Part shown: one piece after another, positions 1 through 64,000 of the stretch
Position numbering within the stretch: the first letter of the stretch is position 1
How the letters are laid out: every line of letters starts with the position of its first letter
Assembly (NCBI GenBank): GCA_965223665.1
Contig: OZ245011.1
Coordinates: 2,368,001-2,432,000, forward strand
Direction of reading: 5' to 3'
Length of the DNA: 64,000 nt
Source of the DNA: Nitrospinaceae bacterium
GTDB taxonomy: Bacteria > Nitrospinota > Nitrospinia > Nitrospinales > Nitrospinaceae
The notes under the pieces: model-generated
Databases searched by the model: none
What the model was told of the DNA's origin: nothing
The model's input: the letters and a program-made list of their open reading frames with translations, nothing else
Position numbers and translations under genes: made by a program

Positions 1-780
1 CTAATTCTTGGCGGGATATTAATAGTTTTCACAACTATAAATTCATCTTCAGCCTCATCCGCAGTTCCACCCACTGAAACCGAAATGGTAGCTATCCCTG
101 AAGGCGAGTTTATAATGGGTAGTTCAAGACAGGATATTGAATGGGCCGCGCAAAAATTTTTTTCAGAATCGTTAGATTACTACCAAGATGAAACTCCCGC
201 TCATAAAAGATCTTTGCCAAAATTTGAAATTGATAAAACTGAGGTCACCTTTGCACAATATTCCAGTTATTTAGAAAAAACTGGAAAACAAAAACCCAAG
301 TTGCTAGATGACAAACGATTTAATCAAAACTCTCAACCTATGGTGGGCATCACCTGGCAAGAAGCAAATGATTATTGCCACTATTTTGGCAAACAACTTC
401 CAACAGAAGCACAATGGGAAAAGGCCGCTCGAGGACCTAAAATAAGCTATTACCCCTGGGGAAACGAACCCTTAAAGACTCATGCAAATGTAAGAGGCAA
501 AAAAGATGGATTCCGCTATACCGCCCCGGTAGGAAGCTACAAAAATGGTGCCAGTGTATATGGAGTTTTGGATCTTGCAGGGAATGCTTGGGAATGGACA
601 GCTGACTGGTATCAGCCTCACCCGGGAAATACAGTTAAAAACGACCTGTATGGAGAAAAATTTAAAGTTATTAAAGGAGGGTCCTGGTTCTCTAATCTGG
701 ATTTAGCACGAATAAGTGTTCGTGGAAAAAATTTGCCGGACCGTCGTCAAAATTACATTGGATTTCGATGCGTAAAATGA
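1..780 (+). CDS. Formylglycine-generating enzyme (FGE-sulfatase/SUMF1) domain protein, 5' truncated by window edge
   Basis: Motifs IPEGEFIMGS, LPTEAQWEKAARG, YPWG, DLAGNAWEW, GGSW, IGFRC. Frame is open from base 1 with a hydrophobic signal-like segment, so the true start lies upstream. Confidence 0.9.
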   Translation, partial: LILGGILIVFTTINSSSASSAVPPTETEMVAIPEGEFIMGSSRQDIEWAAQKFFSESLDYYQDETPAHKRSLPKFEIDKTEVTFAQYSSYLEKTGKQKPKLLDDKRFNQNSQPMVGITWQEANDYCHYFGKQLPTEAQWEKAARGPKISYYPWGNEPLKTHANVRGKKDGFRYTAPVGSYKNGASVYGVLDLAGNAWEWTADWYQPHPGNTVKNDLYGEKFKVIKGGSWFSNLDLARISVRGKNLPDRRQNYIGFRCVK

Positions 781-820
781 ATACCTGAAATGAACGTAAC
801 CTAATATATTGAGAGGTCAA

Positions 821-1633
821 ATGATTAATTTTATCCGAAACGGAGTTTTTTTTATTCTTTGCTGTGCCCTAATTAGTTCCGCAAATGCACAACCCCCTGG
901 AAAACACTCCCCGGAAGCTTATAAAAAAATGAAACAACATGGGGGAAAACACAGCGGAGGTGGACACCACCACGGTTATGGGAGAAGAAAAGGCCCCCCA
1001 AAAGACATCCCTGCACATATTGAGTCTCGCACTGATGAAAGTGCATTGGGAGTTAACTTAAACAATTCACAAGTGGGCCTAAAAGGTATTCTTTATTTAG
1101 CCAATTCAGATCGACATAAAAATGTAAAAACCCTGGCTCTTAAAACCAATAAAATTGGAGACGAAGGACTAAAAATTTTATGCGAATCTGAAACTTTCCA
1201 AAATATTGAGAAATTGTCTTTGTGGGATAATCAAATCACCTCTGCAGGCGCAGATATGATTGTTAATTCTTCTTTTGCAAAAAATTTAAAAGAATTAAAT
1301 ATAATGAAAAATCAATTAGGGGACCAAGGCACAAAAGTTTTGACAGTCGCTTCAAAATTAGACCAGTTAACTTTATTGGACTTAAGCGCAAACCAGATAA
1401 CCGATTCAGGTGCTCTGGCCATTGCTAATTCACCCAACCTTTTAAATCTTAAGCGACTCGAGTTATTTCGAAACCAAATAGGAGAAAAGGGAATCCAAGC
1501 CATTTTACAATCCAAAAATTTACCGAATTTAGAATATATTGACTTAACTTCTAATGCGATTGATGCGGATACCGCCAACGCATTGGAAAAAGCAGCCACA
1601 CTGCCAAAACTAAAAACACTTTTACTTTATTAA
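821..1633 (+). CDS. Secreted leucine-rich repeat protein (RI/GALA-like LRRs) with His/Gly-rich N-terminus
   Basis: Repeated LxLxxNxI(G/T)DxG units of about 28 aa. Signal peptide ending ANA. GAGAGG RBS before ATG 821. Confidence 0.85.
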   Translation: MINFIRNGVFFILCCALISSANAQPPGKHSPEAYKKMKQHGGKHSGGGHHHGYGRRKGPPKDIPAHIESRTDESALGVNLNNSQVGLKGILYLANSDRHKNVKTLALKTNKIGDEGLKILCESETFQNIEKLSLWDNQITSAGADMIVNSSFAKNLKELNIMKNQLGDQGTKVLTVASKLDQLTLLDLSANQITDSGALAIANSPNLLNLKRLELFRNQIGEKGIQAILQSKNLPNLEYIDLTSNAIDADTANALEKAATLPKLKTLLLY

Positions 1634-1664
1634 AAAGGAAAGTAAAGAAAACGCCTTACGTGAA

Positions 1665-2360
1665 TCAAAAACGAAGATGAATCCCTAATGTAAATACTGG
1701 AAAAAATTTGAAGTCTTTAAGGTCTTGCTCAATTTGGGCTCGTTCAGCATTTAAATCGGCCGGTAAAACGACTCCCGCGCTGTCTGTTACAGTAACATCT
1801 GGATTACCTTGATAGAATGCTCCAATATCTAAAGAAAAACCAAGTGCCACTGGTAGATCGAAAGTATTGTCATCGGCGGCATTTCCCCAGCCGATTCCAA
1901 AATACGGAGCAAAATCACTAGACCAATCAACATTTGCGTTTAATGTAGTAGTCCCACCCAGAGGGGTGTTTCCTACTACAGTTCCAGCCCCGACAATTGA
2001 ACTTAAATCAAAACTATTATCGTTATAATAAACTCCCCCCGTAAACCGAAAGTTCCCGTGAAAGGGATGAAAATCAATAAAGATTGGAGCATTTTTTAGA
2101 CTCACGTCTCCTTTATAACGAATCCCACCTTGTTTCATAGATGCTCTAAATTCTAACCAATTATAACCAGACCGGATATTTACCAAATTACTTATAATGG
2201 GAAAAGTTATATCTCCTCCAATGCCAGTAGTTCCTCCTTTAGCAGTTACCCCAATATCCAATAAGGCATTGGCTTGAGAAGGAATCCAAAGACACAAAAA
2301 TCCCAATGCAATTGCCCAAGATTTTACTTTTAAAAAGAAATGACGGTTCGTCCTAATCAT
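1665..2360 (-). CDS. Outer-membrane beta-barrel protein
   Basis: Signal peptide, GTTGIG start motif, APYFGIGWG, alternating beta-strand pattern, C-terminal Phe. Confidence 0.7.
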   Translation of the reverse strand: MIRTNRHFFLKVKSWAIALGFLCLWIPSQANALLDIGVTAKGGTTGIGGDITFPIISNLVNIRSGYNWLEFRASMKQGGIRYKGDVSLKNAPIFIDFHPFHGNFRFTGGVYYNDNSFDLSSIVGAGTVVGNTPLGGTTTLNANVDWSSDFAPYFGIGWGNAADDNTFDLPVALGFSLDIGAFYQGNPDVTVTDSAGVVLPADLNAERAQIEQDLKDFKFFPVFTLGIHLRF

Positions 2361-2676
2361 TTATCGAATTCCACCAAGAAAGACAAATATAGTCGCCAAT
2401 TAACCTAATCGAATACCGTTAAAAGTTTATCCGAAGGAACCTTAAATTTCAATGAAAATTATTGTAATTTTAAATGCTCATCGATAGTTCTTTTTCAGCA
2501 AGAAATCCAATTCCATTATGTTTCTAACCTCAACCTTAGGTATTCGGAATTTAATTTAGCAGGCTTCAAATTATCCCTTCCATTTCCAATTTAAAATTAA
2601 TTCATTTAAAAATAATATGTTATGTGACATATTTTTCAATCCAACCAAATATTATCTCGAAAATTAAAAATTTTTA

Positions 2677-2705
2677 TTGCAATATCACCCATATATTGGT
2701 ATACA
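2677..2705 (+). promoter_or_regulatory. Putative sigma70-type promoter of the cas operon
   Basis: TTGCAA-17 nt-TATACA with TG extended -10, about 80 nt before the cas8e start. The -10 is imperfect. Confidence 0.35.
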
Positions 2706-2785
2706 GAATCGTTATTCCTAAGGTTGATACACTCAATAATTAAACTTAAATTTCAGTTACTCTGTCAATATTCATCACCAAAAAT

Positions 2786-4366
2786 ATGTTCAATTTAGTT
2801 GAGAATTGCTGGATACCAGTAAAAATGAAGGACGGATCAAATGAACTTATAAGACCATTTGATGTTACAAAAAATCTATCATCGAATCCCATAGTATCGT
2901 TATATGCCTGTCGTCCCGATTTTAATGGCGGGCTAATTCAGTTTCTAGTTGGGTTGGTACAAACTTCAATGACACCTAAAAACTCAGAGGAATGGAACAA
3001 TTATTTCCATAACCCACCCTCTACTTCTTTATTAAAGTTCAATTTCTCAAAATTAAAATACGCTTTTAATTTGGATGGGGAATTTCCCCGATTTATGCAG
3101 GAGGGAAACTTAGAAAACAACTCCAGAAAAACTATCAATTTTTTATTAATTGATTCTCCCGGAGAAAACACGATAAACAAAAACACAGATCTTTTTGTAA
3201 AGCGCAATCAATATTTAATGCAGTGCTATCCTTGTACAGCAACAGCATTATTTTGCTTAAATACATTTGCCCCTTCAGGTGGTTCAGGACATAGAACATC
3301 CATTCGGGGAGGAGGGCCGCTAACAACTGTAATTTTTGATCCAGAAAGCCTATGGAAAACAATTTGGTTAAACATTATTCCAGAAGATAAATGGCCAAAA
3401 ACTAATTGGAAATTAGATTCCCATTTAGATGCCCATATTTTCCCTTGGTTAAAATTTAAAAAAACCTTATTACAACCGGAAGAGATTCACCCCTTGCAAA
3501 TGTATTGGGGTCTTCCAAGAAGAATTCTATTAGATTTTCAGCTTGAATCCTATGGAACATGCCAACTGTGTGGCACTCAAAATCAAAAATTGGTCAAACA
3601 TTTTTTTACTGCAAAACATGGTTACCATTATAAAAACTTTCCTTTGCCTCATGTACTTAGTCCCTATATTAAAAAATCAAATAAAGAAATTTTTCCAAAG
3701 AAAAGCCCCGTTAATGATAATTCTTACAGACAATGGTTAGGACTAATTTTTAAAGACACAAAGTTAAATGTTAATCCCGCTTTTGCTGTCACAACATTTC
3801 TTCATGAAAAACCTCGATTTCCTTCTATCCGGCTTTGGTCTTTCGGATTTGTAATGAATAATATGAAACCGCTTAATTGGAAGGATTGGGAAATTCCATT
3901 ACTAATTCCATCAAAGGAATACATAGCAACATTCAAAAGTTTCATTAGTCAACTAATTCTAGCAGCTGACCATATCGCTACAATTATTTTTTCAAAATTA
4001 AACCATTCCTGGAAGTTAGACTCTAGCCAACCTAATCAGGAAATTGATAACCAAATCAAATATTTCTGGTATTCAACTGAATTCTACTTTTATAAGTTAT
4101 TGAACAAAGCCCTAATCCTGCTCCCCGATGATTCCAATCTAAATTTCTTAAAATTAGATTGGTTAAAAGCTATAAATCAAACTACAGAAAAATTATTCCA
4201 AATTCATTTTTCCAAAAGCCTTTTTAGAAAAAAAGATTTACGCAAAGAGTCTATCATTTGGAAAAACTTGATGTGGTATGCATCCGAGAAAAATCCAAAA
4301 CTAAGAAAGATTCTTTTATTACCGGATAATATTGAAAAAAATTATACCTTAAATTTTTTACGATGA
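2786..4366 (+). CDS. cas8e: Type I-E Cascade large subunit Cas8e (Cse1/CasA)
   Basis: FNLVENCWIPV start, RPDFNGGLIQFLVGLVQT, CYPC and CQLC Zn ligands, APSGGSGHRTSIRGGGPLTT loop, YWGLPRRI. Confidence 0.93.
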   Translation: MFNLVENCWIPVKMKDGSNELIRPFDVTKNLSSNPIVSLYACRPDFNGGLIQFLVGLVQTSMTPKNSEEWNNYFHNPPSTSLLKFNFSKLKYAFNLDGEFPRFMQEGNLENNSRKTINFLLIDSPGENTINKNTDLFVKRNQYLMQCYPCTATALFCLNTFAPSGGSGHRTSIRGGGPLTTVIFDPESLWKTIWLNIIPEDKWPKTNWKLDSHLDAHIFPWLKFKKTLLQPEEIHPLQMYWGLPRRILLDFQLESYGTCQLCGTQNQKLVKHFFTAKHGYHYKNFPLPHVLSPYIKKSNKEIFPKKSPVNDNSYRQWLGLIFKDTKLNVNPAFAVTTFLHEKPRFPSIRLWSFGFVMNNMKPLNWKDWEIPLLIPSKEYIATFKSFISQLILAADHIATIIFSKLNHSWKLDSSQPNQEIDNQIKYFWYSTEFYFYKLLNKALILLPDDSNLNFLKLDWLKAINQTTEKLFQIHFSKSLFRKKDLRKESIIWKNLMWYASEKNPKLRKILLLPDNIEKNYTLNFLR

Positions 4367-4878
4367 ATTCATCAATTCTAATTTTTAAAAAAAATAATAC
4401 TGAGGGACAAATTTTATTTACATGGTGGAATTTACTGCAAAACAATCATTTACAACTAACAGAGTTAATTCACTGCAAAACTTTAAATCAAGTTTTTTTG
4501 TGTCAAGGATTCTGGACTCTATATAAACAAGTGTATAAGAAGGAACCTAATATTTGCGAGGAAAGGCTTGCATTAATTGCTGGATTATTGCCCAAAATAA
4601 CAAATCATATAACAGGGATATCCATCCCTCAACGAATGGCTGCAGTTGTTCCTGGGCGTTGGAATTATCCATTAGTTAGTTATTCCAGGTTTATGCGTTT
4701 ATTAATGATAAATTCGAAGGAAGACTTATATAAATCTTTTTCAGAAAACTTAAGACTAATCCGTTATTCAGCAGACATTTTATCATTATCCAATGATCTT
4801 TATAATTGGGGAGAATCCGTTAAAAAGTTATACGCCATGGAATACTTTTTTAAGTCTCCCGAGACATATATTGAATAA
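4363..4878 (+). CDS. cse2: Type I-E Cascade small subunit Cas11 (Cse2/CasB)
   Basis: Position in operon with ATGA overlap. WW..L, RLALIAGLL, VSYSRFMRLL, LYNWG..VKK.YAMEYF features. Confidence 0.85.
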   Translation: MNSSILIFKKNNTEGQILFTWWNLLQNNHLQLTELIHCKTLNQVFLCQGFWTLYKQVYKKEPNICEERLALIAGLLPKITNHITGISIPQRMAAVVPGRWNYPLVSYSRFMRLLMINSKEDLYKSFSENLRLIRYSADILSLSNDLYNWGESVKKLYAMEYFFKSPETYIE

Positions 4879-4897
4879 GGATTAAACCAAAAATAAA

Positions 4898-5962
4898 ATG
4901 ACCCGTTTCCTGCAAATACATTTATTAACAGCTTACCCCCCTTCGAACCTGAATCGTGATGATCTAGGAAGACCCAAAACAGCGATTGTTGGAGGAACAA
5001 ATCGTCTTCGTATTTCTTCACAAAGTTTAAAAAGGGCATGGCGAACTTCAAATTTTTTCAAAGAATCCTTGTCAAAACATATAGGAATTCGGACTCGTTC
5101 AATGGGAAAAATAATTTTTCAAAAATTTTTAGATAGAGGTGTTTCAGCCACTCAAGCAAAAAAATGGACGGTTCAAATTTTGGGTACTTTTGGAAAAGTC
5201 AAAAAGGGGAAAGAAAATAGGTTTAATGAAGAACTGGAGATGGAACAATTGGTTCATTTTAGCCACGAAGAAGAAAAATCTATTAATACATTAATAAAAA
5301 CTTTAACGGAACAAAATAGAAGTCCAAACAAAGAAGAATTATTTTTATTAAGGAAAGAGAATAGTTCCATAGACATTGCTTTATTTGGAAGGATGCTTGC
5401 TGAAAACCCTTATTACAATTTCGAAGCAGCTGCACAGGTTGCACATGCATTCACCATTCAAAAAATTGCTCTTGAAGATGACTTTTTTACCGCTGTGGAT
5501 GATCTAAATATAGGTTCATCTTCCGCCGGCCATATCGGAAACAAAGAGTTTAGTTCGGGAATATTTTATTTATATATTTGCATCGATAAAGAACTGTTAC
5601 TCAAAAATTTAAATAACAATACAAAACTAGCTGTACAAGCTACGAATGCGTTAACTATGTCCGCTTCAAAAGTTTGTCCTGGGGGTCATCAAAATAGTTT
5701 TGGCCATTACGGATATGCCATGTTCTTGATGTCAGAAATTGGTAATTACCAGCCCCGTTCATTGGCCGCTGCATTTTTCGATCCAATCAAAGAAAATTAC
5801 CATCACCCTATGATTCAACAGGGAATTGATAAATTGTTCGATGTTCGTGAAAAAATAGACAACATATATGAGAAATGCGCCGAAGATTTTTATTTTTTTG
5901 ATGTGATGGCCAACAAAGGTAGTTTAAAAGAAACTTTAAACTTTCAGGAACAAACATTTTGA
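4898..5962 (+). CDS. cas7e: Type I-E Cascade backbone Cas7 (Cse4/CasC)
   Basis: FLQIHLLTAYPPSNLNRDDLGRPKTA, RLRISSQSLKRAWR, DIALFGRMLA, AAAQVAHAF, DFFTAVDDL, QPRSLAAAF. Confidence 0.97.
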   Translation: MTRFLQIHLLTAYPPSNLNRDDLGRPKTAIVGGTNRLRISSQSLKRAWRTSNFFKESLSKHIGIRTRSMGKIIFQKFLDRGVSATQAKKWTVQILGTFGKVKKGKENRFNEELEMEQLVHFSHEEEKSINTLIKTLTEQNRSPNKEELFLLRKENSSIDIALFGRMLAENPYYNFEAAAQVAHAFTIQKIALEDDFFTAVDDLNIGSSSAGHIGNKEFSSGIFYLYICIDKELLLKNLNNNTKLAVQATNALTMSASKVCPGGHQNSFGHYGYAMFLMSEIGNYQPRSLAAAFFDPIKENYHHPMIQQGIDKLFDVREKIDNIYEKCAEDFYFFDVMANKGSLKETLNFQEQTF

Positions 5963-6723
5963 ATCATTTAATTTTTACCTTATATAGCCCTTTGCAATCT
6001 TGGGGAACTATTGCGATTGGAGAAAGGAGGGAGACCTTTACTCATCCTTCAAAATCTTCAATCTTAGGTTTGGTTGGAGCATCGTTAGGGATACCCCGAA
6101 ACACATCCAAACCACATGTCATAGACCAACAACATCTTGAATTACAAAATTCCCTTGGATTCGCAGTTGCCATTCAGCAACCGGGCGTCTTGATCAGTGA
6201 TTTTCATACTACTCAAGTCTCAAAAAAAAATAGAACTCCTCTTATTTCTACCCGTATGGATGAAATAGAATTTTCAGCTTCAAATAAACCAAACATTTCT
6301 AATATTATTTCTTATAGAGATTATCTTTGTGATGCCATTTTTATTATTTGCTTATGGTGCAAAGACTCCAAATCACCTATTTCATTAGAAAAGATTTCTC
6401 GAACATTAAAACAACCTCAGGGAAATCTTTATTTGGGGAGAAAATCCTGTCCACCGGCCCTACCCCTCAACCCTCAAATAATAGAGGCCAAAAGCTTATA
6501 TGATGCATTCTTTTATTTTAAAAAAAGGAATCCGAATGAAATTATTTTTTCCAATAAAATCCTTTCCAATATTAAGGTATATTGGGACCATTATCCCAAC
6601 CACGGCATAGAAAATATTCGAGAAAAAAATACTCGCAGGGATCTTATCCTAAGTCGCTGTCGTTGGCAGTTTCAAAATCGGACTGAGTTTGGGGGAATCC
6701 TCTCGTGGAAGTCAAATTCTTAA
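5959..6723 (+). CDS. cas5e: Type I-E Cas5 (CasD), no HNH fusion
   Basis: LYSPLQSWG...RETFTHPSKSSILGLVGASLG, DFHT, RDYLCDA, LYLGRKSCPP. Confidence 0.95.
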   Translation: MNHLIFTLYSPLQSWGTIAIGERRETFTHPSKSSILGLVGASLGIPRNTSKPHVIDQQHLELQNSLGFAVAIQQPGVLISDFHTTQVSKKNRTPLISTRMDEIEFSASNKPNISNIISYRDYLCDAIFIICLWCKDSKSPISLEKISRTLKQPQGNLYLGRKSCPPALPLNPQIIEAKSLYDAFFYFKKRNPNEIIFSNKILSNIKVYWDHYPNHGIENIREKNTRRDLILSRCRWQFQNRTEFGGILSWKSNS

Positions 6724-6730
6724 GCGTCCT

Positions 6731-7399
6731 ATGTATATAAGCCAAATTCGTTTACATTCTAAAGTTGCTGATTCGAGACTACCAAAAGTGGTAATTGAAA
6801 ATAATTTATACGGTTTGCATCAATTGATCTGGAGTTTATTTAGAAGCGAAAAAAGAAACTTTCTATTTCGCATGGATCGTAAAACAGAATATATATCCTT
6901 CATTGTTGTTTCTAAAGTTCCTCCAAAAAATTCCAACAATTTATGGGAAATTCAAACCAAACCCTATCATCCCAAAATTTATCAGCATCAAACTTTAACT
7001 TTCAAACTTCGAGCCAACCCCATCAAAACCAAGAAAAACTTCGATAAAAAACAAAAAAGACACGATGTCGTTATGGAAAAGAAAAAAGAATTAAAAAATA
7101 AAAATGAGGAATTAAAGAAACCGTTCCTTTACAACCAATTAATCCAAAGCACTGGGTATCAATGGCTACAGGAACGAATGGGAAACCATGGGTTTAATGT
7201 AAAATTCGAAGAAGTGCGAATTGATGGTTATCTGCAGCACAGGTTTCAAAAGAAAAATCATTCCATCAAAATTAGTACACTAGAATACACTGGACAATTA
7301 ACTGTTCTAGACCCGGTTAAGCTTTCAAATAGTCTTTTTCAAGGTATCGGTCCTGCAAAAGGATTTGGTTGTGGATTGCTATTGGTAAAGAATCCATAA
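6731..7399 (+). CDS. cas6e: Type I-E crRNA endoribonuclease Cas6e (Cse3/CasE)
   Basis: MYISQIRL, YGLHQLIWSLF (catalytic His), FLFR, FKLRANP, C-terminal G-loop GIGPAKGFGCGLL. Confidence 0.95.
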   Translation: MYISQIRLHSKVADSRLPKVVIENNLYGLHQLIWSLFRSEKRNFLFRMDRKTEYISFIVVSKVPPKNSNNLWEIQTKPYHPKIYQHQTLTFKLRANPIKTKKNFDKKQKRHDVVMEKKKELKNKNEELKKPFLYNQLIQSTGYQWLQERMGNHGFNVKFEEVRIDGYLQHRFQKKNHSIKISTLEYTGQLTVLDPVKLSNSLFQGIGPAKGFGCGLLLVKNP

Positions 7400-7401
7400 G
7401 A

Positions 7402-7489
7402 ACGTTCCCCATTTTATGGGGATGAACCGGTTGATGTCAGAAAAAGGCAGTTTATTCTTAATTGTTCCCCACTTTGTGGGGAGATTTTT
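7402..7489 (+). CRISPR. Minimal type I-E CRISPR array: 2 repeats and one 32-nt spacer
   Basis: Repeat 1 at 7402-7429, ACGTTCCCCATTTTATGGGGATGAACCG, has the I-E-type GTTCCCC...GGGGAT(G/A)AACCG form. Spacer 7430-7461 is GTTGATGTCAGAAAAAGGCAGTTTATTCTTAA. Repeat 2 from 7462, TTGTTCCCCACTTTGTGGGGAG, has a degenerate 3' tail. Confidence 0.88.
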
Positions 7490-7491
7490 AA

Positions 7492-7710
7492 TTAGCCTAT
7501 ATATTGAGCCAAAATTTTTACATCTTGATAGTAGTTGGCACCTTTACGATCACTATTGATACCTTCAGCAAGTTCAGCGGCCCTTTCCTCGGAAATACCT
7601 AAAGCTCCAGCTAAATAATCGGCTAATACCTTATTATCGGCATAATAATCTGCCCCAGAGCGATCCTCTAAAATGTTTTTGGCTACATTTAATGTGTTAT
7701 CATTTTCCAT
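7492..7710 (-). CDS. 72-aa acidic hypothetical protein with internal tandem duplication
   Basis: GGAGGGG RBS just upstream of ATG 7710. Two copies of DRxGAxYYxDxKxLAxY. Confidence 0.75.
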   Translation of the reverse strand: MENDNTLNVAKNILEDRSGADYYADNKVLADYLAGALGISEERAAELAEGINSDRKGANYYQDVKILAQYIG

Positions 7711-8048
7711 TTTCCCCTCCAAAATAAATTTACAAGAAGTTTATCATAGTCTCCCAATCACTTATAAGAGGACAAAAAACATTTTTTCAAAAATCTATTT
7801 CTTCAAACATTGCTTCTCAGGTTTTAAGTTTTATTTTTCAATTTAAACAGCACGGTAAACCAGATTCTTAATAAGGAAATGAAGTAAAGGGAAAAAGTCA
7901 AACTCTTTCGGACCATTTTGTGTTATTTACGGGGACATAAGGGGGAAGTGATCGGAAATCTAGAAAAAAAATTACAAAATGTTAGGAAATTTCACCAACA
8001 GAATCGAAAGGAATGAAAGTAAGAAGGGTAAACAATTGAAACACAAGA

Positions 8049-8121
<73 letters not shown>

Positions 8122-8156
8122 TTCCGAAAAAACGCTTTAGCGCCAAAGAAAGAGGG

Positions 8157-8185
8157 AAGTTAACACAAACCCAAAACCCTGTCAA
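8157..8185 (-). promoter_or_regulatory. sigma70 promoter of tRNA-Phe
   Basis: TTGACA-17 nt-TAACTT on the minus strand, ending about 35 nt upstream of the tRNA 5' end. Confidence 0.6.
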
Positions 8186-8286
8186 TTGGTATCCCTGCGT
8201 CGCTTTTTCCGAAAAAACCTTGTTTTCTCTGGTATAATCCCATGCAAGATAGGCAAATTTGGTTAAATTTTAACTATAGGCCCACC

Positions 8287-8526
8287 ATGCTTGTACTGAC
8301 CCGAAAAATCGGCGAGAGTATCCAAATTAATGAGGATGTCAAGATTACGGTCATTGACATCAAAGGAAAAAATATCCGATTAGGCATTGAAGCCCCGAAG
8401 GATACAAAAATTTATCGCGAAGAAGTGTTTTTAAAGATTAAGGAAGAGAACAAATCTGCCGCTACGTCTACTGAGTTTGATTTAACCAAGGTCAGTGAAT
8501 TAGTAAAAAACAATTTGAAGCGATGA
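8287..8526 (+). CDS. csrA: Carbon storage regulator CsrA
   Basis: MLVLTRKIGESIQI...IRLGIEAPKDTKIYREE with the long C-terminal tail typical of FliW-regulated CsrA. True start is ATG 8287. Confidence 0.96.
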   Translation: MLVLTRKIGESIQINEDVKITVIDIKGKNIRLGIEAPKDTKIYREEVFLKIKEENKSAATSTEFDLTKVSELVKNNLKR

Positions 8527-8990
8527 ATTTTCAGACAACTCGATTTGGACTCATCGAAGTCGATGAGACCAACGTCATTCATTTTCCTGAAGGACTATAT
8601 GGTTTTGAGGGTGAGGAAAAGTTCGCCCTACTGCCTTTTGATCCTAATGTAGAGTGTCCTCTCCAGTGGATGCAGTCTTTGCAGACTCCGGACTTGGCTT
8701 TTGTAGTAACCAATCCTTTTATTTACAAACCAGATTATAAACTCAATCTTACAGATGATGACAAGAAAAGAATTGGGGTGGAAGAAGATGATACTATCTC
8801 AGTTCTCGTAATCGTAAAAATTCCGTCAGAATTTGTAAACATGACTGCTAATTTAATTGCCCCCCTTGTAGTCAATAATCGAAATTTGGTTTGTAAACAA
8901 TTTGTGATGACTACTCTGGAATATGACACTCAGCATTACCTACTACCCGAGGAATTAAGAGAAAACACAGCCGCGGTAGGATCTGCTTAA
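8523..8990 (+). CDS. fliW: Flagellar assembly factor FliW
   Basis: TTRFG...IHFPEGLYGFE, WMQS, LAFVVTNPF, MTANLIAPLVVN. Coupled to csrA. Confidence 0.94.
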   Translation: MNFQTTRFGLIEVDETNVIHFPEGLYGFEGEEKFALLPFDPNVECPLQWMQSLQTPDLAFVVTNPFIYKPDYKLNLTDDDKKRIGVEEDDTISVLVIVKIPSEFVNMTANLIAPLVVNNRNLVCKQFVMTTLEYDTQHYLLPEELRENTAAVGSA

Positions 8991-9054
8991 ACTTTCTAAA
9001 ACTTTTCTAACTTAGGTTTGAAAATTAGAGTTAAGGAGATTACTTGCTTCGTGG

Positions 9055-10356
9055 TTAGTCTTTCTCATTTTCCTTAAAATGGGATAAGTGCTTTTTAAAT
9101 TCGGACATTGCACTATTGGCATCAATATAAATGTAGGTATGTCTCACATTTGAGTTAAGAGCAAAATTCACTCGGGATAATTGATTCCCATCCACAAACA
9201 TTAATTCTGTCCAAGGAAACTTCACTCGATAATTTCGATTTTCTCTTAAAAAAGAAACAAAGTTTTTAAATCCCCTTAAACACAAAGCCGATGGCAAATC
9301 TTGCAGGTCACACACTGCCCTTAATTTTGCCGAATTATTTTTGGAAATAGACTCTAACCTTTCAGCTTGGGTAACATTTGCTTCAATTGCTTGCTTATCC
9401 AGCTTATTTGAAGCCATTTCAATTATTTCCTCTTGGGACATATCGTAACGCATGACAAAATCATAATCGTTTTGTATAAGAGTATTGAATTTATTTACAA
9501 AAATCTTACCCCACGTTTTTTCTCGAAGAATTTTTTGAGAACTGGCTTTAAAAATGCCTTCAGCCCCTTTTACACATTCTTCAACAGTCAAAGATACCGC
9601 GCAAAAGTAATTCGATAATTGCAAAGCATCAAAGCCTTCTCCAAATTCTTCTTGAATTTTTTCATACATTTTTTTTCTATTATTCCAATTTTTTTCGGTA
9701 TCTGAATTTAGCAATCTATTTTTCATTTGTGTGACCTCATCATCATATGGCAAGGTCAGAATGGTGGGGTCTTTTTCTGATAAATGAGTGTTAGAAATTA
9801 CAATTGCGCTCCACTTTTTATTTTTTAGGGATTTATGTGAAGGGATGGAACTCAATGTCTGATAGCCCTTCAGACATTGCTCATTACTAATTTTTTGTGA
9901 GCAGTAAAGTTGTGGAATGAAAAATTGAGAATGAATTTTTTCTTTAAGGAAAAATATTTTTTCCAAAAATTCTTTTTGTTGCTTTTCTGAAAGATTGGAA
10001 TTCAGCGCATGAATCATTTCCTCTAAAGAAGCATCCCAAGGAACTAAAAGGGTATGAAATCCACCCGTCCTGAGAAAGCGAGTACTTATTCCAACAGTGT
10101 GTAATTTAGAATTAGGAGTTTTATTAAGAGCTTGAGAAAGAGTTTGAACTCCTTGATAACATCGGCTTACCCATTCCGCCTCATCCACATTGGTTCCAAT
10201 TTTTTCTAAAAAAGGGAAACATTCAAGGGTTTGGATTCCATGTAGTTTTTCAATTTCAGCTTTTAATAAAACTAATTGATTAAACGTATTGGCATTCGCA
10301 CAAAGTGGGAAAACTAAAACTAATAAAATTAAAACGGTTTTCAAATTCATCGGCAC
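9055..10356 (-). CDS. Secreted hypothetical protein with four Cys-pair repeats
   Basis: Long ORF, signal peptide, recurring C-x(n)-C-x-x-G helices. Confidence 0.7.
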   Translation of the reverse strand: MPMNLKTVLILLVLVFPLCANANTFNQLVLLKAEIEKLHGIQTLECFPFLEKIGTNVDEAEWVSRCYQGVQTLSQALNKTPNSKLHTVGISTRFLRTGGFHTLLVPWDASLEEMIHALNSNLSEKQQKEFLEKIFFLKEKIHSQFFIPQLYCSQKISNEQCLKGYQTLSSIPSHKSLKNKKWSAIVISNTHLSEKDPTILTLPYDDEVTQMKNRLLNSDTEKNWNNRKKMYEKIQEEFGEGFDALQLSNYFCAVSLTVEECVKGAEGIFKASSQKILREKTWGKIFVNKFNTLIQNDYDFVMRYDMSQEEIIEMASNKLDKQAIEANVTQAERLESISKNNSAKLRAVCDLQDLPSALCLRGFKNFVSFLRENRNYRVKFPWTELMFVDGNQLSRVNFALNSNVRHTYIYIDANSAMSEFKKHLSHFKENEKD

Positions 10357-10440
10357 TAATCCAAATAAAGGGTTTACCCTATATGATCAAATTGTTTGCT
10401 CAAGTACAAGAGGAAAATATGCAGGAAATTTATTGGAGAG

Positions 10441-11346
10441 TTAAGGAGAAGGCTTTGGGTTGTTTTTTATTTTTTCAATTTCTTCTTCCAAACCTGGTTT
10501 TAAATATATCGCTTGTTCAAAGTTAACTTGAGCCCTCTTAAATTTTTTTTGGTGGAATTGAGCTTTTCCTAAGTCCATAAAAATTTCCGCTGAATAGGGC
10601 CATCTCTTTTTGGCTGCAGTAAAAGCTTTTTCAATTTCGTCCCAATTATTAATTCTTTTATAACCTTCCATGGCTTCCAAAAATTGGAGTTTATTTATGG
10701 TAGTCGGTATATTTAAGGGTTCCATCACTAACACAGCCCAACCACCCCAATACTCTTGAAAGTTTTCAAATAACATCACCCGATTTTTCTGACCCCCCTT
10801 GTGAAAAATCACTTGCTCTAAATCAAAATCATATCCAACAACAACCGCCATTTTTGAATGACAAGGCAAAGAATCTGTATTTTGATTGATAAGAATTGGA
10901 TTTCCAGAATCAATTTCTTTAAACATCTGTTGAATGGTACGAATAGGATAAGGAACTCGTCCCATTCTTCGGGCAGTTCCTATTATAAAAAATTGATCCA
11001 ACTCATCGCTTCCCCAAATATTTATTTTTTTTGAAAGATCCTCCAAATTGGTTCTCCTTCCAGTATTATGAAGAGCCATAGATAAGGCCGCTGCGCTACT
11101 CTTATTTCCACAACCTGAAATGAATGGAACATTTTTAAGAGTTGCCTGACTTGCAATGGAAGGGTCACGAAAAATGGGATTAAATGTTCTATGTGTTGAA
11201 GAACAACTTGTTGCAGTAAAAAATACTACAAATACCCCAACAATAAGTTTTCTTTCGTAAAACTGCATTTGTAAAAAGAAGAACAATTTGTCAAAAATAT
11301 TTTTAGGACTGAGATTAGCAATTTGGAGGACAAGTAGTGTCATCAT
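10441..11346 (-). CDS. PA2778-like C39-type peptidase homolog with TPR, catalytic residues apparently lost (start may be downstream)
   Basis: Paralog of 11835-12779: VPF...ALSMAL, RRMGRVPYPI, AVVVGYD, C-terminal TPR. Confidence 0.75.
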   Translation of the reverse strand: MMTLLVLQIANLSPKNIFDKLFFFLQMQFYERKLIVGVFVVFFTATSCSSTHRTFNPIFRDPSIASQATLKNVPFISGCGNKSSAAALSMALHNTGRRTNLEDLSKKINIWGSDELDQFFIIGTARRMGRVPYPIRTIQQMFKEIDSGNPILINQNTDSLPCHSKMAVVVGYDFDLEQVIFHKGGQKNRVMLFENFQEYWGGWAVLVMEPLNIPTTINKLQFLEAMEGYKRINNWDEIEKAFTAAKKRWPYSAEIFMDLGKAQFHQKKFKRAQVNFEQAIYLKPGLEEEIEKIKNNPKPSP

Positions 11347-11740
11347 CTTCTAATGAATCTACTAGCGCAGCCCCCAATATATATAGAGCTGCAATTAATA
11401 CCACTGTCCCAACAATCACAATTCCAGTTCCAACTTTCTTCAAAACTTCATTAGCTGATGATTTTGGAGAACTTTTGGATGATTGATTGGTTTGATTGGA
11501 TTCTCTAATTGTTTCTTCGATTTGCTTTATTTCGTTATCCGTAAGACTATTTACTCTTGCCTCCGCTTCCTTCTTCGAAATTCCTTTTGAAATTAAAAAC
11601 TTGGATAAACCATTACGGTCCGAAGACATACCAGCTTTATTTTCTTGGGCAAACAAACTACCAGGCATTACCCCGATAAAAATACTCACAAAAGCACAGA
11701 ACAACTTTCCACGCAAACGAATATCACCAAAAAAAATCAT
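11315..11740 (-). CDS. PA2779-like protein (copy 2)
   Basis: Signal peptide, GISKKEAEARVNSLTDNEI, C-terminal TM helix. Confidence 0.75.
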   Translation of the reverse strand: MIFFGDIRLRGKLFCAFVSIFIGVMPGSLFAQENKAGMSSDRNGLSKFLISKGISKKEAEARVNSLTDNEIKQIEETIRESNQTNQSSKSSPKSSANEVLKKVGTGIVIVGTVVLIAALYILGAALVDSLEDDDTTCPPNC

Positions 11741-11834
11741 ATTCCCCTAAACTCCGAAAAGTATATCTAACTCAATATTATGCAGTTTTGAACAGGAACT
11801 TCAATAGAAATTAATTTTCGAGTTGAGAAATACC

Positions 11835-12779
11835 TTAATGAGAGCTATTAATTTGGCTTAATGTGAGACGGAAAGTTTTTAATTGAGGACCGCCAATGGA
11901 AATTGCCCGGCGGGAGGCGGCTAAGGCTTCTTTCTTTTGGCCTAATTCATTCAATACATGAGCCAGGTTATTAAAAGCCACACCGGATTGAGGATGGAAG
12001 TGAGTCGCTTGGCGAAAAGCATTTACGGCTCCCAATAGATTATTTTGAGCAAAGCGGCTATTCCCTAGACCCATCCAACCTGCAAGACTTTTGGGCCATT
12101 TTTTTAATGCAGTGCGGTAACCAATTTCTGAAGATTTCCATTGCCTACTTTGCTCCAACCCCAAAACTGCTTTTAGATATATCTTATTTTCAGCGGTTTT
12201 AGGCAATCGTGTGGTGGGAAGCGTAATTAACCCCCACTTTTTCCAAGCTTGCCACGTTTCCAAGAAATCTTCAAAATGCATTTTCACTTTCGATTGATTT
12301 CCTGACCGCAAAAATACTTCCCGATTTTTTAAATCATATCCATAAACAACCGCATAATGCCAATCATTATTAAATAATCCTTTTAATTGCTGCAATACAA
12401 TTACTGGATGAGAGGCCGCTACTTCTTCCAACAAATTTGAAAATGATCGAACGGGATAAGCAACCCGCCCGTTTCGACGAGTACCAGAAATCATATCTTG
12501 AGGAAAAGTTCCTCGGCGTCCGGGTGTAAAGACTTGCTCTTTTAATTTTTCAAAGTCGACTTTCACCCCAGACCATTCCAAAGCCATGGCTAGTGAAGCA
12601 GGACCACATTGCCGCTCTTTCTGAGAATAAAAAGGAACACCACTAATTTCAATCTTAGTAGGCAGGTTTTTAGGAATATTTATTTTTTCGATTTTTGGGA
12701 AAGAGACACAACTAGAAAACAGAAACAAACTAAAGACATAGCCTACGATTGGCAGAAAATTAAAATATTTGCTTATCAT
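11835..12779 (-). CDS. PA2778-family C39-like cysteine peptidase lipoprotein with TPR
   Basis: Lipobox-like FSSC, VPFYSQKERQCGPASLAMAL, WHYAVVYGYD, C-terminal TPRs (GLGN, AFNNLA). Confidence 0.85.
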   Translation of the reverse strand: MISKYFNFLPIVGYVFSLFLFSSCVSFPKIEKINIPKNLPTKIEISGVPFYSQKERQCGPASLAMALEWSGVKVDFEKLKEQVFTPGRRGTFPQDMISGTRRNGRVAYPVRSFSNLLEEVAASHPVIVLQQLKGLFNNDWHYAVVYGYDLKNREVFLRSGNQSKVKMHFEDFLETWQAWKKWGLITLPTTRLPKTAENKIYLKAVLGLEQSRQWKSSEIGYRTALKKWPKSLAGWMGLGNSRFAQNNLLGAVNAFRQATHFHPQSGVAFNNLAHVLNELGQKKEALAASRRAISIGGPQLKTFRLTLSQINSSH

Positions 12780-12783
12780 CTAT

Positions 12784-13185
12784 TTATAAGAAAAATACCC
12801 AACAAAAAGATAAACACCCTAGAACAGCCACTACCAACAAAATGGCTAAAATATAAGCCCAGCCATCGTCCTCATCAAATCCCCCTGCAACTATAGGATC
12901 AATGTCATTAACCAGGTTAGCCACTTCTTCATCCGTCAAACTATTAATTCTTTTCAAAGCTTCCTCCTTAGAAAGCCCAAGGTTTTCCAAGTGCGAAACA
13001 ACATTTTCACGATCTAACAAACTAATGACTTCTTGACGAGAATTTATTGAAGATTCCTGTGACTCCAAAAGAGTTTCGGTATTTACCATCTCTGCCCATG
13101 AGAACATTGGCAAAATTAATATTAAAGGAATCAAAAGGCAGGCGACTCCTATACGAAGTTTTAAGGTAATTTTTTGGTTGGACAA
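12784..13185 (-). CDS. PA2779-like protein (copy 1)
   Basis: AEMVNTE...R..V...L...GLSKEEALKRINSLTDEEV...AGG followed by hydrophobic tail. AAGGAG RBS. Confidence 0.8.
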   Translation of the reverse strand: MSNQKITLKLRIGVACLLIPLILILPMFSWAEMVNTETLLESQESSINSRQEVISLLDRENVVSHLENLGLSKEEALKRINSLTDEEVANLVNDIDPIVAGGFDEDDGWAYILAILLVVAVLGCLSFCWVFFL

Positions 13186-13330
13186 GGGATTCTCCTTTAA
13201 GGAAGGGGTTGATTCAATTACTTGAGGAAATTAACCTTCTTCTATCCATTTGTAACCGCTTTAAAAGGATTTTTCAATATTTTATAAGGAGATTTGAAAA
13301 AATAGAAGATTTGCTTGGTAAAATCTTATT

Positions 13331-16033
13331 TTAGATAGCTAATTGTTTTGCACCATGCTGAATATACAAATCCAAAGTATTCTGATGACAGGTAAGGACA
13401 ATGATTTGTCTTTTTTTGGAAAACTTTTTTAACGCTTTGGCTAACTGCTGCCGTCGGTCATCGTCAAAATTCACAAAAACATCATCCATAAGAATTGGCA
13501 AAGGCTCAGATCGTCTTTCATATTCTTTTATTAAACCCAATCTCATCGCTAAATAGAGTTGTTCTTTCGTCCCACGGCTCATTTCAGCTAAGCGTTTGGT
13601 TTCCGCCTTTGTATTTTCAATTATTAAATCCTCTTCATCCATTGGTTTTACAATGCTGCGATAGACCCCTTCAGTAATTATTGAAAAAAACTCTTGAGCC
13701 TCTTGAATCACCACAGGTTGGCGATTCTTTTCATATTTTTTCTTAGCCTGATCCAAAAAATGAAGGGCTAAGGTAGAAACCGCCCATTTTTTTGCACTTT
13801 TCTGCAACTCCGATTTTTTCATTTCCATTTGAGTTTGGATTTCTAATAGGGAGTTTTCCTCAGTCAATTGCTGAATTTCTTTTCGTGTTTCACCAATCTT
13901 TTGATGACATTCTTCACGTTTTTTCTCTATTTGCTCTAAACGACTTCGGGCTTTTAAATATTGGTCTTTGATAGTATCCAATTCACAAGCTTTCAACGTT
14001 TCAATAAAGTTTGAATAAGCTTCATCCACACCCACATTTGACTGGATTATTTTTTGTTTTACATTGATTTTTTGTTGCAGGGAGTTACGATGCTCCAAAA
14101 CTTTATACTTGGCCAAAAAATCATCGATGGACTTGGCTCCGGTTTTATGGATCAAGGCCATTACATCACTTTGAAGCTTTAGCTTTTGCTGTTCTAATTT
14201 GTCAATTTTGATCTTTTTCTCAACCAGTTGATCTTTGAAAGAGTTAATTCTTTCAGAGTTTTTCCTTTCTTCCTGAAAAATTTGTAGTGCTTGAGAAATA
14301 TTGACAGTTAAGTCCTCTCCAGGAGAAAAGGTTGAAACCACCTGCGATATATTATCCACGAGTTTTTGAGCTTGGTTTTCGGTTTCTTGAAACCGATCTC
14401 TTCTTTGCTGAACACTTAGCCTTTGAGAAAGCTTCCCTTGTATTTCTCTAATTGCGATTACAATATCTTTAACTATCCTGGGAGTCGCTTTTTGATCCAA
14501 CCCCTTATGTTCTAACCATTCCTCCCAAGTATTTAATTTGTCAATTTTAATTTTCTCAATTAACTCCATCTGCTTTTTTAATCGCAGTTCAATAGTATCT
14601 TCTTTAAAAAATTGATTATGATTTTGTTGGATCCAATTAAAAAGCCATCCACCCAAACCAAGAATACCAAAAGAAATAATCATCAAAAACAGATCCATCC
14701 TAATAGCCGCACCTATTAAACCAAAAACACCCAACGACATTAAAACTATAGCCATAATTTTGGCGTTAGAAGGTATTTGAGCACTACGGGCTTTTTCTGC
14801 AGCGATATGATCATAATGTAAGTCTAGCTTATTTTGAAGGGAAACCAATTTTTGACGGATAGTTTCAAAGTCTTCTTCCTGATTTTTTATAAAATCTTTA
14901 TCGGATTCATTTAAATAAAATTCCTTAACTTTCTCTAAATTCCATTTTTCACCCAGTTGCTTGATTTCAAAATCTATATCTTGTGTAAGACCTTCGTATT
15001 CTAATTTCATCACTAATTTATCAGCAGCAGAATTCTTTAGCAGTTCTCCCAAGGGTTGGAGTTGAAGTATCTCATTTTCCATTCTCAACAAGTTTTTATT
15101 TATATGGATTTGCTGTTTCTGAGTTTTTAATTTTTCTGAATCTTGGAGTTCTTCCTCTATCCGGTTCTGCAAACTTTTCACTTCCATTTGCATTTTCTCA
15201 AACTCTTTATACCCATTTTCAGGAAGCCCATTTAAGGGTTCTAATTTTTTAAGTTCATTTTCTGAAGATTCAAGTTCAACAAAATCTTGAAACAGGTTTT
15301 GTTGATTTTCATATCTTCGCTTTTGGGAGACCAATTCTAAATACTCTTTTTCCAATTTAGCTGATTGGTTTGTATATCTAATCATATCGCTTTCCAATAA
15401 ATCGAATCGTTCTAAACTTTTTTGAACTTCTTTTTTTCTGATTTCTAATATTTTTATCTCATTAAAAATTTGGTTTATCTGGGGTTTATGGCTGTGACCC
15501 CTTACACTAAACAGGGATTTTTGCTCTTGCAACAATTTTTCTGTTACCGAATTAAGAGAAATGGGACCCAACCCAAGTCCCGCTCCATAAATTTTACTTT
15601 TAATTTCATCTTCCAATAAAGAATCAAACTTTTGTAATTCATCTAAAGTAAATGCATAAATATTTTCGAAAACCTTTCGAGAAGCATTTCCTAAAATTTC
15701 ATTTACAGCCTCTTGCCCCTCTATTTCTTTATCTTCAATATTCACTTTAACCTTCCCAGCTAAAGTATTACCTGCCCTGGAAAGGATTATTCGCTTTTTA
15801 TCACTTGATTCACATATTAGTTTTCCAGAAAGGACACCCCCTTCGTTTAAGTTATACTGATTTCCATTACGCTTTCTTGCAAAACCAAATAAAACCCATC
15901 GCACAAATTCCAACAAAGTAGTTTTTCCAAACTCATTTTTTCCATAAACAATATTAAGACCGGGGGATATTTTTTTTATCTCCTTGTCACCCCAGATCCC
16001 AAATTTATCAATATGTATTTCTCTAATTTTCAT
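13331..16033 (-). CDS. YhaN-like SMC/Rad50-type AAA ATPase with coiled coil
   Basis: Walker A GKNEFGKTT, long coiled coil, signature MSRGTKEQLYLAMR, Walker B ILMDDVFVNFD, TCH. Confidence 0.9.
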   Translation of the reverse strand: MKIREIHIDKFGIWGDKEIKKISPGLNIVYGKNEFGKTTLLEFVRWVLFGFARKRNGNQYNLNEGGVLSGKLICESSDKKRIILSRAGNTLAGKVKVNIEDKEIEGQEAVNEILGNASRKVFENIYAFTLDELQKFDSLLEDEIKSKIYGAGLGLGPISLNSVTEKLLQEQKSLFSVRGHSHKPQINQIFNEIKILEIRKKEVQKSLERFDLLESDMIRYTNQSAKLEKEYLELVSQKRRYENQQNLFQDFVELESSENELKKLEPLNGLPENGYKEFEKMQMEVKSLQNRIEEELQDSEKLKTQKQQIHINKNLLRMENEILQLQPLGELLKNSAADKLVMKLEYEGLTQDIDFEIKQLGEKWNLEKVKEFYLNESDKDFIKNQEEDFETIRQKLVSLQNKLDLHYDHIAAEKARSAQIPSNAKIMAIVLMSLGVFGLIGAAIRMDLFLMIISFGILGLGGWLFNWIQQNHNQFFKEDTIELRLKKQMELIEKIKIDKLNTWEEWLEHKGLDQKATPRIVKDIVIAIREIQGKLSQRLSVQQRRDRFQETENQAQKLVDNISQVVSTFSPGEDLTVNISQALQIFQEERKNSERINSFKDQLVEKKIKIDKLEQQKLKLQSDVMALIHKTGAKSIDDFLAKYKVLEHRNSLQQKINVKQKIIQSNVGVDEAYSNFIETLKACELDTIKDQYLKARSRLEQIEKKREECHQKIGETRKEIQQLTEENSLLEIQTQMEMKKSELQKSAKKWAVSTLALHFLDQAKKKYEKNRQPVVIQEAQEFFSIITEGVYRSIVKPMDEEDLIIENTKAETKRLAEMSRGTKEQLYLAMRLGLIKEYERRSEPLPILMDDVFVNFDDDRRQQLAKALKKFSKKRQIIVLTCHQNTLDLYIQHGAKQLAI

Positions 16034-16060
16034 AAACTACAAAAATTTTCCAGGTTTTAA

Positions 16061-17320
16061 CTACGAATCCTCTTCTAACAAATGATCTAAAGTCAAATCT
16101 CTTGCCTCAATCAACCATTCTTTTAAAGCCTCTTTATCATCCATATCATCTAATAAGTACTGCCCTTGCCAAGTTTGGAATAAATTTGCCAGAGGATTTT
16201 TAAGAACATTTAAAGAGCCCTTCTTTTCGACCTCTTCGTACAGTTTAAGAATATCTGCTACAAAATCGTTTCCCTGGCTCAAGTTCTCCAATTCATAAAT
16301 TCCTCTAGTTTCTACAACTATGTCCAACCACAAGGATGGAATTTGGTCTTCAAAGCTATGGTTTACTTCCTCTTGTAAAGCAAACACATTGGAAACTTTT
16401 TGGAGGGAACCATGCAACTCAGTACGTCCAGTTAAAATGACACGTAATACCACATCCCGCCCATCGCTCCGGTTCAATGTATCTTCGCAAACTTGTTTAA
16501 TAGTATTTAACACTTGATTCCAAGCCGAACAATTTGCAAGGTCTACTTTTTCAATTTCAAAACGGACGACATCGGTAGATATAAAATTTACTTCAGGAGT
16601 GCTTTTTGCAGCCAGGGTAACCAAACAACACCCTTTTGCTCCGGATTCCCTCATATGACGTCCTTGAGAATTACCAGAGTAAACCACAGCGGGAGAGCTC
16701 TTCCTTAGAATTCCATGGGAATGAACATGCCCTAAAGCCCAATAATCCATTTTTATCCCTATTAAATCTTTCAAAGTACAGGGAGCGTAGGATTCATGGT
16801 TTGAGTTTCCACCTACATTCGCATGCAAAACTCCAATGGAAAATCCGCGGGCATTCTTTTTCTTAAATAGGGGAGTTAAGTTTTCTTTAACTTCTCTTTC
16901 CGGATAACTAACCCCATATAGATGTGCTATTATTCGACCTTCTTTTTTTACAGAAAAGGACTCTACTTCAGGACCAAATCTGAATACCCCAGTGGGCCAT
17001 TCCAGTTTTCCCGACCAAGTGTTTAAAGCATCGTGGTTTCCGTGGGCCATGTAAACAGGAATCGATTTTCCTGAAAGACGACTCAATTCTTTTTTAAATT
17101 TTAATTGAGCATGTAAATTTTTTTCAGCTCCATCAAAAATATCTCCTGCAATAATTACGGCATCCACATTCTCTTCAATTGCTAAATCGACTATTTTTGT
17201 GAATGCACGAATAGTGCAAGAACGAAGCCTTTCTACCCACTTATCCGAAAGGCCTGTAATTCCGACAAAAGGACTATCAATGTGAAGATCTGAACAATGA
17301 ATAAAACGAAAATTCGCCAC
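16061..17320 (-). CDS. YhaO-like Mre11/SbcD metallophosphoesterase DNA-repair exonuclease
   Basis: SDLHID, AGDIFD, GNHD, YWALGHVH motifs. Paired with the YhaN-like gene. Confidence 0.92.
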   Translation of the reverse strand: MANFRFIHCSDLHIDSPFVGITGLSDKWVERLRSCTIRAFTKIVDLAIEENVDAVIIAGDIFDGAEKNLHAQLKFKKELSRLSGKSIPVYMAHGNHDALNTWSGKLEWPTGVFRFGPEVESFSVKKEGRIIAHLYGVSYPEREVKENLTPLFKKKNARGFSIGVLHANVGGNSNHESYAPCTLKDLIGIKMDYWALGHVHSHGILRKSSPAVVYSGNSQGRHMRESGAKGCCLVTLAAKSTPEVNFISTDVVRFEIEKVDLANCSAWNQVLNTIKQVCEDTLNRSDGRDVVLRVILTGRTELHGSLQKVSNVFALQEEVNHSFEDQIPSLWLDIVVETRGIYELENLSQGNDFVADILKLYEEVEKKGSLNVLKNPLANLFQTWQGQYLLDDMDDKEALKEWLIEARDLTLDHLLEEDS

Positions 17321-17344
17321 TTTTTATTCCTTAATTAATGCTAG

Positions 17345-17653
17345 TTAAAACAACTCTTTTTCTAGCGCCCGATATGCCTCATTTATTCGACGCGTCATTT
17401 CCGTAGCGATCTTTTTAAGGTCTAGATTTTCTGAGGTAAGGTCTTTATGGTATTGATTTAATCCGCGCTTCCAGGCCTCACGCAATTCCTTAAGGCCAGA
17501 ACCCTCTGGTACCCCCAAATCTGAATAATATTGGGATATTAATTCATTAGATAGTTTTTTCTTTTCTGGTCCAGGTTTTTCTTGTATGCCAGCAACATCT
17601 GCTTGGTTTTTGTTTTCCGTTCGAAAAAATGGGAATAATCTACCTAACATCAC
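17345..17653 (-). CDS. J-domain (DnaJ-like) small protein
   Basis: YYSDLGV...LREAWKR...YHKD...INEAYRAL. Confidence 0.75.
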   Translation of the reverse strand: MMLGRLFPFFRTENKNQADVAGIQEKPGPEKKKLSNELISQYYSDLGVPEGSGLKELREAWKRGLNQYHKDLTSENLDLKKIATEMTRRINEAYRALEKELF

Positions 17654-17725
17654 TCAATCCTATCCGTCTGAACCTTAAGTGTCAATAATTGATAAATACA
17701 AGAACCATCACATTCCCTTGTTTAA

Positions 17726-17754
17726 TTGACACTTTGATGCATTTTCACTAGCAT
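17726..17754 (+). promoter_or_regulatory. Putative sigma70 promoter of aldo/keto reductase gene
   Basis: TTGACA-17 nt-TAGCAT, ending 35 nt upstream of ATG 17790. Confidence 0.5.
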
Positions 17755-17789
17755 GAAACTAATAAATCCTTAATCTACCCATTCTCTTC

Positions 17790-19061
17790 ATGAATACTTT
17801 ACCTAAAATCACTCAAGAGAGCCATTTTCAAAATTTACCTCAAATGGAATACCGCCGTTTTGGAAAGACGAATGAAAATATATCCGTCTTAACTTTAGGA
17901 GGAATGCGATTTAAACATGGTTGGAATCCTCCGCGAAACCACCTTCCAAAAGATTCAATTGATAACTGTATAAATTCCACCCGTATTGCCTTGGATTTAG
18001 GAATCAACCATATTGAAACCGCTTATGGTTACGTAAAAAGCGAGCACTTATATGGAGTTACTTTGAAAGAATTAAAGGTCCCGAGAAATCAATTTAAAAT
18101 GATGACTAAGGGGGCCCCTATGACTGCTGATGAGACTAAGTCAATGGTTGAAGAACAATTAAACGCTTTACAATTGGATTACCTGGATTTTTATGGATGG
18201 CACGGTATTAACAATGAAGAACGATTAAACGCCGCTCTCAAAAAAGGAGGTCCAGTAGAGACTTTACTGCGCTTTAGAGAACAAGGGGTAATAAACCATG
18301 TGGGTTTTTCTTCTCACGCACCTTTGGATATATTGTTGAAAGCAATAAATTCTGATCTCTTTAGTTTCGTCAATCTCCATTTCTATTACTTTTTTCAAAG
18401 GAATTGGCCCGCTGTAGAACTCGCTGGCAAAAAAGATATGGGAATCCTAATAATTTCCCCGAATGACAAGGGAGGTCAATTATGGAATCCATCAAATTCA
18501 ATAAAAAATCTTTGCCACCCCATGACTCCAATTCAATTCAATGGACGGTTTTGTTTAAGCCACGCCCAAATCACGACCCTAACGTTAGGCATGCACCATC
18601 CAGAACATTTTTCTCAAAATATTTCCATTTTATCGGGAGAAAATTACCAAAATCCAGAATTCGATTCAATAAAGACAAAAATGGATTCTCCCTTAAAATC
18701 ATTGCCAAATTTCTGCACTTACTGCAGTGATTGCCTCCCTTGCTCCGAGGATATTAATATTCCTGAAATTCTAAGATTCCGAAATTTGTTAAACGGTTAT
18801 GACATGAGAGCTTTCGGAAAATACAGATACAACATGCTTGAAGGAAAAGACCATTGGTTCCCGGGTAATTTTGCTAATGCATGCACAGAGTGTGGAGATT
18901 GCCTACCTAAATGCCCTGAAAAACTTGATATTCCGAAACTTATAAAGGAAACCCATAAAAATTTATTTGATAAAAAAACCTATTGGAAGAATAAAATTCA
19001 ACTGTTTTTTTATGATATATATCAAAAACTTAGAAAACCATTTATAAAAAGAACAAATTAA
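17790..19061 (+). CDS. Aldo/keto reductase with C-terminal 4Fe-4S dicluster
   Basis: YRRFGKT..LTLGGMRF, GINHIETAYGY, CTYCSDCLPC and CTECGDCLPKCP. Confidence 0.9.
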   Translation: MNTLPKITQESHFQNLPQMEYRRFGKTNENISVLTLGGMRFKHGWNPPRNHLPKDSIDNCINSTRIALDLGINHIETAYGYVKSEHLYGVTLKELKVPRNQFKMMTKGAPMTADETKSMVEEQLNALQLDYLDFYGWHGINNEERLNAALKKGGPVETLLRFREQGVINHVGFSSHAPLDILLKAINSDLFSFVNLHFYYFFQRNWPAVELAGKKDMGILIISPNDKGGQLWNPSNSIKNLCHPMTPIQFNGRFCLSHAQITTLTLGMHHPEHFSQNISILSGENYQNPEFDSIKTKMDSPLKSLPNFCTYCSDCLPCSEDINIPEILRFRNLLNGYDMRAFGKYRYNMLEGKDHWFPGNFANACTECGDCLPKCPEKLDIPKLIKETHKNLFDKKTYWKNKIQLFFYDIYQKLRKPFIKRTN

Positions 19062-19356
19062 ATCATTGTTTTTTAATGTTTAATTTAAATGCGAAAATGA
19101 TTTGGTTTTCCCCGCCCAAATTATCCTCATAAACCTTATCGGATAAGTTATTTTTTTATATTGTTTATCCATAACAAAAGGAATTTTTCTTTTAAAAACT
19201 CCCCACCGAATTGACGCTTCAGGACACTTCCATTAAATTATATATACATATGCTTTCTAGGTAATTTTATTAGAAAAGATATTGGGAGAAACTGGCCAAC
19301 TTTAACTTCTAACACTTTACCCCTTAATATTTTTTGAATTTGGTTATTGAAATCTT

Positions 19357-20499
19357 ATGACCTTGGTATCTAAAACAGCTGCGCATCCCGAAGCCAGAAT
19401 CCTTATTGTGGATGATGAAAACGGGAACATTAAAGTTTTGGAAAGAATGCTGAGATCTGTGGGATATAAGAATATTGCGACCACCACAGATGGAAGAATT
19501 GCACCGGACCTTTATCAGACATTTAATCCAGACTTAATTCTTTTAGATATAAAAATGCCAAGGTTTAGTGGATTTGATGTAATTAACACCCTAAGAGAAA
19601 TCGAAAAAAATACCTACCTACCCATTCTTGTACTTACAGCCCAATACGATCACGAGGTAAGAATCCGTGCCTTAGAATCCGGAGCCAAAGACTTTGTCAG
19701 CAAGCCATTTGAGGCTTCCGAGATTTTAGCAAGGATCCATAATATTCTGGAAGTTCGTCTACTTCATAATTCAATAAAAGAAGAAAAAATACATTTGGAG
19801 GATAAAGTTCAAGAACGAACTAAAGAACTTCAAAAGTCTAGAATTGAAGTCATTCATCGTTTAGGACGTGCAGCAGAGTTCCGCGACAATGAAACGGGAA
19901 TGCATGTCGTGCGAATGAGTAAATACTCGGAAATGGTAGGGAGAAGCATTGGTCTTGATGATAAGACATGTAAGCTTATTCTAAATGCCAGTCCTATGCA
20001 CGACATAGGGAAAATAGGAATCCCAGATTATATACTTTTAAAGCCAGGTCCTTTAACTCCGGAAGAATGGACTATCATGAAATCTCATACTGAAATTGGT
20101 GCCCTTCTTCTATCGGGAAGCGATTCAGATATCCTGCAATTGGCGGAAGTAATAGCTCTTAGTCATCACGAAAAATGGGACGGGACTGGATACCCTCGAG
20201 GTCTAAAAGGAGAAGAAATTCCTTTAGAAGCGCGAATCGTAACTATGTGCGATATATTCGACGCTCTTACAAGTGAACGACCCTACAAAAAATCCTGGCC
20301 GGTTGAGGATGCCATTAATGAGTTAATTAATATCAAAGGGAAAATTTTAGATCCCAATTTAGTGGATTGCTTTGTGGATAAAATTTCCCAAATAGTTGAA
20401 ATCAGCTTAAAGTTTTCTGACTCCGAAGAAGAGCTCGCAGAATTACAAGAGTTTGCCAAAAAGCATGCGTTGAGCCTTAAAGTTCAAAAACTCTCCTAA
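19357..20499 (+). CDS. Response regulator with HD-GYP cyclic-di-GMP phosphodiesterase domain (RpfG-like)
   Basis: REC (ILIVDD, LLDIKMP, KPF). HDIGK, HHEKWDGTGYP, DIFDALTSERPYK. Confidence 0.93.
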   Translation: MTLVSKTAAHPEARILIVDDENGNIKVLERMLRSVGYKNIATTTDGRIAPDLYQTFNPDLILLDIKMPRFSGFDVINTLREIEKNTYLPILVLTAQYDHEVRIRALESGAKDFVSKPFEASEILARIHNILEVRLLHNSIKEEKIHLEDKVQERTKELQKSRIEVIHRLGRAAEFRDNETGMHVVRMSKYSEMVGRSIGLDDKTCKLILNASPMHDIGKIGIPDYILLKPGPLTPEEWTIMKSHTEIGALLLSGSDSDILQLAEVIALSHHEKWDGTGYPRGLKGEEIPLEARIVTMCDIFDALTSERPYKKSWPVEDAINELINIKGKILDPNLVDCFVDKISQIVEISLKFSDSEEELAELQEFAKKHALSLKVQKLS

Positions 20500-20537
20500 C
20501 TTTCATTTTCAAATTTGCTTAAATAAAATCTTTAAAT

Positions 20538-23500
20538 TTATGAATCTTGTTCCTGTAACTGATTCTGGCATTGGTCAAACCATAACTGGGCATTTTGATA
20601 AGTGTCATCTTTATTTAAAATTGTTTTTAAATAATTTACCGCCTTACCACATTGCAGTGTTTGTATATACATTTCCGCCATGATGTATAGAAAGCGTAAA
20701 TCTTCAGGTTCAACCCTTTCGTAACGCACTCCATAGCTTATTACTTTATGTGGCTCTCCCAATCCTCTATAACTAAACACAGCACTTTGTAGAGCTTGCT
20801 TATTATTAGGTTCTTTTTCCAAGATTTTCAAAGAATACTGAAGAGATTTACGGAATTCATTTTTCACGTTATAAAATTGAGCTGTTGCATTCAATAAATT
20901 CAAATCATCAGGATCTTTTTCTAAATTCGTCAATAACTCAATCAACCCCATCTGCTGCATTACAGAGCGGAGTTGTCGAGGATCTTTTTTAACTACCTCC
21001 TCTAAAGTTTTCTTTGCTTCCTTTAAATTCCCTAATTCTAAAAAATCATATCCTAAATATAGATTTGCAAAACTATTTCCAGGGTCCTTTTTTAAAACTT
21101 TTTGAAGATACTCTATACTTTTTTCATATTCCCCAATTTGATAAAAGACATGGCCTAAATTTAACAGGGTTTCAACATTATTGGGGTTTTCCTTCAAAGC
21201 TCCTAACAAGTTTTTTACCTGATTTTTTCCAGCTTGAAGGTGATAACGAAACAATTCATCGTTCTCTACCTCAGTAATAGCTTCCAATAGCAAACCACGG
21301 TTTGCGTACATTACCCCCCGTTGGTAATTATTCATGACATTGAAATGTTTTTTAAACAGCTCCCAGTCATCAAACTCCACATTTTTAAAACGCTTCCAAA
21401 TATCCTGAGCAGGAGTTCTATTGAATACCAAGCGTTCCAATCCTGGAACTTCAATCACATTTGGATAATTTAAATAAAACTCAATTCGTGGTTGGTTATC
21501 TGAAATCATATAGCTACGGGAAGATATTTTTTTCATTTCATCTTCAAAAAACCATATGTTGCTTAAAAAGGAGTAAACATTCGAAATATGAATATCTTCA
21601 AGGGCTTGTTTAATTAATGGTTCTGACAATCGCTCTTTAAGTTTCTTTAAATCAATTTCAATCGGCTGATCGGATCCAATCAATAAAATTTCATTCGCAA
21701 CGGACATCCAAGCAATAGCATGAGGAAAAACCTGCAAAAATGTTTTAAAATGCATGTCCACTTCTTCGGCACTTTGACTGTGTAAAGGAACCCATTGGGC
21801 GATGATCCCACCCGGCTTGAGACGCTTTGCCGCCTGTTTATAAAAATCCAGTGTGTACAAATTAACCGTAAAAGCGGTTCGAGGCGGTGGAGGTTCTCCG
21901 GTGATCACATCATATTTCTTTTCGGTAGTGAGTAAATGGTTGCGCCCATCCTGGAGAATAATATTTACTTTCGGATTATTAATAGCGTCATGATTTTCCT
22001 CTTTAAATGCAGGGGCCGCATGAATAACACTTGGAGACAAATCCAAACTATCCACTTGCTGAACCCTGGGGTGGATGCCAGCGGCTCCGGTAGTTTGTCC
22101 TGTCCCAAAACAAATCACTAATACCTGCTCTGGATTGTCAGAAAGCAAAATAGGAACGTGGGCAAATAATTTCATATACCGGGTAGCAATCACATTTGAG
22201 GCAGACATTGAAATTCCGTTGGTTATAAGCCTTTTTGCCTCTGGATCCAAAATGCCATAATTATCTTTAAAAACAGCAACCGTGTCGGTTAATCCCTCTT
22301 CAAAATAAACCAATTTTTTTAAATCTCTTTTCCCTGCACTATCTCGCATAAAAAAAGGTTTTAATAAATCTCCGGGAAGCGCAATGTTTAGTAACAACAC
22401 TAACCCAGTCGCACCTGAAAAAACTCCTAAATTACCCGAAAAAATTGATTCTCCACTTTTTTTAAGAATAAAAGGAATTAAAAATAAGTTCATCGAGGCT
22501 ATTAATATCAAACTTCTTTCAGTTCCAAAGACCGGCAACAATATAAATCCTGCAATTAAAGAACCTAATATTGCTCCTAAGGTATTTACCGAATAAATAG
22601 CCCCTGTTCCTCCACCTATATGTTCCGGATCTTCTGAGGTCAATTTAATAAGAATCGGGAAATTCATTCCAAACAAAATGGTTGGGAAAAGCATTAAGGA
22701 AGACGAATCTTTGAAATAGCGCCAAATAGTTTCTGCAGGTTTTTGTAAATTGTAACTGTTCCAGGGTGAAGACAATAAAAATTCCATGGAATACAAAGAA
22801 AAAAGAATATAGGCACAAATTCCCGCCTGCAGGATCCACAATATTTTTTTTAAATCTTTAAAACGCGCTATAAGGGGGACCGACAAAATGCTACCAATAC
22901 AAATCCCAAGCAAAAATACCGCTAACATCATACTGAAGGAATAAACCGTACTTGCGATACTGAATACTAACAGTCGCGTCCACAGAACCTCATAAGCTAG
23001 AGCGGTAAAACCACAAATAAAACTCACCGCTATAAAAATATTTTTTTCAGAATCTAATTTCCATCCCGGCCATTTAGGCACTGGCAATCGCAAAGGAAAT
23101 TTTTTTTCCGGATTTTCTTCCTGAACGATTCTTATACAACCTATTCCTATAATTAAATTGGCAGCAGATGCATACAAAGCCGTTTGTAAAACTCCAAAAG
23201 TGGATATAAAGAAATATCCCGTTAAAAGACACCCGATGGAAGCTCCTAGTGTATTCAGAAAATACAAAATCCCGATTTGGTCATTCAATTGGCTGTTTTC
23301 TGTGACGTAATATTTGCTTATTATGGGAAGGGTTGCACCCATTAGTGTTGTGGGGATAACCATTAATAAGAACGCCATCAGGGCTTTAAACAAGCTTAAT
23401 AAAATGGCTGACTCTGGAAGAAAACCATGAGCCCAGGAATAAATAACGTGAAACTTGAATAATACCAATGATATCAATGCACTACTTACAAAAATCAATA

Positions 23501-23743
23501 TTTCCACCATTCCATATATTAATAATGGAGGATTCCTTTTTTCATTAGCTACTCGATCAATCGAGTGTCCCAAATATAGCTACCCAGACCTAAACCGGCC
23601 ATAAATGCAGCTAATACAATAGATACTGAGTACACAGTATGCCCAAATACCAAAGTCAACATACGTGTCCAAATAATCTCGTAAATTAGAGCTGTAATTC
23701 CTGAAACAAAGAAAAATGCGTAAACTAAGGGAGATCGCCTCAT
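20538..23743 (-). pseudogene. Membrane-fused spermidine synthase-like protein with TPRs, split by a 1-nt frameshift at about 23570 (probably sequencing error)
   Basis: N-terminal ORF 23549-23743 (SGITALIYEIIWTR...GLGLGSYIW) continues as GHSIDR in the other frame. GTGQT, DGRNHL, YDVITGEPPPP and QWVP motifs, then TPRs. Confidence 0.8.
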
Positions 23744-23872
23744 AATATAAATTTTCTTCTAAATCGCAGTTAAATCATTTGACAGAGTAGTTTGCAGGTA
23801 AGATATAATAATTTTAAATTAAGAACCAATAAAAAACTGGGTTCAGTTGAACCCAGGAAAAAAGGTAAAACA

Positions 23873-24724
23873 ATGGCTGAGGATTATACCGCACAAGAAA
23901 AAGAAATTGCTGCATCAGATAGAATTAATCACCCCTATGCAGATGAAAATGGGGTCGAATGGACTGTGGAAGCATGGGAAAGAGTAAAACATGCTCCTGA
24001 ATTTGTCCGCCCCGGAATTCGGAAACTAATGGTACAACGTGCCGTGCGCCGAGGGTTTAAGTACGTTACTTCCGATTTTCTGACAGAAATTCGTAACGAA
24101 TCTATGATGCTCGTTTCGAAGCGCGTTAAGCAATTTGGCTTTGAAGAACTGTCCATGGGCGCTTTTGATGTTGCTAAACAAAAAATGTCTGAGAGTCCAA
24201 GGAAATTAGAAGTGATTGACGAAATTCAAGACTTCCTGGCTATGCGAACGGAAAAAAAGGAAGACATCGTAGATAAATTCAAATCTTATATGGACTCTGC
24301 CCCGACAATGGGGATGCCTTGGACTAAAGAAGCCTTGGAAAAAATGGAAAAGGTTCCACCATTCGTTTTGGGGATGGCCAAGCAAACCATTGAAGCCAGA
24401 GCACGGCAGCGGGGTGACAAAATGGTGACTCCTGGAATTATTGAAGAAGTGTTTACCAATATCATGCCAGCTTCGGCTAAGGAAGCCATGGGAATGGAAG
24501 TTTCAGAAGAAGACAAACAGCGGGATGTCGATTATGAAGCACAACAAGGAGATGAACCCACTTTTGAATTGAATTGGCACACGGAAGCAAAGGCTAAGGT
24601 CATGCGAATTCCTATTCCTTTTATTAGAGATATGGCTGTAAAAAGAATTGAAGCTGAAGTTAAAAAGGAAAATGTCACTGAAGTCACGGGTGACCTTTTC
24701 GACAAATATCGATTTACATTCTAG
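23873..24724 (+). CDS. Protein with three PCP_red-like (protochlorophyllide reductase C-terminal) domains
   Basis: Three W-T/H-x-EA...P-x-F-V/I...A...VT repeats. ATG 23873 preferred over the upstream TTG. Confidence 0.75.
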   Translation: MAEDYTAQEKEIAASDRINHPYADENGVEWTVEAWERVKHAPEFVRPGIRKLMVQRAVRRGFKYVTSDFLTEIRNESMMLVSKRVKQFGFEELSMGAFDVAKQKMSESPRKLEVIDEIQDFLAMRTEKKEDIVDKFKSYMDSAPTMGMPWTKEALEKMEKVPPFVLGMAKQTIEARARQRGDKMVTPGIIEEVFTNIMPASAKEAMGMEVSEEDKQRDVDYEAQQGDEPTFELNWHTEAKAKVMRIPIPFIRDMAVKRIEAEVKKENVTEVTGDLFDKYRFTF

Positions 24725-24759
24725 ACCGGATTATTTTTTTAACTGTGGAGGGCATTAAG

Positions 24760-24879
24760 ATGGCACAAACTATTCAATGGAATTGGTCCACTTTATTATT
24801 CATTATCGCGCCTAGGCTTTGGATCACATGGAAAAGTTTTTACGCTATACCTGCTTTAGCAAAAAAAATGAAAAAATAA
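24760..24879 (+). CDS. 39-aa small hydrophobic protein, not in ORF track
   Basis: GGAGG RBS 8 nt before ATG. Translation MAQTIQWNWSTLLFIIAPRLWITWKSFYAIPALAKKMKK. Confidence 0.5.
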   Translation: MAQTIQWNWSTLLFIIAPRLWITWKSFYAIPALAKKMKK

Positions 24880-24921
24880 GATCCCAATTGAATTTGGGGT
24901 TATCATTTAAAAAAGAAAATT

Positions 24922-26778
24922 TTAAACGATTTGCTCGCCTACCTTAATTACTTTCTTGGCCAGGCGAGTATAGTCCCCTCCTTTAACCACTAGAAATAAA
25001 TCAGCATTCAATTTGATGTGCTCTACCACTTCTTCCATTATTTTATCCCAACTGAAACTCCATCCTTTGATTTTAAAGGCAACAATATAGACGGGTTGAT
25101 CCGGAAAATGCTTTACCACCTTCTCTGCTATCCAGGCTGATTTTAATTTCGGATACATCTCCAGTTTTTCTATTAATTCCTTTTTTAAATCCTCCGGTAT
25201 TGAAGACTTTTTATATTCATCCTTTGGAGTGCACTCTAATCTTTCCTCATCGGCAGCCTGATTTATTTCCATGGCTTTTACAGCTCGATCATACCAAACT
25301 TTGGCTTCATCTTCTCTTTGTGCGTCCTTCAAAAAGCAGTACGCAATCTCACAGGCCTGCACTTTAATGGATGCATCTTTTGTTGCTTCGGAAAGGTATT
25401 TCAAACCAGCTTCATCTTTCTTTTCGACCAAAATATCGCCAATAACGTAGTTCACAGCTACATCCTGAGGGTGTCTTTGATAATACTCCTGAAAAAGAGG
25501 CAACGGGTCTTTCTCCTGCTTAAATTCCCGGGTGAGACGAGCTTTTTCCCAAAGTTCATCATCGGAAAGAGAAGCATTTTCTCTCTCTTCTAATTCACAA
25601 AGTTTTTTATTACTTTCCAGGACGTGTTCATAACGCTCTCTCCACCGCTCTTCATTCATCTCCTTCCAATCTGAATCAAATTCCTGCAAAATCTTTTGGT
25701 AATTTTTTCCTAGCCAGACTTGTGCAGCCGACTGATCAAAGGTCTTAAATGAAATTTTCTTTTCACCCATTGCCTTTAGACGATCAACGAGCGCAGGATG
25801 TGTATTATGATAAGCGGTTTTTTGCTTGAGTTCTTTTTGAAGACTCTTTTTAATCTCTTCCTTAGCCTGGGAATTATTGACTAAAAACTGGGAGAGTCCT
25901 TCATAGGGTGGGCCTTCAGGTTGTGGGGCAACATCGGCTTTTTTAAAAAACTTATCCCAATAATGCTCTTCCACATAGGGCGCGGCTACATAAACATTAA
26001 CTAAAGCTCTACTGGCAGTAGCAGGTGAAGTGAGTTCAGCAGAAATAGCATCCGCCTCATATTCATTATTTCGCGCTAAGGCAAAGGAATACGCAGAAAA
26101 TCGTGGGACATACCAATTAAAAAATTTTCTTAAAATTCCCGGGCCAAACCCATCAGCATGACCAAACGCATCCATGACTTTTTGCCAGGTAATTCTAACT
26201 CTGTAAATCCATCCTGCAAAGCGACTGTGATTTTTTGATAAGTGACCAAACTCATGAGCTAAAACGGCTCTCATTTCTTCAGGAGAAAGTATAAGAAGAA
26301 GCTCTAAACCTAAGGTGAGTGTATTGTATTGCCAACCAAATATTCCCAGCCGGGGAGTTTGAACCACCGAAGCATTTAAATCGTAATTAAGTAAAACTTG
26401 GTGAATAGGCAAGGCATCCAGTTTCTCTTTTAGTAGGTCAATTTCTTTATAAAGCTCGGGAAACTCTTCTCGTTTTAGTTCATATCCAGTGGGTTTTTCA
26501 AACTTTACCCACAATGCCTTTACTAATACCCAGGCTAAAACGCACAATGGAATAATTAATTTCTTTTTTAACAAAAGAACTGCAAAGGTAGTGCTTAAAA
26601 AAGCAAACCATACTGATCCTCCAATTAAGGCAACCACTGCAAACAGTATTAAGAATATTGCCACATATCCCAACAATGCAAAAAGCAAAACCTTATTGTG
26701 GTAAGAATTCTTATTCTCCTTCACTTCCTTTTCAGCCTGCTTAACGCGTTCGATAAATTGCTCTTCTGTCATTACCAC
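24922..26778 (-). CDS. M48 family membrane zinc metallopeptidase
   Basis: N-terminal TMs, NASV, AVLAHEFGH, EYEAD, THP..VDRL. Confidence 0.88.
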   Translation of the reverse strand: MVMTEEQFIERVKQAEKEVKENKNSYHNKVLLFALLGYVAIFLILFAVVALIGGSVWFAFLSTTFAVLLLKKKLIIPLCVLAWVLVKALWVKFEKPTGYELKREEFPELYKEIDLLKEKLDALPIHQVLLNYDLNASVVQTPRLGIFGWQYNTLTLGLELLLILSPEEMRAVLAHEFGHLSKNHSRFAGWIYRVRITWQKVMDAFGHADGFGPGILRKFFNWYVPRFSAYSFALARNNEYEADAISAELTSPATASRALVNVYVAAPYVEEHYWDKFFKKADVAPQPEGPPYEGLSQFLVNNSQAKEEIKKSLQKELKQKTAYHNTHPALVDRLKAMGEKKISFKTFDQSAAQVWLGKNYQKILQEFDSDWKEMNEERWRERYEHVLESNKKLCELEERENASLSDDELWEKARLTREFKQEKDPLPLFQEYYQRHPQDVAVNYVIGDILVEKKDEAGLKYLSEATKDASIKVQACEIAYCFLKDAQREDEAKVWYDRAVKAMEINQAADEERLECTPKDEYKKSSIPEDLKKELIEKLEMYPKLKSAWIAEKVVKHFPDQPVYIVAFKIKGWSFSWDKIMEEVVEHIKLNADLFLVVKGGDYTRLAKKVIKVGEQIV

Positions 26779-26995
26779 AATTAAACCACTCCATTATCTA
26801 AGTCGATAGTTTTTAATAAAAAGTTTCTACGGAAATCGCCCTAATAAAATAATTTAAATGTTAACTGAGATATAGTAAATGGAAAATTAAAACTGATTGA
26901 ATTACCAAAAGTTAAAATTCACCCTTACTTAAAATTAGAAAGTTTTGATTAAGTAATTTAAAAAGATAAAAGGAAGGAAAGCTTTTTAATTAAAC

Positions 26996-27751
26996 TTATA
27001 ATCCTGTTGGGTAATCCAGGAATTCTGTACTGAGGTCGAATTTTTGTTCAAGATGTTTTCCAATGGCTTGGACCCCACCGGTTTCAGTCGCATAATGTCC
27101 AGCAAAAATCAGAGCACAATTTCCTTCAACTGCATCATGAAATTGATGATTTGCCCCTTCACCAGTTATATAACAATCTAATCCTTGCGCTACCGCTTGT
27201 TGAATAATTTCTCCTGCCCCTCCAGTAACCACCCCAACAGTCTCCACTTTTTTTTCACCGATAACTTTTACGGAAGCCCCCAATTGATCCTGCAGAAGTT
27301 TACCTAAAGCCTGAGAAGATTGAGGATGGACTCTACCCTTTAATCCGATTAATTGTCCCTCATATTCCCCAAAGGGCTCCATGTTTTCCAGCCCAATTTT
27401 TTCCGCTAAAGCCCTATTGTTTCCTAAAACCGGGTGCACATCAAGTGGAAGGTGAGCAGAATATAACCCCAGATTGCCGCGAATCATTGCTCCTAATTTA
27501 TTGTAATAAGAACCCCTTACCGTCTGGAGTCCTCCCCAGAATAACCCATGGTGAACAAACATCATTTGGCATTTTTTTTCAATTGCCATTTCAATGGTAG
27601 CAAGGCAAGTATCTACCGCCAATCCTACTTTTTTTATCTCACCGGTGTTTTCCACCTGCAATCCGTTTAGTGCACGGGAAGAATCTTTGATATTATGAAT
27701 ATCCAATAACTGATCAAGGTATTGGCTGAGTTGTAATATATTTATAACCAT
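26996..27751 (-). CDS. Nif3-like dinuclear metal center protein (YbgI family)
   Basis: NGLQVE, VHHGLFW, HLPLDVHP..GNN, ITGE, AGHYATE. Confidence 0.93.
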   Translation of the reverse strand: MVINILQLSQYLDQLLDIHNIKDSSRALNGLQVENTGEIKKVGLAVDTCLATIEMAIEKKCQMMFVHHGLFWGGLQTVRGSYYNKLGAMIRGNLGLYSAHLPLDVHPVLGNNRALAEKIGLENMEPFGEYEGQLIGLKGRVHPQSSQALGKLLQDQLGASVKVIGEKKVETVGVVTGGAGEIIQQAVAQGLDCYITGEGANHQFHDAVEGNCALIFAGHYATETGGVQAIGKHLEQKFDLSTEFLDYPTGL

Positions 27752-27853
27752 TTTTATAAAATTGGATTTCCAATTGTTAAAATTATTTGAGTTTAAATTT
27801 TATACCAATTTTCAAATACTTCCTATTCCGAGTTTTAATATAATTGCAAATTT

Positions 27854-28816
27854 ATGATCGCCTTTATTATTAGAAATATTGGGCAGCGTATTGTCTTACT
27901 AGTATTTATTTCGATTATTGCTCACACCATGGTGCATATTGCCCCTGGAGAACCCAGCTTAGTAGATCCTGCCAATCCACGAATGAAACCTGAGGATATT
28001 CAACGGATTCGGAATGCATTTCATTTGGATGATCCTCTTCATATGCAATACATTTACTGGGTTCGGGATCTAATCTCAGGTGATTTAAAAGCTTTTAAAG
28101 ATGGGCAACCGGTTTTAGCAAAAATTTGGGATCGATTTTTAAACTCCTTACCGCTATTTCTTTTAGGAACTCTTATTACTTGGTGCATTGCATTTCCCAT
28201 GGGAGTTCAATCAGCTCTCCGGAGAGGAAGTTTTTTTGACCGCTCCAGTACTTTTATTTCATATGCTTTAATATCTATTCCAGGTTTTTTTCTTTCTTAT
28301 ATCTGCATTATTTTTATTGTAAAAACTTTTGATATTCCAGTTATAGGAATGAAAACATTTGGTTTGGAAAATGCTTCCACATTTATTCAGTCTATGGATC
28401 GAATATGGCACCTCACAATTCCAGCCTTAATGACTGCCATTACCGGAGTTGCAATTCTTTCTCGATATGTTCGATCACAAATGTTAGAGGTCATCCAACA
28501 AGATTACATTAGAACCGCAAGAGCAAAAGGATTAACAGAAAATGAAGTTATTTATAAGCATGGGTTACGAAATGCCCTTTTGCCATTTATCACTATGTTT
28601 GGTTTGATGATCCCTGGTTTGATCGGTGGATCCGTAATATTTGAGACTATCTTTGCCTGGCCAGGTATGGGACGTTTAGCTTATGAAGCAATATTAGCAC
28701 GTGATTTTCCAGTGATTTTAACACTGAACCTTTTTTCCGCAATTTTAACCTTATTAGGAACTCTTGTTTCTGACGTATTATACGCCGCAGCTGATCCTAG
28801 AATTAAGTACTCTTAA
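27854..28816 (+). CDS. Peptide/nickel ABC transporter permease (OppB/DppB-like)
   Basis: APGEP, EAA-loop DYIRTARAKGL, ETIFAWPGMG, DPRI. Confidence 0.93.
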   Translation: MIAFIIRNIGQRIVLLVFISIIAHTMVHIAPGEPSLVDPANPRMKPEDIQRIRNAFHLDDPLHMQYIYWVRDLISGDLKAFKDGQPVLAKIWDRFLNSLPLFLLGTLITWCIAFPMGVQSALRRGSFFDRSSTFISYALISIPGFFLSYICIIFIVKTFDIPVIGMKTFGLENASTFIQSMDRIWHLTIPALMTAITGVAILSRYVRSQMLEVIQQDYIRTARAKGLTENEVIYKHGLRNALLPFITMFGLMIPGLIGGSVIFETIFAWPGMGRLAYEAILARDFPVILTLNLFSAILTLLGTLVSDVLYAAADPRIKYS

Positions 28817-28825
28817 AAAAGTTTT

Positions 28826-29794
28826 ATGGACACAATTACTTTAAATAAAGAAGAAATTTCAAGTCCCGAGCAAAGCTTATTTGAAGAACGCTGGAAATTT
28901 TTCAAAAAGGACAAAAGTTCTTATTTCAGTTTAATTTTTCTATTAGTCTTATTCTTAGTGGCAATAGTTGGAAAATTATTAACCCAATTTCATCCAATGT
29001 TTAATCCTTCCACTGTTCGATTGTCAGAAAAATTCCTTCCACCAATGACCACCTTCACAAGCAAACTAATCTCCGCCCAAGATTCACCTCCCTTCGGATT
29101 ATATTTAATGGGTACAGATAATTTGGGACGAGATGTTTTTTGCCGAATGTTAGAGGGAACATTTGTATCTTTAACAATTGGTTTCGTTGCAGTTGGAATA
29201 TTCGTTTCAGTTGGAGTATTCCTTGGTGGATTGGCAGGTTTTTATGGGCAGAAACGATTAGGATTTATTTCAGTGGATACTCTGATAATGAGATTCGTCG
29301 ACATCATGTTATGTTTTCCAACCTTTTTCTTAATCCTTACTGTTGTAGCCTTGCTCCCACCCAGCATTTACAACATTATGATTGTCATTGGTTTAACAAG
29401 TTGGATGGGAACAGCACGGTTTGTCCGTGCAGAATTTCTTTCTCTTCGGGAACAAGATTATGTAATAGCTGCAAAAAGCCAGGCGATTCCAGAATTTAAA
29501 ATAATTTTTCAACACATCGTACCCAATGCAATTGCCCCTGTTTTAGTTTCAGCCACCATTGGAGTTGCAACCGCTATCCTCACAGAATCCGCTTTAAGCT
29601 TTTTAGGTTTTGGAGTCCAACCCCCAGATGCCACTTGGGGAAATATACTTTCCGACGGCAAACAATATATTTTCGACGCTCCCTGGCTCACCTTTATTCC
29701 CGGCTTTACCATCCTTTTTGTGGTTTTAGCTTTTAATTTATTTGGAGAAGGTTTACGGGAAGCCTTTAACCCAAAATTAAGACAAAAACGATAA
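28826..29794 (+). CDS. Peptide/nickel ABC transporter permease (OppC/DppC-like)
   Basis: GTDNLGRDVF, HIVPN, ESALSFLGFG, FNLFGEGLRE. Confidence 0.93.
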   Translation: MDTITLNKEEISSPEQSLFEERWKFFKKDKSSYFSLIFLLVLFLVAIVGKLLTQFHPMFNPSTVRLSEKFLPPMTTFTSKLISAQDSPPFGLYLMGTDNLGRDVFCRMLEGTFVSLTIGFVAVGIFVSVGVFLGGLAGFYGQKRLGFISVDTLIMRFVDIMLCFPTFFLILTVVALLPPSIYNIMIVIGLTSWMGTARFVRAEFLSLREQDYVIAAKSQAIPEFKIIFQHIVPNAIAPVLVSATIGVATAILTESALSFLGFGVQPPDATWGNILSDGKQYIFDAPWLTFIPGFTILFVVLAFNLFGEGLREAFNPKLRQKR

Positions 29795-29806
29795 TTCTAA
29801 TCTATC

Positions 29807-31759
29807 ATGATTTATCTTCAAAACTTAAAGAAGCAATTTGGTCCAAAAATTTTATTTAATGACATTAGTTTTCATTTAAGACCACAAGAACGGGTTGGGC
29901 TTGTGGGAGAAAACGGAACCGGAAAAACAACATTAATGAAAGTAATTCTTGGTCGTTCCGGATTAGATAGCGGTAATATTGTAATTCGTAAAGGATCACG
30001 TGTTGCCATGTTAGAGCAGGAATTGGAAGTATCCAAAGAAAGTGTTCTCCAAAAAGTGGTTTTTGGAGATCCTTATTTTAAGAAAATAAAAGAATCACTG
30101 GAAAAAATACAAAATGATGAAACACTTCATCATAAGAATCCGGAAGGTTGGGCTCGGCAATTAGGAGATCTGCAACACGAATTTGAACGTTTGGGAGGAT
30201 ACGAAAGAGAAGCTAACGCACAGGCTATTCTAACCGGTTTAGGATTTAAATTGGATCAGTTAAACCAGCCCTTAGAAAATTTTTCTGGGGGATGGAGAAT
30301 GCGGGCAGAGTTAGCTCGAATATTATTACAAAATCCAGATGTATTACTTCTCGATGAGCCTACCAATCATTTGGATTTAAAATCTGTCATCTGGTTAGAG
30401 TCTTTTTTAAAAAGCTTTGAAGGAAGTATTCTGCTTATTTCACATGACCGTAAATTTTTAAATAGCCTGGTAGGAAGGATTGTAGAAATTGACCGAGGCA
30501 AATTAAGTATATTTCCTGGTAATTACGATGCATATGAAACTTTAAAGGCCGAGCGTATTTCCCAATTGGAGTCCCAGGCAGCGCAACAAAACAGAAAAAT
30601 TGCACAACTAGAAAAATTTATCGAACGATTTCGTGCAAAAAATACAAAAGCCACTCAAGTACAAAGTAAAATCAAAATGCTTAACAAAATCGACCGCGTG
30701 GAAACGTTTCAGCAAACTAAAACAGTTCAGTTCAGGTTTCCGCAACCACAGCGGACAGGTCGTATCGTCGCGGATATGAGGCAAGTTTCCAAAAGCTACG
30801 GAGACCTACAAGTATATAAAGATTTTTCTATAGCCATTGAGCGAGGATGGAAAATTGCTTTAGTCGGTGATAACGGCGCGGGGAAATCAACGTTATTAAA
30901 ACTTCTTTCAGGAAAATTGATGTTAGATTCCGGAGAGATTAATTTGGGAGCGAATGTCACTAGAGCTTATTTTGCTCAACATCAATCTGAAGTATTAAAT
31001 TTAAATAATACAGTCCTGGAATCTATGGAGGAGGTAGCCCCGCATTTAAACCGCACCGCCAAGCAAAGTATATTAGGTGCCTTCCTTTTTTCGGGAGATG
31101 ATGTAAACAAACCGGTAAAAGTTCTTTCGGGTGGAGAGCGATCGCGCTTGTCTTTAGCTAGGATTTTAGCTCATCCGGCTTCCTTCTTACTTTTAGACGA
31201 ACCCACAAACCATTTAGATATGCGCTCTTGTGAAATTTTAACAGCTGCTTTAGAAGATTTTGAAGGTACTATCATTACCATTTCTCATGATCGCTATTTC
31301 CTGGATGGCATTATCAACCAGGTATGGGAAGTAGACGAAGGGACGGTCAAAAAATATTCAGGAAACTTTAGTGATTATGAATGGGCAAAAGGAAGAGAGA
31401 ATGAAAATCTAATAAACACTCCTGAAATAAAAGAATCCACAAAACCAAAAAATTCCCAATTAAGAAAAGAACAAAAAAGAAAAGAAGCTGAACAAAGAAA
31501 CTTACGTTATAGGAAATTAAAACCTTTAGAAACCCAACTTAAAAAATTAGAAAAAGAATTAGAAGTTATAATGCAAAAATCACAAGATTTGTCTGACAAA
31601 TTGGCAGACTCTCAAATTTATGAGGATGATGCTAAAGAAGAGCTAATGAACACCCTTTCTATGCAAAAAGAGCTTTCAAAAAAAGAAAGTACTCTTTTAA
31701 ACGAATGGGAAATTCTTTCCCAAAAAATCGAAGAAATCTCAGAGTCCCTAAACCACTAG
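29807..31759 (+). CDS. ABC-F family ATPase (YheS/YdiF-like)
   Basis: Two ABC domains (GENGTGKT, FSGGWRMR, GDNGAGKS, LSGGERSR), DEPTNHLD twice, no TMs. Confidence 0.93.
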   Translation: MIYLQNLKKQFGPKILFNDISFHLRPQERVGLVGENGTGKTTLMKVILGRSGLDSGNIVIRKGSRVAMLEQELEVSKESVLQKVVFGDPYFKKIKESLEKIQNDETLHHKNPEGWARQLGDLQHEFERLGGYEREANAQAILTGLGFKLDQLNQPLENFSGGWRMRAELARILLQNPDVLLLDEPTNHLDLKSVIWLESFLKSFEGSILLISHDRKFLNSLVGRIVEIDRGKLSIFPGNYDAYETLKAERISQLESQAAQQNRKIAQLEKFIERFRAKNTKATQVQSKIKMLNKIDRVETFQQTKTVQFRFPQPQRTGRIVADMRQVSKSYGDLQVYKDFSIAIERGWKIALVGDNGAGKSTLLKLLSGKLMLDSGEINLGANVTRAYFAQHQSEVLNLNNTVLESMEEVAPHLNRTAKQSILGAFLFSGDDVNKPVKVLSGGERSRLSLARILAHPASFLLLDEPTNHLDMRSCEILTAALEDFEGTIITISHDRYFLDGIINQVWEVDEGTVKKYSGNFSDYEWAKGRENENLINTPEIKESTKPKNSQLRKEQKRKEAEQRNLRYRKLKPLETQLKKLEKELEVIMQKSQDLSDKLADSQIYEDDAKEELMNTLSMQKELSKKESTLLNEWEILSQKIEEISESLNH

Positions 31760-31777
31760 TATTTTCGGAATATAAAA

Positions 31778-32323
31778 TTGGAAACCTTTTTGGAATTTAC
31801 TTTAATAATTGCTGTTTTATTTATTGCTGGAATTATTATCTTCCCAATTTTTTACGGGGCTCCCTGGCATCCAACTTCAAAAAAAAAAGTCAGAGAAATT
31901 TTAGATTTTTGTCAACCACAAAGAGGACAAACTCTTATTGATCTGGGTTGTGGAGATGGTCGAGTTGTGATTATGGCTGCAAAAGATTATGGTCTGAAAG
32001 GAATTGGACTTGAAATTGACCCATTTAAAGTTTGGTTCGCCAAACTAAAGGCTCGCTGGGCAGGAGTGGATGACCAGGTGACAATAATGCGAAAAAATAT
32101 TTTTGATTATAATTTTGAAGAAGCAGATATTCTTTTTATATATTTGACTCATCAAGCAATAGACAAACTATTTCCAAAAATTCTGAATCAACTTAAACCC
32201 GAAGTCAAAATTATTTGCTATCGATTTTGTCTTAGAGGCCTACAACCTGAAAAAGTCAACCAACAAAAAAATATTTTTCTTTACTCATTAAACAAAGGAG
32301 GCAAACTCAACCAGTACACTTAA
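31778..32323 (+). CDS. SAM-dependent methyltransferase with N-terminal membrane anchor
   Basis: GAPWHPT, DLGCGDGRV, GLEID. Confidence 0.88.
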   Translation: METFLEFTLIIAVLFIAGIIIFPIFYGAPWHPTSKKKVREILDFCQPQRGQTLIDLGCGDGRVVIMAAKDYGLKGIGLEIDPFKVWFAKLKARWAGVDDQVTIMRKNIFDYNFEEADILFIYLTHQAIDKLFPKILNQLKPEVKIICYRFCLRGLQPEKVNQQKNIFLYSLNKGGKLNQYT

Positions 32324-34290
32324 TTGGGAATTTTCTCAACAAATCCTTCCCAAACATATGCAATATTTCCATCTACCTTTACCTTAAGCCACGGTTTTTT
32401 ATTTATTATTTTTTTAGTCGCCTCAATTAGTAGCAAACGTTTACCCTTTTTGACTTTGGTAACGACAGCAAATTTCATTGCAGGGCCTTTGCGTAAAGAA
32501 AGATTGTCAATCCGCGTTCGCAAATACACTTCCTCTTTTAGGGATTCTATCTTCTGTGATTTCTGCTCAGTGGGTTGTATTTGATTATTATCACTGGGAG
32601 TTTTATGGGTTGTATCATTAGCGATAGTTTTATTGTTAGTTGGATCTTGGTCATTTATTTGCCCTGATGCGGGCACAGCTTTTTCAGGAGGTTGGGATTT
32701 TTTTGATTCCTTTTCGGAACCTAAGTCTGGAGACGCCTGCAATACCTTATCATTTTCAGCATCAGTAAATTCTAAGACTTTTGAATCCGCTGACTCTTTT
32801 TCAGACAAGGCAGCTACTACTGTAGATTCGTCTTTAAATCTGATAAAAATTGGATTAGCAACCAACCTGTTTTTGGACTCTGTTTCAACCATTAATCTGT
32901 AATAATGCAAACCCGATTTCTTAATATCATTATCGGTCCATTTCCAATTAACAGGAAGCTCACTGGAAAATTTCTGGATAATATTTCCATCACGGATAAG
33001 TTCAATAGAAGCATTTTCTTTTTTTCCAGAAATAGACCGAATTTTTATATTCACCTCCGGATAATCTTGAATGACCATTTCATCGCCTAAAGTAACACTT
33101 TGTCCCCCATTGGTTTCCTTCAAAATGAATTCATCCAGGGACAAACGATCCTTTGAAGATAAAGAGCTTTCAGAATACATTCTTCCTGATCGCATTGCAT
33201 CAACCACAGAAGCCTGATCTTTATTTCGAACTAAAATTACCGTTCGAACCTCACCAAGTTTAGATTCATCATCTTGCTCGCAATGAAAATCGCTTGACCC
33301 ATAACCCCAGACAGGCCATTTTCTTTTTCCTATCAAGTACAAGTTTAAAATTTGATCCCATTCCTTCGAAGGTTGGGTCAAAGAAATGGGATTTTTCCCT
33401 AAAGCTTGAAAACCCACATAGCCAGACGTTTGAAATAAATCTTCCGGATGTGGTTTTGTTTCCATTTTTAGAGATAAACCTTCTCCTTCCTTCTTTGGGG
33501 GATGCTCAAGGTGATTCCAGAAGGTCAGTGCACCCTTAGAGTTTGCATAATCAATCAACTCTTGATAAGGCATAGGGCCGGGATCTCCATTATATTGATC
33601 AAACAAAGAACTTCTAAAAGGATGATTATTGATTGCCAACAAGAAAGCAATCAAAGCCATGGTCAACGACAATTTGGGATACCTTTTGGAAAAAAATAAC
33701 AGAACTCCAATTAAACAAAGCAAAATATAAATAATAAACTTTGGAAAAAACTTTTCTGAATACTTACTCGAATAATTGCTATTTAAGGTAGGAATCTGTT
33801 CATAATCTAAGGGAGACGGCAATCCCACAACTAATATATGTTTTCCCCAATTATGGGCTAATAGGTTTTTGTCGAATAAACTTCCCGTCCAATAATAAAA
33901 AGGAGCACTTTCCACTCCGGGAATTAGAATCAATTCATCTGCCATCTCATTGTTAAGGTTTACCTCGGTTAAATATGCGGAAGCACTATTAAATAAAAGG
34001 GAAGGTAATTCCTCTTTCTTTTTTAAAATTCGTTCAAATGGCCAAACTCCATATTCAAGGGATTTTCGATCATGGTCTCCAAAGACCAATCCATCAAGCT
34101 CATATTCTCTCGCTATATTGGCAACCTCCTGTATGGAATGACATCCATCACTAAAACGAGTTTTAACATCTATAGCAAAATCTAATTGGATAAACTTAGC
34201 ATCAACGGGAGAATGTACTATTAAAACTATCCACAATGTAATTAAAACCCGTATCATCAATTTAGAATATTTAATTTTCCCAAAACCCAT
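32320..34290 (-). CDS. PHP-like domain membrane protein with C-terminal SH3b-like domain
   Basis: SDG/GDHD/PGVE/WNH/SDFH PHP-type layout. C-terminal LSLRKGP...W..V...AYV. Confidence 0.6.
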   Translation of the reverse strand: MGFGKIKYSKLMIRVLITLWIVLIVHSPVDAKFIQLDFAIDVKTRFSDGCHSIQEVANIAREYELDGLVFGDHDRKSLEYGVWPFERILKKKEELPSLLFNSASAYLTEVNLNNEMADELILIPGVESAPFYYWTGSLFDKNLLAHNWGKHILVVGLPSPLDYEQIPTLNSNYSSKYSEKFFPKFIIYILLCLIGVLLFFSKRYPKLSLTMALIAFLLAINNHPFRSSLFDQYNGDPGPMPYQELIDYANSKGALTFWNHLEHPPKKEGEGLSLKMETKPHPEDLFQTSGYVGFQALGKNPISLTQPSKEWDQILNLYLIGKRKWPVWGYGSSDFHCEQDDESKLGEVRTVILVRNKDQASVVDAMRSGRMYSESSLSSKDRLSLDEFILKETNGGQSVTLGDEMVIQDYPEVNIKIRSISGKKENASIELIRDGNIIQKFSSELPVNWKWTDNDIKKSGLHYYRLMVETESKNRLVANPIFIRFKDESTVVAALSEKESADSKVLEFTDAENDKVLQASPDLGSEKESKKSQPPEKAVPASGQINDQDPTNNKTIANDTTHKTPSDNNQIQPTEQKSQKIESLKEEVYLRTRIDNLSLRKGPAMKFAVVTKVKKGKRLLLIEATKKIINKKPWLKVKVDGNIAYVWEGFVEKIPN

Positions 34291-34600
34291 TCATTTCCTG
34301 TTTCATGATTGATAATTGATCTAAAAAAACGCCAAATATGATCCATAGATGGCCAGTAAGATGCGTTTTTGCTATTAAGTTATTATACGTTCGGAACCCA
34401 AGAAACGGAACCCAATTGCAAATAAAATCCCAATTTTTAGGGGTTTTATGGATTAGAAGCGGTTATCAATTATGGGCAACCTATGTTATACTTCCTTTAA
34501 AATAAAGGTTTTGACCGTTCGCCTTCCTGACAGCGAATATTGCAGTTCCCCAATCCCCAAAGAAAAAAAAGAAATACACCACTGCGAGGCTTATTAATTC

Positions 34601-35836
34601 ATGAATAATAAAATCCTGGTTGCAGATGACAGTATTACAATCCAAAAAATAGTAGCCATGGCTTTTGAAAAAGAAAACGTTACTGTAGAGGGAAAAAGTG
34701 ACGGGCAAACTGCTTTTGATTTTCTTGCAGAGTTTCAACCTAACATAGTATTAGCAGACATAGATATGCCTGAAATAAATGGGTTTGAGTTGAGCAAAAA
34801 AATCAAAGATTCGGAAGAACTAAGTTCCATTAAAGTATTGTTGTTAGCAAGTGACTTTGAAGACTTTGATGATAATCAATTTTCTGAATCGAAGGCGGAC
34901 GATTATATTTCAAAGCCTTTCAAATCTGACGATATCGTAAAAAAAGTGAAGACCTTACTCCCGGATTTCAACCAAAACCCTGAAGAAGAATCTCAACCCA
35001 TAGAATCTGCTGAAGCTCAAAGCAAATTAGAAATATCTGAGGAAAATCCTAAAACAAAAGAGACTCCTCACTCAAAAAAAAGCAGCAAAGTTCTAAAATT
35101 GGAACTTGAAAATATGTTAGCAGAAAGTAAGGAGATTTTAGAAAATGCAGTTGAAGAAATTGTAAACGATCCAGAAATTGATATTTCTTCCGGTGAAACT
35201 CCCAACGAGAATTTAATTAGTGAAACAGTTTCTCCTGCCGAGGAAGTTTTAGAAGAGGTCCAGGAAGAAATAGAGGCCTTGCAAAGTCATGATGTTGATC
35301 CCAAAATCTCGGATGATACCCTACTGGCTGAAGGGGGAAATCAAATAGAATCTGTTGATATTTTAAATAAAACATTTAATCAAATAATTGGAAAAGAAAA
35401 TGCCTCAATTTCATCCCATAATACCCCTGAGTCTTTGTCTGAGGAAGAGGACAAAATATCAGAGTCTTCCAACAATTTAGAAAATGGGGATATCTCTAAA
35501 CCCAGCCTTCTCCAAGAAACTCTTTCCTATATTTCTGAAGTTTCTGCCAATATCAATAATGCAGATAGTGCCTCTTCATCTCCTGAAATTTTAGCCCAAT
35601 CCCATGAAATCAATTCCCAAAATGAAAAGATTACCGAAGTAGTAAACGAATACTTCAGTAAAGCATTAAAAAAACGCCTGGATCCTTCCAACAAAGAGGA
35701 AATGGATGAGTTGTCCCAAAGTATTTTGCAAACCATTCGAGAAGTGGTAAAAGATATCGCTCCAGGGGTGATACGAACTATTGTTCAAGAAGAAATCGAT
35801 AACATAAAAAAAATGGAGTCCCCTAAAGACTCTTAA
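34601..35836 (+). CDS. Response regulator with acidic disordered linker and C-terminal helix (RomR-like)
   Basis: REC (LVADDS, LADIDMP, KPF), E/S-rich linker, IREVVKDIAPGVIRTIVQEEI tail. Confidence 0.75.
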   Translation: MNNKILVADDSITIQKIVAMAFEKENVTVEGKSDGQTAFDFLAEFQPNIVLADIDMPEINGFELSKKIKDSEELSSIKVLLLASDFEDFDDNQFSESKADDYISKPFKSDDIVKKVKTLLPDFNQNPEEESQPIESAEAQSKLEISEENPKTKETPHSKKSSKVLKLELENMLAESKEILENAVEEIVNDPEIDISSGETPNENLISETVSPAEEVLEEVQEEIEALQSHDVDPKISDDTLLAEGGNQIESVDILNKTFNQIIGKENASISSHNTPESLSEEEDKISESSNNLENGDISKPSLLQETLSYISEVSANINNADSASSSPEILAQSHEINSQNEKITEVVNEYFSKALKKRLDPSNKEEMDELSQSILQTIREVVKDIAPGVIRTIVQEEIDNIKKMESPKDS

Positions 35837-35926
35837 TTTTTTTCTTAATCATTCGTTGCATGTCTTGAAAGAATTGTTTAACCTTCTACTTCCAAATTTT
35901 CCTATTAAACTTTCATTCACCATTCT

Positions 35927-38584
35927 ATGATCCAATTAGACAAACAATACCAACCTGAAGAGGTGGAATCAAAATGGATTCAATATTGGCAAAATCATAA
36001 ATTAGCACATGCTGACGAATCCCTGGACAAACCAACATTTTCTATGGCCATACCACCGCCCAATATTACAGGGTCTTTGCATATTGGCCATGCTTTTAAT
36101 AATACTTTGCAGGATATTTTAGCCCGTTGGAAGCGGATGCAGGGTTTTAACACCCTTTGGCAACCGGGAACTGACCATGCAGGAATTGCCACTCAAAATG
36201 TTGTAGAACGTCAGCTCCATGATGAGGGAACCACCCGTCATGATATCGGTCGCAAGGATTTTATTGATCGCGTGTGGAAATGGCGTAACGAATCTGGTGG
36301 AAGTATAAACAAACAGTTAGTGAAGTTGGGTGCATCTTTGGACTGGGAAAGAGACCGATTTACTATGGATGAAGGTTTATCGCGTGCAGTAAGAGAAGTA
36401 TTTGTTACCCTCTATGAAGAAGGATTGATTTATAAAGGAGATTATATTATCAATTGGTGTCCACGATGCCATACCGCTCTTTCAGACTTGGAAGTAGAGC
36501 ACCAGGAAAAAAAGGGAAACCTCTACCACATACGATATCCATTTAAAGACGGAAACGGTTTTATCATCATTGCCACCACGCGGCCTGAAACAATGTTGGG
36601 TGACACAGCAGTTGCGATAAACCCCACAGATGACCGTCATCAAGATAACTCAGGGAGAACGTTAGTACTTCCCTTATTAAACCGCGAACTTCCTATTATT
36701 GAAGACACCTATGTGGATACAACTTTCGGTACTGGCGCTTTAAAGGTAACTCCAGCCCATGACCCTAATGATTTTGAAATCGGCGTGCGCCATAAACTAC
36801 CCTCAATTAATGTGATGGATATTGACGCAAAAATGAATGAACAGGCAGGTCCTTATAAAGGACAAGACCGGTTTGAAGCAAGGGAATCCATATTAAAAGA
36901 TTTGAAAGAATCAAACCTCTTGGAAAAAATCGAAGATATCGTACACTCCGTAGGTCATTGTTATCGTTGTAAAACGGTAGTTGAGCCATACCTCTCTAAG
37001 CAATGGTTTGTTAAAACAAAACCACTTGCGGAACCAGCCATGGAAGCTGTAAGAAGTGGAGACATAAAAATTATCCCCAAGTTTTGGGAGAATACCTATT
37101 TTGAGTGGATGGAAAATATTCGAGATTGGTGTATTTCCCGGCAAATTTGGTGGGGACACCAAATTCCTGCATGGAATTGCTCTGCTTGTGAACAAATTAC
37201 AGTATCTAGAGAAACTCCCGAAGCTTGCTTTCATTGCAAAAATGAAAACTTGGTACAGGAAGAAGACGTTTTAGATACTTGGTTTAGCTCTGCCCTCTGG
37301 CCATTCTCTACTTTAGGGTGGCCTGATTCCACCGAATCTTTAAAAAAGTTTTACCCCACTACTGTTATGTGCACTGGGTTTGATATTCTGTTTTTCTGGG
37401 TAGCCCGAATGATAATGATGGGATTGAAATTTATGGATGACATTCCCTTTCGATATGTTTATATCCATGCTCTCATAAGAGATGCCGAAGGACAAAAGAT
37501 GAGTAAAACCAAAGGAAATGTAATCGATCCTTTGGTAATGATGAAAGAATACGGTACAGATGCACTTCGATTCACCCTGGCCGCATTTGCAGCTCAAGGT
37601 AGAGATATCAAATTGGCAGAGGATCGAATTGAGGGTTATAGAAATTTTTGCAATAAACTGTGGAATGCTTCCCGATTTGCTTTTATGAATCTCGAAGACT
37701 ATTCCGGGGATTGCCAACTAAGGGAAAGTAAAGATCGTAGCTTGGCGGATCATTGGATATTAAGCCGACTCAATGAAACCTGCAAGGAGGTTGATTCCGC
37801 ATTACAAAATTTTAAATTCAACGATGCCGCATCTAATATTTACAAATTTATTTGGAACGAATTCTGCGATTGGTATATTGAACTATCCAAATCTCGGTTG
37901 AATTCTGAAAACCTTTCCGAGCGACAAACAACACAGAATGTTTTGATCCATGTATTAGAAGCCAGCTTAAAATTATTGCATCCAATCATGCCATTCATTA
38001 CCGAAGAAATATGGCAAAAACTCCCACACGATAACTTAAGCATCATGGTTGCACCTTATCCCCAATTTGATCCAGGAAAGGCCAACTCAGAAGCAGAAAA
38101 CCAAATGAACAAAATAATGGGAGTAATCAATGTAGTTCGTAATATTCGTGGAGAAATGAACCTGAATCCAGGACTTCAAGTTCCACTTTATATTAAGACT
38201 ACAGAAACAGAAACGGAAAAAATTATATCAGCCCCCTCTTCTACTCAATATGTCAAAGAGTTAGCTCGGGTAAAGGATTTAGAAATAGGTCCCGACGTTG
38301 TTAAACCCAAAGTCTCTGCTTCTTCAGTTTTTGAATCAAATGATGTTCATATTCCTTTAGAAGGATTAATGGATTTTGAAGAAGAAAAAAAACGTGTAGA
38401 AAAAGAAATAAAAAAAATTGAAAAAGACATGGTATTCTTAGAGAAGAAACTAACCAACCCCAACTTTGTGGATAAAGCGCCTGCCGAGGTAATTGAGAAA
38501 GACCAACGGCGAAAACAAGACCTGTCAGAAAAGCACATCAAATTAAAGTCACATTTAGAGACTATAAAACAGGCAATTTCGTAA
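35927..38584 (+). CDS. valS: Valine--tRNA ligase
   Basis: PPPNITGSLHIGH, DWCISRQIWWGH, KMSKT, C-terminal coiled coil. Confidence 0.98.
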   Translation: MIQLDKQYQPEEVESKWIQYWQNHKLAHADESLDKPTFSMAIPPPNITGSLHIGHAFNNTLQDILARWKRMQGFNTLWQPGTDHAGIATQNVVERQLHDEGTTRHDIGRKDFIDRVWKWRNESGGSINKQLVKLGASLDWERDRFTMDEGLSRAVREVFVTLYEEGLIYKGDYIINWCPRCHTALSDLEVEHQEKKGNLYHIRYPFKDGNGFIIIATTRPETMLGDTAVAINPTDDRHQDNSGRTLVLPLLNRELPIIEDTYVDTTFGTGALKVTPAHDPNDFEIGVRHKLPSINVMDIDAKMNEQAGPYKGQDRFEARESILKDLKESNLLEKIEDIVHSVGHCYRCKTVVEPYLSKQWFVKTKPLAEPAMEAVRSGDIKIIPKFWENTYFEWMENIRDWCISRQIWWGHQIPAWNCSACEQITVSRETPEACFHCKNENLVQEEDVLDTWFSSALWPFSTLGWPDSTESLKKFYPTTVMCTGFDILFFWVARMIMMGLKFMDDIPFRYVYIHALIRDAEGQKMSKTKGNVIDPLVMMKEYGTDALRFTLAAFAAQGRDIKLAEDRIEGYRNFCNKLWNASRFAFMNLEDYSGDCQLRESKDRSLADHWILSRLNETCKEVDSALQNFKFNDAASNIYKFIWNEFCDWYIELSKSRLNSENLSERQTTQNVLIHVLEASLKLLHPIMPFITEEIWQKLPHDNLSIMVAPYPQFDPGKANSEAENQMNKIMGVINVVRNIRGEMNLNPGLQVPLYIKTTETETEKIISAPSSTQYVKELARVKDLEIGPDVVKPKVSASSVFESNDVHIPLEGLMDFEEEKKRVEKEIKKIEKDMVFLEKKLTNPNFVDKAPAEVIEKDQRRKQDLSEKHIKLKSHLETIKQAIS

Positions 38585-38639
38585 AGTTTTCCTCGGTTTA
38601 TTTAGGTTTAAATACATACAATAATTAATTCAAAAAACT

Positions 38640-40457
38640 ATGGACGCAACTTTTGAACTACCCTCACGTGAAAAAGTATCAAAAGAAGATACTTGGGATT
38701 TAACGGGATTGTACCCCAATGATGAAGCTTGGGAGAGTGATTTAATTTCTTTGGAAACTCAATTAAAAAGTTATGAAGATTTTCAAGGTACACTGGGAGA
38801 GTCTTCTCAAAAGCTAAAATCTTGCCTTGAGTTTGACATGGAGTTCTCACGTACCCTGGAAAGCGTTTATACCTACATTCACCTTAAAAATGATGAAGAC
38901 AAAACAAATTCTTTCTACCAGGGGCATTTTGAAAAAACCACTCAATTGCTTACTAACTATCAACAAGCGCGTAGTTACATAAATTCTGAATTAATGTCTA
39001 TCCCTGAAAAAACTATGCAGGCTTTTTTAGAAGACACAGAATTAAATTTCTTCAAACTTCATATAGAAAGACAATTGCGTTATCGCCCCTTTACTTTGTC
39101 GCAAAAAGAAGAATCACTACTAGCAGCCTCTTCTGAAATTGCGCGCATACCTCAAAACGTTTTTGGTATGTTGGATAATGCGGATCTCAAGCTAGGTTCC
39201 ATTAAAGATCCAAAAGGAAATCAGATCTCTATCACCCACGGAAATTTTCAAAGCCTTTTACAAAATCCTAACCGGGAAATTAGGAAAGATGCTTTTCATA
39301 CGTTTTATAAGGCTTATGAAAACCATCAGTTCACATACTCATCATTGTTGAATGGAAGCGTAAAAAAAGATGTTTTTTATTCCAAAACTCGTGGGTATAC
39401 CTCGGTCCGTGAAAAAGCTTTATTTTCTGAAAATATTCCTATTCAAGTTTATGACAATTTAATTAATGCAGTGCATGAAAATCTGGATCCCCTTTACAAA
39501 TATTTCAAGATTAGAAAACGGTTGTTGAATTTGGACGAACTTCATATTTATGACTGTAGTGTTCCTCTCGTTGAAAATGTAAATTGGAATATGTCTTATA
39601 ATGAAGCGGTAAAAAACATTGATGCCGCTCTTTCCCCTCTCGGGGAAGATTATGTGAATATCTTGAAAAAAGGACTTTTAGAAGATCGTTGGGTTGACCG
39701 ATATGAAAATAAAGGGAAAAGGAGTGGGGCATATTCCTCTGGCTGCTATGACTCCAATCCCTTTATCCTTATGAATTATCTGGACGACAACATAAATAGC
39801 GTGTACACTTTAGCTCATGAGGCTGGTCATTCAATGCATTCATATTATTCCAAAAAGACACAGCCTTACCTGTATGCAGACTATACGATATTTGTAGCTG
39901 AGGTTGCTTCAACTTTTAATGAGGCCCTCCTTACCCGGTTTTTCCTTAATGAAGACATTGACCGGGACATGAAAATTTACTTAGTTTGCCGTGAGATTGA
40001 TAACTTCCGGGGCACATTATATAGGCAAACTATGTTTGCGGAATTTGAACACCAAATTTATTCCGCCGCTGAAAAGGGAGATCCCCTTACCGTTGATTCA
40101 TTTAAAAATATTTATAAGCAATTACTGGAACTTTATTTTGGAAGGGATGTCCAATTAGACCCTTGTCTTGAGTTAGAATGTTTTCGCATCCCTCATTTCT
40201 ATTTTGGATTTTATGTTTATAAATATGCCACGGGTATTTCCGCTGCTTATGCTTTAGCGGATCGAGTTTGTTCCGGTGGTACAAAGGAATTGAGTGATTA
40301 CCTCAATTTTTTAAAATCAGGTGGCTCCAAATTCCCTATTGACCTTCTAAAAGATGCTGGTGTGGATTTAAGTTCTCCAGAACCCATCCAAACCGCCCTG
40401 AAGAAGTTTTCAAATTTAGTTAATGAATTAGAGAAGTTAACATCTACATCTCCATGA
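38640..40457 (+). CDS. pepF: Oligoendopeptidase F (M3B)
   Basis: TWDL..LY, GKRSGAYS, TLAHEAGHSMH, FVAEVAS, RIPHFY. Confidence 0.95.
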   Translation: MDATFELPSREKVSKEDTWDLTGLYPNDEAWESDLISLETQLKSYEDFQGTLGESSQKLKSCLEFDMEFSRTLESVYTYIHLKNDEDKTNSFYQGHFEKTTQLLTNYQQARSYINSELMSIPEKTMQAFLEDTELNFFKLHIERQLRYRPFTLSQKEESLLAASSEIARIPQNVFGMLDNADLKLGSIKDPKGNQISITHGNFQSLLQNPNREIRKDAFHTFYKAYENHQFTYSSLLNGSVKKDVFYSKTRGYTSVREKALFSENIPIQVYDNLINAVHENLDPLYKYFKIRKRLLNLDELHIYDCSVPLVENVNWNMSYNEAVKNIDAALSPLGEDYVNILKKGLLEDRWVDRYENKGKRSGAYSSGCYDSNPFILMNYLDDNINSVYTLAHEAGHSMHSYYSKKTQPYLYADYTIFVAEVASTFNEALLTRFFLNEDIDRDMKIYLVCREIDNFRGTLYRQTMFAEFEHQIYSAAEKGDPLTVDSFKNIYKQLLELYFGRDVQLDPCLELECFRIPHFYFGFYVYKYATGISAAYALADRVCSGGTKELSDYLNFLKSGGSKFPIDLLKDAGVDLSSPEPIQTALKKFSNLVNELEKLTSTSP

Positions 40458-40536
40458 TTTTACACTTTCATGCTATTCCGTTATTTTCTCTAAGGGTCAA
40501 CCATTATTGATAATCTCTCTATAAAGGACTGACATC

Positions 40537-41328
40537 TTGAGACGTACAAATTCAAACCAAAGGTCTCACAACCGCAACAATAACTCGCAAAGACAAAATA
40601 ACAAAAACGGCCGATCCTCAAATAATTCGAGAACCCGTAATCCCAATTCCTCCAGTTCGAAACAAGCGACTAAAATGTGGTTACAAGCTTCATCAAAAAC
40701 GCTCACTTCTCATATTCCCATGATTTCAAAAAATCAGTCCAAAGATGGTTCATCAAATAGAAAAACAGAACAAAACGGTGGAAAGTCAGGGGAGAACAAT
40801 CGATACAAACCCAAGAATAAATCCTATGGAGATAAACAACGATCAGACAAACAAAACAACCGCTCTTCCAACCGAAATCGTTTTCAAAGAAAACAAAATG
40901 ATAGAAGACCAAATGGCTACCATAAATCTAAAGTAGCAAAAAAACCACTTAAAAACGAAACAGGAAGTCGCTTAGTAGCAGACATAGAACCTTTTGAATT
41001 ATTCTGCGCATATCATCTTGGAATAAGCTCTGATAAACGGTACCGACCTGCAAATATAAATGAAGTAGCCAATCGATTCCGAGTAGACCCAGCCACTATT
41101 CGACAAGCTCTTAAAGATTACAAGATGGATTCCGCTTCACTTTTAGACCTTGATTTTGATATGGCTCTTGCTCAATTGGATATCCAGGTTGCTCCGGAAG
41201 GAGTTGACCGTTCTGAATTGGCTAAAAATCTTTATTCTGAATTTCTTGATGCCCCTCATGTAAAACGGGATTGGCATAAAATCCTGGAAGAAGACAGAAA
41301 AGAAAATCAGAAAATCTTTAAGGATTAG
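40537..41328 (+). CDS. Hypothetical protein with N/R/S/K-rich disordered N-terminus and compact C-terminal domain
   Basis: AAGGA RBS before TTG. Low-complexity basic half, then FELFCAYHLGI...AQLDIQVAPEGVDR. Confidence 0.7.
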   Translation: MRRTNSNQRSHNRNNNSQRQNNKNGRSSNNSRTRNPNSSSSKQATKMWLQASSKTLTSHIPMISKNQSKDGSSNRKTEQNGGKSGENNRYKPKNKSYGDKQRSDKQNNRSSNRNRFQRKQNDRRPNGYHKSKVAKKPLKNETGSRLVADIEPFELFCAYHLGISSDKRYRPANINEVANRFRVDPATIRQALKDYKMDSASLLDLDFDMALAQLDIQVAPEGVDRSELAKNLYSEFLDAPHVKRDWHKILEEDRKENQKIFKD

Positions 41329-42833
41329 GGTTTGTTGGTTTTTGGAGGTGACTTTTTTATTTTTCTCTCAAACTGAAGAGCTTCTTCCATGATCTGATCT
41401 TCCAATTTCATGGCCTTTCCATTCGAACACTTTAAATCATTTAATAAAATCGAGAAGGCAAACTTCTCTCCGTCTTTGCTTTGAAAATAACCTGAAAGTG
41501 CGCTAACCCCATTTAAGGTTCCTGTTTTTACTCTTATCTTCTGAGCTTCCTTATTTCCAATCATTCTTTCTTCCACACTTCCATCTAATCCCATCACTCC
41601 CAACGCTGAAATAAATTCAGGGAAAATACTTAAATCATTGTAAGCATCCTCTAAAACCCGAACTATTTGATTTGCCGTTAATCGATTTTTTCGAGAAAGC
41701 CCAGAACCTCCCACAATCTCAAATTGATCCGAAGAAATTCCTAGACTTTGTAAATATTCATGTAAAAACCGAACTCCATTTTTTGTGGTTCCCGGTGGAC
41801 CAAAATATTCTGCAGCAAGGACTCTTAAAATTTGTTCCGCCATAAAATTATTACTGAATTTATTTAGACCACGCAAAATTTCTGCTAAGGGCTGAGACTC
41901 ATGCTCTAATAATAATTTATGTAATTTTGGCAGACTCCCTCTTTTAATTTTTCCTTTAATTTCTACACCTGCTCGTTTTAAAAAATCCTTAAACACATTC
42001 AACGTATACCATTGTGGGTCGGTTACATTTAGGTAATATTTTTTACGTGCCACTCTTTTAGGTATCTTTCCTGCCACTACCAATTCATCATAATTTTTAT
42101 GAGGCAGGCGGTTTACAATCAAATCACTCTTATAACCTCTTTTCGAAGTAACCGCCGTATTGGTTACTTGAATATAGGGGCTAGGAGGATCCACAATAAC
42201 TAAGGGAGGTTTCCCTAATTTTTTATTAGGTGCAATATGTACGGTAATGGTATTAAAGTTAAAAGCCAAAGCTCCTATTGGTGCTAGATAAGCATCAGCC
42301 CCTTTATAGCTTCCCCAATTAGGGAGAGGACCCTGGCCCAAAAAATAACTGTTATCTGCAATAATATTCCCAATCACTTTCTTTATAGGATAATTTTTCA
42401 ACTCATTAACCAAGATCCACATCTGTTCAGTTACCAAACTTGGATCTCCAAACCCTTTAATATATAGATTTCCTCTTAGAGTGGTCCCTTCAATATGGCC
42501 ATCTGTATATAGCCTTGTATAAAATCTATAATCCGGGCCTACCCTTTTTAATGCCGCAACAGAAGTTATAATTTTTAAATTTGAAGCTGGAATGAGTTTG
42601 CGATTACTATTAATTTCAAATAATGTTTCTTTTTGATCCAGGGAATAAAACTTTATACCAATTTTCGAGGTTTTATTACAGGAAGAAGCAAGAATTTTCT
42701 TCAGTTTATCGCGGAATTGAAAAACTGAATTTACTTTTTCGGCAGATTTGGTTTGGATTGGAACTAAAATCAAAATGCCTACAATAAAAAAGTAGGCAAA
42801 AATATTTTTTTGATTACAATGTTTAAAAATCAT
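41325..42833 (-). CDS. dacB: D-alanyl-D-alanine carboxypeptidase/endopeptidase (PBP4, S13)
   Basis: PASNLK (SxxK), SNN, KTGTL. Confidence 0.93.
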   Translation of the reverse strand: MIFKHCNQKNIFAYFFIVGILILVPIQTKSAEKVNSVFQFRDKLKKILASSCNKTSKIGIKFYSLDQKETLFEINSNRKLIPASNLKIITSVAALKRVGPDYRFYTRLYTDGHIEGTTLRGNLYIKGFGDPSLVTEQMWILVNELKNYPIKKVIGNIIADNSYFLGQGPLPNWGSYKGADAYLAPIGALAFNFNTITVHIAPNKKLGKPPLVIVDPPSPYIQVTNTAVTSKRGYKSDLIVNRLPHKNYDELVVAGKIPKRVARKKYYLNVTDPQWYTLNVFKDFLKRAGVEIKGKIKRGSLPKLHKLLLEHESQPLAEILRGLNKFSNNFMAEQILRVLAAEYFGPPGTTKNGVRFLHEYLQSLGISSDQFEIVGGSGLSRKNRLTANQIVRVLEDAYNDLSIFPEFISALGVMGLDGSVEERMIGNKEAQKIRVKTGTLNGVSALSGYFQSKDGEKFAFSILLNDLKCSNGKAMKLEDQIMEEALQFERKIKKSPPKTNKP

Positions 42834-42971
42834 TTGGAATATTTATAAAACTTTAAAACTATATTTGTAATAAATTTCGAGAAAAAGAGCAAAAAAATCT
42901 AAATCCCTTAATTCAATCGGCGGATTTTTATTAATCTTTAAACATAATAGTTAATTCTTTAAAGGTGATTC

Positions 42972-43970
42972 ATGAATTATGATTTGGTTGGTATCGGAAA
43001 TGCCTTAGTGGATATTGAAGTTCAAGTGGAAGAAGATTTTATAAAAAAAAATAATCTTATAAAAGGTGGCATGACTCTATCCACCCCTGATGATCAAAAA
43101 AAAATCCTCGACGCTGTTTCTGACAAATCTCAAAAAATTGCTTCTGGCGGATCCGCCGCAAATACAATCCACGGTGTTGCTGCTCTGGGGGCCGGGGCCT
43201 ATTATTTAGGTCGAGTTGCCGACGACTCTTACGGAAAACATTATACAGAAGATATGAAGGAATGCGGAGTAGGATTTCCAGGAACCGATTCAGTCACAAA
43301 GGGAACAGGGACCTGCGTAATTTTAATTACTCCTGACAGTGAACGGACCATGTTGACCCATTTAGGGATTTCTTCCAAACTTCATTCTGACAATGTAGAT
43401 GAAACTATTGTTCGAAATTCTAAATTTATTTATATCGAGGGTTATCTCTGGACAGGAGACGATACGCGTCAAGCCGCTCTTACTATGGCTGAAATGGCTC
43501 AGACTGAGGGGATACCGGTTGCCTTTACACTAAGTGATGCCTTTATAGTCAACACATACAAAGATTCTGTTAAAGATTTTATTCAAGGTAAAGTGGATAT
43601 TTTATTTTGCAATGAGACTGAGGCTTTAGCTATGGCTGATGTAAATGAACCAGGTAAGGCTTTTGAAAGATTACAGGGTATGACTGAATATTTATTTATG
43701 ACTCGTGGAAGTGAAGGCGCCTGGGTGGGTAAAACAGGGCAATCGCGAATTCAGATCAATCCTTTTCAAGTCAAAGCCTTGGATACCACCGGTGCTGGAG
43801 ATTTGTTTGCTGCGGGATCCTTATACGGCTTACTAAATAATTTTAACTTGAAAGAAGCAGGGATACTTGGTTCCTATTGTGCTTCAGAAGTTATCACCCA
43901 CTTTGGTGGACGAATGCCTCCCCATTCCCACAAAGAAATGGACAAAATCCTGCAGATTTATTCAGATTAA
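42972..43970 (+). CDS. PfkB-family kinase (adenosine kinase-like)
   Basis: GIGNALVD, GGSAANT, ERTMLT.LG, DTTGAGDLFAAG. Confidence 0.9.
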   Translation: MNYDLVGIGNALVDIEVQVEEDFIKKNNLIKGGMTLSTPDDQKKILDAVSDKSQKIASGGSAANTIHGVAALGAGAYYLGRVADDSYGKHYTEDMKECGVGFPGTDSVTKGTGTCVILITPDSERTMLTHLGISSKLHSDNVDETIVRNSKFIYIEGYLWTGDDTRQAALTMAEMAQTEGIPVAFTLSDAFIVNTYKDSVKDFIQGKVDILFCNETEALAMADVNEPGKAFERLQGMTEYLFMTRGSEGAWVGKTGQSRIQINPFQVKALDTTGAGDLFAAGSLYGLLNNFNLKEAGILGSYCASEVITHFGGRMPPHSHKEMDKILQIYSD

Positions 43971-43976
43971 TTCAAA

Positions 43977-45038
43977 TCACTTAGAATTTTTAGGTAACAT
44001 TTCATTTTGATGATACTGAGTCCATAGGTCACAATGACTCCTTGCATAAGCCTCAAAACCCATAAGCCTTGGCTTCCATCTTTTTTTTAGTAAAAGATAA
44101 CATTCTTGCGCTACTGCATCATAATACTCACTCAACTTGTTATAAGGGTCCTTTGATTTTGACTTATTTAACATTTCTTTAAGAGAAATTTTTTTCAGAG
44201 CTGTTCGATTCGCCTTTTTGGAAGATAAATAATATTGAAAAATTTCTTTCATTTCCTTCCGGGATCCCTCTCGAAAACCATGCCCTGAAACATAAAAATC
44301 AAAATCGTAATTTAAGGCTTTTTTTATTCCAAAGACTTGCCCATATATATCTTTAGTAGCAAAAGATTTAAATGGTACCGTTCGAGGAACAGCAACATCT
44401 GTAAACATCAAAATTTTTTTCAAAGGAAGATAAATTATTATATTTCCCTCTCCATGACCTGGACCCGGATATATCAACTGAATTCTTTCTTCGCCAAGCT
44501 CTAAATTATAGGATGCTCCAAAAGCAATATGAGGCAAAGGCCTATTAGAGTCCCGATAACGCCCTAACTCCTGATGGACTCTACGTTGAGCTATAACTTG
44601 AACTCCATTGTTAAATAAGTGAGCATCTCCTATATGACTAATATGGGAATGCGAGTAGATCATGAATTTTATAGGTTGTTGAGTCACCTCACTCACTGCT
44701 TGTTTTAGTTTCTTTCCCAACCCTTTTAATGGATCTATGACCACCACACCTTCCTTAGTTACAATAAACATAGTGTTTAAGTGACCATCAGAAAAAAAAT
44801 AAACATTTTCAGCTAACGGTTTCAAAAAAAAACCTTTGGGAGGTAAAGAGGGGACTGTCTCATAAAATCCATCTAATGGCGAATTTTGAGTATTTTGTCT
44901 TTTCTTTTCTTCTGAAACATTTGACGACTCGCCTTCGGGAACCCAGGGTTCCTTCAAGCATCCATTTAAAGGCCCAAAACACAAAAATATAGAGAATAAA
45001 GCACAAATTTTATTTTTTTTCATGATATCGAAATTCAA
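43977..45038 (-). CDS. Metallo-beta-lactamase fold lipoprotein
   Basis: GVVVIDP, YSHSHISHIG, GHGEGN, SGHG. Lipobox-like LNGC. Confidence 0.8.
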   Translation of the reverse strand: MNFDIMKKNKICALFSIFLCFGPLNGCLKEPWVPEGESSNVSEEKKRQNTQNSPLDGFYETVPSLPPKGFFLKPLAENVYFFSDGHLNTMFIVTKEGVVVIDPLKGLGKKLKQAVSEVTQQPIKFMIYSHSHISHIGDAHLFNNGVQVIAQRRVHQELGRYRDSNRPLPHIAFGASYNLELGEERIQLIYPGPGHGEGNIIIYLPLKKILMFTDVAVPRTVPFKSFATKDIYGQVFGIKKALNYDFDFYVSGHGFREGSRKEMKEIFQYYLSSKKANRTALKKISLKEMLNKSKSKDPYNKLSEYYDAVAQECYLLLKKRWKPRLMGFEAYARSHCDLWTQYHQNEMLPKNSK

Positions 45039-45145
45039 ATTACACTTTTTATTTAGGTTTTGGTAAACTGTCCTTTAAAAAGGCCTTAATTTAGTTTTAT
45101 TTATAACATCTGATTATTAATCAAATTGTAATTTTGGAGGAACCC

Positions 45146-45484
45146 ATGCTCCGTCCCAATTATTTATTAATTGTTGCGATTTTGTTTGCCGCTCTGGTTG
45201 GCTGCTCATCTGTTGGCAAAAATTTCAACACTTCAAAAGTTAGGGATATTGAAAACAATGTCACCACCCAAACTCATATTCTGGATTGGTTTGGAGTTCC
45301 CTATATTGAAGGAGTGAATAATGGAGATGTTATGTGGACTTATCAATTCGACACCTACAATTCCTTAGGTAAAGAAAAATCCAAAGACCTCGTTATCTTA
45401 TTTGATACAAACAACGTGGTCAAGGCTTACCGATTTAGTTCCAACATTAAAAACGATATGGAAGGTTCTCCTACCATTCAATAA
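45146..45484 (+). CDS. Small lipoprotein (SmpA/BamE-like fold)
   Basis: GGAGG RBS, lipobox LVGC, TT...I...FG.P, WTY, L.ILFD. Confidence 0.7.
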   Translation: MLRPNYLLIVAILFAALVGCSSVGKNFNTSKVRDIENNVTTQTHILDWFGVPYIEGVNNGDVMWTYQFDTYNSLGKEKSKDLVILFDTNNVVKAYRFSSNIKNDMEGSPTIQ

Positions 45485-45598
45485 GATTTATCAAAAAATT
45501 AAATGAAACTTTGCTTTTTTACTCATCAACTTTGAGGCAGCGGATTTAATTCAAACCCAAGAGTTATTTAATATATCTCAAAGTCCGACTCCGCTAGC

Positions 45599-46246
45599 AT
45601 GAAAGACTCCATCAAATTAATTGTTTATGATTTTGATGGGACCCTTGTCGATACTAAAATAGACATTGCGATTTCGGTAAATTGTGTTCTTGAGGAACTT
45701 GCCCTTCCTTCCTTACCTCAAGAAACCATATTCAATTATGTCGGCCGTGGCGTCCACAACTTAATGACTCAGTCTCTTAAGGGAACCGGTTTTACCAATA
45801 CCCCGTTGGCCATAGAACTGTTTATGAATCATTATGAAAAGCATTTAATGGATAACACTGATTTTTTTCCAAACTGCCGTGACATAATCCATACATTTTC
45901 TCACAAAAAGCAGGCCATATTGTCCAACAAACCTTCTAAATTTATAAAAGCTATTCTTAAAAATTTGAACTGCTTAGACCCATTTTGTCAGATATTAGGT
46001 GGAGACTCTTTTGAAAACAAAAAGCCTGATCCCCAGGGTTTGATTTATTTAATGAATAATTTCAATTTTTCCAGCAGAAATCTTATTATGGTAGGCGATA
46101 GTTTAGTGGATATAGAAACCGCAAAAAGAGCGGGTGTCCCGGTGTGTGCCGTCACCTATGGTCACGCAACTCGGGAAATCCTGAAGACCGCTAATCCTAA
46201 TTGGATAGTTGATGATTTACTCGAACTTAAAAAATTACTTACCTAA
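45599..46246 (+). CDS. HAD-superfamily phosphatase (phosphoglycolate phosphatase-like)
   Basis: DFDGTLVD, LSNK, KKPDP, MVGDS..DI. Confidence 0.9.
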   Translation: MKDSIKLIVYDFDGTLVDTKIDIAISVNCVLEELALPSLPQETIFNYVGRGVHNLMTQSLKGTGFTNTPLAIELFMNHYEKHLMDNTDFFPNCRDIIHTFSHKKQAILSNKPSKFIKAILKNLNCLDPFCQILGGDSFENKKPDPQGLIYLMNNFNFSSRNLIMVGDSLVDIETAKRAGVPVCAVTYGHATREILKTANPNWIVDDLLELKKLLT

Positions 46247-46260
46247 AACCACCACTTTCC

Positions 46261-46289
46261 TTGACATATTGGAGGGGAGTTTCTACAAT
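46261..46289 (+). promoter_or_regulatory. Near-consensus sigma70 promoter of mpl
   Basis: TTGACA-17 nt-TACAAT, ending 10 nt before ATG 46300. Confidence 0.65.
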
Positions 46290-46299
46290 TTCCCCTCTC

Positions 46300-47703
46300 A
46301 TGAAATCTGAAAACATTAAAAACATTTACATTATTGCCATTTGTGGCACCGGGATGGCTTCGTTAGCGGGATTATTAAAAAAGGCCGGCTTCAATGTTTC
46401 CGGGTCGGATACTAATATTTATCCTCCCATGAGCACCCTTTTACAAAATGAAGAAATTTCAATTTTACCTGGTTATAAAAAATCCAATATAACTTCCAAC
46501 CTCGATTTAGTAATCATTGGAAATGCAGTATCCAAAGATAATGAAGAAGTTATTGCGGTTCAAAAATCTGGTATTCCATATATTTCTTTTCCGCAAGCCC
46601 TTGCCCGTTTTTTTCTTGAAGGAAGAAAATCACTGGTTGTAACGGGAACCCATGGGAAAACCACAACCACATCTTTACTTAGTTGGGTATTTCATGCAAC
46701 CCAACAAAAGCCTGGATTTTTAGTAGGAGGATGGCTTAAGAATTTTGATTCTAACCACCAAATTCCGCAGGGAAATTTTTTTATTACAGAAGGTGATGAA
46801 TACGATACAGCTTTCTTTGATAAAGGCCCTAAGTTTCTTCATTATCAACCCTACGCAGCCATATTAACTAGTGTAGAGTTCGATCATGCTGATATTTACA
46901 GAGATTTAGACCATATCAAAGATGCCTTCAGAAAATTTGTAGCACTTATTGACCCAAAGGGTTTTCTTTTAATTGATTTTTCTGACAAAAATGTCAAAGA
47001 TGTCCTTATCAACGCCAGATGTGAAATAGAATCCTATGGGTTTTCTCCTAAAGCCGATTGGTCCATCAGAAACTATCATTACAAATCCGGGCACGGAAAT
47101 TTTGATTTAAACCATCATGGCAAAAAAGTAGCGACCTTTAATTTACCTATGGTGGGTAAACATAATGCTATGAATTCGGCTGCTGTTATTGCCATCGCCA
47201 TAAAATGTGGAATACCTGCATCTCAGGTGGTAGAAGCACTAAAAAGTTTTAAGGGGATAAAACGGCGCCAAGAAATTGTAGGTGAAAAAAATGGGGTTAT
47301 GGTTATTGATGATTTTGCACATCACCCTACAGCCATACATTTAACCTTAGAAGCTATTAAAGACGCTTGGCCAGAACATAGAATTTGGGCTGTATTTGAA
47401 CCTCGATCTGCTACTTCACGACGTAATATTTTTCAAAAGGAGTTACCTACTAGTTTTCAATTAGCAGATTGCACCCTGATAGCTCAACTATACGCTCCGG
47501 ATAAAATTCCAGAAGAAGATCGTTTAGATTTAACTCAGGTAGTTAATTCCATAAATCTTGAGGGCGGGAACGCTCATTTACTGCCAAATACGGATGCTAT
47601 TATTGATTTTATTGTAAAAAATAATGAATCAAGAGATGTAATCGTAGTAATGTCTTCCGGCGGATTTGATGGCATCCATCACAAGCTTTTAGGCCGACTT
47701 TGA
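46300..47703 (+). CDS. mpl: UDP-N-acetylmuramate:L-Ala-gamma-D-Glu-mDAP ligase (murein peptide ligase)
   Basis: ICGTGMASLA, YPPMS, GTHGKTTT, EGDEYDTAFFDK, DDFAHHPTA, FEPRS, MSSGGF. Confidence 0.92.
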   Translation: MKSENIKNIYIIAICGTGMASLAGLLKKAGFNVSGSDTNIYPPMSTLLQNEEISILPGYKKSNITSNLDLVIIGNAVSKDNEEVIAVQKSGIPYISFPQALARFFLEGRKSLVVTGTHGKTTTTSLLSWVFHATQQKPGFLVGGWLKNFDSNHQIPQGNFFITEGDEYDTAFFDKGPKFLHYQPYAAILTSVEFDHADIYRDLDHIKDAFRKFVALIDPKGFLLIDFSDKNVKDVLINARCEIESYGFSPKADWSIRNYHYKSGHGNFDLNHHGKKVATFNLPMVGKHNAMNSAAVIAIAIKCGIPASQVVEALKSFKGIKRRQEIVGEKNGVMVIDDFAHHPTAIHLTLEAIKDAWPEHRIWAVFEPRSATSRRNIFQKELPTSFQLADCTLIAQLYAPDKIPEEDRLDLTQVVNSINLEGGNAHLLPNTDAIIDFIVKNNESRDVIVVMSSGGFDGIHHKLLGRL

Positions 47704-48833
47704 TATTGAGAATGAAAACTTTAGGACAGTTAAAACTAGAATTAATGAATAAAGGAGTCATCCTAACGGAAGAAGCACGTCAACATCCAGAAGTTTCCAA
47801 GGGGTTGATTAAATTAGGAAAACGTGAGGAGATTGTATTTTCACTCAGTGAGGATTTTTTTGTAAGAACTTTCGTTCTTGCATCCGGAAAACGCAGTCCA
47901 ACCGTCAAAATTCAAAAAGAAAAACTTTTTCTAGATAATTCGACTGAGTCACTAGAAATTAGCATTATTCCGCCCCCACATTTTATTGAGGAAAAAGATA
48001 AAAATCGTAACCCAATCTCTTCCAACATTAAATTGGATGGATATTGTCTAAATCTATATTTAAGGTTATTTGGCAGAAATAAAACCATCAATATGGGATT
48101 TGAAGGAGCCCTCTCAATTATTCGGTCAGCTTTTGAAGAAGGAGTTGCAGATTTAATCCAAATAAATATGGATTTTTGTGAGGACAAGGACCGAGGGTTT
48201 CAACACATTGCTCCCTTAATCAAATTAATTAAAAAAAATTTTCGAACCTTTGTCGCGCTTCGCGGGTTCCCTCCAGAAGACATGGGAACAATTGATAATA
48301 TTTATGCTGCAGGAGTTGATTTATTAGTATTTCCTTTGGATGGATTTTCTATTCATTCTCCTACTAAAAAAAGAATTCCCGCATTAATTAACTTAGAGGC
48401 ACTTGAATATGCCTCAGGTGTCTTTCCCCAAGGAACTGTTTCTACTGAGCTTACTCTTAACGTAGACTCCCCGGATTTTATTAAGGAAAAAATTAGTGAA
48501 ATTAGCTCCAAAGGTATTTTACCTATTCTCCAGCTTCCCCAAACGGGACTCAAGGATCAGGAAAATTTTAAACCCATCCAAGATATTATTGCCCACCTGG
48601 AACAAACGGCAAAAATGAACAAATTAAATTTAAAATGGATGTACCCTTCTGCCGACAAAGTCTCTGCTCTTGATGGTGTTTTTTTTCTTCAAAACCCTAA
48701 TGAAGCTAAATTGGTTCAAAAACCCATATATAAAACTACACTGGGTAAAACGGCTACTGAAGGGTTCACAGCGCTACGCCGTAAACTCCGTGTAAAAAAC
48801 ATTAGTGATTCATATGAATCTGCAGGTTTATAA
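47700..48833 (+). CDS. Radical-SAM-barrel-like protein lacking the CxxxCxxC motif
   Basis: LKLELMNKGV start, (beta/alpha) pattern YAAGVD...ALEYASGVFPQGTV...GILPIL. Only two Cys. Confidence 0.5.
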   Translation: MILRMKTLGQLKLELMNKGVILTEEARQHPEVSKGLIKLGKREEIVFSLSEDFFVRTFVLASGKRSPTVKIQKEKLFLDNSTESLEISIIPPPHFIEEKDKNRNPISSNIKLDGYCLNLYLRLFGRNKTINMGFEGALSIIRSAFEEGVADLIQINMDFCEDKDRGFQHIAPLIKLIKKNFRTFVALRGFPPEDMGTIDNIYAAGVDLLVFPLDGFSIHSPTKKRIPALINLEALEYASGVFPQGTVSTELTLNVDSPDFIKEKISEISSKGILPILQLPQTGLKDQENFKPIQDIIAHLEQTAKMNKLNLKWMYPSADKVSALDGVFFLQNPNEAKLVQKPIYKTTLGKTATEGFTALRRKLRVKNISDSYESAGL

Positions 48834-48891
48834 TAGAGCAATGTAAGGTAATTGTTATATCATCGACTAATTATTGAAAGTTTAATCACCG

Positions 48892-49812
48892 ATGAATGAA
48901 AAAACCATGGACTTTGTTCCAAGAAACCCTATTCCTGAAAATTCCGAAGTATTCCGGACACCCGAAGTTCCCTTAACCCAACTTCATACCTTGTGGTTGC
49001 AGGTAGGAGGTACCCTATGCAACTTAGCTTGCACTCATTGTTTTATTAGTTGCCATCCTGAAAATCATAATATTCCAATGATGTCACTGGATCAAGTTCG
49101 GTATCATTTAAAGGATTCGAAAGAATTGGGAGTTGAAGATTACTATATTACTGGCGGGGAAGTTTTTTTAAACCCTGAAATTTTTGAAATACTCGAAGCC
49201 ATTCTTGAGTTTGGCCCTTGCCATGTTCTTACCAATGGTCTCCCTCTAACGGAAAATAAAGTAGCTCGGTTGAAAGAAATTCAATCGAAATCCATTCATT
49301 CATTATTTTTTAGAGTAAGTTTGGACAGTTTAGACGAAACAGATAATGATGCTGTTAGGGGAAAAAATTCTTATCGACTTGCAATGGCAGGTATTCGAAA
49401 TTTGGCAAAAGCGGGTTTTTCGACACATCTGACAATGGTCCGAAGTTGGGATGATGAGGACGATGCAAAATGGGAAAACTTAGCCAAAAAGTTTCTAAGC
49501 GATAATGGTGTCCCTAATCCACAAGTCAAGTTTTTGCCAGGATTCCTGATGGGTGAACTGGCAGAAAATGCACGTTCTTACCATCCAAATGAACGAGTAA
49601 CTGAAAAATGTTTTGAAAATTGGCCTATCACCAATCTACAATGCGCTACATCACGTATGGCTACTGCTCAAGGAGTTTATGTTTGTCCAATTTTAGTGGA
49701 GGAAGATTCCGCTAAACTAGGGCAATCCCTCAAAGAAGCGTTAAATCCTTATCCCCTGAAACATTCAGCCTGTTACACCTGTCGCATCTCGGGAATGTCT
49801 TGTTCAAGTTGA
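48892..49812 (+). CDS. Radical SAM protein
   Basis: CNLACTHC, TGGE, LTNG, RVSLD, C-terminal Cys cluster (LQC, VCP, CYTC). Confidence 0.9.
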   Translation: MNEKTMDFVPRNPIPENSEVFRTPEVPLTQLHTLWLQVGGTLCNLACTHCFISCHPENHNIPMMSLDQVRYHLKDSKELGVEDYYITGGEVFLNPEIFEILEAILEFGPCHVLTNGLPLTENKVARLKEIQSKSIHSLFFRVSLDSLDETDNDAVRGKNSYRLAMAGIRNLAKAGFSTHLTMVRSWDDEDDAKWENLAKKFLSDNGVPNPQVKFLPGFLMGELAENARSYHPNERVTEKCFENWPITNLQCATSRMATAQGVYVCPILVEEDSAKLGQSLKEALNPYPLKHSACYTCRISGMSCSS

Positions 49813-49934
49813 CCCCCACAAGTTTTTATTTCTATTGAGTCCCTCAGTTTGACATGTTAGCATTTTAGCGAATTATAAAAGTTACCAACTTCCCGTAGAC
49901 TCTTTTCATTGAAAATAATTTGAGGAAAGATTAA

Positions 49935-50483
49935 ATGGCACTTACTTATTCCACTGACTTCCCCCTTGGAACCAAGGCTCCAAAATTTAATTTAAAAGGA
50001 ATCGATGGGAAATTTTACAGCTTAGATAACTTTAAAAAGGCCCGAGGACTTCTTGTTATTTTTATTTGCAATCATTGCCCATATGTAAAAGCAACCATCC
50101 AAAGATTCATTCATATACAAAGGGATTTTTCTGGTCAAGGAATTCAACTAGTGGGAATCAGTTCCAATAATGCTATCAAATACCCCGAAGATTCATTTGC
50201 AAACATGAAAAAATTTTCTGAGGAAGAAGGCTTTAACTTTCCATATCTCTATGATGAAACCCAAGAAGTGGCAAAAGCTTATGACGCAGTTTGCACTCCA
50301 GATATATACCTCTTTAATTCTAACCTTGAATTAATTTATCATGGCCGCCTGGATGACAATTGGGAATACCCTGATAAAGTTGAAGATAACAGTCTGAGAA
50401 ATGCTATTGAAGAATACTTATCCAATGGGGAAATAAATGGTAAACAGTTTCCTGCTATGGGCTGTTCAATTAAGTGGAAATAA
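49935..50483 (+). CDS. Thioredoxin/AhpC-TSA family protein
   Basis: FICNHCPYV, YPEDS, AVCTPD, GCSIKW. Confidence 0.92.
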   Translation: MALTYSTDFPLGTKAPKFNLKGIDGKFYSLDNFKKARGLLVIFICNHCPYVKATIQRFIHIQRDFSGQGIQLVGISSNNAIKYPEDSFANMKKFSEEEGFNFPYLYDETQEVAKAYDAVCTPDIYLFNSNLELIYHGRLDDNWEYPDKVEDNSLRNAIEEYLSNGEINGKQFPAMGCSIKWK

Positions 50484-50500
50484 TTTAACAAAATAAAAAA

Positions 50501-53320
50501 ATGAACCTTTCTAAAAAATGGTTAGTCCTGTTTTTAATCATCGTTTTTGTTTGCATGATGTTTGCGGACAAAATTATTGCTTTCTACATCGATCTTCTTT
50601 GGTTTGAAAAATACCAGTTACTTCCGGTTATTTGGACAATTCTAGGAGCCCAATTGGGATTAGGATTGGGATTTGGCGTTTTATTTTTCCTTATTTCTTT
50701 CGGTGTATTAAGATCTGCTTATAACAAATCCTCTCACATTCCGATCAACCTAAAAGACCACCTTAGGCAAAATGTTCCCATATTAGAGCTCATGGCTACT
50801 AACTTAAAACCATTGGTTCTATTTGTACCCTTATTTTTCTCTGTTCTTATTGGTCTGATAGCAGCAGATCGTTGGGAAGAAGCTCTAAAGTTTCTAAATC
50901 AAGTCCCTTATGGTCAAACCGATCCTATTTTTGGAAAAGATTATTCCTTCTATTTATTCACTTTGCCATTTCTTACATTTATTAAGACATTTCTTTGGAC
51001 AGGGCTTGCTTTAATTGCAATTGGATTAGGTCTGATTTACTTTTTTAAACAGCATATTTTTCTAACCGCCTCGGGGTTTGGAACTAATGCCCATGCCAGA
51101 AAATCATTATGTACCTTAGCCGCTTTAGGATTTTTAACATATGCTTTTGATATCTTTCTTCAGCGGTTTGGTTTACTGGTGAGCAGTAACTCAAATGTTG
51201 TCGCAGGTCTCAACTATGCGGATGCATGGGGGCGGCTACCCCTACTCAATTTTCTAATCATTCTTTCATTGATTGGGGCAGTTATAAGTCTATTGTCTCG
51301 CGGAAAAGAGACTTTACGAAATTTATTTATTACGGGTTTAGGAATTGGCCTCGTATTTCTGGCAAGTAATTTTTATCCCGGTCTCCTGCAAAAATTTGTG
51401 GTGGATCCCAATGAACTTATCAAGGAAACCCCTTACATAGAGCATACTATTGCAGGAACCGTTGAAGGATATGGATTAAAAGAAATCGAAGTCAACGAAC
51501 TTACTGGTTCCAATTCTATTGACGCCGATACCATACAAAAAAATCATACCACCATTGAAAATATTCGATTATGGGACCAGGATCAATTATTGGCAACCCT
51601 AGGTCAAATCCAGGAAATTCGAACCTATTATCAATTTAAATCTGTTGATAATGACCGTTACCACATAAATGGAAAATATCAGCAAACCTTATTGTCACCT
51701 AGAGAATTACAATCCAGCAGCTTACCCAATAGAACCTGGATAAATGAGCATTTAACTTTCACCCATGGCTACGGCGTTTCTCTTAGCCCAGTAAATCAAA
51801 TAACCCCCGAAGGTTTGCCGGTTTTGTATATTAAAGATATTCCACCTAGATCCTCTATAGACTTAAAAGTTACACAACCCGAGATATATTACGGAGAGTT
51901 ATCAAATGAACATGTATTTGTAAATACAGGGACAAAAGAGTTTGATTACCCGGAAGGTGAAAAGAATGTTTATAAAAATTATGAAGGGACAGGAGGAGTT
52001 TCAGTTGGTTCCTTTTTGAGAAAAATTTTATTCGCCATTCGTTTTAAAACTATGAAAATTCTTTTTTCCCAAGATATAAATAGCGAGAGTCGGGTATTAA
52101 TTTATCGAGATATTGAAGAAAGAGTAAAAAAGGTTGCGCCCTTTTTACATTTTTCGAATGACCCTTATCTTGTGATTACTAACGAAGGCCGCTTGGTCTG
52201 GATGTATGACGCTTTTACAACTAGTGATAACTTACCCTACTCACTTATGATTAGAGAAACCAGTATCATTAAAGGGGTTGCAAACTATATTCGAAACTCT
52301 GTGAAAGTAGTTATTGACGCTTATGATGGGAGCATGACCTTTTATATTTCGGACTCAAAAGATCCAATTATCGCTACCTACAAAAACTTATTTCCTACCA
52401 TGTTTCAAGAATTAGAAAAAATGCCTTTGGACTTAAAGCAACATATCCGGTACCCATCGCTATTATTCAATATACAAGCCTTTGTTTATGCAACCTATCA
52501 CATGAAAACCCCGCAAATTTTTTACAATAAGGAAGATCAATGGGAAATCCCTGAAATTGATGGGAAAGGAATGCAGCCTTATTACACTATTATGAAACTT
52601 CCAGGAAAAAGCCAAGAGGAATACATTTTAATGCTTCCATTCACGCCAAGTGGCAAGCAAAATTTATCTGCCTGGATGGTAGGCCTGAGTGATGGAGTAG
52701 ATTACGGGAAATTACTTATATATAAATTTCCCAAACAAAAGTTAATCTATGGGCCAGAGCAAATGGTCGCTCGTATCAATCAGGATGCAGAAATATCGAG
52801 ACAGATCTCTTTATGGGATCAACGAGGATCACAGGTCATTCAAGGCAATCTATTGGTAATCCCCATTGAAGAGTCATTGATATATGTACGTCCCTTATAC
52901 TTAAAAGCGGAAAATGGAAAAATTCCCGAGCTTAAGCGAGTTATCGTCGGATACCAGGATCAAATTGCCATGGAGCCCACATTAGATGAGGCATTAAGCA
53001 AAATTTTTCGGGGATTTGAAAAACAAACAGAAGAAAGCTCTGAATCTATTTTGAAAAAAGACGAGGGATCAAAGGAAACACAAATAACAGAGGGTTTTAT
53101 CGTTTTAAAGGAAGCTGATTATCGCAAAATAAAAGATTTTTATGAAAGAACCATTGATTCGCAAGACCTTCTAAAAAACGCTCTTTCGAACTACCAACAA
53201 GATCTTAAAGATTTAGGAACCGCTTTAGACAACGTCACTGTTTTAAGTGACATAAAAACAGCTCCTGAACCTCTTCCAAACCCTATTGAAGAAAAAAAAG
53301 TACCAAGTGAGCAACACTAA
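50501..53320 (+). CDS. UPF0182 family membrane protein
   Basis: DLLWF, DPIFGKDYSFY, NIRLWD, THGYG, NYIRNSVK, GNLLVIP. Confidence 0.92.
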   Translation: MNLSKKWLVLFLIIVFVCMMFADKIIAFYIDLLWFEKYQLLPVIWTILGAQLGLGLGFGVLFFLISFGVLRSAYNKSSHIPINLKDHLRQNVPILELMATNLKPLVLFVPLFFSVLIGLIAADRWEEALKFLNQVPYGQTDPIFGKDYSFYLFTLPFLTFIKTFLWTGLALIAIGLGLIYFFKQHIFLTASGFGTNAHARKSLCTLAALGFLTYAFDIFLQRFGLLVSSNSNVVAGLNYADAWGRLPLLNFLIILSLIGAVISLLSRGKETLRNLFITGLGIGLVFLASNFYPGLLQKFVVDPNELIKETPYIEHTIAGTVEGYGLKEIEVNELTGSNSIDADTIQKNHTTIENIRLWDQDQLLATLGQIQEIRTYYQFKSVDNDRYHINGKYQQTLLSPRELQSSSLPNRTWINEHLTFTHGYGVSLSPVNQITPEGLPVLYIKDIPPRSSIDLKVTQPEIYYGELSNEHVFVNTGTKEFDYPEGEKNVYKNYEGTGGVSVGSFLRKILFAIRFKTMKILFSQDINSESRVLIYRDIEERVKKVAPFLHFSNDPYLVITNEGRLVWMYDAFTTSDNLPYSLMIRETSIIKGVANYIRNSVKVVIDAYDGSMTFYISDSKDPIIATYKNLFPTMFQELEKMPLDLKQHIRYPSLLFNIQAFVYATYHMKTPQIFYNKEDQWEIPEIDGKGMQPYYTIMKLPGKSQEEYILMLPFTPSGKQNLSAWMVGLSDGVDYGKLLIYKFPKQKLIYGPEQMVARINQDAEISRQISLWDQRGSQVIQGNLLVIPIEESLIYVRPLYLKAENGKIPELKRVIVGYQDQIAMEPTLDEALSKIFRGFEKQTEESSESILKKDEGSKETQITEGFIVLKEADYRKIKDFYERTIDSQDLLKNALSNYQQDLKDLGTALDNVTVLSDIKTAPEPLPNPIEEKKVPSEQH

Positions 53321-54753
53321 ATTTCTTTAGTCTCACTTCCAAAAAGATTGAGTTGAACGGGTTGGGGACCCTTACCATCAATGGAAACAGGGTAATTTCC
53401 ATCAAAACATGCGCTACAGAATTGACTTTTATCTTCCTCCATAACCTCTAACATATTATCCAAACTTAAATATTCTAATGAATCCGCGGTTAGAAACCGA
53501 CGAGTCTCTTCGACAGTATGCCTAGAGGCAATCAACTCCTCCCTATTAGGAGTATCTATCCCATAGTAGCAGGGATATAAACTTGGGGGCGAACTGATCC
53601 GTACATGGACTTCTTTCGCTCCTGCATTTTGTAACATTTTTACAATTTTTCGGCTTGTCGTTCCTCTAACAATAGAGTCATCAATAATGACAATGCGTTT
53701 ATCACGAATCAACTCTTTAACCGGATTTAACTTTACCTTGACCCCAAAATGACGAATTTGAGATTGAGGTTCAATAAAAGTTCTGCCCACATAATGATTA
53801 CGGATTAAGCCCATTTCATAAGGGATTCCTAATTCCTCAGAAAAACCTAACGCAGATAAATTTCCAGAGTCAGGAACAGGTACCACTAAATCAGCTTTCA
53901 CAGGAGCCTGTCGAGCTAAAGCCTGCCCCATCCGTTTTCGGACTGAATAAACAAAATCGCCAAATAGGAAACTATCCGGACGTGCAAAATAAATATGCTC
54001 AAATATACACTGTTTCGACTCATATCTACGAAAAGGAAAGTAAGATTGCACACCATTTTCGTTAATGAGCAAAACTTCGCCAGGCTTAATTTCGCGAATA
54101 AATTCTGCTTCAATCAAATCCATTACACATGATTCTGAAGCTACAATATAAGCATCTCCCAATTTTCCCAAGCACAAAGGCCGAAACCCATATGGATCTC
54201 GGGCCGCAATAATTTCATTTTCTGACATTAGAGCCAGCGAATACGCTCCTTTCACTTCGGAAAGAGCTTCCACCACTCTCTCTAGAAACGACTCAGCATG
54301 CGACTGAGCAATAAGGTGCACAATAACTTCACTATCGTTAGTCGACTGGAAAATTGCTCCATGTTCAACTAAAACTTCCCGAATCTGCTGAGAGTTTACT
54401 AAATTTCCATTATGAGCTAAAGCAAGAGAGCCCTTAGAATAATTAATAAGGCAAGGTTGGGCATTCATTATTTTACTAATTCCAGAAGTTGAATAACGAT
54501 TATGCGCTATGGCCATATTACCCGGAAGACGTTGCATTCTTTGGGAACTAAAAATATCGGCCACCAGCCCCATTCCAACTTCAATATAGACATTTCCTTT
54601 ATCAACAGAAGCAATTCCTGCGCTTTCCTGGCCACGATGCTGGAGAGCATATAAACCAAGATAGGCCAGGTTTGCCGCTTCAGGATGACCGTAAATGGCA
54701 ACTACACCGCATTCCTCATGGAATTTGTCGTCTTTAAGAAATTCTATTTCCAT
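53317..54753 (-). CDS. purF: Amidophosphoribosyltransferase
   Basis: [31 protein letters not shown]. Confidence 0.98.
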
Positions 54754-56971
54754 ATGTGCTCAATGTATTGTTCCAAATATCACTCAATTCAAGAATATTG
54801 CAATCAATGAATGATTCATTATTAACAACCAATTTAAACCCTGAAGATTTAACAGAACCTATATCTTTCCACTCTATGTTAGCCTGGCTGGCCATTTTTT
54901 CAATTTCTCTTTCATTTTCTGGTGGAAACGAAATCACAATTCGCGACTGAGATTCTCCAAATATTAAAGCATCTACCCTCAATGCAGAATTCAGTTCAAT
55001 TTCAACTCCAAAAGTACTTGGGCCCGTAATACATGATTCAACTAAAGCGACGGCCAATCCACCTTCAGAACAATCATGTGCAGATGAGATCAATTTATTT
55101 TTAATTAAGTCACGGCACAACTTCTGAACATTTTTTTCTTGAGCAATATCCAATGCAGGAGCTTTTCCTCTACAAAGGCCATCCTTTAATTTTAAATATT
55201 CACTTCCACCTAATTCTTCGCGGGAAATGCCAAGGATTGCAATTCGCTCATCTTCATTTTTAAACCATTGAGTGCAATGGAGATTTCGATTTTCAAGCAA
55301 TCCCACTACAGCAATTGTTGGCGTTGGAAATATTGCCTCTCCTTTAGTCTCATTATATAGACTGACATTGCCGCTGACTACAGGAATATCAAAAGAGCGG
55401 CACATATCTCCTAACCCTTTGACCGCTTGTTCAAACTGCCACATAATTTCCGGGTTCTCTGGGTTTCCGAAGTTCAGACAATTAGTCACTCCGATTGGTT
55501 CTGCTCCAGAACAAGATAAATTGCGGCAGCATTCGGCAACGGCAATTTGCGCACCTAAATATGGGTCTAAATAACAATAACGACTATTACAATCCACAGA
55601 AACTGCTAGAGCTTTATTAGTATCCTTGATTCGAATTACTGCAGCATCTGATCCAGGCATTACCAGCGTATTTAAACGCACCATATGGTCGTATTGCTCG
55701 TATATCCATCGCTTACTGGCAATAGAAGGAGAGGCCAAAAGCTGCTTTAAAGACGAATTTCCATTTTTAGGAATTTCTAATTGATTCAGGTCCAATGAAT
55801 TTACTTGATCTAAATAAAGCGGCTTTTGCGTGGGTCGGTCACATTTCAACGCACCCGTCACAACTGTTTCAATGGGTAAACTTAATACTTCTTCACCCTC
55901 CATTTTTGCACGAAAAACTCCGTCTTCCGTGACCTTCCCTATTACTGCAACATCTAAATCCCATTTTTCAAAAATATCGATTGCCTCTTGTTCATGCCCT
56001 TTTTCTACAACAAATAACATCCTTTCTTGTGATTCTGAAAGCATGATTTCATATGCAGTCATTCCCTTCTCACGAATTGGTACTTTAGAAAGGTCCAACT
56101 CAATACCCATGCCAGCCCTTTCCGCCATTTCAAATGAAGAAGAGCTTAGTCCCGCGGCACCCATATCTTGAACTCCAACCACCCAATCTTTTTTCATTAT
56201 TTCCAAGCAAGCTTCTAACAAAAGTTTTTCTGTAAAAGGATCCCCTACTTGAACCGTTGGACGCTTCTCTTCAGTCATATCGTCAAATTCTGCAGAAGCC
56301 ATACTTGCCCCATGAATTCCATCGCGCCCTGTTTTTGAACCCACATAGATTAAGGGATTTCCTACACCCGAGGCTTTGCCTAAAAAAATTTTATCTGCCT
56401 TGGCAATCCCAAGACAAAATACATTCACCAAAATATTTCCGTTGTAACAGGAATCGAAATACGTATCTCCACCAATTGTCGGAACTCCTACGCAATTTCC
56501 ATAACTAGAAATCCCTTCAACCACTCCATTAAGCAAAAATCTTGTTTTTGGGTCTTGAGGGTCACCAAATCTGAGGGAATCCAATAAAGCTATGGGTCGA
56601 GCTCCCATAGTAAAGATATCCCTTAAAATGCCACCTACCCCAGTAGCAGCGCCCTGGTGAGGTTCTATAAAAGAGGGATGGTTATGACTTTCAATTTTAA
56701 AAATAGCAGCTAACCCGTCTCCGATGTCAACTACTCCTGCATTTTCTCCCGGGCCTTGAATAACTCTTGATCCTTGGGTAGGTAAAGTTTTTAAGTGAGG
56801 TCGCGAGCTTTTATAGCTGCAGTGCTCACTCCACATGGCAGAAAAAACTCCTAACTCAGCTAAGTTGGGTTCTCGCTTCAGTAACTCAAGAATTCGTTGA
56901 TATTCTTCAGGGCTAAGACCATGATCAGCAATTAATTCAGGTGTGATTTTAGGTTGAACAGGAGCGGCCAT
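54734..56971 (-). CDS. purL: Phosphoribosylformylglycinamidine synthase subunit PurL
   Basis: [39 protein letters not shown]. Confidence 0.98.
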
Positions 56972-56981
56972 TGACTTTGAG

Positions 56982-57682
56982 TTAGTTCGCTTTAATCAGA
57001 GAATTAAAAATAAATTGACCGTCTAATTCTGAAAATGTGGGATCAGCACAACGCTCTGGGTGAGGCATCATTCCAAGACATTTTTTCCGGCATTAGTCAC
57101 CCCAGCAATATTCGAAATTGAACCGTTAGGATTCACAGAATCGTCAATTTCTCCAGTTGGATTACAATATCTAAATGCAATCTGGTTATTATCTTCCAAT
57201 CTTTTGAGCATTTCAGAATCTACAAAATAATTTCCTTGCCCATGGTTTACAGGAATTCTTAACACTGCTTTTTCTTTACATGATTCCGTAAAAACCGTTT
57301 GATGATTTTCCACCCTTAATTCCAACATTTTACAAATAAATTTTTGAGTCTGATTCCGCAGTAAGGCTCCAGGTAATAGTCCCGATTCCACCAAAATTTG
57401 GAAGCCATTACATATGCCTAAAACTTTACCCCCTTGATTGGCATATTTAACAACTGATCTCATGATGGGAGAAAATTTTGCAATTGCCCCTGTACGTAAA
57501 TAATCTCCGTAAGAAAACCCACCAGGAAGAATAATAAAACTATAGGACCCCATTTCCTGATCCTTATGCCAAATATATTCTGCATCTAAGCCGTAAACCT
57601 CGCTCAAAATATGAAAACAGTCATGGTCACAGTTGGATCCGGGGAATACGACAACACCACACTTAATATTAGAAACGTCCAT
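56982..57682 (-). pseudogene. purQ: FGAM synthase glutaminase subunit PurQ with 1-nt frameshift at about 57074 (probably sequencing error)
   Basis: FPGSNCD, PGGFSYGDYLR, GICNGFQ. The catalytic MMPHPER continues in a shifted frame to a stop at 56982. Confidence 0.9.
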
Positions 57683-57688
57683 ATAACC

Positions 57689-57937
57689 TCAGTCTGCAGT
57701 TTCTAATGTAAATTGATAGGATTCAATGACGGTGTTAGCCAATAACTTTTCACACATTTCTTTTATTCGGTTTTGGGCTTCATTTTCAGAAACTCCTTGA
57801 AGACGCACCTCCATATATTTCCCTAAGTGGACCTCTTGAACTTCTGAAAATCCCAAATCCTGAAGCGCATGATGAACAGCTTTGCCCTGAGGATCTAATA
57901 CCCCATTTTTTAATGTTACGTGGATTTTTGCTAACAT
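57689..57937 (-). CDS. purS: FGAM synthase subunit PurS
   Basis: VLDPQG, GKY, MCEKLLANTVIE. Confidence 0.96.
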   Translation of the reverse strand: MLAKIHVTLKNGVLDPQGKAVHHALQDLGFSEVQEVHLGKYMEVRLQGVSENEAQNRIKEMCEKLLANTVIESYQFTLETAD

Positions 57938-58107
57938 GGATGAATTAAAAAGAATTAATTGTGGGATCCAATTTCTTTCGGTTCAAATTTAGCATAGAAT
58001 TCTTTACAAATCATCCAGGTTTTCAATTCAAATTCCCAAGTTTATGATAACCTTTATCAATTGTTTGTTTTCTTTATTATTCTTAACCATTTTCATAGAA
58101 AAAAATT

Positions 58108-60162
58108 ATGTTAAATCGGTGGAATGACTCTGAGGCGAAGGCCGCAATAAAAAAATATTCAAACTTTTCAGAAGACATTGGTCTTCGAGTTTATACCTCA
58201 AGGCTTATTGGAGCGGACCCTGCTCTGGTATTGCATGGGGGTGGGAATACTTCGGTTAAATCCGTTGCCAAAAATCGGATAGGGGATGATACCAAAGTGC
58301 TATTTGTAAAAGGAAGTGGCTGGGATTTAGATACTATAGAACCCCCAGGGTTGCCGGGTGTTCAATTAGACTATCTTCAAAAGTTAAGAAACTTATCTCA
58401 ATTAAGTGATGAGGATATGGTAAACGAGCAAAGGACTCACTTATTAGATGCCTCTTCCCCAAATCCATCGGTTGAAACATTGTTACATGCTTTTTTACCT
58501 CATAAGTTTGTAGACCATTCTCATGCAGACGCTATTTTAGTAATTGCAAATCAACCCAATGCAGAATCCATATGCAAAGATATTTATAGAGATGAGTTGG
58601 GGATTGTTCCTTACATTATGCCTGGGTTTGATTTGGCAAAAGCTGCTGCTGAAGCTTATGAAAAAAATCCAAACGTTAAGGGATTAGTATTAATCAACCA
58701 TGGTTTGTTTACATTTGCAGAATCCGCTAAGGACAGTTATGACTATCACATCGAGGCAGTAACTCAAGCTGAGTCATATATATCAGGACACACCAGAAAA
58801 AAACTAACCCTTCAACAACCTCAACCCAAATCGGCTACAGAAATATTGAATAATATTGCACCGATTCTCCGCGGTCTTTATTTTGAAAAATCTCAAATGA
58901 ATTGGTTGGTCCATCACCGGGAATGCGACAAAGCATTACAATTTGCATCGTCTGAGGAATGCTTAGAATGGACACAAATAGGAACTGCCACACCAGACCA
59001 TGTAATTCGGACCAAACAAAAACCCCTGATTTTAAATCCTAAGAATCTTGAAGATGAAAATGCCTTAAGGCAGGAAATCACCCAAACCTTAAATCAATAT
59101 ATGCAATCTTACCATCAGTATTTCATCTCTAATAAAGAGAAAAAAGGAGTTGATAAAAAAGAACTGGATCCGTTGCCACGAATTATTTTGGTTTCTGGAT
59201 TAGGTTTAGTCACTATGGGAAAAACTCCCAAGGAAGCTAATATTGCTGCTGATATTTATCAACATACTATTGAGATTATTCAGGATGCTTTTAGCATTGG
59301 ATCCTACCAACCTCTAAAGGACCACGACTTATTTGATATGGAATATTGGTCCTTGGAACAGGCTAAACTGGGCAAATCATCTCCTTCTTTGTTACAGGGA
59401 AAAATTGTTTATATTACAGGAGCGGCCTCGGGTATCGGGTTTGCCACTGCTAAGCTGTTTGCAGAAAAAGGTGCCAATCTTTTCTTGGTTGACATTAGTT
59501 CAGATCAATTGCAAAAAGCCGGAGACCAAATTAAAAAAGAATGTAAAACAAAGGTAGAAACCTTAACCATGGATGTTACCGACGAAAAAGCGGTTGTAGA
59601 ATCCTTTAGACAGGTTGTCCAAAAGTTTGGGGGGTTAGATTACTTAATTTCAAATGCAGGCAATGCTGTTCAAGGACCCATTGCGCAGATTGACAGAGCT
59701 GCACTGCGTGAGAGCTTTGAGCTAAACTTTTTTTCTCATCATCATTTAGCAGCGCAAGCTGTAAAAATTTTCTTAAAACAAAAAACTGGAGGTACTCTCT
59801 TATTTAATGCTTCTAAAGCTGCCTTTAACCCAGGAAAATTTTTTGGCCCCTATGCCCTTCCAAAAGCGGGGGTGGTTGCTCTTACCAAACAATTCGCTTT
59901 AGATTATGGAGATCAAGGAATTCGAGCCAATGCCATCAATGCAGATCGAATTAGAACCGGATTGTTTACGGAAGATTTTATTGAGGAGAGAGCCTCTGCC
60001 CGTGGATTGAAACCAGAAGATTATTTCAAAGACAATTTATTACGCCAGGAAGTTTTGGATAAAGATGTCGCCCAAGCATTCTTACATTTAGCCCTATCTG
60101 AAAAAACCACCGGTTGTGTGTTTTCTGTAGACGGTGGAAACATAGCTGCAAGTCCCCGGTAA
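58108..60162 (+). CDS. Bifunctional class II aldolase / short-chain dehydrogenase
   Basis: GGGNTSVK, PSVETLLH, HSH, NHG, TPDH. SDR part TGAASGIG, NAG, YALPK, NAD. Confidence 0.92.
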   Translation: MLNRWNDSEAKAAIKKYSNFSEDIGLRVYTSRLIGADPALVLHGGGNTSVKSVAKNRIGDDTKVLFVKGSGWDLDTIEPPGLPGVQLDYLQKLRNLSQLSDEDMVNEQRTHLLDASSPNPSVETLLHAFLPHKFVDHSHADAILVIANQPNAESICKDIYRDELGIVPYIMPGFDLAKAAAEAYEKNPNVKGLVLINHGLFTFAESAKDSYDYHIEAVTQAESYISGHTRKKLTLQQPQPKSATEILNNIAPILRGLYFEKSQMNWLVHHRECDKALQFASSEECLEWTQIGTATPDHVIRTKQKPLILNPKNLEDENALRQEITQTLNQYMQSYHQYFISNKEKKGVDKKELDPLPRIILVSGLGLVTMGKTPKEANIAADIYQHTIEIIQDAFSIGSYQPLKDHDLFDMEYWSLEQAKLGKSSPSLLQGKIVYITGAASGIGFATAKLFAEKGANLFLVDISSDQLQKAGDQIKKECKTKVETLTMDVTDEKAVVESFRQVVQKFGGLDYLISNAGNAVQGPIAQIDRAALRESFELNFFSHHHLAAQAVKIFLKQKTGGTLLFNASKAAFNPGKFFGPYALPKAGVVALTKQFALDYGDQGIRANAINADRIRTGLFTEDFIEERASARGLKPEDYFKDNLLRQEVLDKDVAQAFLHLALSEKTTGCVFSVDGGNIAASPR

Positions 60163-60175
60163 GAAAATTCATCAA

Positions 60176-62917
60176 TCAAAATTGCCATCCTCGCTCCCAA
60201 CCCAGCTTCATTAGAGCGGGTAACAATGTAACTGAAGTGAACAAACAACTCCCAACCCCTAAAGTCAGCACTGCCCCTAAACTGAATACTCCCTGATGGT
60301 CTGCAATCATTAAACTCCCAAACCCAATCATAGTAGTCAATGATGTTAAAAGTACAGCCTGACCTGTGCTTTTAGAAATCACGTTAGCACCAGAATGGAT
60401 ATCTTCTTTATAACGGTGCATGATATGTACCCCATCAACTACACCGATTCCTAAAATCAATGGCAATATCACTAAATTTGCCAGGTTAAATTGAATGCTG
60501 AATAAGTCCATTAAACCTAATGTTAATATCGCCCCAGCAACGGAAGGTAAAAGAACTAGCAAAGCTGTTTTTAATTTTCTAAATGTGAGCAACAGATAAA
60601 TAAAAATTACTGAAAATGCATAAATCCCGCTTCGAATGTATCCTTCGATCATTAATCGGCTTGAATTATACATATGCACCGCATTACCGGTGACATTGGG
60701 ATCAATTATCTGCATTTCATTTAAAAAACGTTCCATAGATTCACGCTCCCAAATATTTATATTAGGATATATCAATAAAAGATATTTACCTGATGGGCTT
60801 ATGAAGCGTAACTTTAAATCCTGCGGAAATTCATCAATTTTTACTGGAGTGGGGTTGGAAGATTTTTTTAAATCATCAATTTTTTTTCTATAGTCATTAA
60901 ACAGATTTTTTGAAAAATTTTGAAGTTGTGAGTTTGCGACTGCAGGTTCCACTTGTCCAAGTGTATGTTGCAACGCTTTCAATTTTTGAGAGGCTTCAAA
61001 CACTTTATCAGAACTGTTTTCTTTTTCTTTTTTACGTAATTTAAACCTTAGTTTTTTCAAAGTCGCATTAAGCTGATTCAATGAAAAAGCTTCATCTTTA
61101 GGACTCACCTTCAAATCCTCAATTTCGGGGTTAATTTCGGCTATCCATTTTATTTTTTCCTCCTGTTTTTCAGGAAATGCGGTCAATATTGTTTCCACTC
61201 TTCCAACCGTCGGACTCCTTTTAAGTTTCTGAAATTTTTCTTTCGCCTCTTCAAGAGAATCTGCCATCATCGCAGCGTTCCAAGAAGCCCGTTTAGCATT
61301 TTTTATGATTTTCATTTCATAATCTACTGCTTCAATTCCTTTTGCCTGCATGTTAAGCAAATTGTAATCAAAACGCGTATCTTTAGATACCCAACTAGCC
61401 CAAAATAAAAGCAACAATGTAACTAAGATTATCAATAAGTAATGAGAAAAACATTTTTCAAATAACATTTCTTTTTCATATATTTTTTGGGCAGATTGAT
61501 AGACCGGGTTTCCCCAACGTTCATGTAATACAATCAAAGCCGGGAGCAAAATAATCATTCCTAAAAAACAAATTAAAATACCACCAAAAGCAATTATTCC
61601 TAATTCAATGATTCCTACAAAATTACTGAAAGCCATAGCTCCAAAAGCGATAGCAGTTGTGACCGCTCCTGCAAGGTTTCCAACCCCTGTTTTTTGCAAA
61701 GTATTACTTAAAGCCATTGAAACTTTCTGACCAAGCTGCCTTTCCTCTCGGTAACGACAAAGTATATGGATCCCAAAATCAATTCCCAATCCTATTAGAA
61801 TAGTTGTAAATACTACTGAAATTATATTCAGGTGGCCAACCACCAATGTGGTGTATCCTAATGCAACGGCAATACATATCAATAAAGTAAATACTGCAAG
61901 AAGAGGCTGAATCAATCCTCTATAGAATCCAATAAATAATATGGCAACTCCAATTAAGGCATAAAGGGATGCCCGTTTGGCATCTCTATGTGTAGTATAC
62001 ATTTCATCCGAGGCAATGACTTCCCCTCCCGTCAACCCCACCTGGATTTCCGAAAAATCCTTTTTTGTCTCATTGATAATTTCTCGGATATCTTCAATTG
62101 CCTGTTTAGCACCTGCAAAATCTCCAGAGGTTTCTCTAGGGTTAAGCAAAATAAATAACAATTTCTGATCATCGGAGACCAAATAACCTTGCGACTCTAA
62201 ATCATCTGTATTTATTGAAAATAGTTCGCCCCAAGGAGATTCAAATTTCCCTTTCCCTTTTAATCGATTATTTGCTTGATCCAATAAATTAATCAAAAGA
62301 CTTAAGTCTTCTTCATTCTCCTGAATATCTTCATCTTCGGATCCTAAAAAATCCGTCATTAAAGTATCAACAACACCTACGCTTATTTCTTCATTTATAC
62401 TTTGCAAAAGAGTATTTAGGCCAGGGGACTCATTCAATTTAAGCATAAATTCTTCACGATCAATAAGATTCTCTCTAAGCTGAATCAAATCTTCCTGACT
62501 TAAATAAAGGAGGGATTTACTTTTAAAATATTCTGTATCGACTTTAAAATAAATCTCCGAAAAAACATCTTTCTTGTTATTTAACTGGACCACCAACTTT
62601 TCTGCAAAATCTCTCATTTCAGACTGTTTGTTTCCCTCAATCACAACAATCATTCCATCAAAATCTTTAAATTCATTTCGATACTTTTTATAAAGAACGT
62701 GAAAAGGTAAATCTTGAGCTATTAAATCTTTTCGGCTAGTTTTAAATTTTAGATGCTCTGATGTAAACCAAAGACAAAATCCTGCGAGGAATAAGGAAAC
62801 CAAAAGGATGGTCAATGGATGTGAATAGACCCATTGTTCTAGATTTTTAAATCCTTTTATTAAGATATTGGGATTATTATCGGGCGGTTGAGATAGACCT
62901 GGTGTTGAATTTTTCAT
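60176..62917 (-). CDS. MMPL/RND family transporter (HpnN-like)
   Basis: Two TM bundles with GLGIDFGIH and GIGVVDGVH, large periplasmic loops. Confidence 0.88.
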   Translation of the reverse strand: MKNSTPGLSQPPDNNPNILIKGFKNLEQWVYSHPLTILLVSLFLAGFCLWFTSEHLKFKTSRKDLIAQDLPFHVLYKKYRNEFKDFDGMIVVIEGNKQSEMRDFAEKLVVQLNNKKDVFSEIYFKVDTEYFKSKSLLYLSQEDLIQLRENLIDREEFMLKLNESPGLNTLLQSINEEISVGVVDTLMTDFLGSEDEDIQENEEDLSLLINLLDQANNRLKGKGKFESPWGELFSINTDDLESQGYLVSDDQKLLFILLNPRETSGDFAGAKQAIEDIREIINETKKDFSEIQVGLTGGEVIASDEMYTTHRDAKRASLYALIGVAILFIGFYRGLIQPLLAVFTLLICIAVALGYTTLVVGHLNIISVVFTTILIGLGIDFGIHILCRYREERQLGQKVSMALSNTLQKTGVGNLAGAVTTAIAFGAMAFSNFVGIIELGIIAFGGILICFLGMIILLPALIVLHERWGNPVYQSAQKIYEKEMLFEKCFSHYLLIILVTLLLLFWASWVSKDTRFDYNLLNMQAKGIEAVDYEMKIIKNAKRASWNAAMMADSLEEAKEKFQKLKRSPTVGRVETILTAFPEKQEEKIKWIAEINPEIEDLKVSPKDEAFSLNQLNATLKKLRFKLRKKEKENSSDKVFEASQKLKALQHTLGQVEPAVANSQLQNFSKNLFNDYRKKIDDLKKSSNPTPVKIDEFPQDLKLRFISPSGKYLLLIYPNINIWERESMERFLNEMQIIDPNVTGNAVHMYNSSRLMIEGYIRSGIYAFSVIFIYLLLTFRKLKTALLVLLPSVAGAILTLGLMDLFSIQFNLANLVILPLILGIGVVDGVHIMHRYKEDIHSGANVISKSTGQAVLLTSLTTMIGFGSLMIADHQGVFSLGAVLTLGVGSCLFTSVTLLPALMKLGWERGWQF

Positions 62918-62971
62918 ACCAATTGATTATAACAGGTCCAAAGGGAGGGTACTTTAGAAATCCCTGTGTCT

Positions 62972-63793
62972 TTAAAAAGTAAATCCTAATGAGAACACAT
63001 GAGCATTCAATCCAATATTAGGAGATTTTATATTGGAGTTAGAAAGATGCCAAAGTCGATAGTTTAACAAAAAAGAATGACCATCATCACAAAAAATCTC
63101 AACGCCAGCACCAGTTTGTAAAATAAATTCAAATGCCGTGCTAATTTCACGGGCCGCTTCATGCCAGTCCCCTATCGAAAAACCTGCGCCCCCAAAAACA
63201 TATGGGGCCCACTTTCGCTGGGGATTTATGAATTTATATTCTACTTGAATGGGAGTGAATCCAAACAAAAAATTAGGAGCATTATCAGTTTTTACACCGT
63301 TTCTATCAGGATCAGCAATTGAAATGGCTGTCCCCGCTTCGATCACCCAAAACAAAGCCCCTTGAAAAAAAGATTTCCCAATCAATCCAGTTAAGTTGTA
63401 TTTAAAAAACGGAAAAAAATAAACGAAATCTATATTTGTCCGATCATTCACAGCCGAACTCACAGGTGGAAGATCGAAAGTATATCCGTAACCTAATTGG
63501 ATGCCAAATTCCTTGGTTCCCCTTGCAAACCGTGAATTAGTTGAGGTAGATGGGAAACTTTGTTTACTTTCGGAAACTTGATCGTTAGAAGAAATGTTTT
63601 TAGTCAGGAGTTTTTTTCCAGTTAGATTATTAATCTGAAATTCACGAAAAGAATTTGGATATTTCCGATCGGTATTTTGATGAACTTCCGCAAAGGATGT
63701 ATTCCAACCAAATGCAAAAATTAAAGTAACTAAACAAATCAAGGGGTTCAAAGGAAACATAACGATATGAAGGAAATTTTGAAATTTTACCAC
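62972..63793 (-). CDS. Outer-membrane acyloxyacyl hydrolase / PagL-like beta-barrel
   Basis: PYVFGGAG, FEFILQTGAG, YRLWHLSNS...PNIGLN, terminal Phe. Confidence 0.75.
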   Translation of the reverse strand: MVKFQNFLHIVMFPLNPLICLVTLIFAFGWNTSFAEVHQNTDRKYPNSFREFQINNLTGKKLLTKNISSNDQVSESKQSFPSTSTNSRFARGTKEFGIQLGYGYTFDLPPVSSAVNDRTNIDFVYFFPFFKYNLTGLIGKSFFQGALFWVIEAGTAISIADPDRNGVKTDNAPNFLFGFTPIQVEYKFINPQRKWAPYVFGGAGFSIGDWHEAAREISTAFEFILQTGAGVEIFCDDGHSFLLNYRLWHLSNSNIKSPNIGLNAHVFSLGFTF

Positions 63794-64000
63794 AAATCAA
63801 ATTTACATTATTTTTTCATTAGTTTAATGAGTCGAAAATTTAATTCAAACCCTACAACAATTATTTAAAAAAATTTACCCGCCTAAAAAAAGTACTTAAA
63901 ATACGCTTTAAGAAACTATTAAGTTTGTCAACTAAAAGTGAGGGTGTTAGAATTTGGAACAAATTAATGATGATATGGAATAAACCTATAAATCAACCGG

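Follow-up and report, generated by a model that had tools for sequence, protein, structure and literature searches.

A two-repeat mini-array behind an orphan type I-E Cascade operon in Nitrospinaceae as a candidate CreR-type single-guide gene

Results

A type I-E Cascade operon without cas3, cas1, and cas2

The window analysed here is a 64-kb stretch of a 4.35-Mb Nitrospinaceae genome with 38% G+C, and the features of its cas locus are collected in Table 1. The genes cas8e, cse2, cas7, cas5, and cas6e lie in this order, overlapping or separated by at most 19 nt, and they make up the full type I-E Cascade set: all five exceeded the curated NCBIfam cut-offs, and Pfam concurred except for cse2. 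The longest cas6e reading frame begins at TTG 6689. The LYGLHQ stretch of Cas6e aligned with LYQLHQ of Escherichia coli CasE, and the histidine matching His20 of CasE, which we take to be the catalytic residue, was kept. Upstream of the operon are an FGE-sulfatase-like gene, a gene for an LRR protein, and a divergent porin-like gene; downstream of the mini-array are a convergent 72-aa reading frame (orf76), tRNA-Phe, csrA, and fliW.

Table 1. Positions of the cas genes, mini-array parts, and candidate target sites in the window
Feature	Position	Strand	Evidence or remark
Site c, candidate target	2503-2537	-	PAM AAG 2537-2535; protospacer 2534-2503; paired part 2534-2519, GTTGAGGTTAGAAACA
Predicted cas8e promoter	2677-2705	+	TTGCAA 2677-2682; 17-nt spacing; TGG-TATACA, -10 at 2700-2705, upstream TG
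Site e, PAM and seed (candidate)	2720-2728	+	AAG + GTTGAT; spacer positions 1-6 only; ~15 nt downstream of predicted -10
cas8e (cse1), 526 aa	2786-4366	+	Pfam CRISPR_Cse1 E 1.4e-76; NCBIfam casA_cse1 188 bits, cut-off 70; dN/dS 0.17
cse2 (cas11), 171 aa	4363-4878	+	NCBIfam casB_cse2 35.7 bits, cut-off 28.5; Pfam below cut-off; dN/dS 0.16
cas7e, 354 aa	4898-5962	+	Pfam Cas_CT1975 E 7.7e-92; NCBIfam casC 299 bits; dN/dS 0.06
cas5e, 254 aa	5959-6723	+	Pfam Cas_Cas5d residues 4-239; NCBIfam casD 154.8 bits; dN/dS 0.18
cas6e (casE), 222 aa from ATG 6731	6731-7399	+	Pfam E 1.4e-46; NCBIfam casE 146.7 bits; dN/dS 0.22
cas6e stop TAA	7397-7399	+	Sequence reading
Repeat 1	7402-7429	+	7-bp stem, 3-nt loop, handle; GTTCCCCATTTTATGGGGA = 7404-7422
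Repeat 1 handle, ATGAACCG	7422-7429	+	8 nt, identical to family handle
Spacer (guide), 32 nt	7430-7461	+	Between repeat 1 and repeat 2
Repeat 2, hairpin part alone	7462-7482	+	Hairpin 7465-7482; GTTCCCCACTTTGTGGGGA = 7464-7482, then GATTTTTAATT
T-rich tail replacing repeat 2 handle	7483-7491	+	Terminator-like together with hairpin 2 (terminator scan)
orf76, 72 aa	7492-7710	-	Convergent; stop codon abuts repeat 2 tail; dN/dS 0.15

Profile searches detected no cas3, cas1, or cas2 in the cas locus of the window. The one Cas3 and the one Cas1 of the genome lie approximately 307 kb away, beside a long array whose 32-nt repeat is unrelated, a locus that we presume to resemble subtype I-C. The same operon and mini-array were found in a sister Nitrospinaceae species (G001), in which no Cas3 scored above the cut-off with the core and HD models, and the only Cas1 adjoins an array with unrelated 36-nt repeats. 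In both species cas1 and cas2 are absent after cas6e; canonical loci among 80 relatives, e.g., L034 and L035, carry them directly behind cas6e. Since neither genome has cas3, cas1, or cas2 of its own for it, the I-E Cascade with its mini-array is an orphan in both, and it is the only CRISPR component common to the two species.

Anatomy of the mini-array

A sequence-only reading of this locus had placed a repeat 2 nt past the cas6e stop codon, had assigned an intact 8-nt handle to it, and had described the second repeat as a hairpin devoid of the handle. All three points agreed with our analysis. Repeat 1 starts at the predicted place in the canonical repeat frame and retains the handle, and repeat 2 consists of the stem TCCCCAC/GTGGGGA followed by a T-run. 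The repeat scan reported two copies of 19 nt with 89% identity and a 60-nt period. No other copy of the repeat was present in the 4.35-Mb genome, where allowing up to 3 substitutions gave scattered single matches only. Terminal repeats of CRISPR arrays ordinarily lose the handle as well.

The repeats were compared with those of 80 related I-E loci gathered by Cas6e alignment, 54 of which had a dominant repeat. A 7-bp stem with a 4-nt loop occurred in 54/54 of these loci, and the 8 nt after GGGG were ATGAACCG in 51 of 53, the same as in repeat 1. Set against the definition of an I-E repeat (7-bp stem, 4-nt loop, 8-nt handle), repeat 1 fits in stem and handle but has a 3-nt loop, and repeat 2 is handle-less. 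Since its stem and its ATGAACCG handle fit the related loci, repeat 1 appears to be a true I-E repeat.

The two hairpins are TCCCCAT-TTT-ATGGGGA and TCCCCAC-TTT-GTGGGGA, both with 3-nt loops in the window genome, and their stems differ solely in the loop-closing pair, T-A versus C-G. This change had been interpreted as a compensatory substitution. The paired change is real; however, the loop-closing pair varies among the 54 related repeats as well (48 C-G, 5 U.G, and 1 U-A), so the swap is a covariation that the family already shows. The check across homologous loci thus confirmed that pairing is kept, but it attributes the variation to an old, family-wide pattern, not to a local event. The 3-nt loop had likewise been singled out. 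It is truly unusual, since all 54 relatives have a 4-nt loop; nevertheless, the loop of repeat 2 in the sister species is 4 nt (CCTA) versus TTT in the window genome, and the short loop is therefore conserved in repeat 1 only.

The possibility that the two repeats are a collapsed longer array, which the sequence-only reading had named as a reason to reject it, was not supported. Contigs of four runs (one sample) spanned 7053-8024 and bridged the locus with 0 gaps and 0 differing letters over the mini-array, and the independently assembled sister species had exactly two repeats at the same locus.

In the minimum free energy fold of the 101-nt mini-array stretch, repeats 1 and 2 were paired with each other (z-score -1.76); the two local hairpins appeared in the centroid fold only. 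An Rfam scan of 6000-9000 with E up to 1 matched tRNA-Phe alone and no CRISPR repeat family. The consensus promoter scan listed no promoter-like site on the + strand between 6308 and 7400.

Conservation and selection in the sister species

The whole region has the same order in the sister species at approximately 80% DNA identity, and the order is kept over approximately 14 kb. The five cas genes are intact in both species, with dN/dS values of 0.06-0.22 at a pS of 0.40-0.60 (dS ~0.6-1.2), and the flanking genes differ at approximately 40-60% of synonymous sites. The intergenic stretch 7723-8048, which served as the neutral comparison, was only approximately 45% identical. In the mini-array, 26 of the 28 nt of repeat 1 (93%) were identical between the species, the stems of both repeats were identical, and the handle was unchanged. 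The spacer was identical at 26/32 positions (81%), and the differences were distributed unevenly: positions 1-16 were all unchanged, and 6 of the 16 PAM-distal positions differed. The constrained part of the guide is its 5' half. Since the repeat stems, the handle, spacer positions 1-16, the cas genes, and the Cas6e histidine are all kept, the parts for one guide are under purifying selection, in line with the earlier suggestion that selection maintains this structure for a single guide.

Among 5.8 billion proteins, only one exceeded 48% identity to this Cas6e. G007, a genome of the same family, was considered as a further carrier and discarded, its weak Cas6e match belonging to a canonical cas6e-cas1 locus. 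The locus was found in two species only, and spacer-target covariation was thus not scorable. Of 21 family genomes, only the two with the orphan Cascade contained orf76, and the product of this small gene matched no family in Pfam, PHROGs, and Atlas.

Candidate targets of the guide

The best candidate target, site c, lies within the 425 nt that separate the porin gene from cas8e. It pairs with spacer positions 1-5, 7-8, 10-14, and 16, and not with positions 6, 9, and 15. Position 6 is flipped out and unpaired in I-E and I-F Cascades according to the literature consulted, and 12/14 of the non-flipped positions are paired. The paired stretch covers the same spacer positions 1-16 that are conserved between the species. 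Site c lies inside 2518-2550, the longest of the conserved islands between the two genes; it was the top match in the sister species too, where the PAM and the following 16 nt differ at 2529 (position 6) only. An AAG with pairing at 12 or more of the 14 positions occurred at three sites genome-wide, and the chance that one of them falls in the 425-nt region was ~3e-4 by our own arithmetic.

The PAM with seed positions 1-5, AAGGTTGA, had 195 occurrences over 8.7 million positions; two of them lie in this region, against an expectation of 0.019 (P(>=2) = 1.8e-4). One of the candidate sites of this kind, site e, belongs to a block, AAGGTTGATA at 2720-2729, that is kept in the sister species. Between sites c and e lies the element TTGCAA-17-TGGTATACA, the putative promoter of cas8e. 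It rests on the conserved blocks 2671-2681 and 2694-2710, and the consensus scan did not list it. Site c is approximately 140 nt upstream of its predicted -35. Sites c and e share an extended motif, AT[AT]CC[TA]AAGGTTGA. Since this motif exceeds what Cascade should read, a protein regulator could also explain the conservation of both sites.

A third site, an AAG followed by matches to spacer positions 1-5, 7-10, and 14-16, is located upstream of an XRE-family gene approximately 485 kb away, whose presumed promoter region is at about 2,857,600-2,857,800 of the contig. It lies in a conserved palindrome over a -35-like box, orthologous in both species, and a protein operator could account for its conservation equally well.

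Searches for other targets gave the following results. Apart from one AT-rich site with 9 mismatches, no second genome site matched the full-length spacer at up to 8-9 mismatches. For the 16-mer with at most 2 mismatches, the window genome (G000) had 7 non-self sites and G001 had 8, the reversed control giving 5 and 6, respectively; an AAG flanked none of the non-self sites. The pattern AAGGTTGANGTYA was not enriched (3 versus 4 in the control for G000; 2 versus 4 for G001), and only the location and the conservation of its occurrences are notable. The best protospacer match in 50,697 phage records had an E of 0.9 and came from unrelated hosts; IMG/VR gave six matches to the PAM and seed, none reaching past position 16; and two patterns gave 0 matches in the JGI metagenome contigs. 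In 7481-8300, which includes the orf76 promoter, the best spacer match was 9/14 and lacked an AAG. The porin upstream regions of eight Cascade-less relatives were not alignable with this intergenic region. AAGGTTGA was present in two of these eight in the opposite orientation, which we judged uninformative.

Discussion

A CreR-type single guide as the favoured reading

On balance, we consider it probable that a CreR-type single-guide gene, represented by the mini-array, has been joined to a nuclease-free I-E Cascade operon at its 3' end. The operon would be transcribed from the putative promoter at ~2677-2705, and the transcript would continue into repeat 1 and end at hairpin 2 and its U-run. 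Cas6e would cut between G7421 and A7422, and also after G7481 if the transcript were longer. The released 60-nt crRNA (7422-7481), composed of the 8-nt handle, the 32-nt spacer, and a 20-nt hairpin, would be loaded as the sole guide of this Cascade. As a matching Cas3 is missing from both species and the constraint on the guide extends over approximately 16 nt only, Cascade would be expected to bind DNA without cutting it. The AAG-flanked and partly complementary sites would be the places of binding, with 2503-2537, between cas8e and the divergent porin gene, as the best candidate and 2720-2728, just past the predicted cas promoter, as an additional seed-only site. The predicted outcome is negative feedback on the operon, and possibly an effect on the porin gene or other host genes. 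A purely self-repressing Cascade makes little sense, so another output would have to exist. In the excerpts of the E. coli literature consulted, an AAG with 5 bp is enough for Cascade binding in vivo and interference needs more than 18 bp, and seed-only off-target binding is described as leaving local expression unchanged.

Two 2023 preprints (Liu et al., bioRxiv 10.1101/2023.03.10.532045; Shmakov et al., PMC10120712) described CreR, from the type I-E system of Salmonella enterica, and regulatory mini-arrays of I-E systems in E. coli and other bacteria. As far as the consulted sections of both preprints describe them, these elements have a proximal repeat with the handle, a degenerate distal repeat, an AAG PAM, and a partial seed-side match near the cas8/casA promoter, and their predicted or measured effect is Cascade autorepression. 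The Nitrospinaceae element resembles CreR, as portrayed there, in its two repeat-like units around one spacer, the first with the handle and the second reduced to the hairpin, and in the AAG PAM of a candidate site with a partial 5'-spacer match upstream of cas8e/casA, at which no cleavage is expected. The inference of a single guide drawn in the sequence-only reading is backed by this CreR-like repeat pattern, along with the Cas6e histidine and the PAM-flanked partial candidate target. On the same partial account of CreR, the two elements also differ. CreR sits between cas3 and cas8e, whereas the present element is leaderless and directly follows cas6e; and the present locus is without cas3, cas1-2, and a canonical array. 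The regulator would therefore face no defence crRNAs as competitors, although such competition is the rationale published for CreR. Furthermore, the match at site c is shorter than that of Salmonella CreR, being interrupted by mismatches at positions 9 and 15 (12/14 pairing positions in 1-16) where CreR has 15 consecutive nt, and repeat 1 has a 3-nt loop.

Alternative explanations

The alternative that survives best, although we regard it as unlikely, is that the locus is the decaying remnant of an I-E system from which cas3, cas1-2, and every spacer but one have disappeared, the array being a functionless terminal unit. The degeneration of repeat 2 would then be that of any last repeat, and the genome, phages, and viral contigs indeed yielded no full-length protospacer. 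However, a remnant should not have five intact genes with dN/dS of 0.06-0.22 after a dS of ~0.6-1.2, nor should both stems and 16 consecutive spacer bases stay unchanged while nearby non-coding DNA has fallen to approximately 45% identity. The Cas7 stem branch of 1.06 substitutions per site argues in the same direction, since a branch of this length makes the lineage an old one.

Addiction comes next and is improbable as well. Here Cascade would be held by the guide at a promoter that drives a toxic gene or RNA, and cells could therefore not lose the Cascade genes; if this were so, addiction would be the reason that they survive without cas3, cas1, and cas2, and it would account for purifying selection on an otherwise purposeless Cascade. 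The precedent is CreTA of the I-B system of Haloarcula hispanica. In the portions of the CreTA literature consulted, Cascade is redirected by the guide of a degenerate mini-CRISPR, which matches a promoter in part, and its genes can thereby become indispensable, and CreA guides share the architecture seen here. The presence of the genus-specific orf76 next to the mini-array speaks for this reading; nevertheless, the best spacer match in the stretch with its promoter is only 9/14 and has no AAG. In addition, no mini-ORF conserved in both species was seen beside site c, no toxin family was detected, neither a toxin gene nor a toxin RNA was found at this locus, although a small RNA toxin is conceivable, and the subtype is not that of CreTA.

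It is still less probable that the locus provides Cas3-independent defence, in which the spacer would be the fixed memory of one mobile element that is silenced by Cascade binding. Type IV-A apparently acts in this way through transcription inhibition, according to the part of the classification paper by Makarova et al. (2025, PMC12669027) that was consulted, and the present Cascade is nuclease-free and yet conserved. However, a full-length target fits badly, since the PAM-distal half of the spacer has drifted at 6 of 16 positions between the species; moreover, the 50,697 phage records contained no target, and the six IMG/VR matches stopped by position 16. The least likely explanation is that the hairpins, irrespective of their CRISPR ancestry, now do no more than terminate transcription where the cas operon and orf76 converge: hairpin 2 with ATTTTTAATT on the + strand and hairpin 1 with ACGTTCTTAT on the - strand did score as terminator-like, but such sites are not enriched in the region (3 found versus 3.8 expected), and a terminator needs neither the exact ATGAACCG handle, nor the 32-nt spacing, nor a conserved 16-nt 5' half of the spacer. 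A terminator role is compatible with the CreR-type reading and is no substitute for it.

Other Cascades without Cas3 and an archaeal parallel

A Cas3-less I-E variant with a STAND NTPase probably exists in Streptomyces. The Nitrospinaceae locus shares the absence of Cas3 with I-E2 (Cas5-HNH), I-E3 (Cas11-PD-(D/E)xK), I-E5, and other CASTs, as far as these are covered in the consulted part of PMC12669027. Unlike I-E2 and I-E3 as characterised there, it carries no HNH or PD-(D/E)xK fusion: no extra Pfam domain was detected in the 254-aa Cas5 and the 171-aa Cse2. Unlike CASTs, it has no transposase among the annotated neighbours of the operon, and it is a chromosomal locus syntenic in two species. 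In a partial search of the literature, we found no description of a nuclease-free orphan I-E Cascade with a regulatory mini-array as its sole guide; the supplements of Liu et al. and Shmakov et al. may list similar loci.

A comparable arrangement was observed in Methanoregula-type archaea. The loci L047, L043, and L050 have a cas8e-cas6e operon with no cas1/cas2 after it and a degenerate mini-array close behind cas6e, and similar loci (L075 and L068) lie on short contigs. The degenerate repeats begin 1-5 nt past the cas6e stop in L047 and L075, and two spacers of L047 recur, diverged, in L075. L047 is on a complete chromosome, with the operon between hydrogenase and ParA-like genes, and no Cas3 on this chromosome reached the cut-off. 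Unlike the Nitrospinaceae locus, these loci carry 2-4 repeats and other spacers, and their spacers did not match their own cas8e upstream regions. Within a partial search of the literature, we know of no published description of Methanoregula-type orphan Cascades with mini-arrays.

In a Cas7 tree (quick search, SH-aLRT support only, midpoint root, and 73 rows with a near-full-length Cas7 match), the archaeal orphans nest inside canonical Methanoregulaceae systems, and the Nitrospinaceae pair is placed elsewhere on its long stem. On this tree the combination of an orphan Cascade with a mini-array would need at least two origins.

Significance

The regulatory mini-CRISPRs known so far accompany complete immune systems and adjust Cas levels to the supply of defence crRNAs. 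In the two Nitrospinaceae species the immune parts are gone, and the DNA-binding complex and the putative regulatory guide have been kept under purifying selection, with a parallel in archaea. On our best reading, a CreR-like single guide as the sole guide of a nuclease-free orphan Cascade is a new setting for a known element. Surveys miss such loci, as array finders need three repeats; the published census of type I mini-arrays was anchored on Cas3, according to the portion of it consulted.

A further-reaching proposal, which we put forward tentatively and hold to be possible but doubtful, is that this Cascade has been domesticated as a chromosomal RNA-guided transcription factor whose single guide is built into its own mRNA, at the 3' end. 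Such a factor would control host genes as well as itself, the porin gene and the XRE-family gene being candidates, and Methanoregula-type archaea would have arrived at the same solution independently. Provided that the guide is produced and the predicted sites are bound by Cascade, the locus would amount to a naturally occurring 'CRISPRi' based on a type I-E Cascade, of compact design with guide and effector supplied by one transcript, and it would clearly exemplify an immune effector that has become a gene regulator or an addiction module.

Mini-arrays next to Cascade genes in other genomes

Among the related loci fetched by Cas6e, I-E operons in Methanoregula-type genomes (L047, L075, L043, and L050) consisted of Cascade genes only, with 2-4 degenerate repeats behind them. 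The first of these repeats began 1-5 nt past the cas6e stop codon in L047 and L075, two genomes that also had two conserved spacers in common. The 'spacers' of L043 and L050 were unusually short, at about 20-25 nt. In L088, from a Pseudomonadota MAG, the I-E locus was complete and, besides its main array, had a mini-array of two repeats that lay between cas6e and cas1. The L068 array lay directly 3' of cas6e; its spacers 1 and 3 were diverged copies of one another, and its first repeat had the CAT...ATG stem variant, as seen in repeat 1 of the window mini-array.

Positions of the features described (window coordinates unless a locus is named)
Feature	Position	Strand	Remark
Degenerate-repeat mini-array	L047:10664-10890		Methanoregula-type
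Degenerate-repeat mini-array	L075:552-790		Methanoregula-type
Degenerate-repeat mini-array	L043:5470-5560		Methanoregula-type
Degenerate-repeat mini-array	L050:3140-3225		Methanoregula-type
Two-repeat mini-array	L088:8440-8540		
Array 3' of cas6e	L068:1540-1960		
Partial matches of L047 spacers	L047:1623-1654 and 1814-1845		11/14 each; one with AAG
orf76, 72-aa ORF	7492-7710	-	internal duplication
tRNA-Phe, then csrA-fliW pair	8049-8990		
Second CRISPR-Cas locus	L007:2448-14800 (G000:C1 about 2,681,400-2,693,800)		cas3, cas1, long array of 32-nt repeats
Perfect 14-bp inverted repeat	L116:1470-1530 (G000:C1 about 2,857,660-2,857,725)		upstream of XRE-family HTH gene

The window mini-array and its genome

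In the minimum-free-energy fold of window 7395-7495, repeat 1 was paired with repeat 2 across the spacer, and the two local hairpins appeared in the centroid only. A promoter-like site on the minus strand, CTGACA-18-TAAAAT (10/12), overlapped spacer positions 6-11 and the repeat 1 loop.

The duplicated pattern of orf76 was R-S/K-G-A-D/N-Y-Y ... L-A-D/Q-Y. This ORF was present in 2/21 family genomes, only the two with the orphan Cascade; one further relative showed 55% identity, and a search for a family match gave none. Its dN/dS was 0.15. Farther downstream, the CsrA protein was 100% identical between the window genome and the sister species; the csrA dS was only 0.07, and those of neighbouring genes were far higher.

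In the second CRISPR-Cas locus of the genome, the ORFs from cas3 to cas1 looked fragmented (pieces of 90-280 aa), and therefore some effector genes may be broken.

Partial spacer matches

The L047 mini-array had three spacers, and for two of them the best in-locus partial matches both fell within a single intergenic region of 245 nt that precedes an F420-hydrogenase-like operon. Since about 1.6 such matches per spacer are expected by chance in 20 kb, they amount to no more than a hint. In the window genome, the 140-nt stretch upstream of the XRE-family HTH gene contained a seed match to the window spacer, flanked by AAG. This stretch, which surrounds the inverted repeat (arms CTTTAGTTTTTTTA and TAAAAAAACTAAAG, with GTTGACTTCAAC between them), was nearly identical in the sister species.
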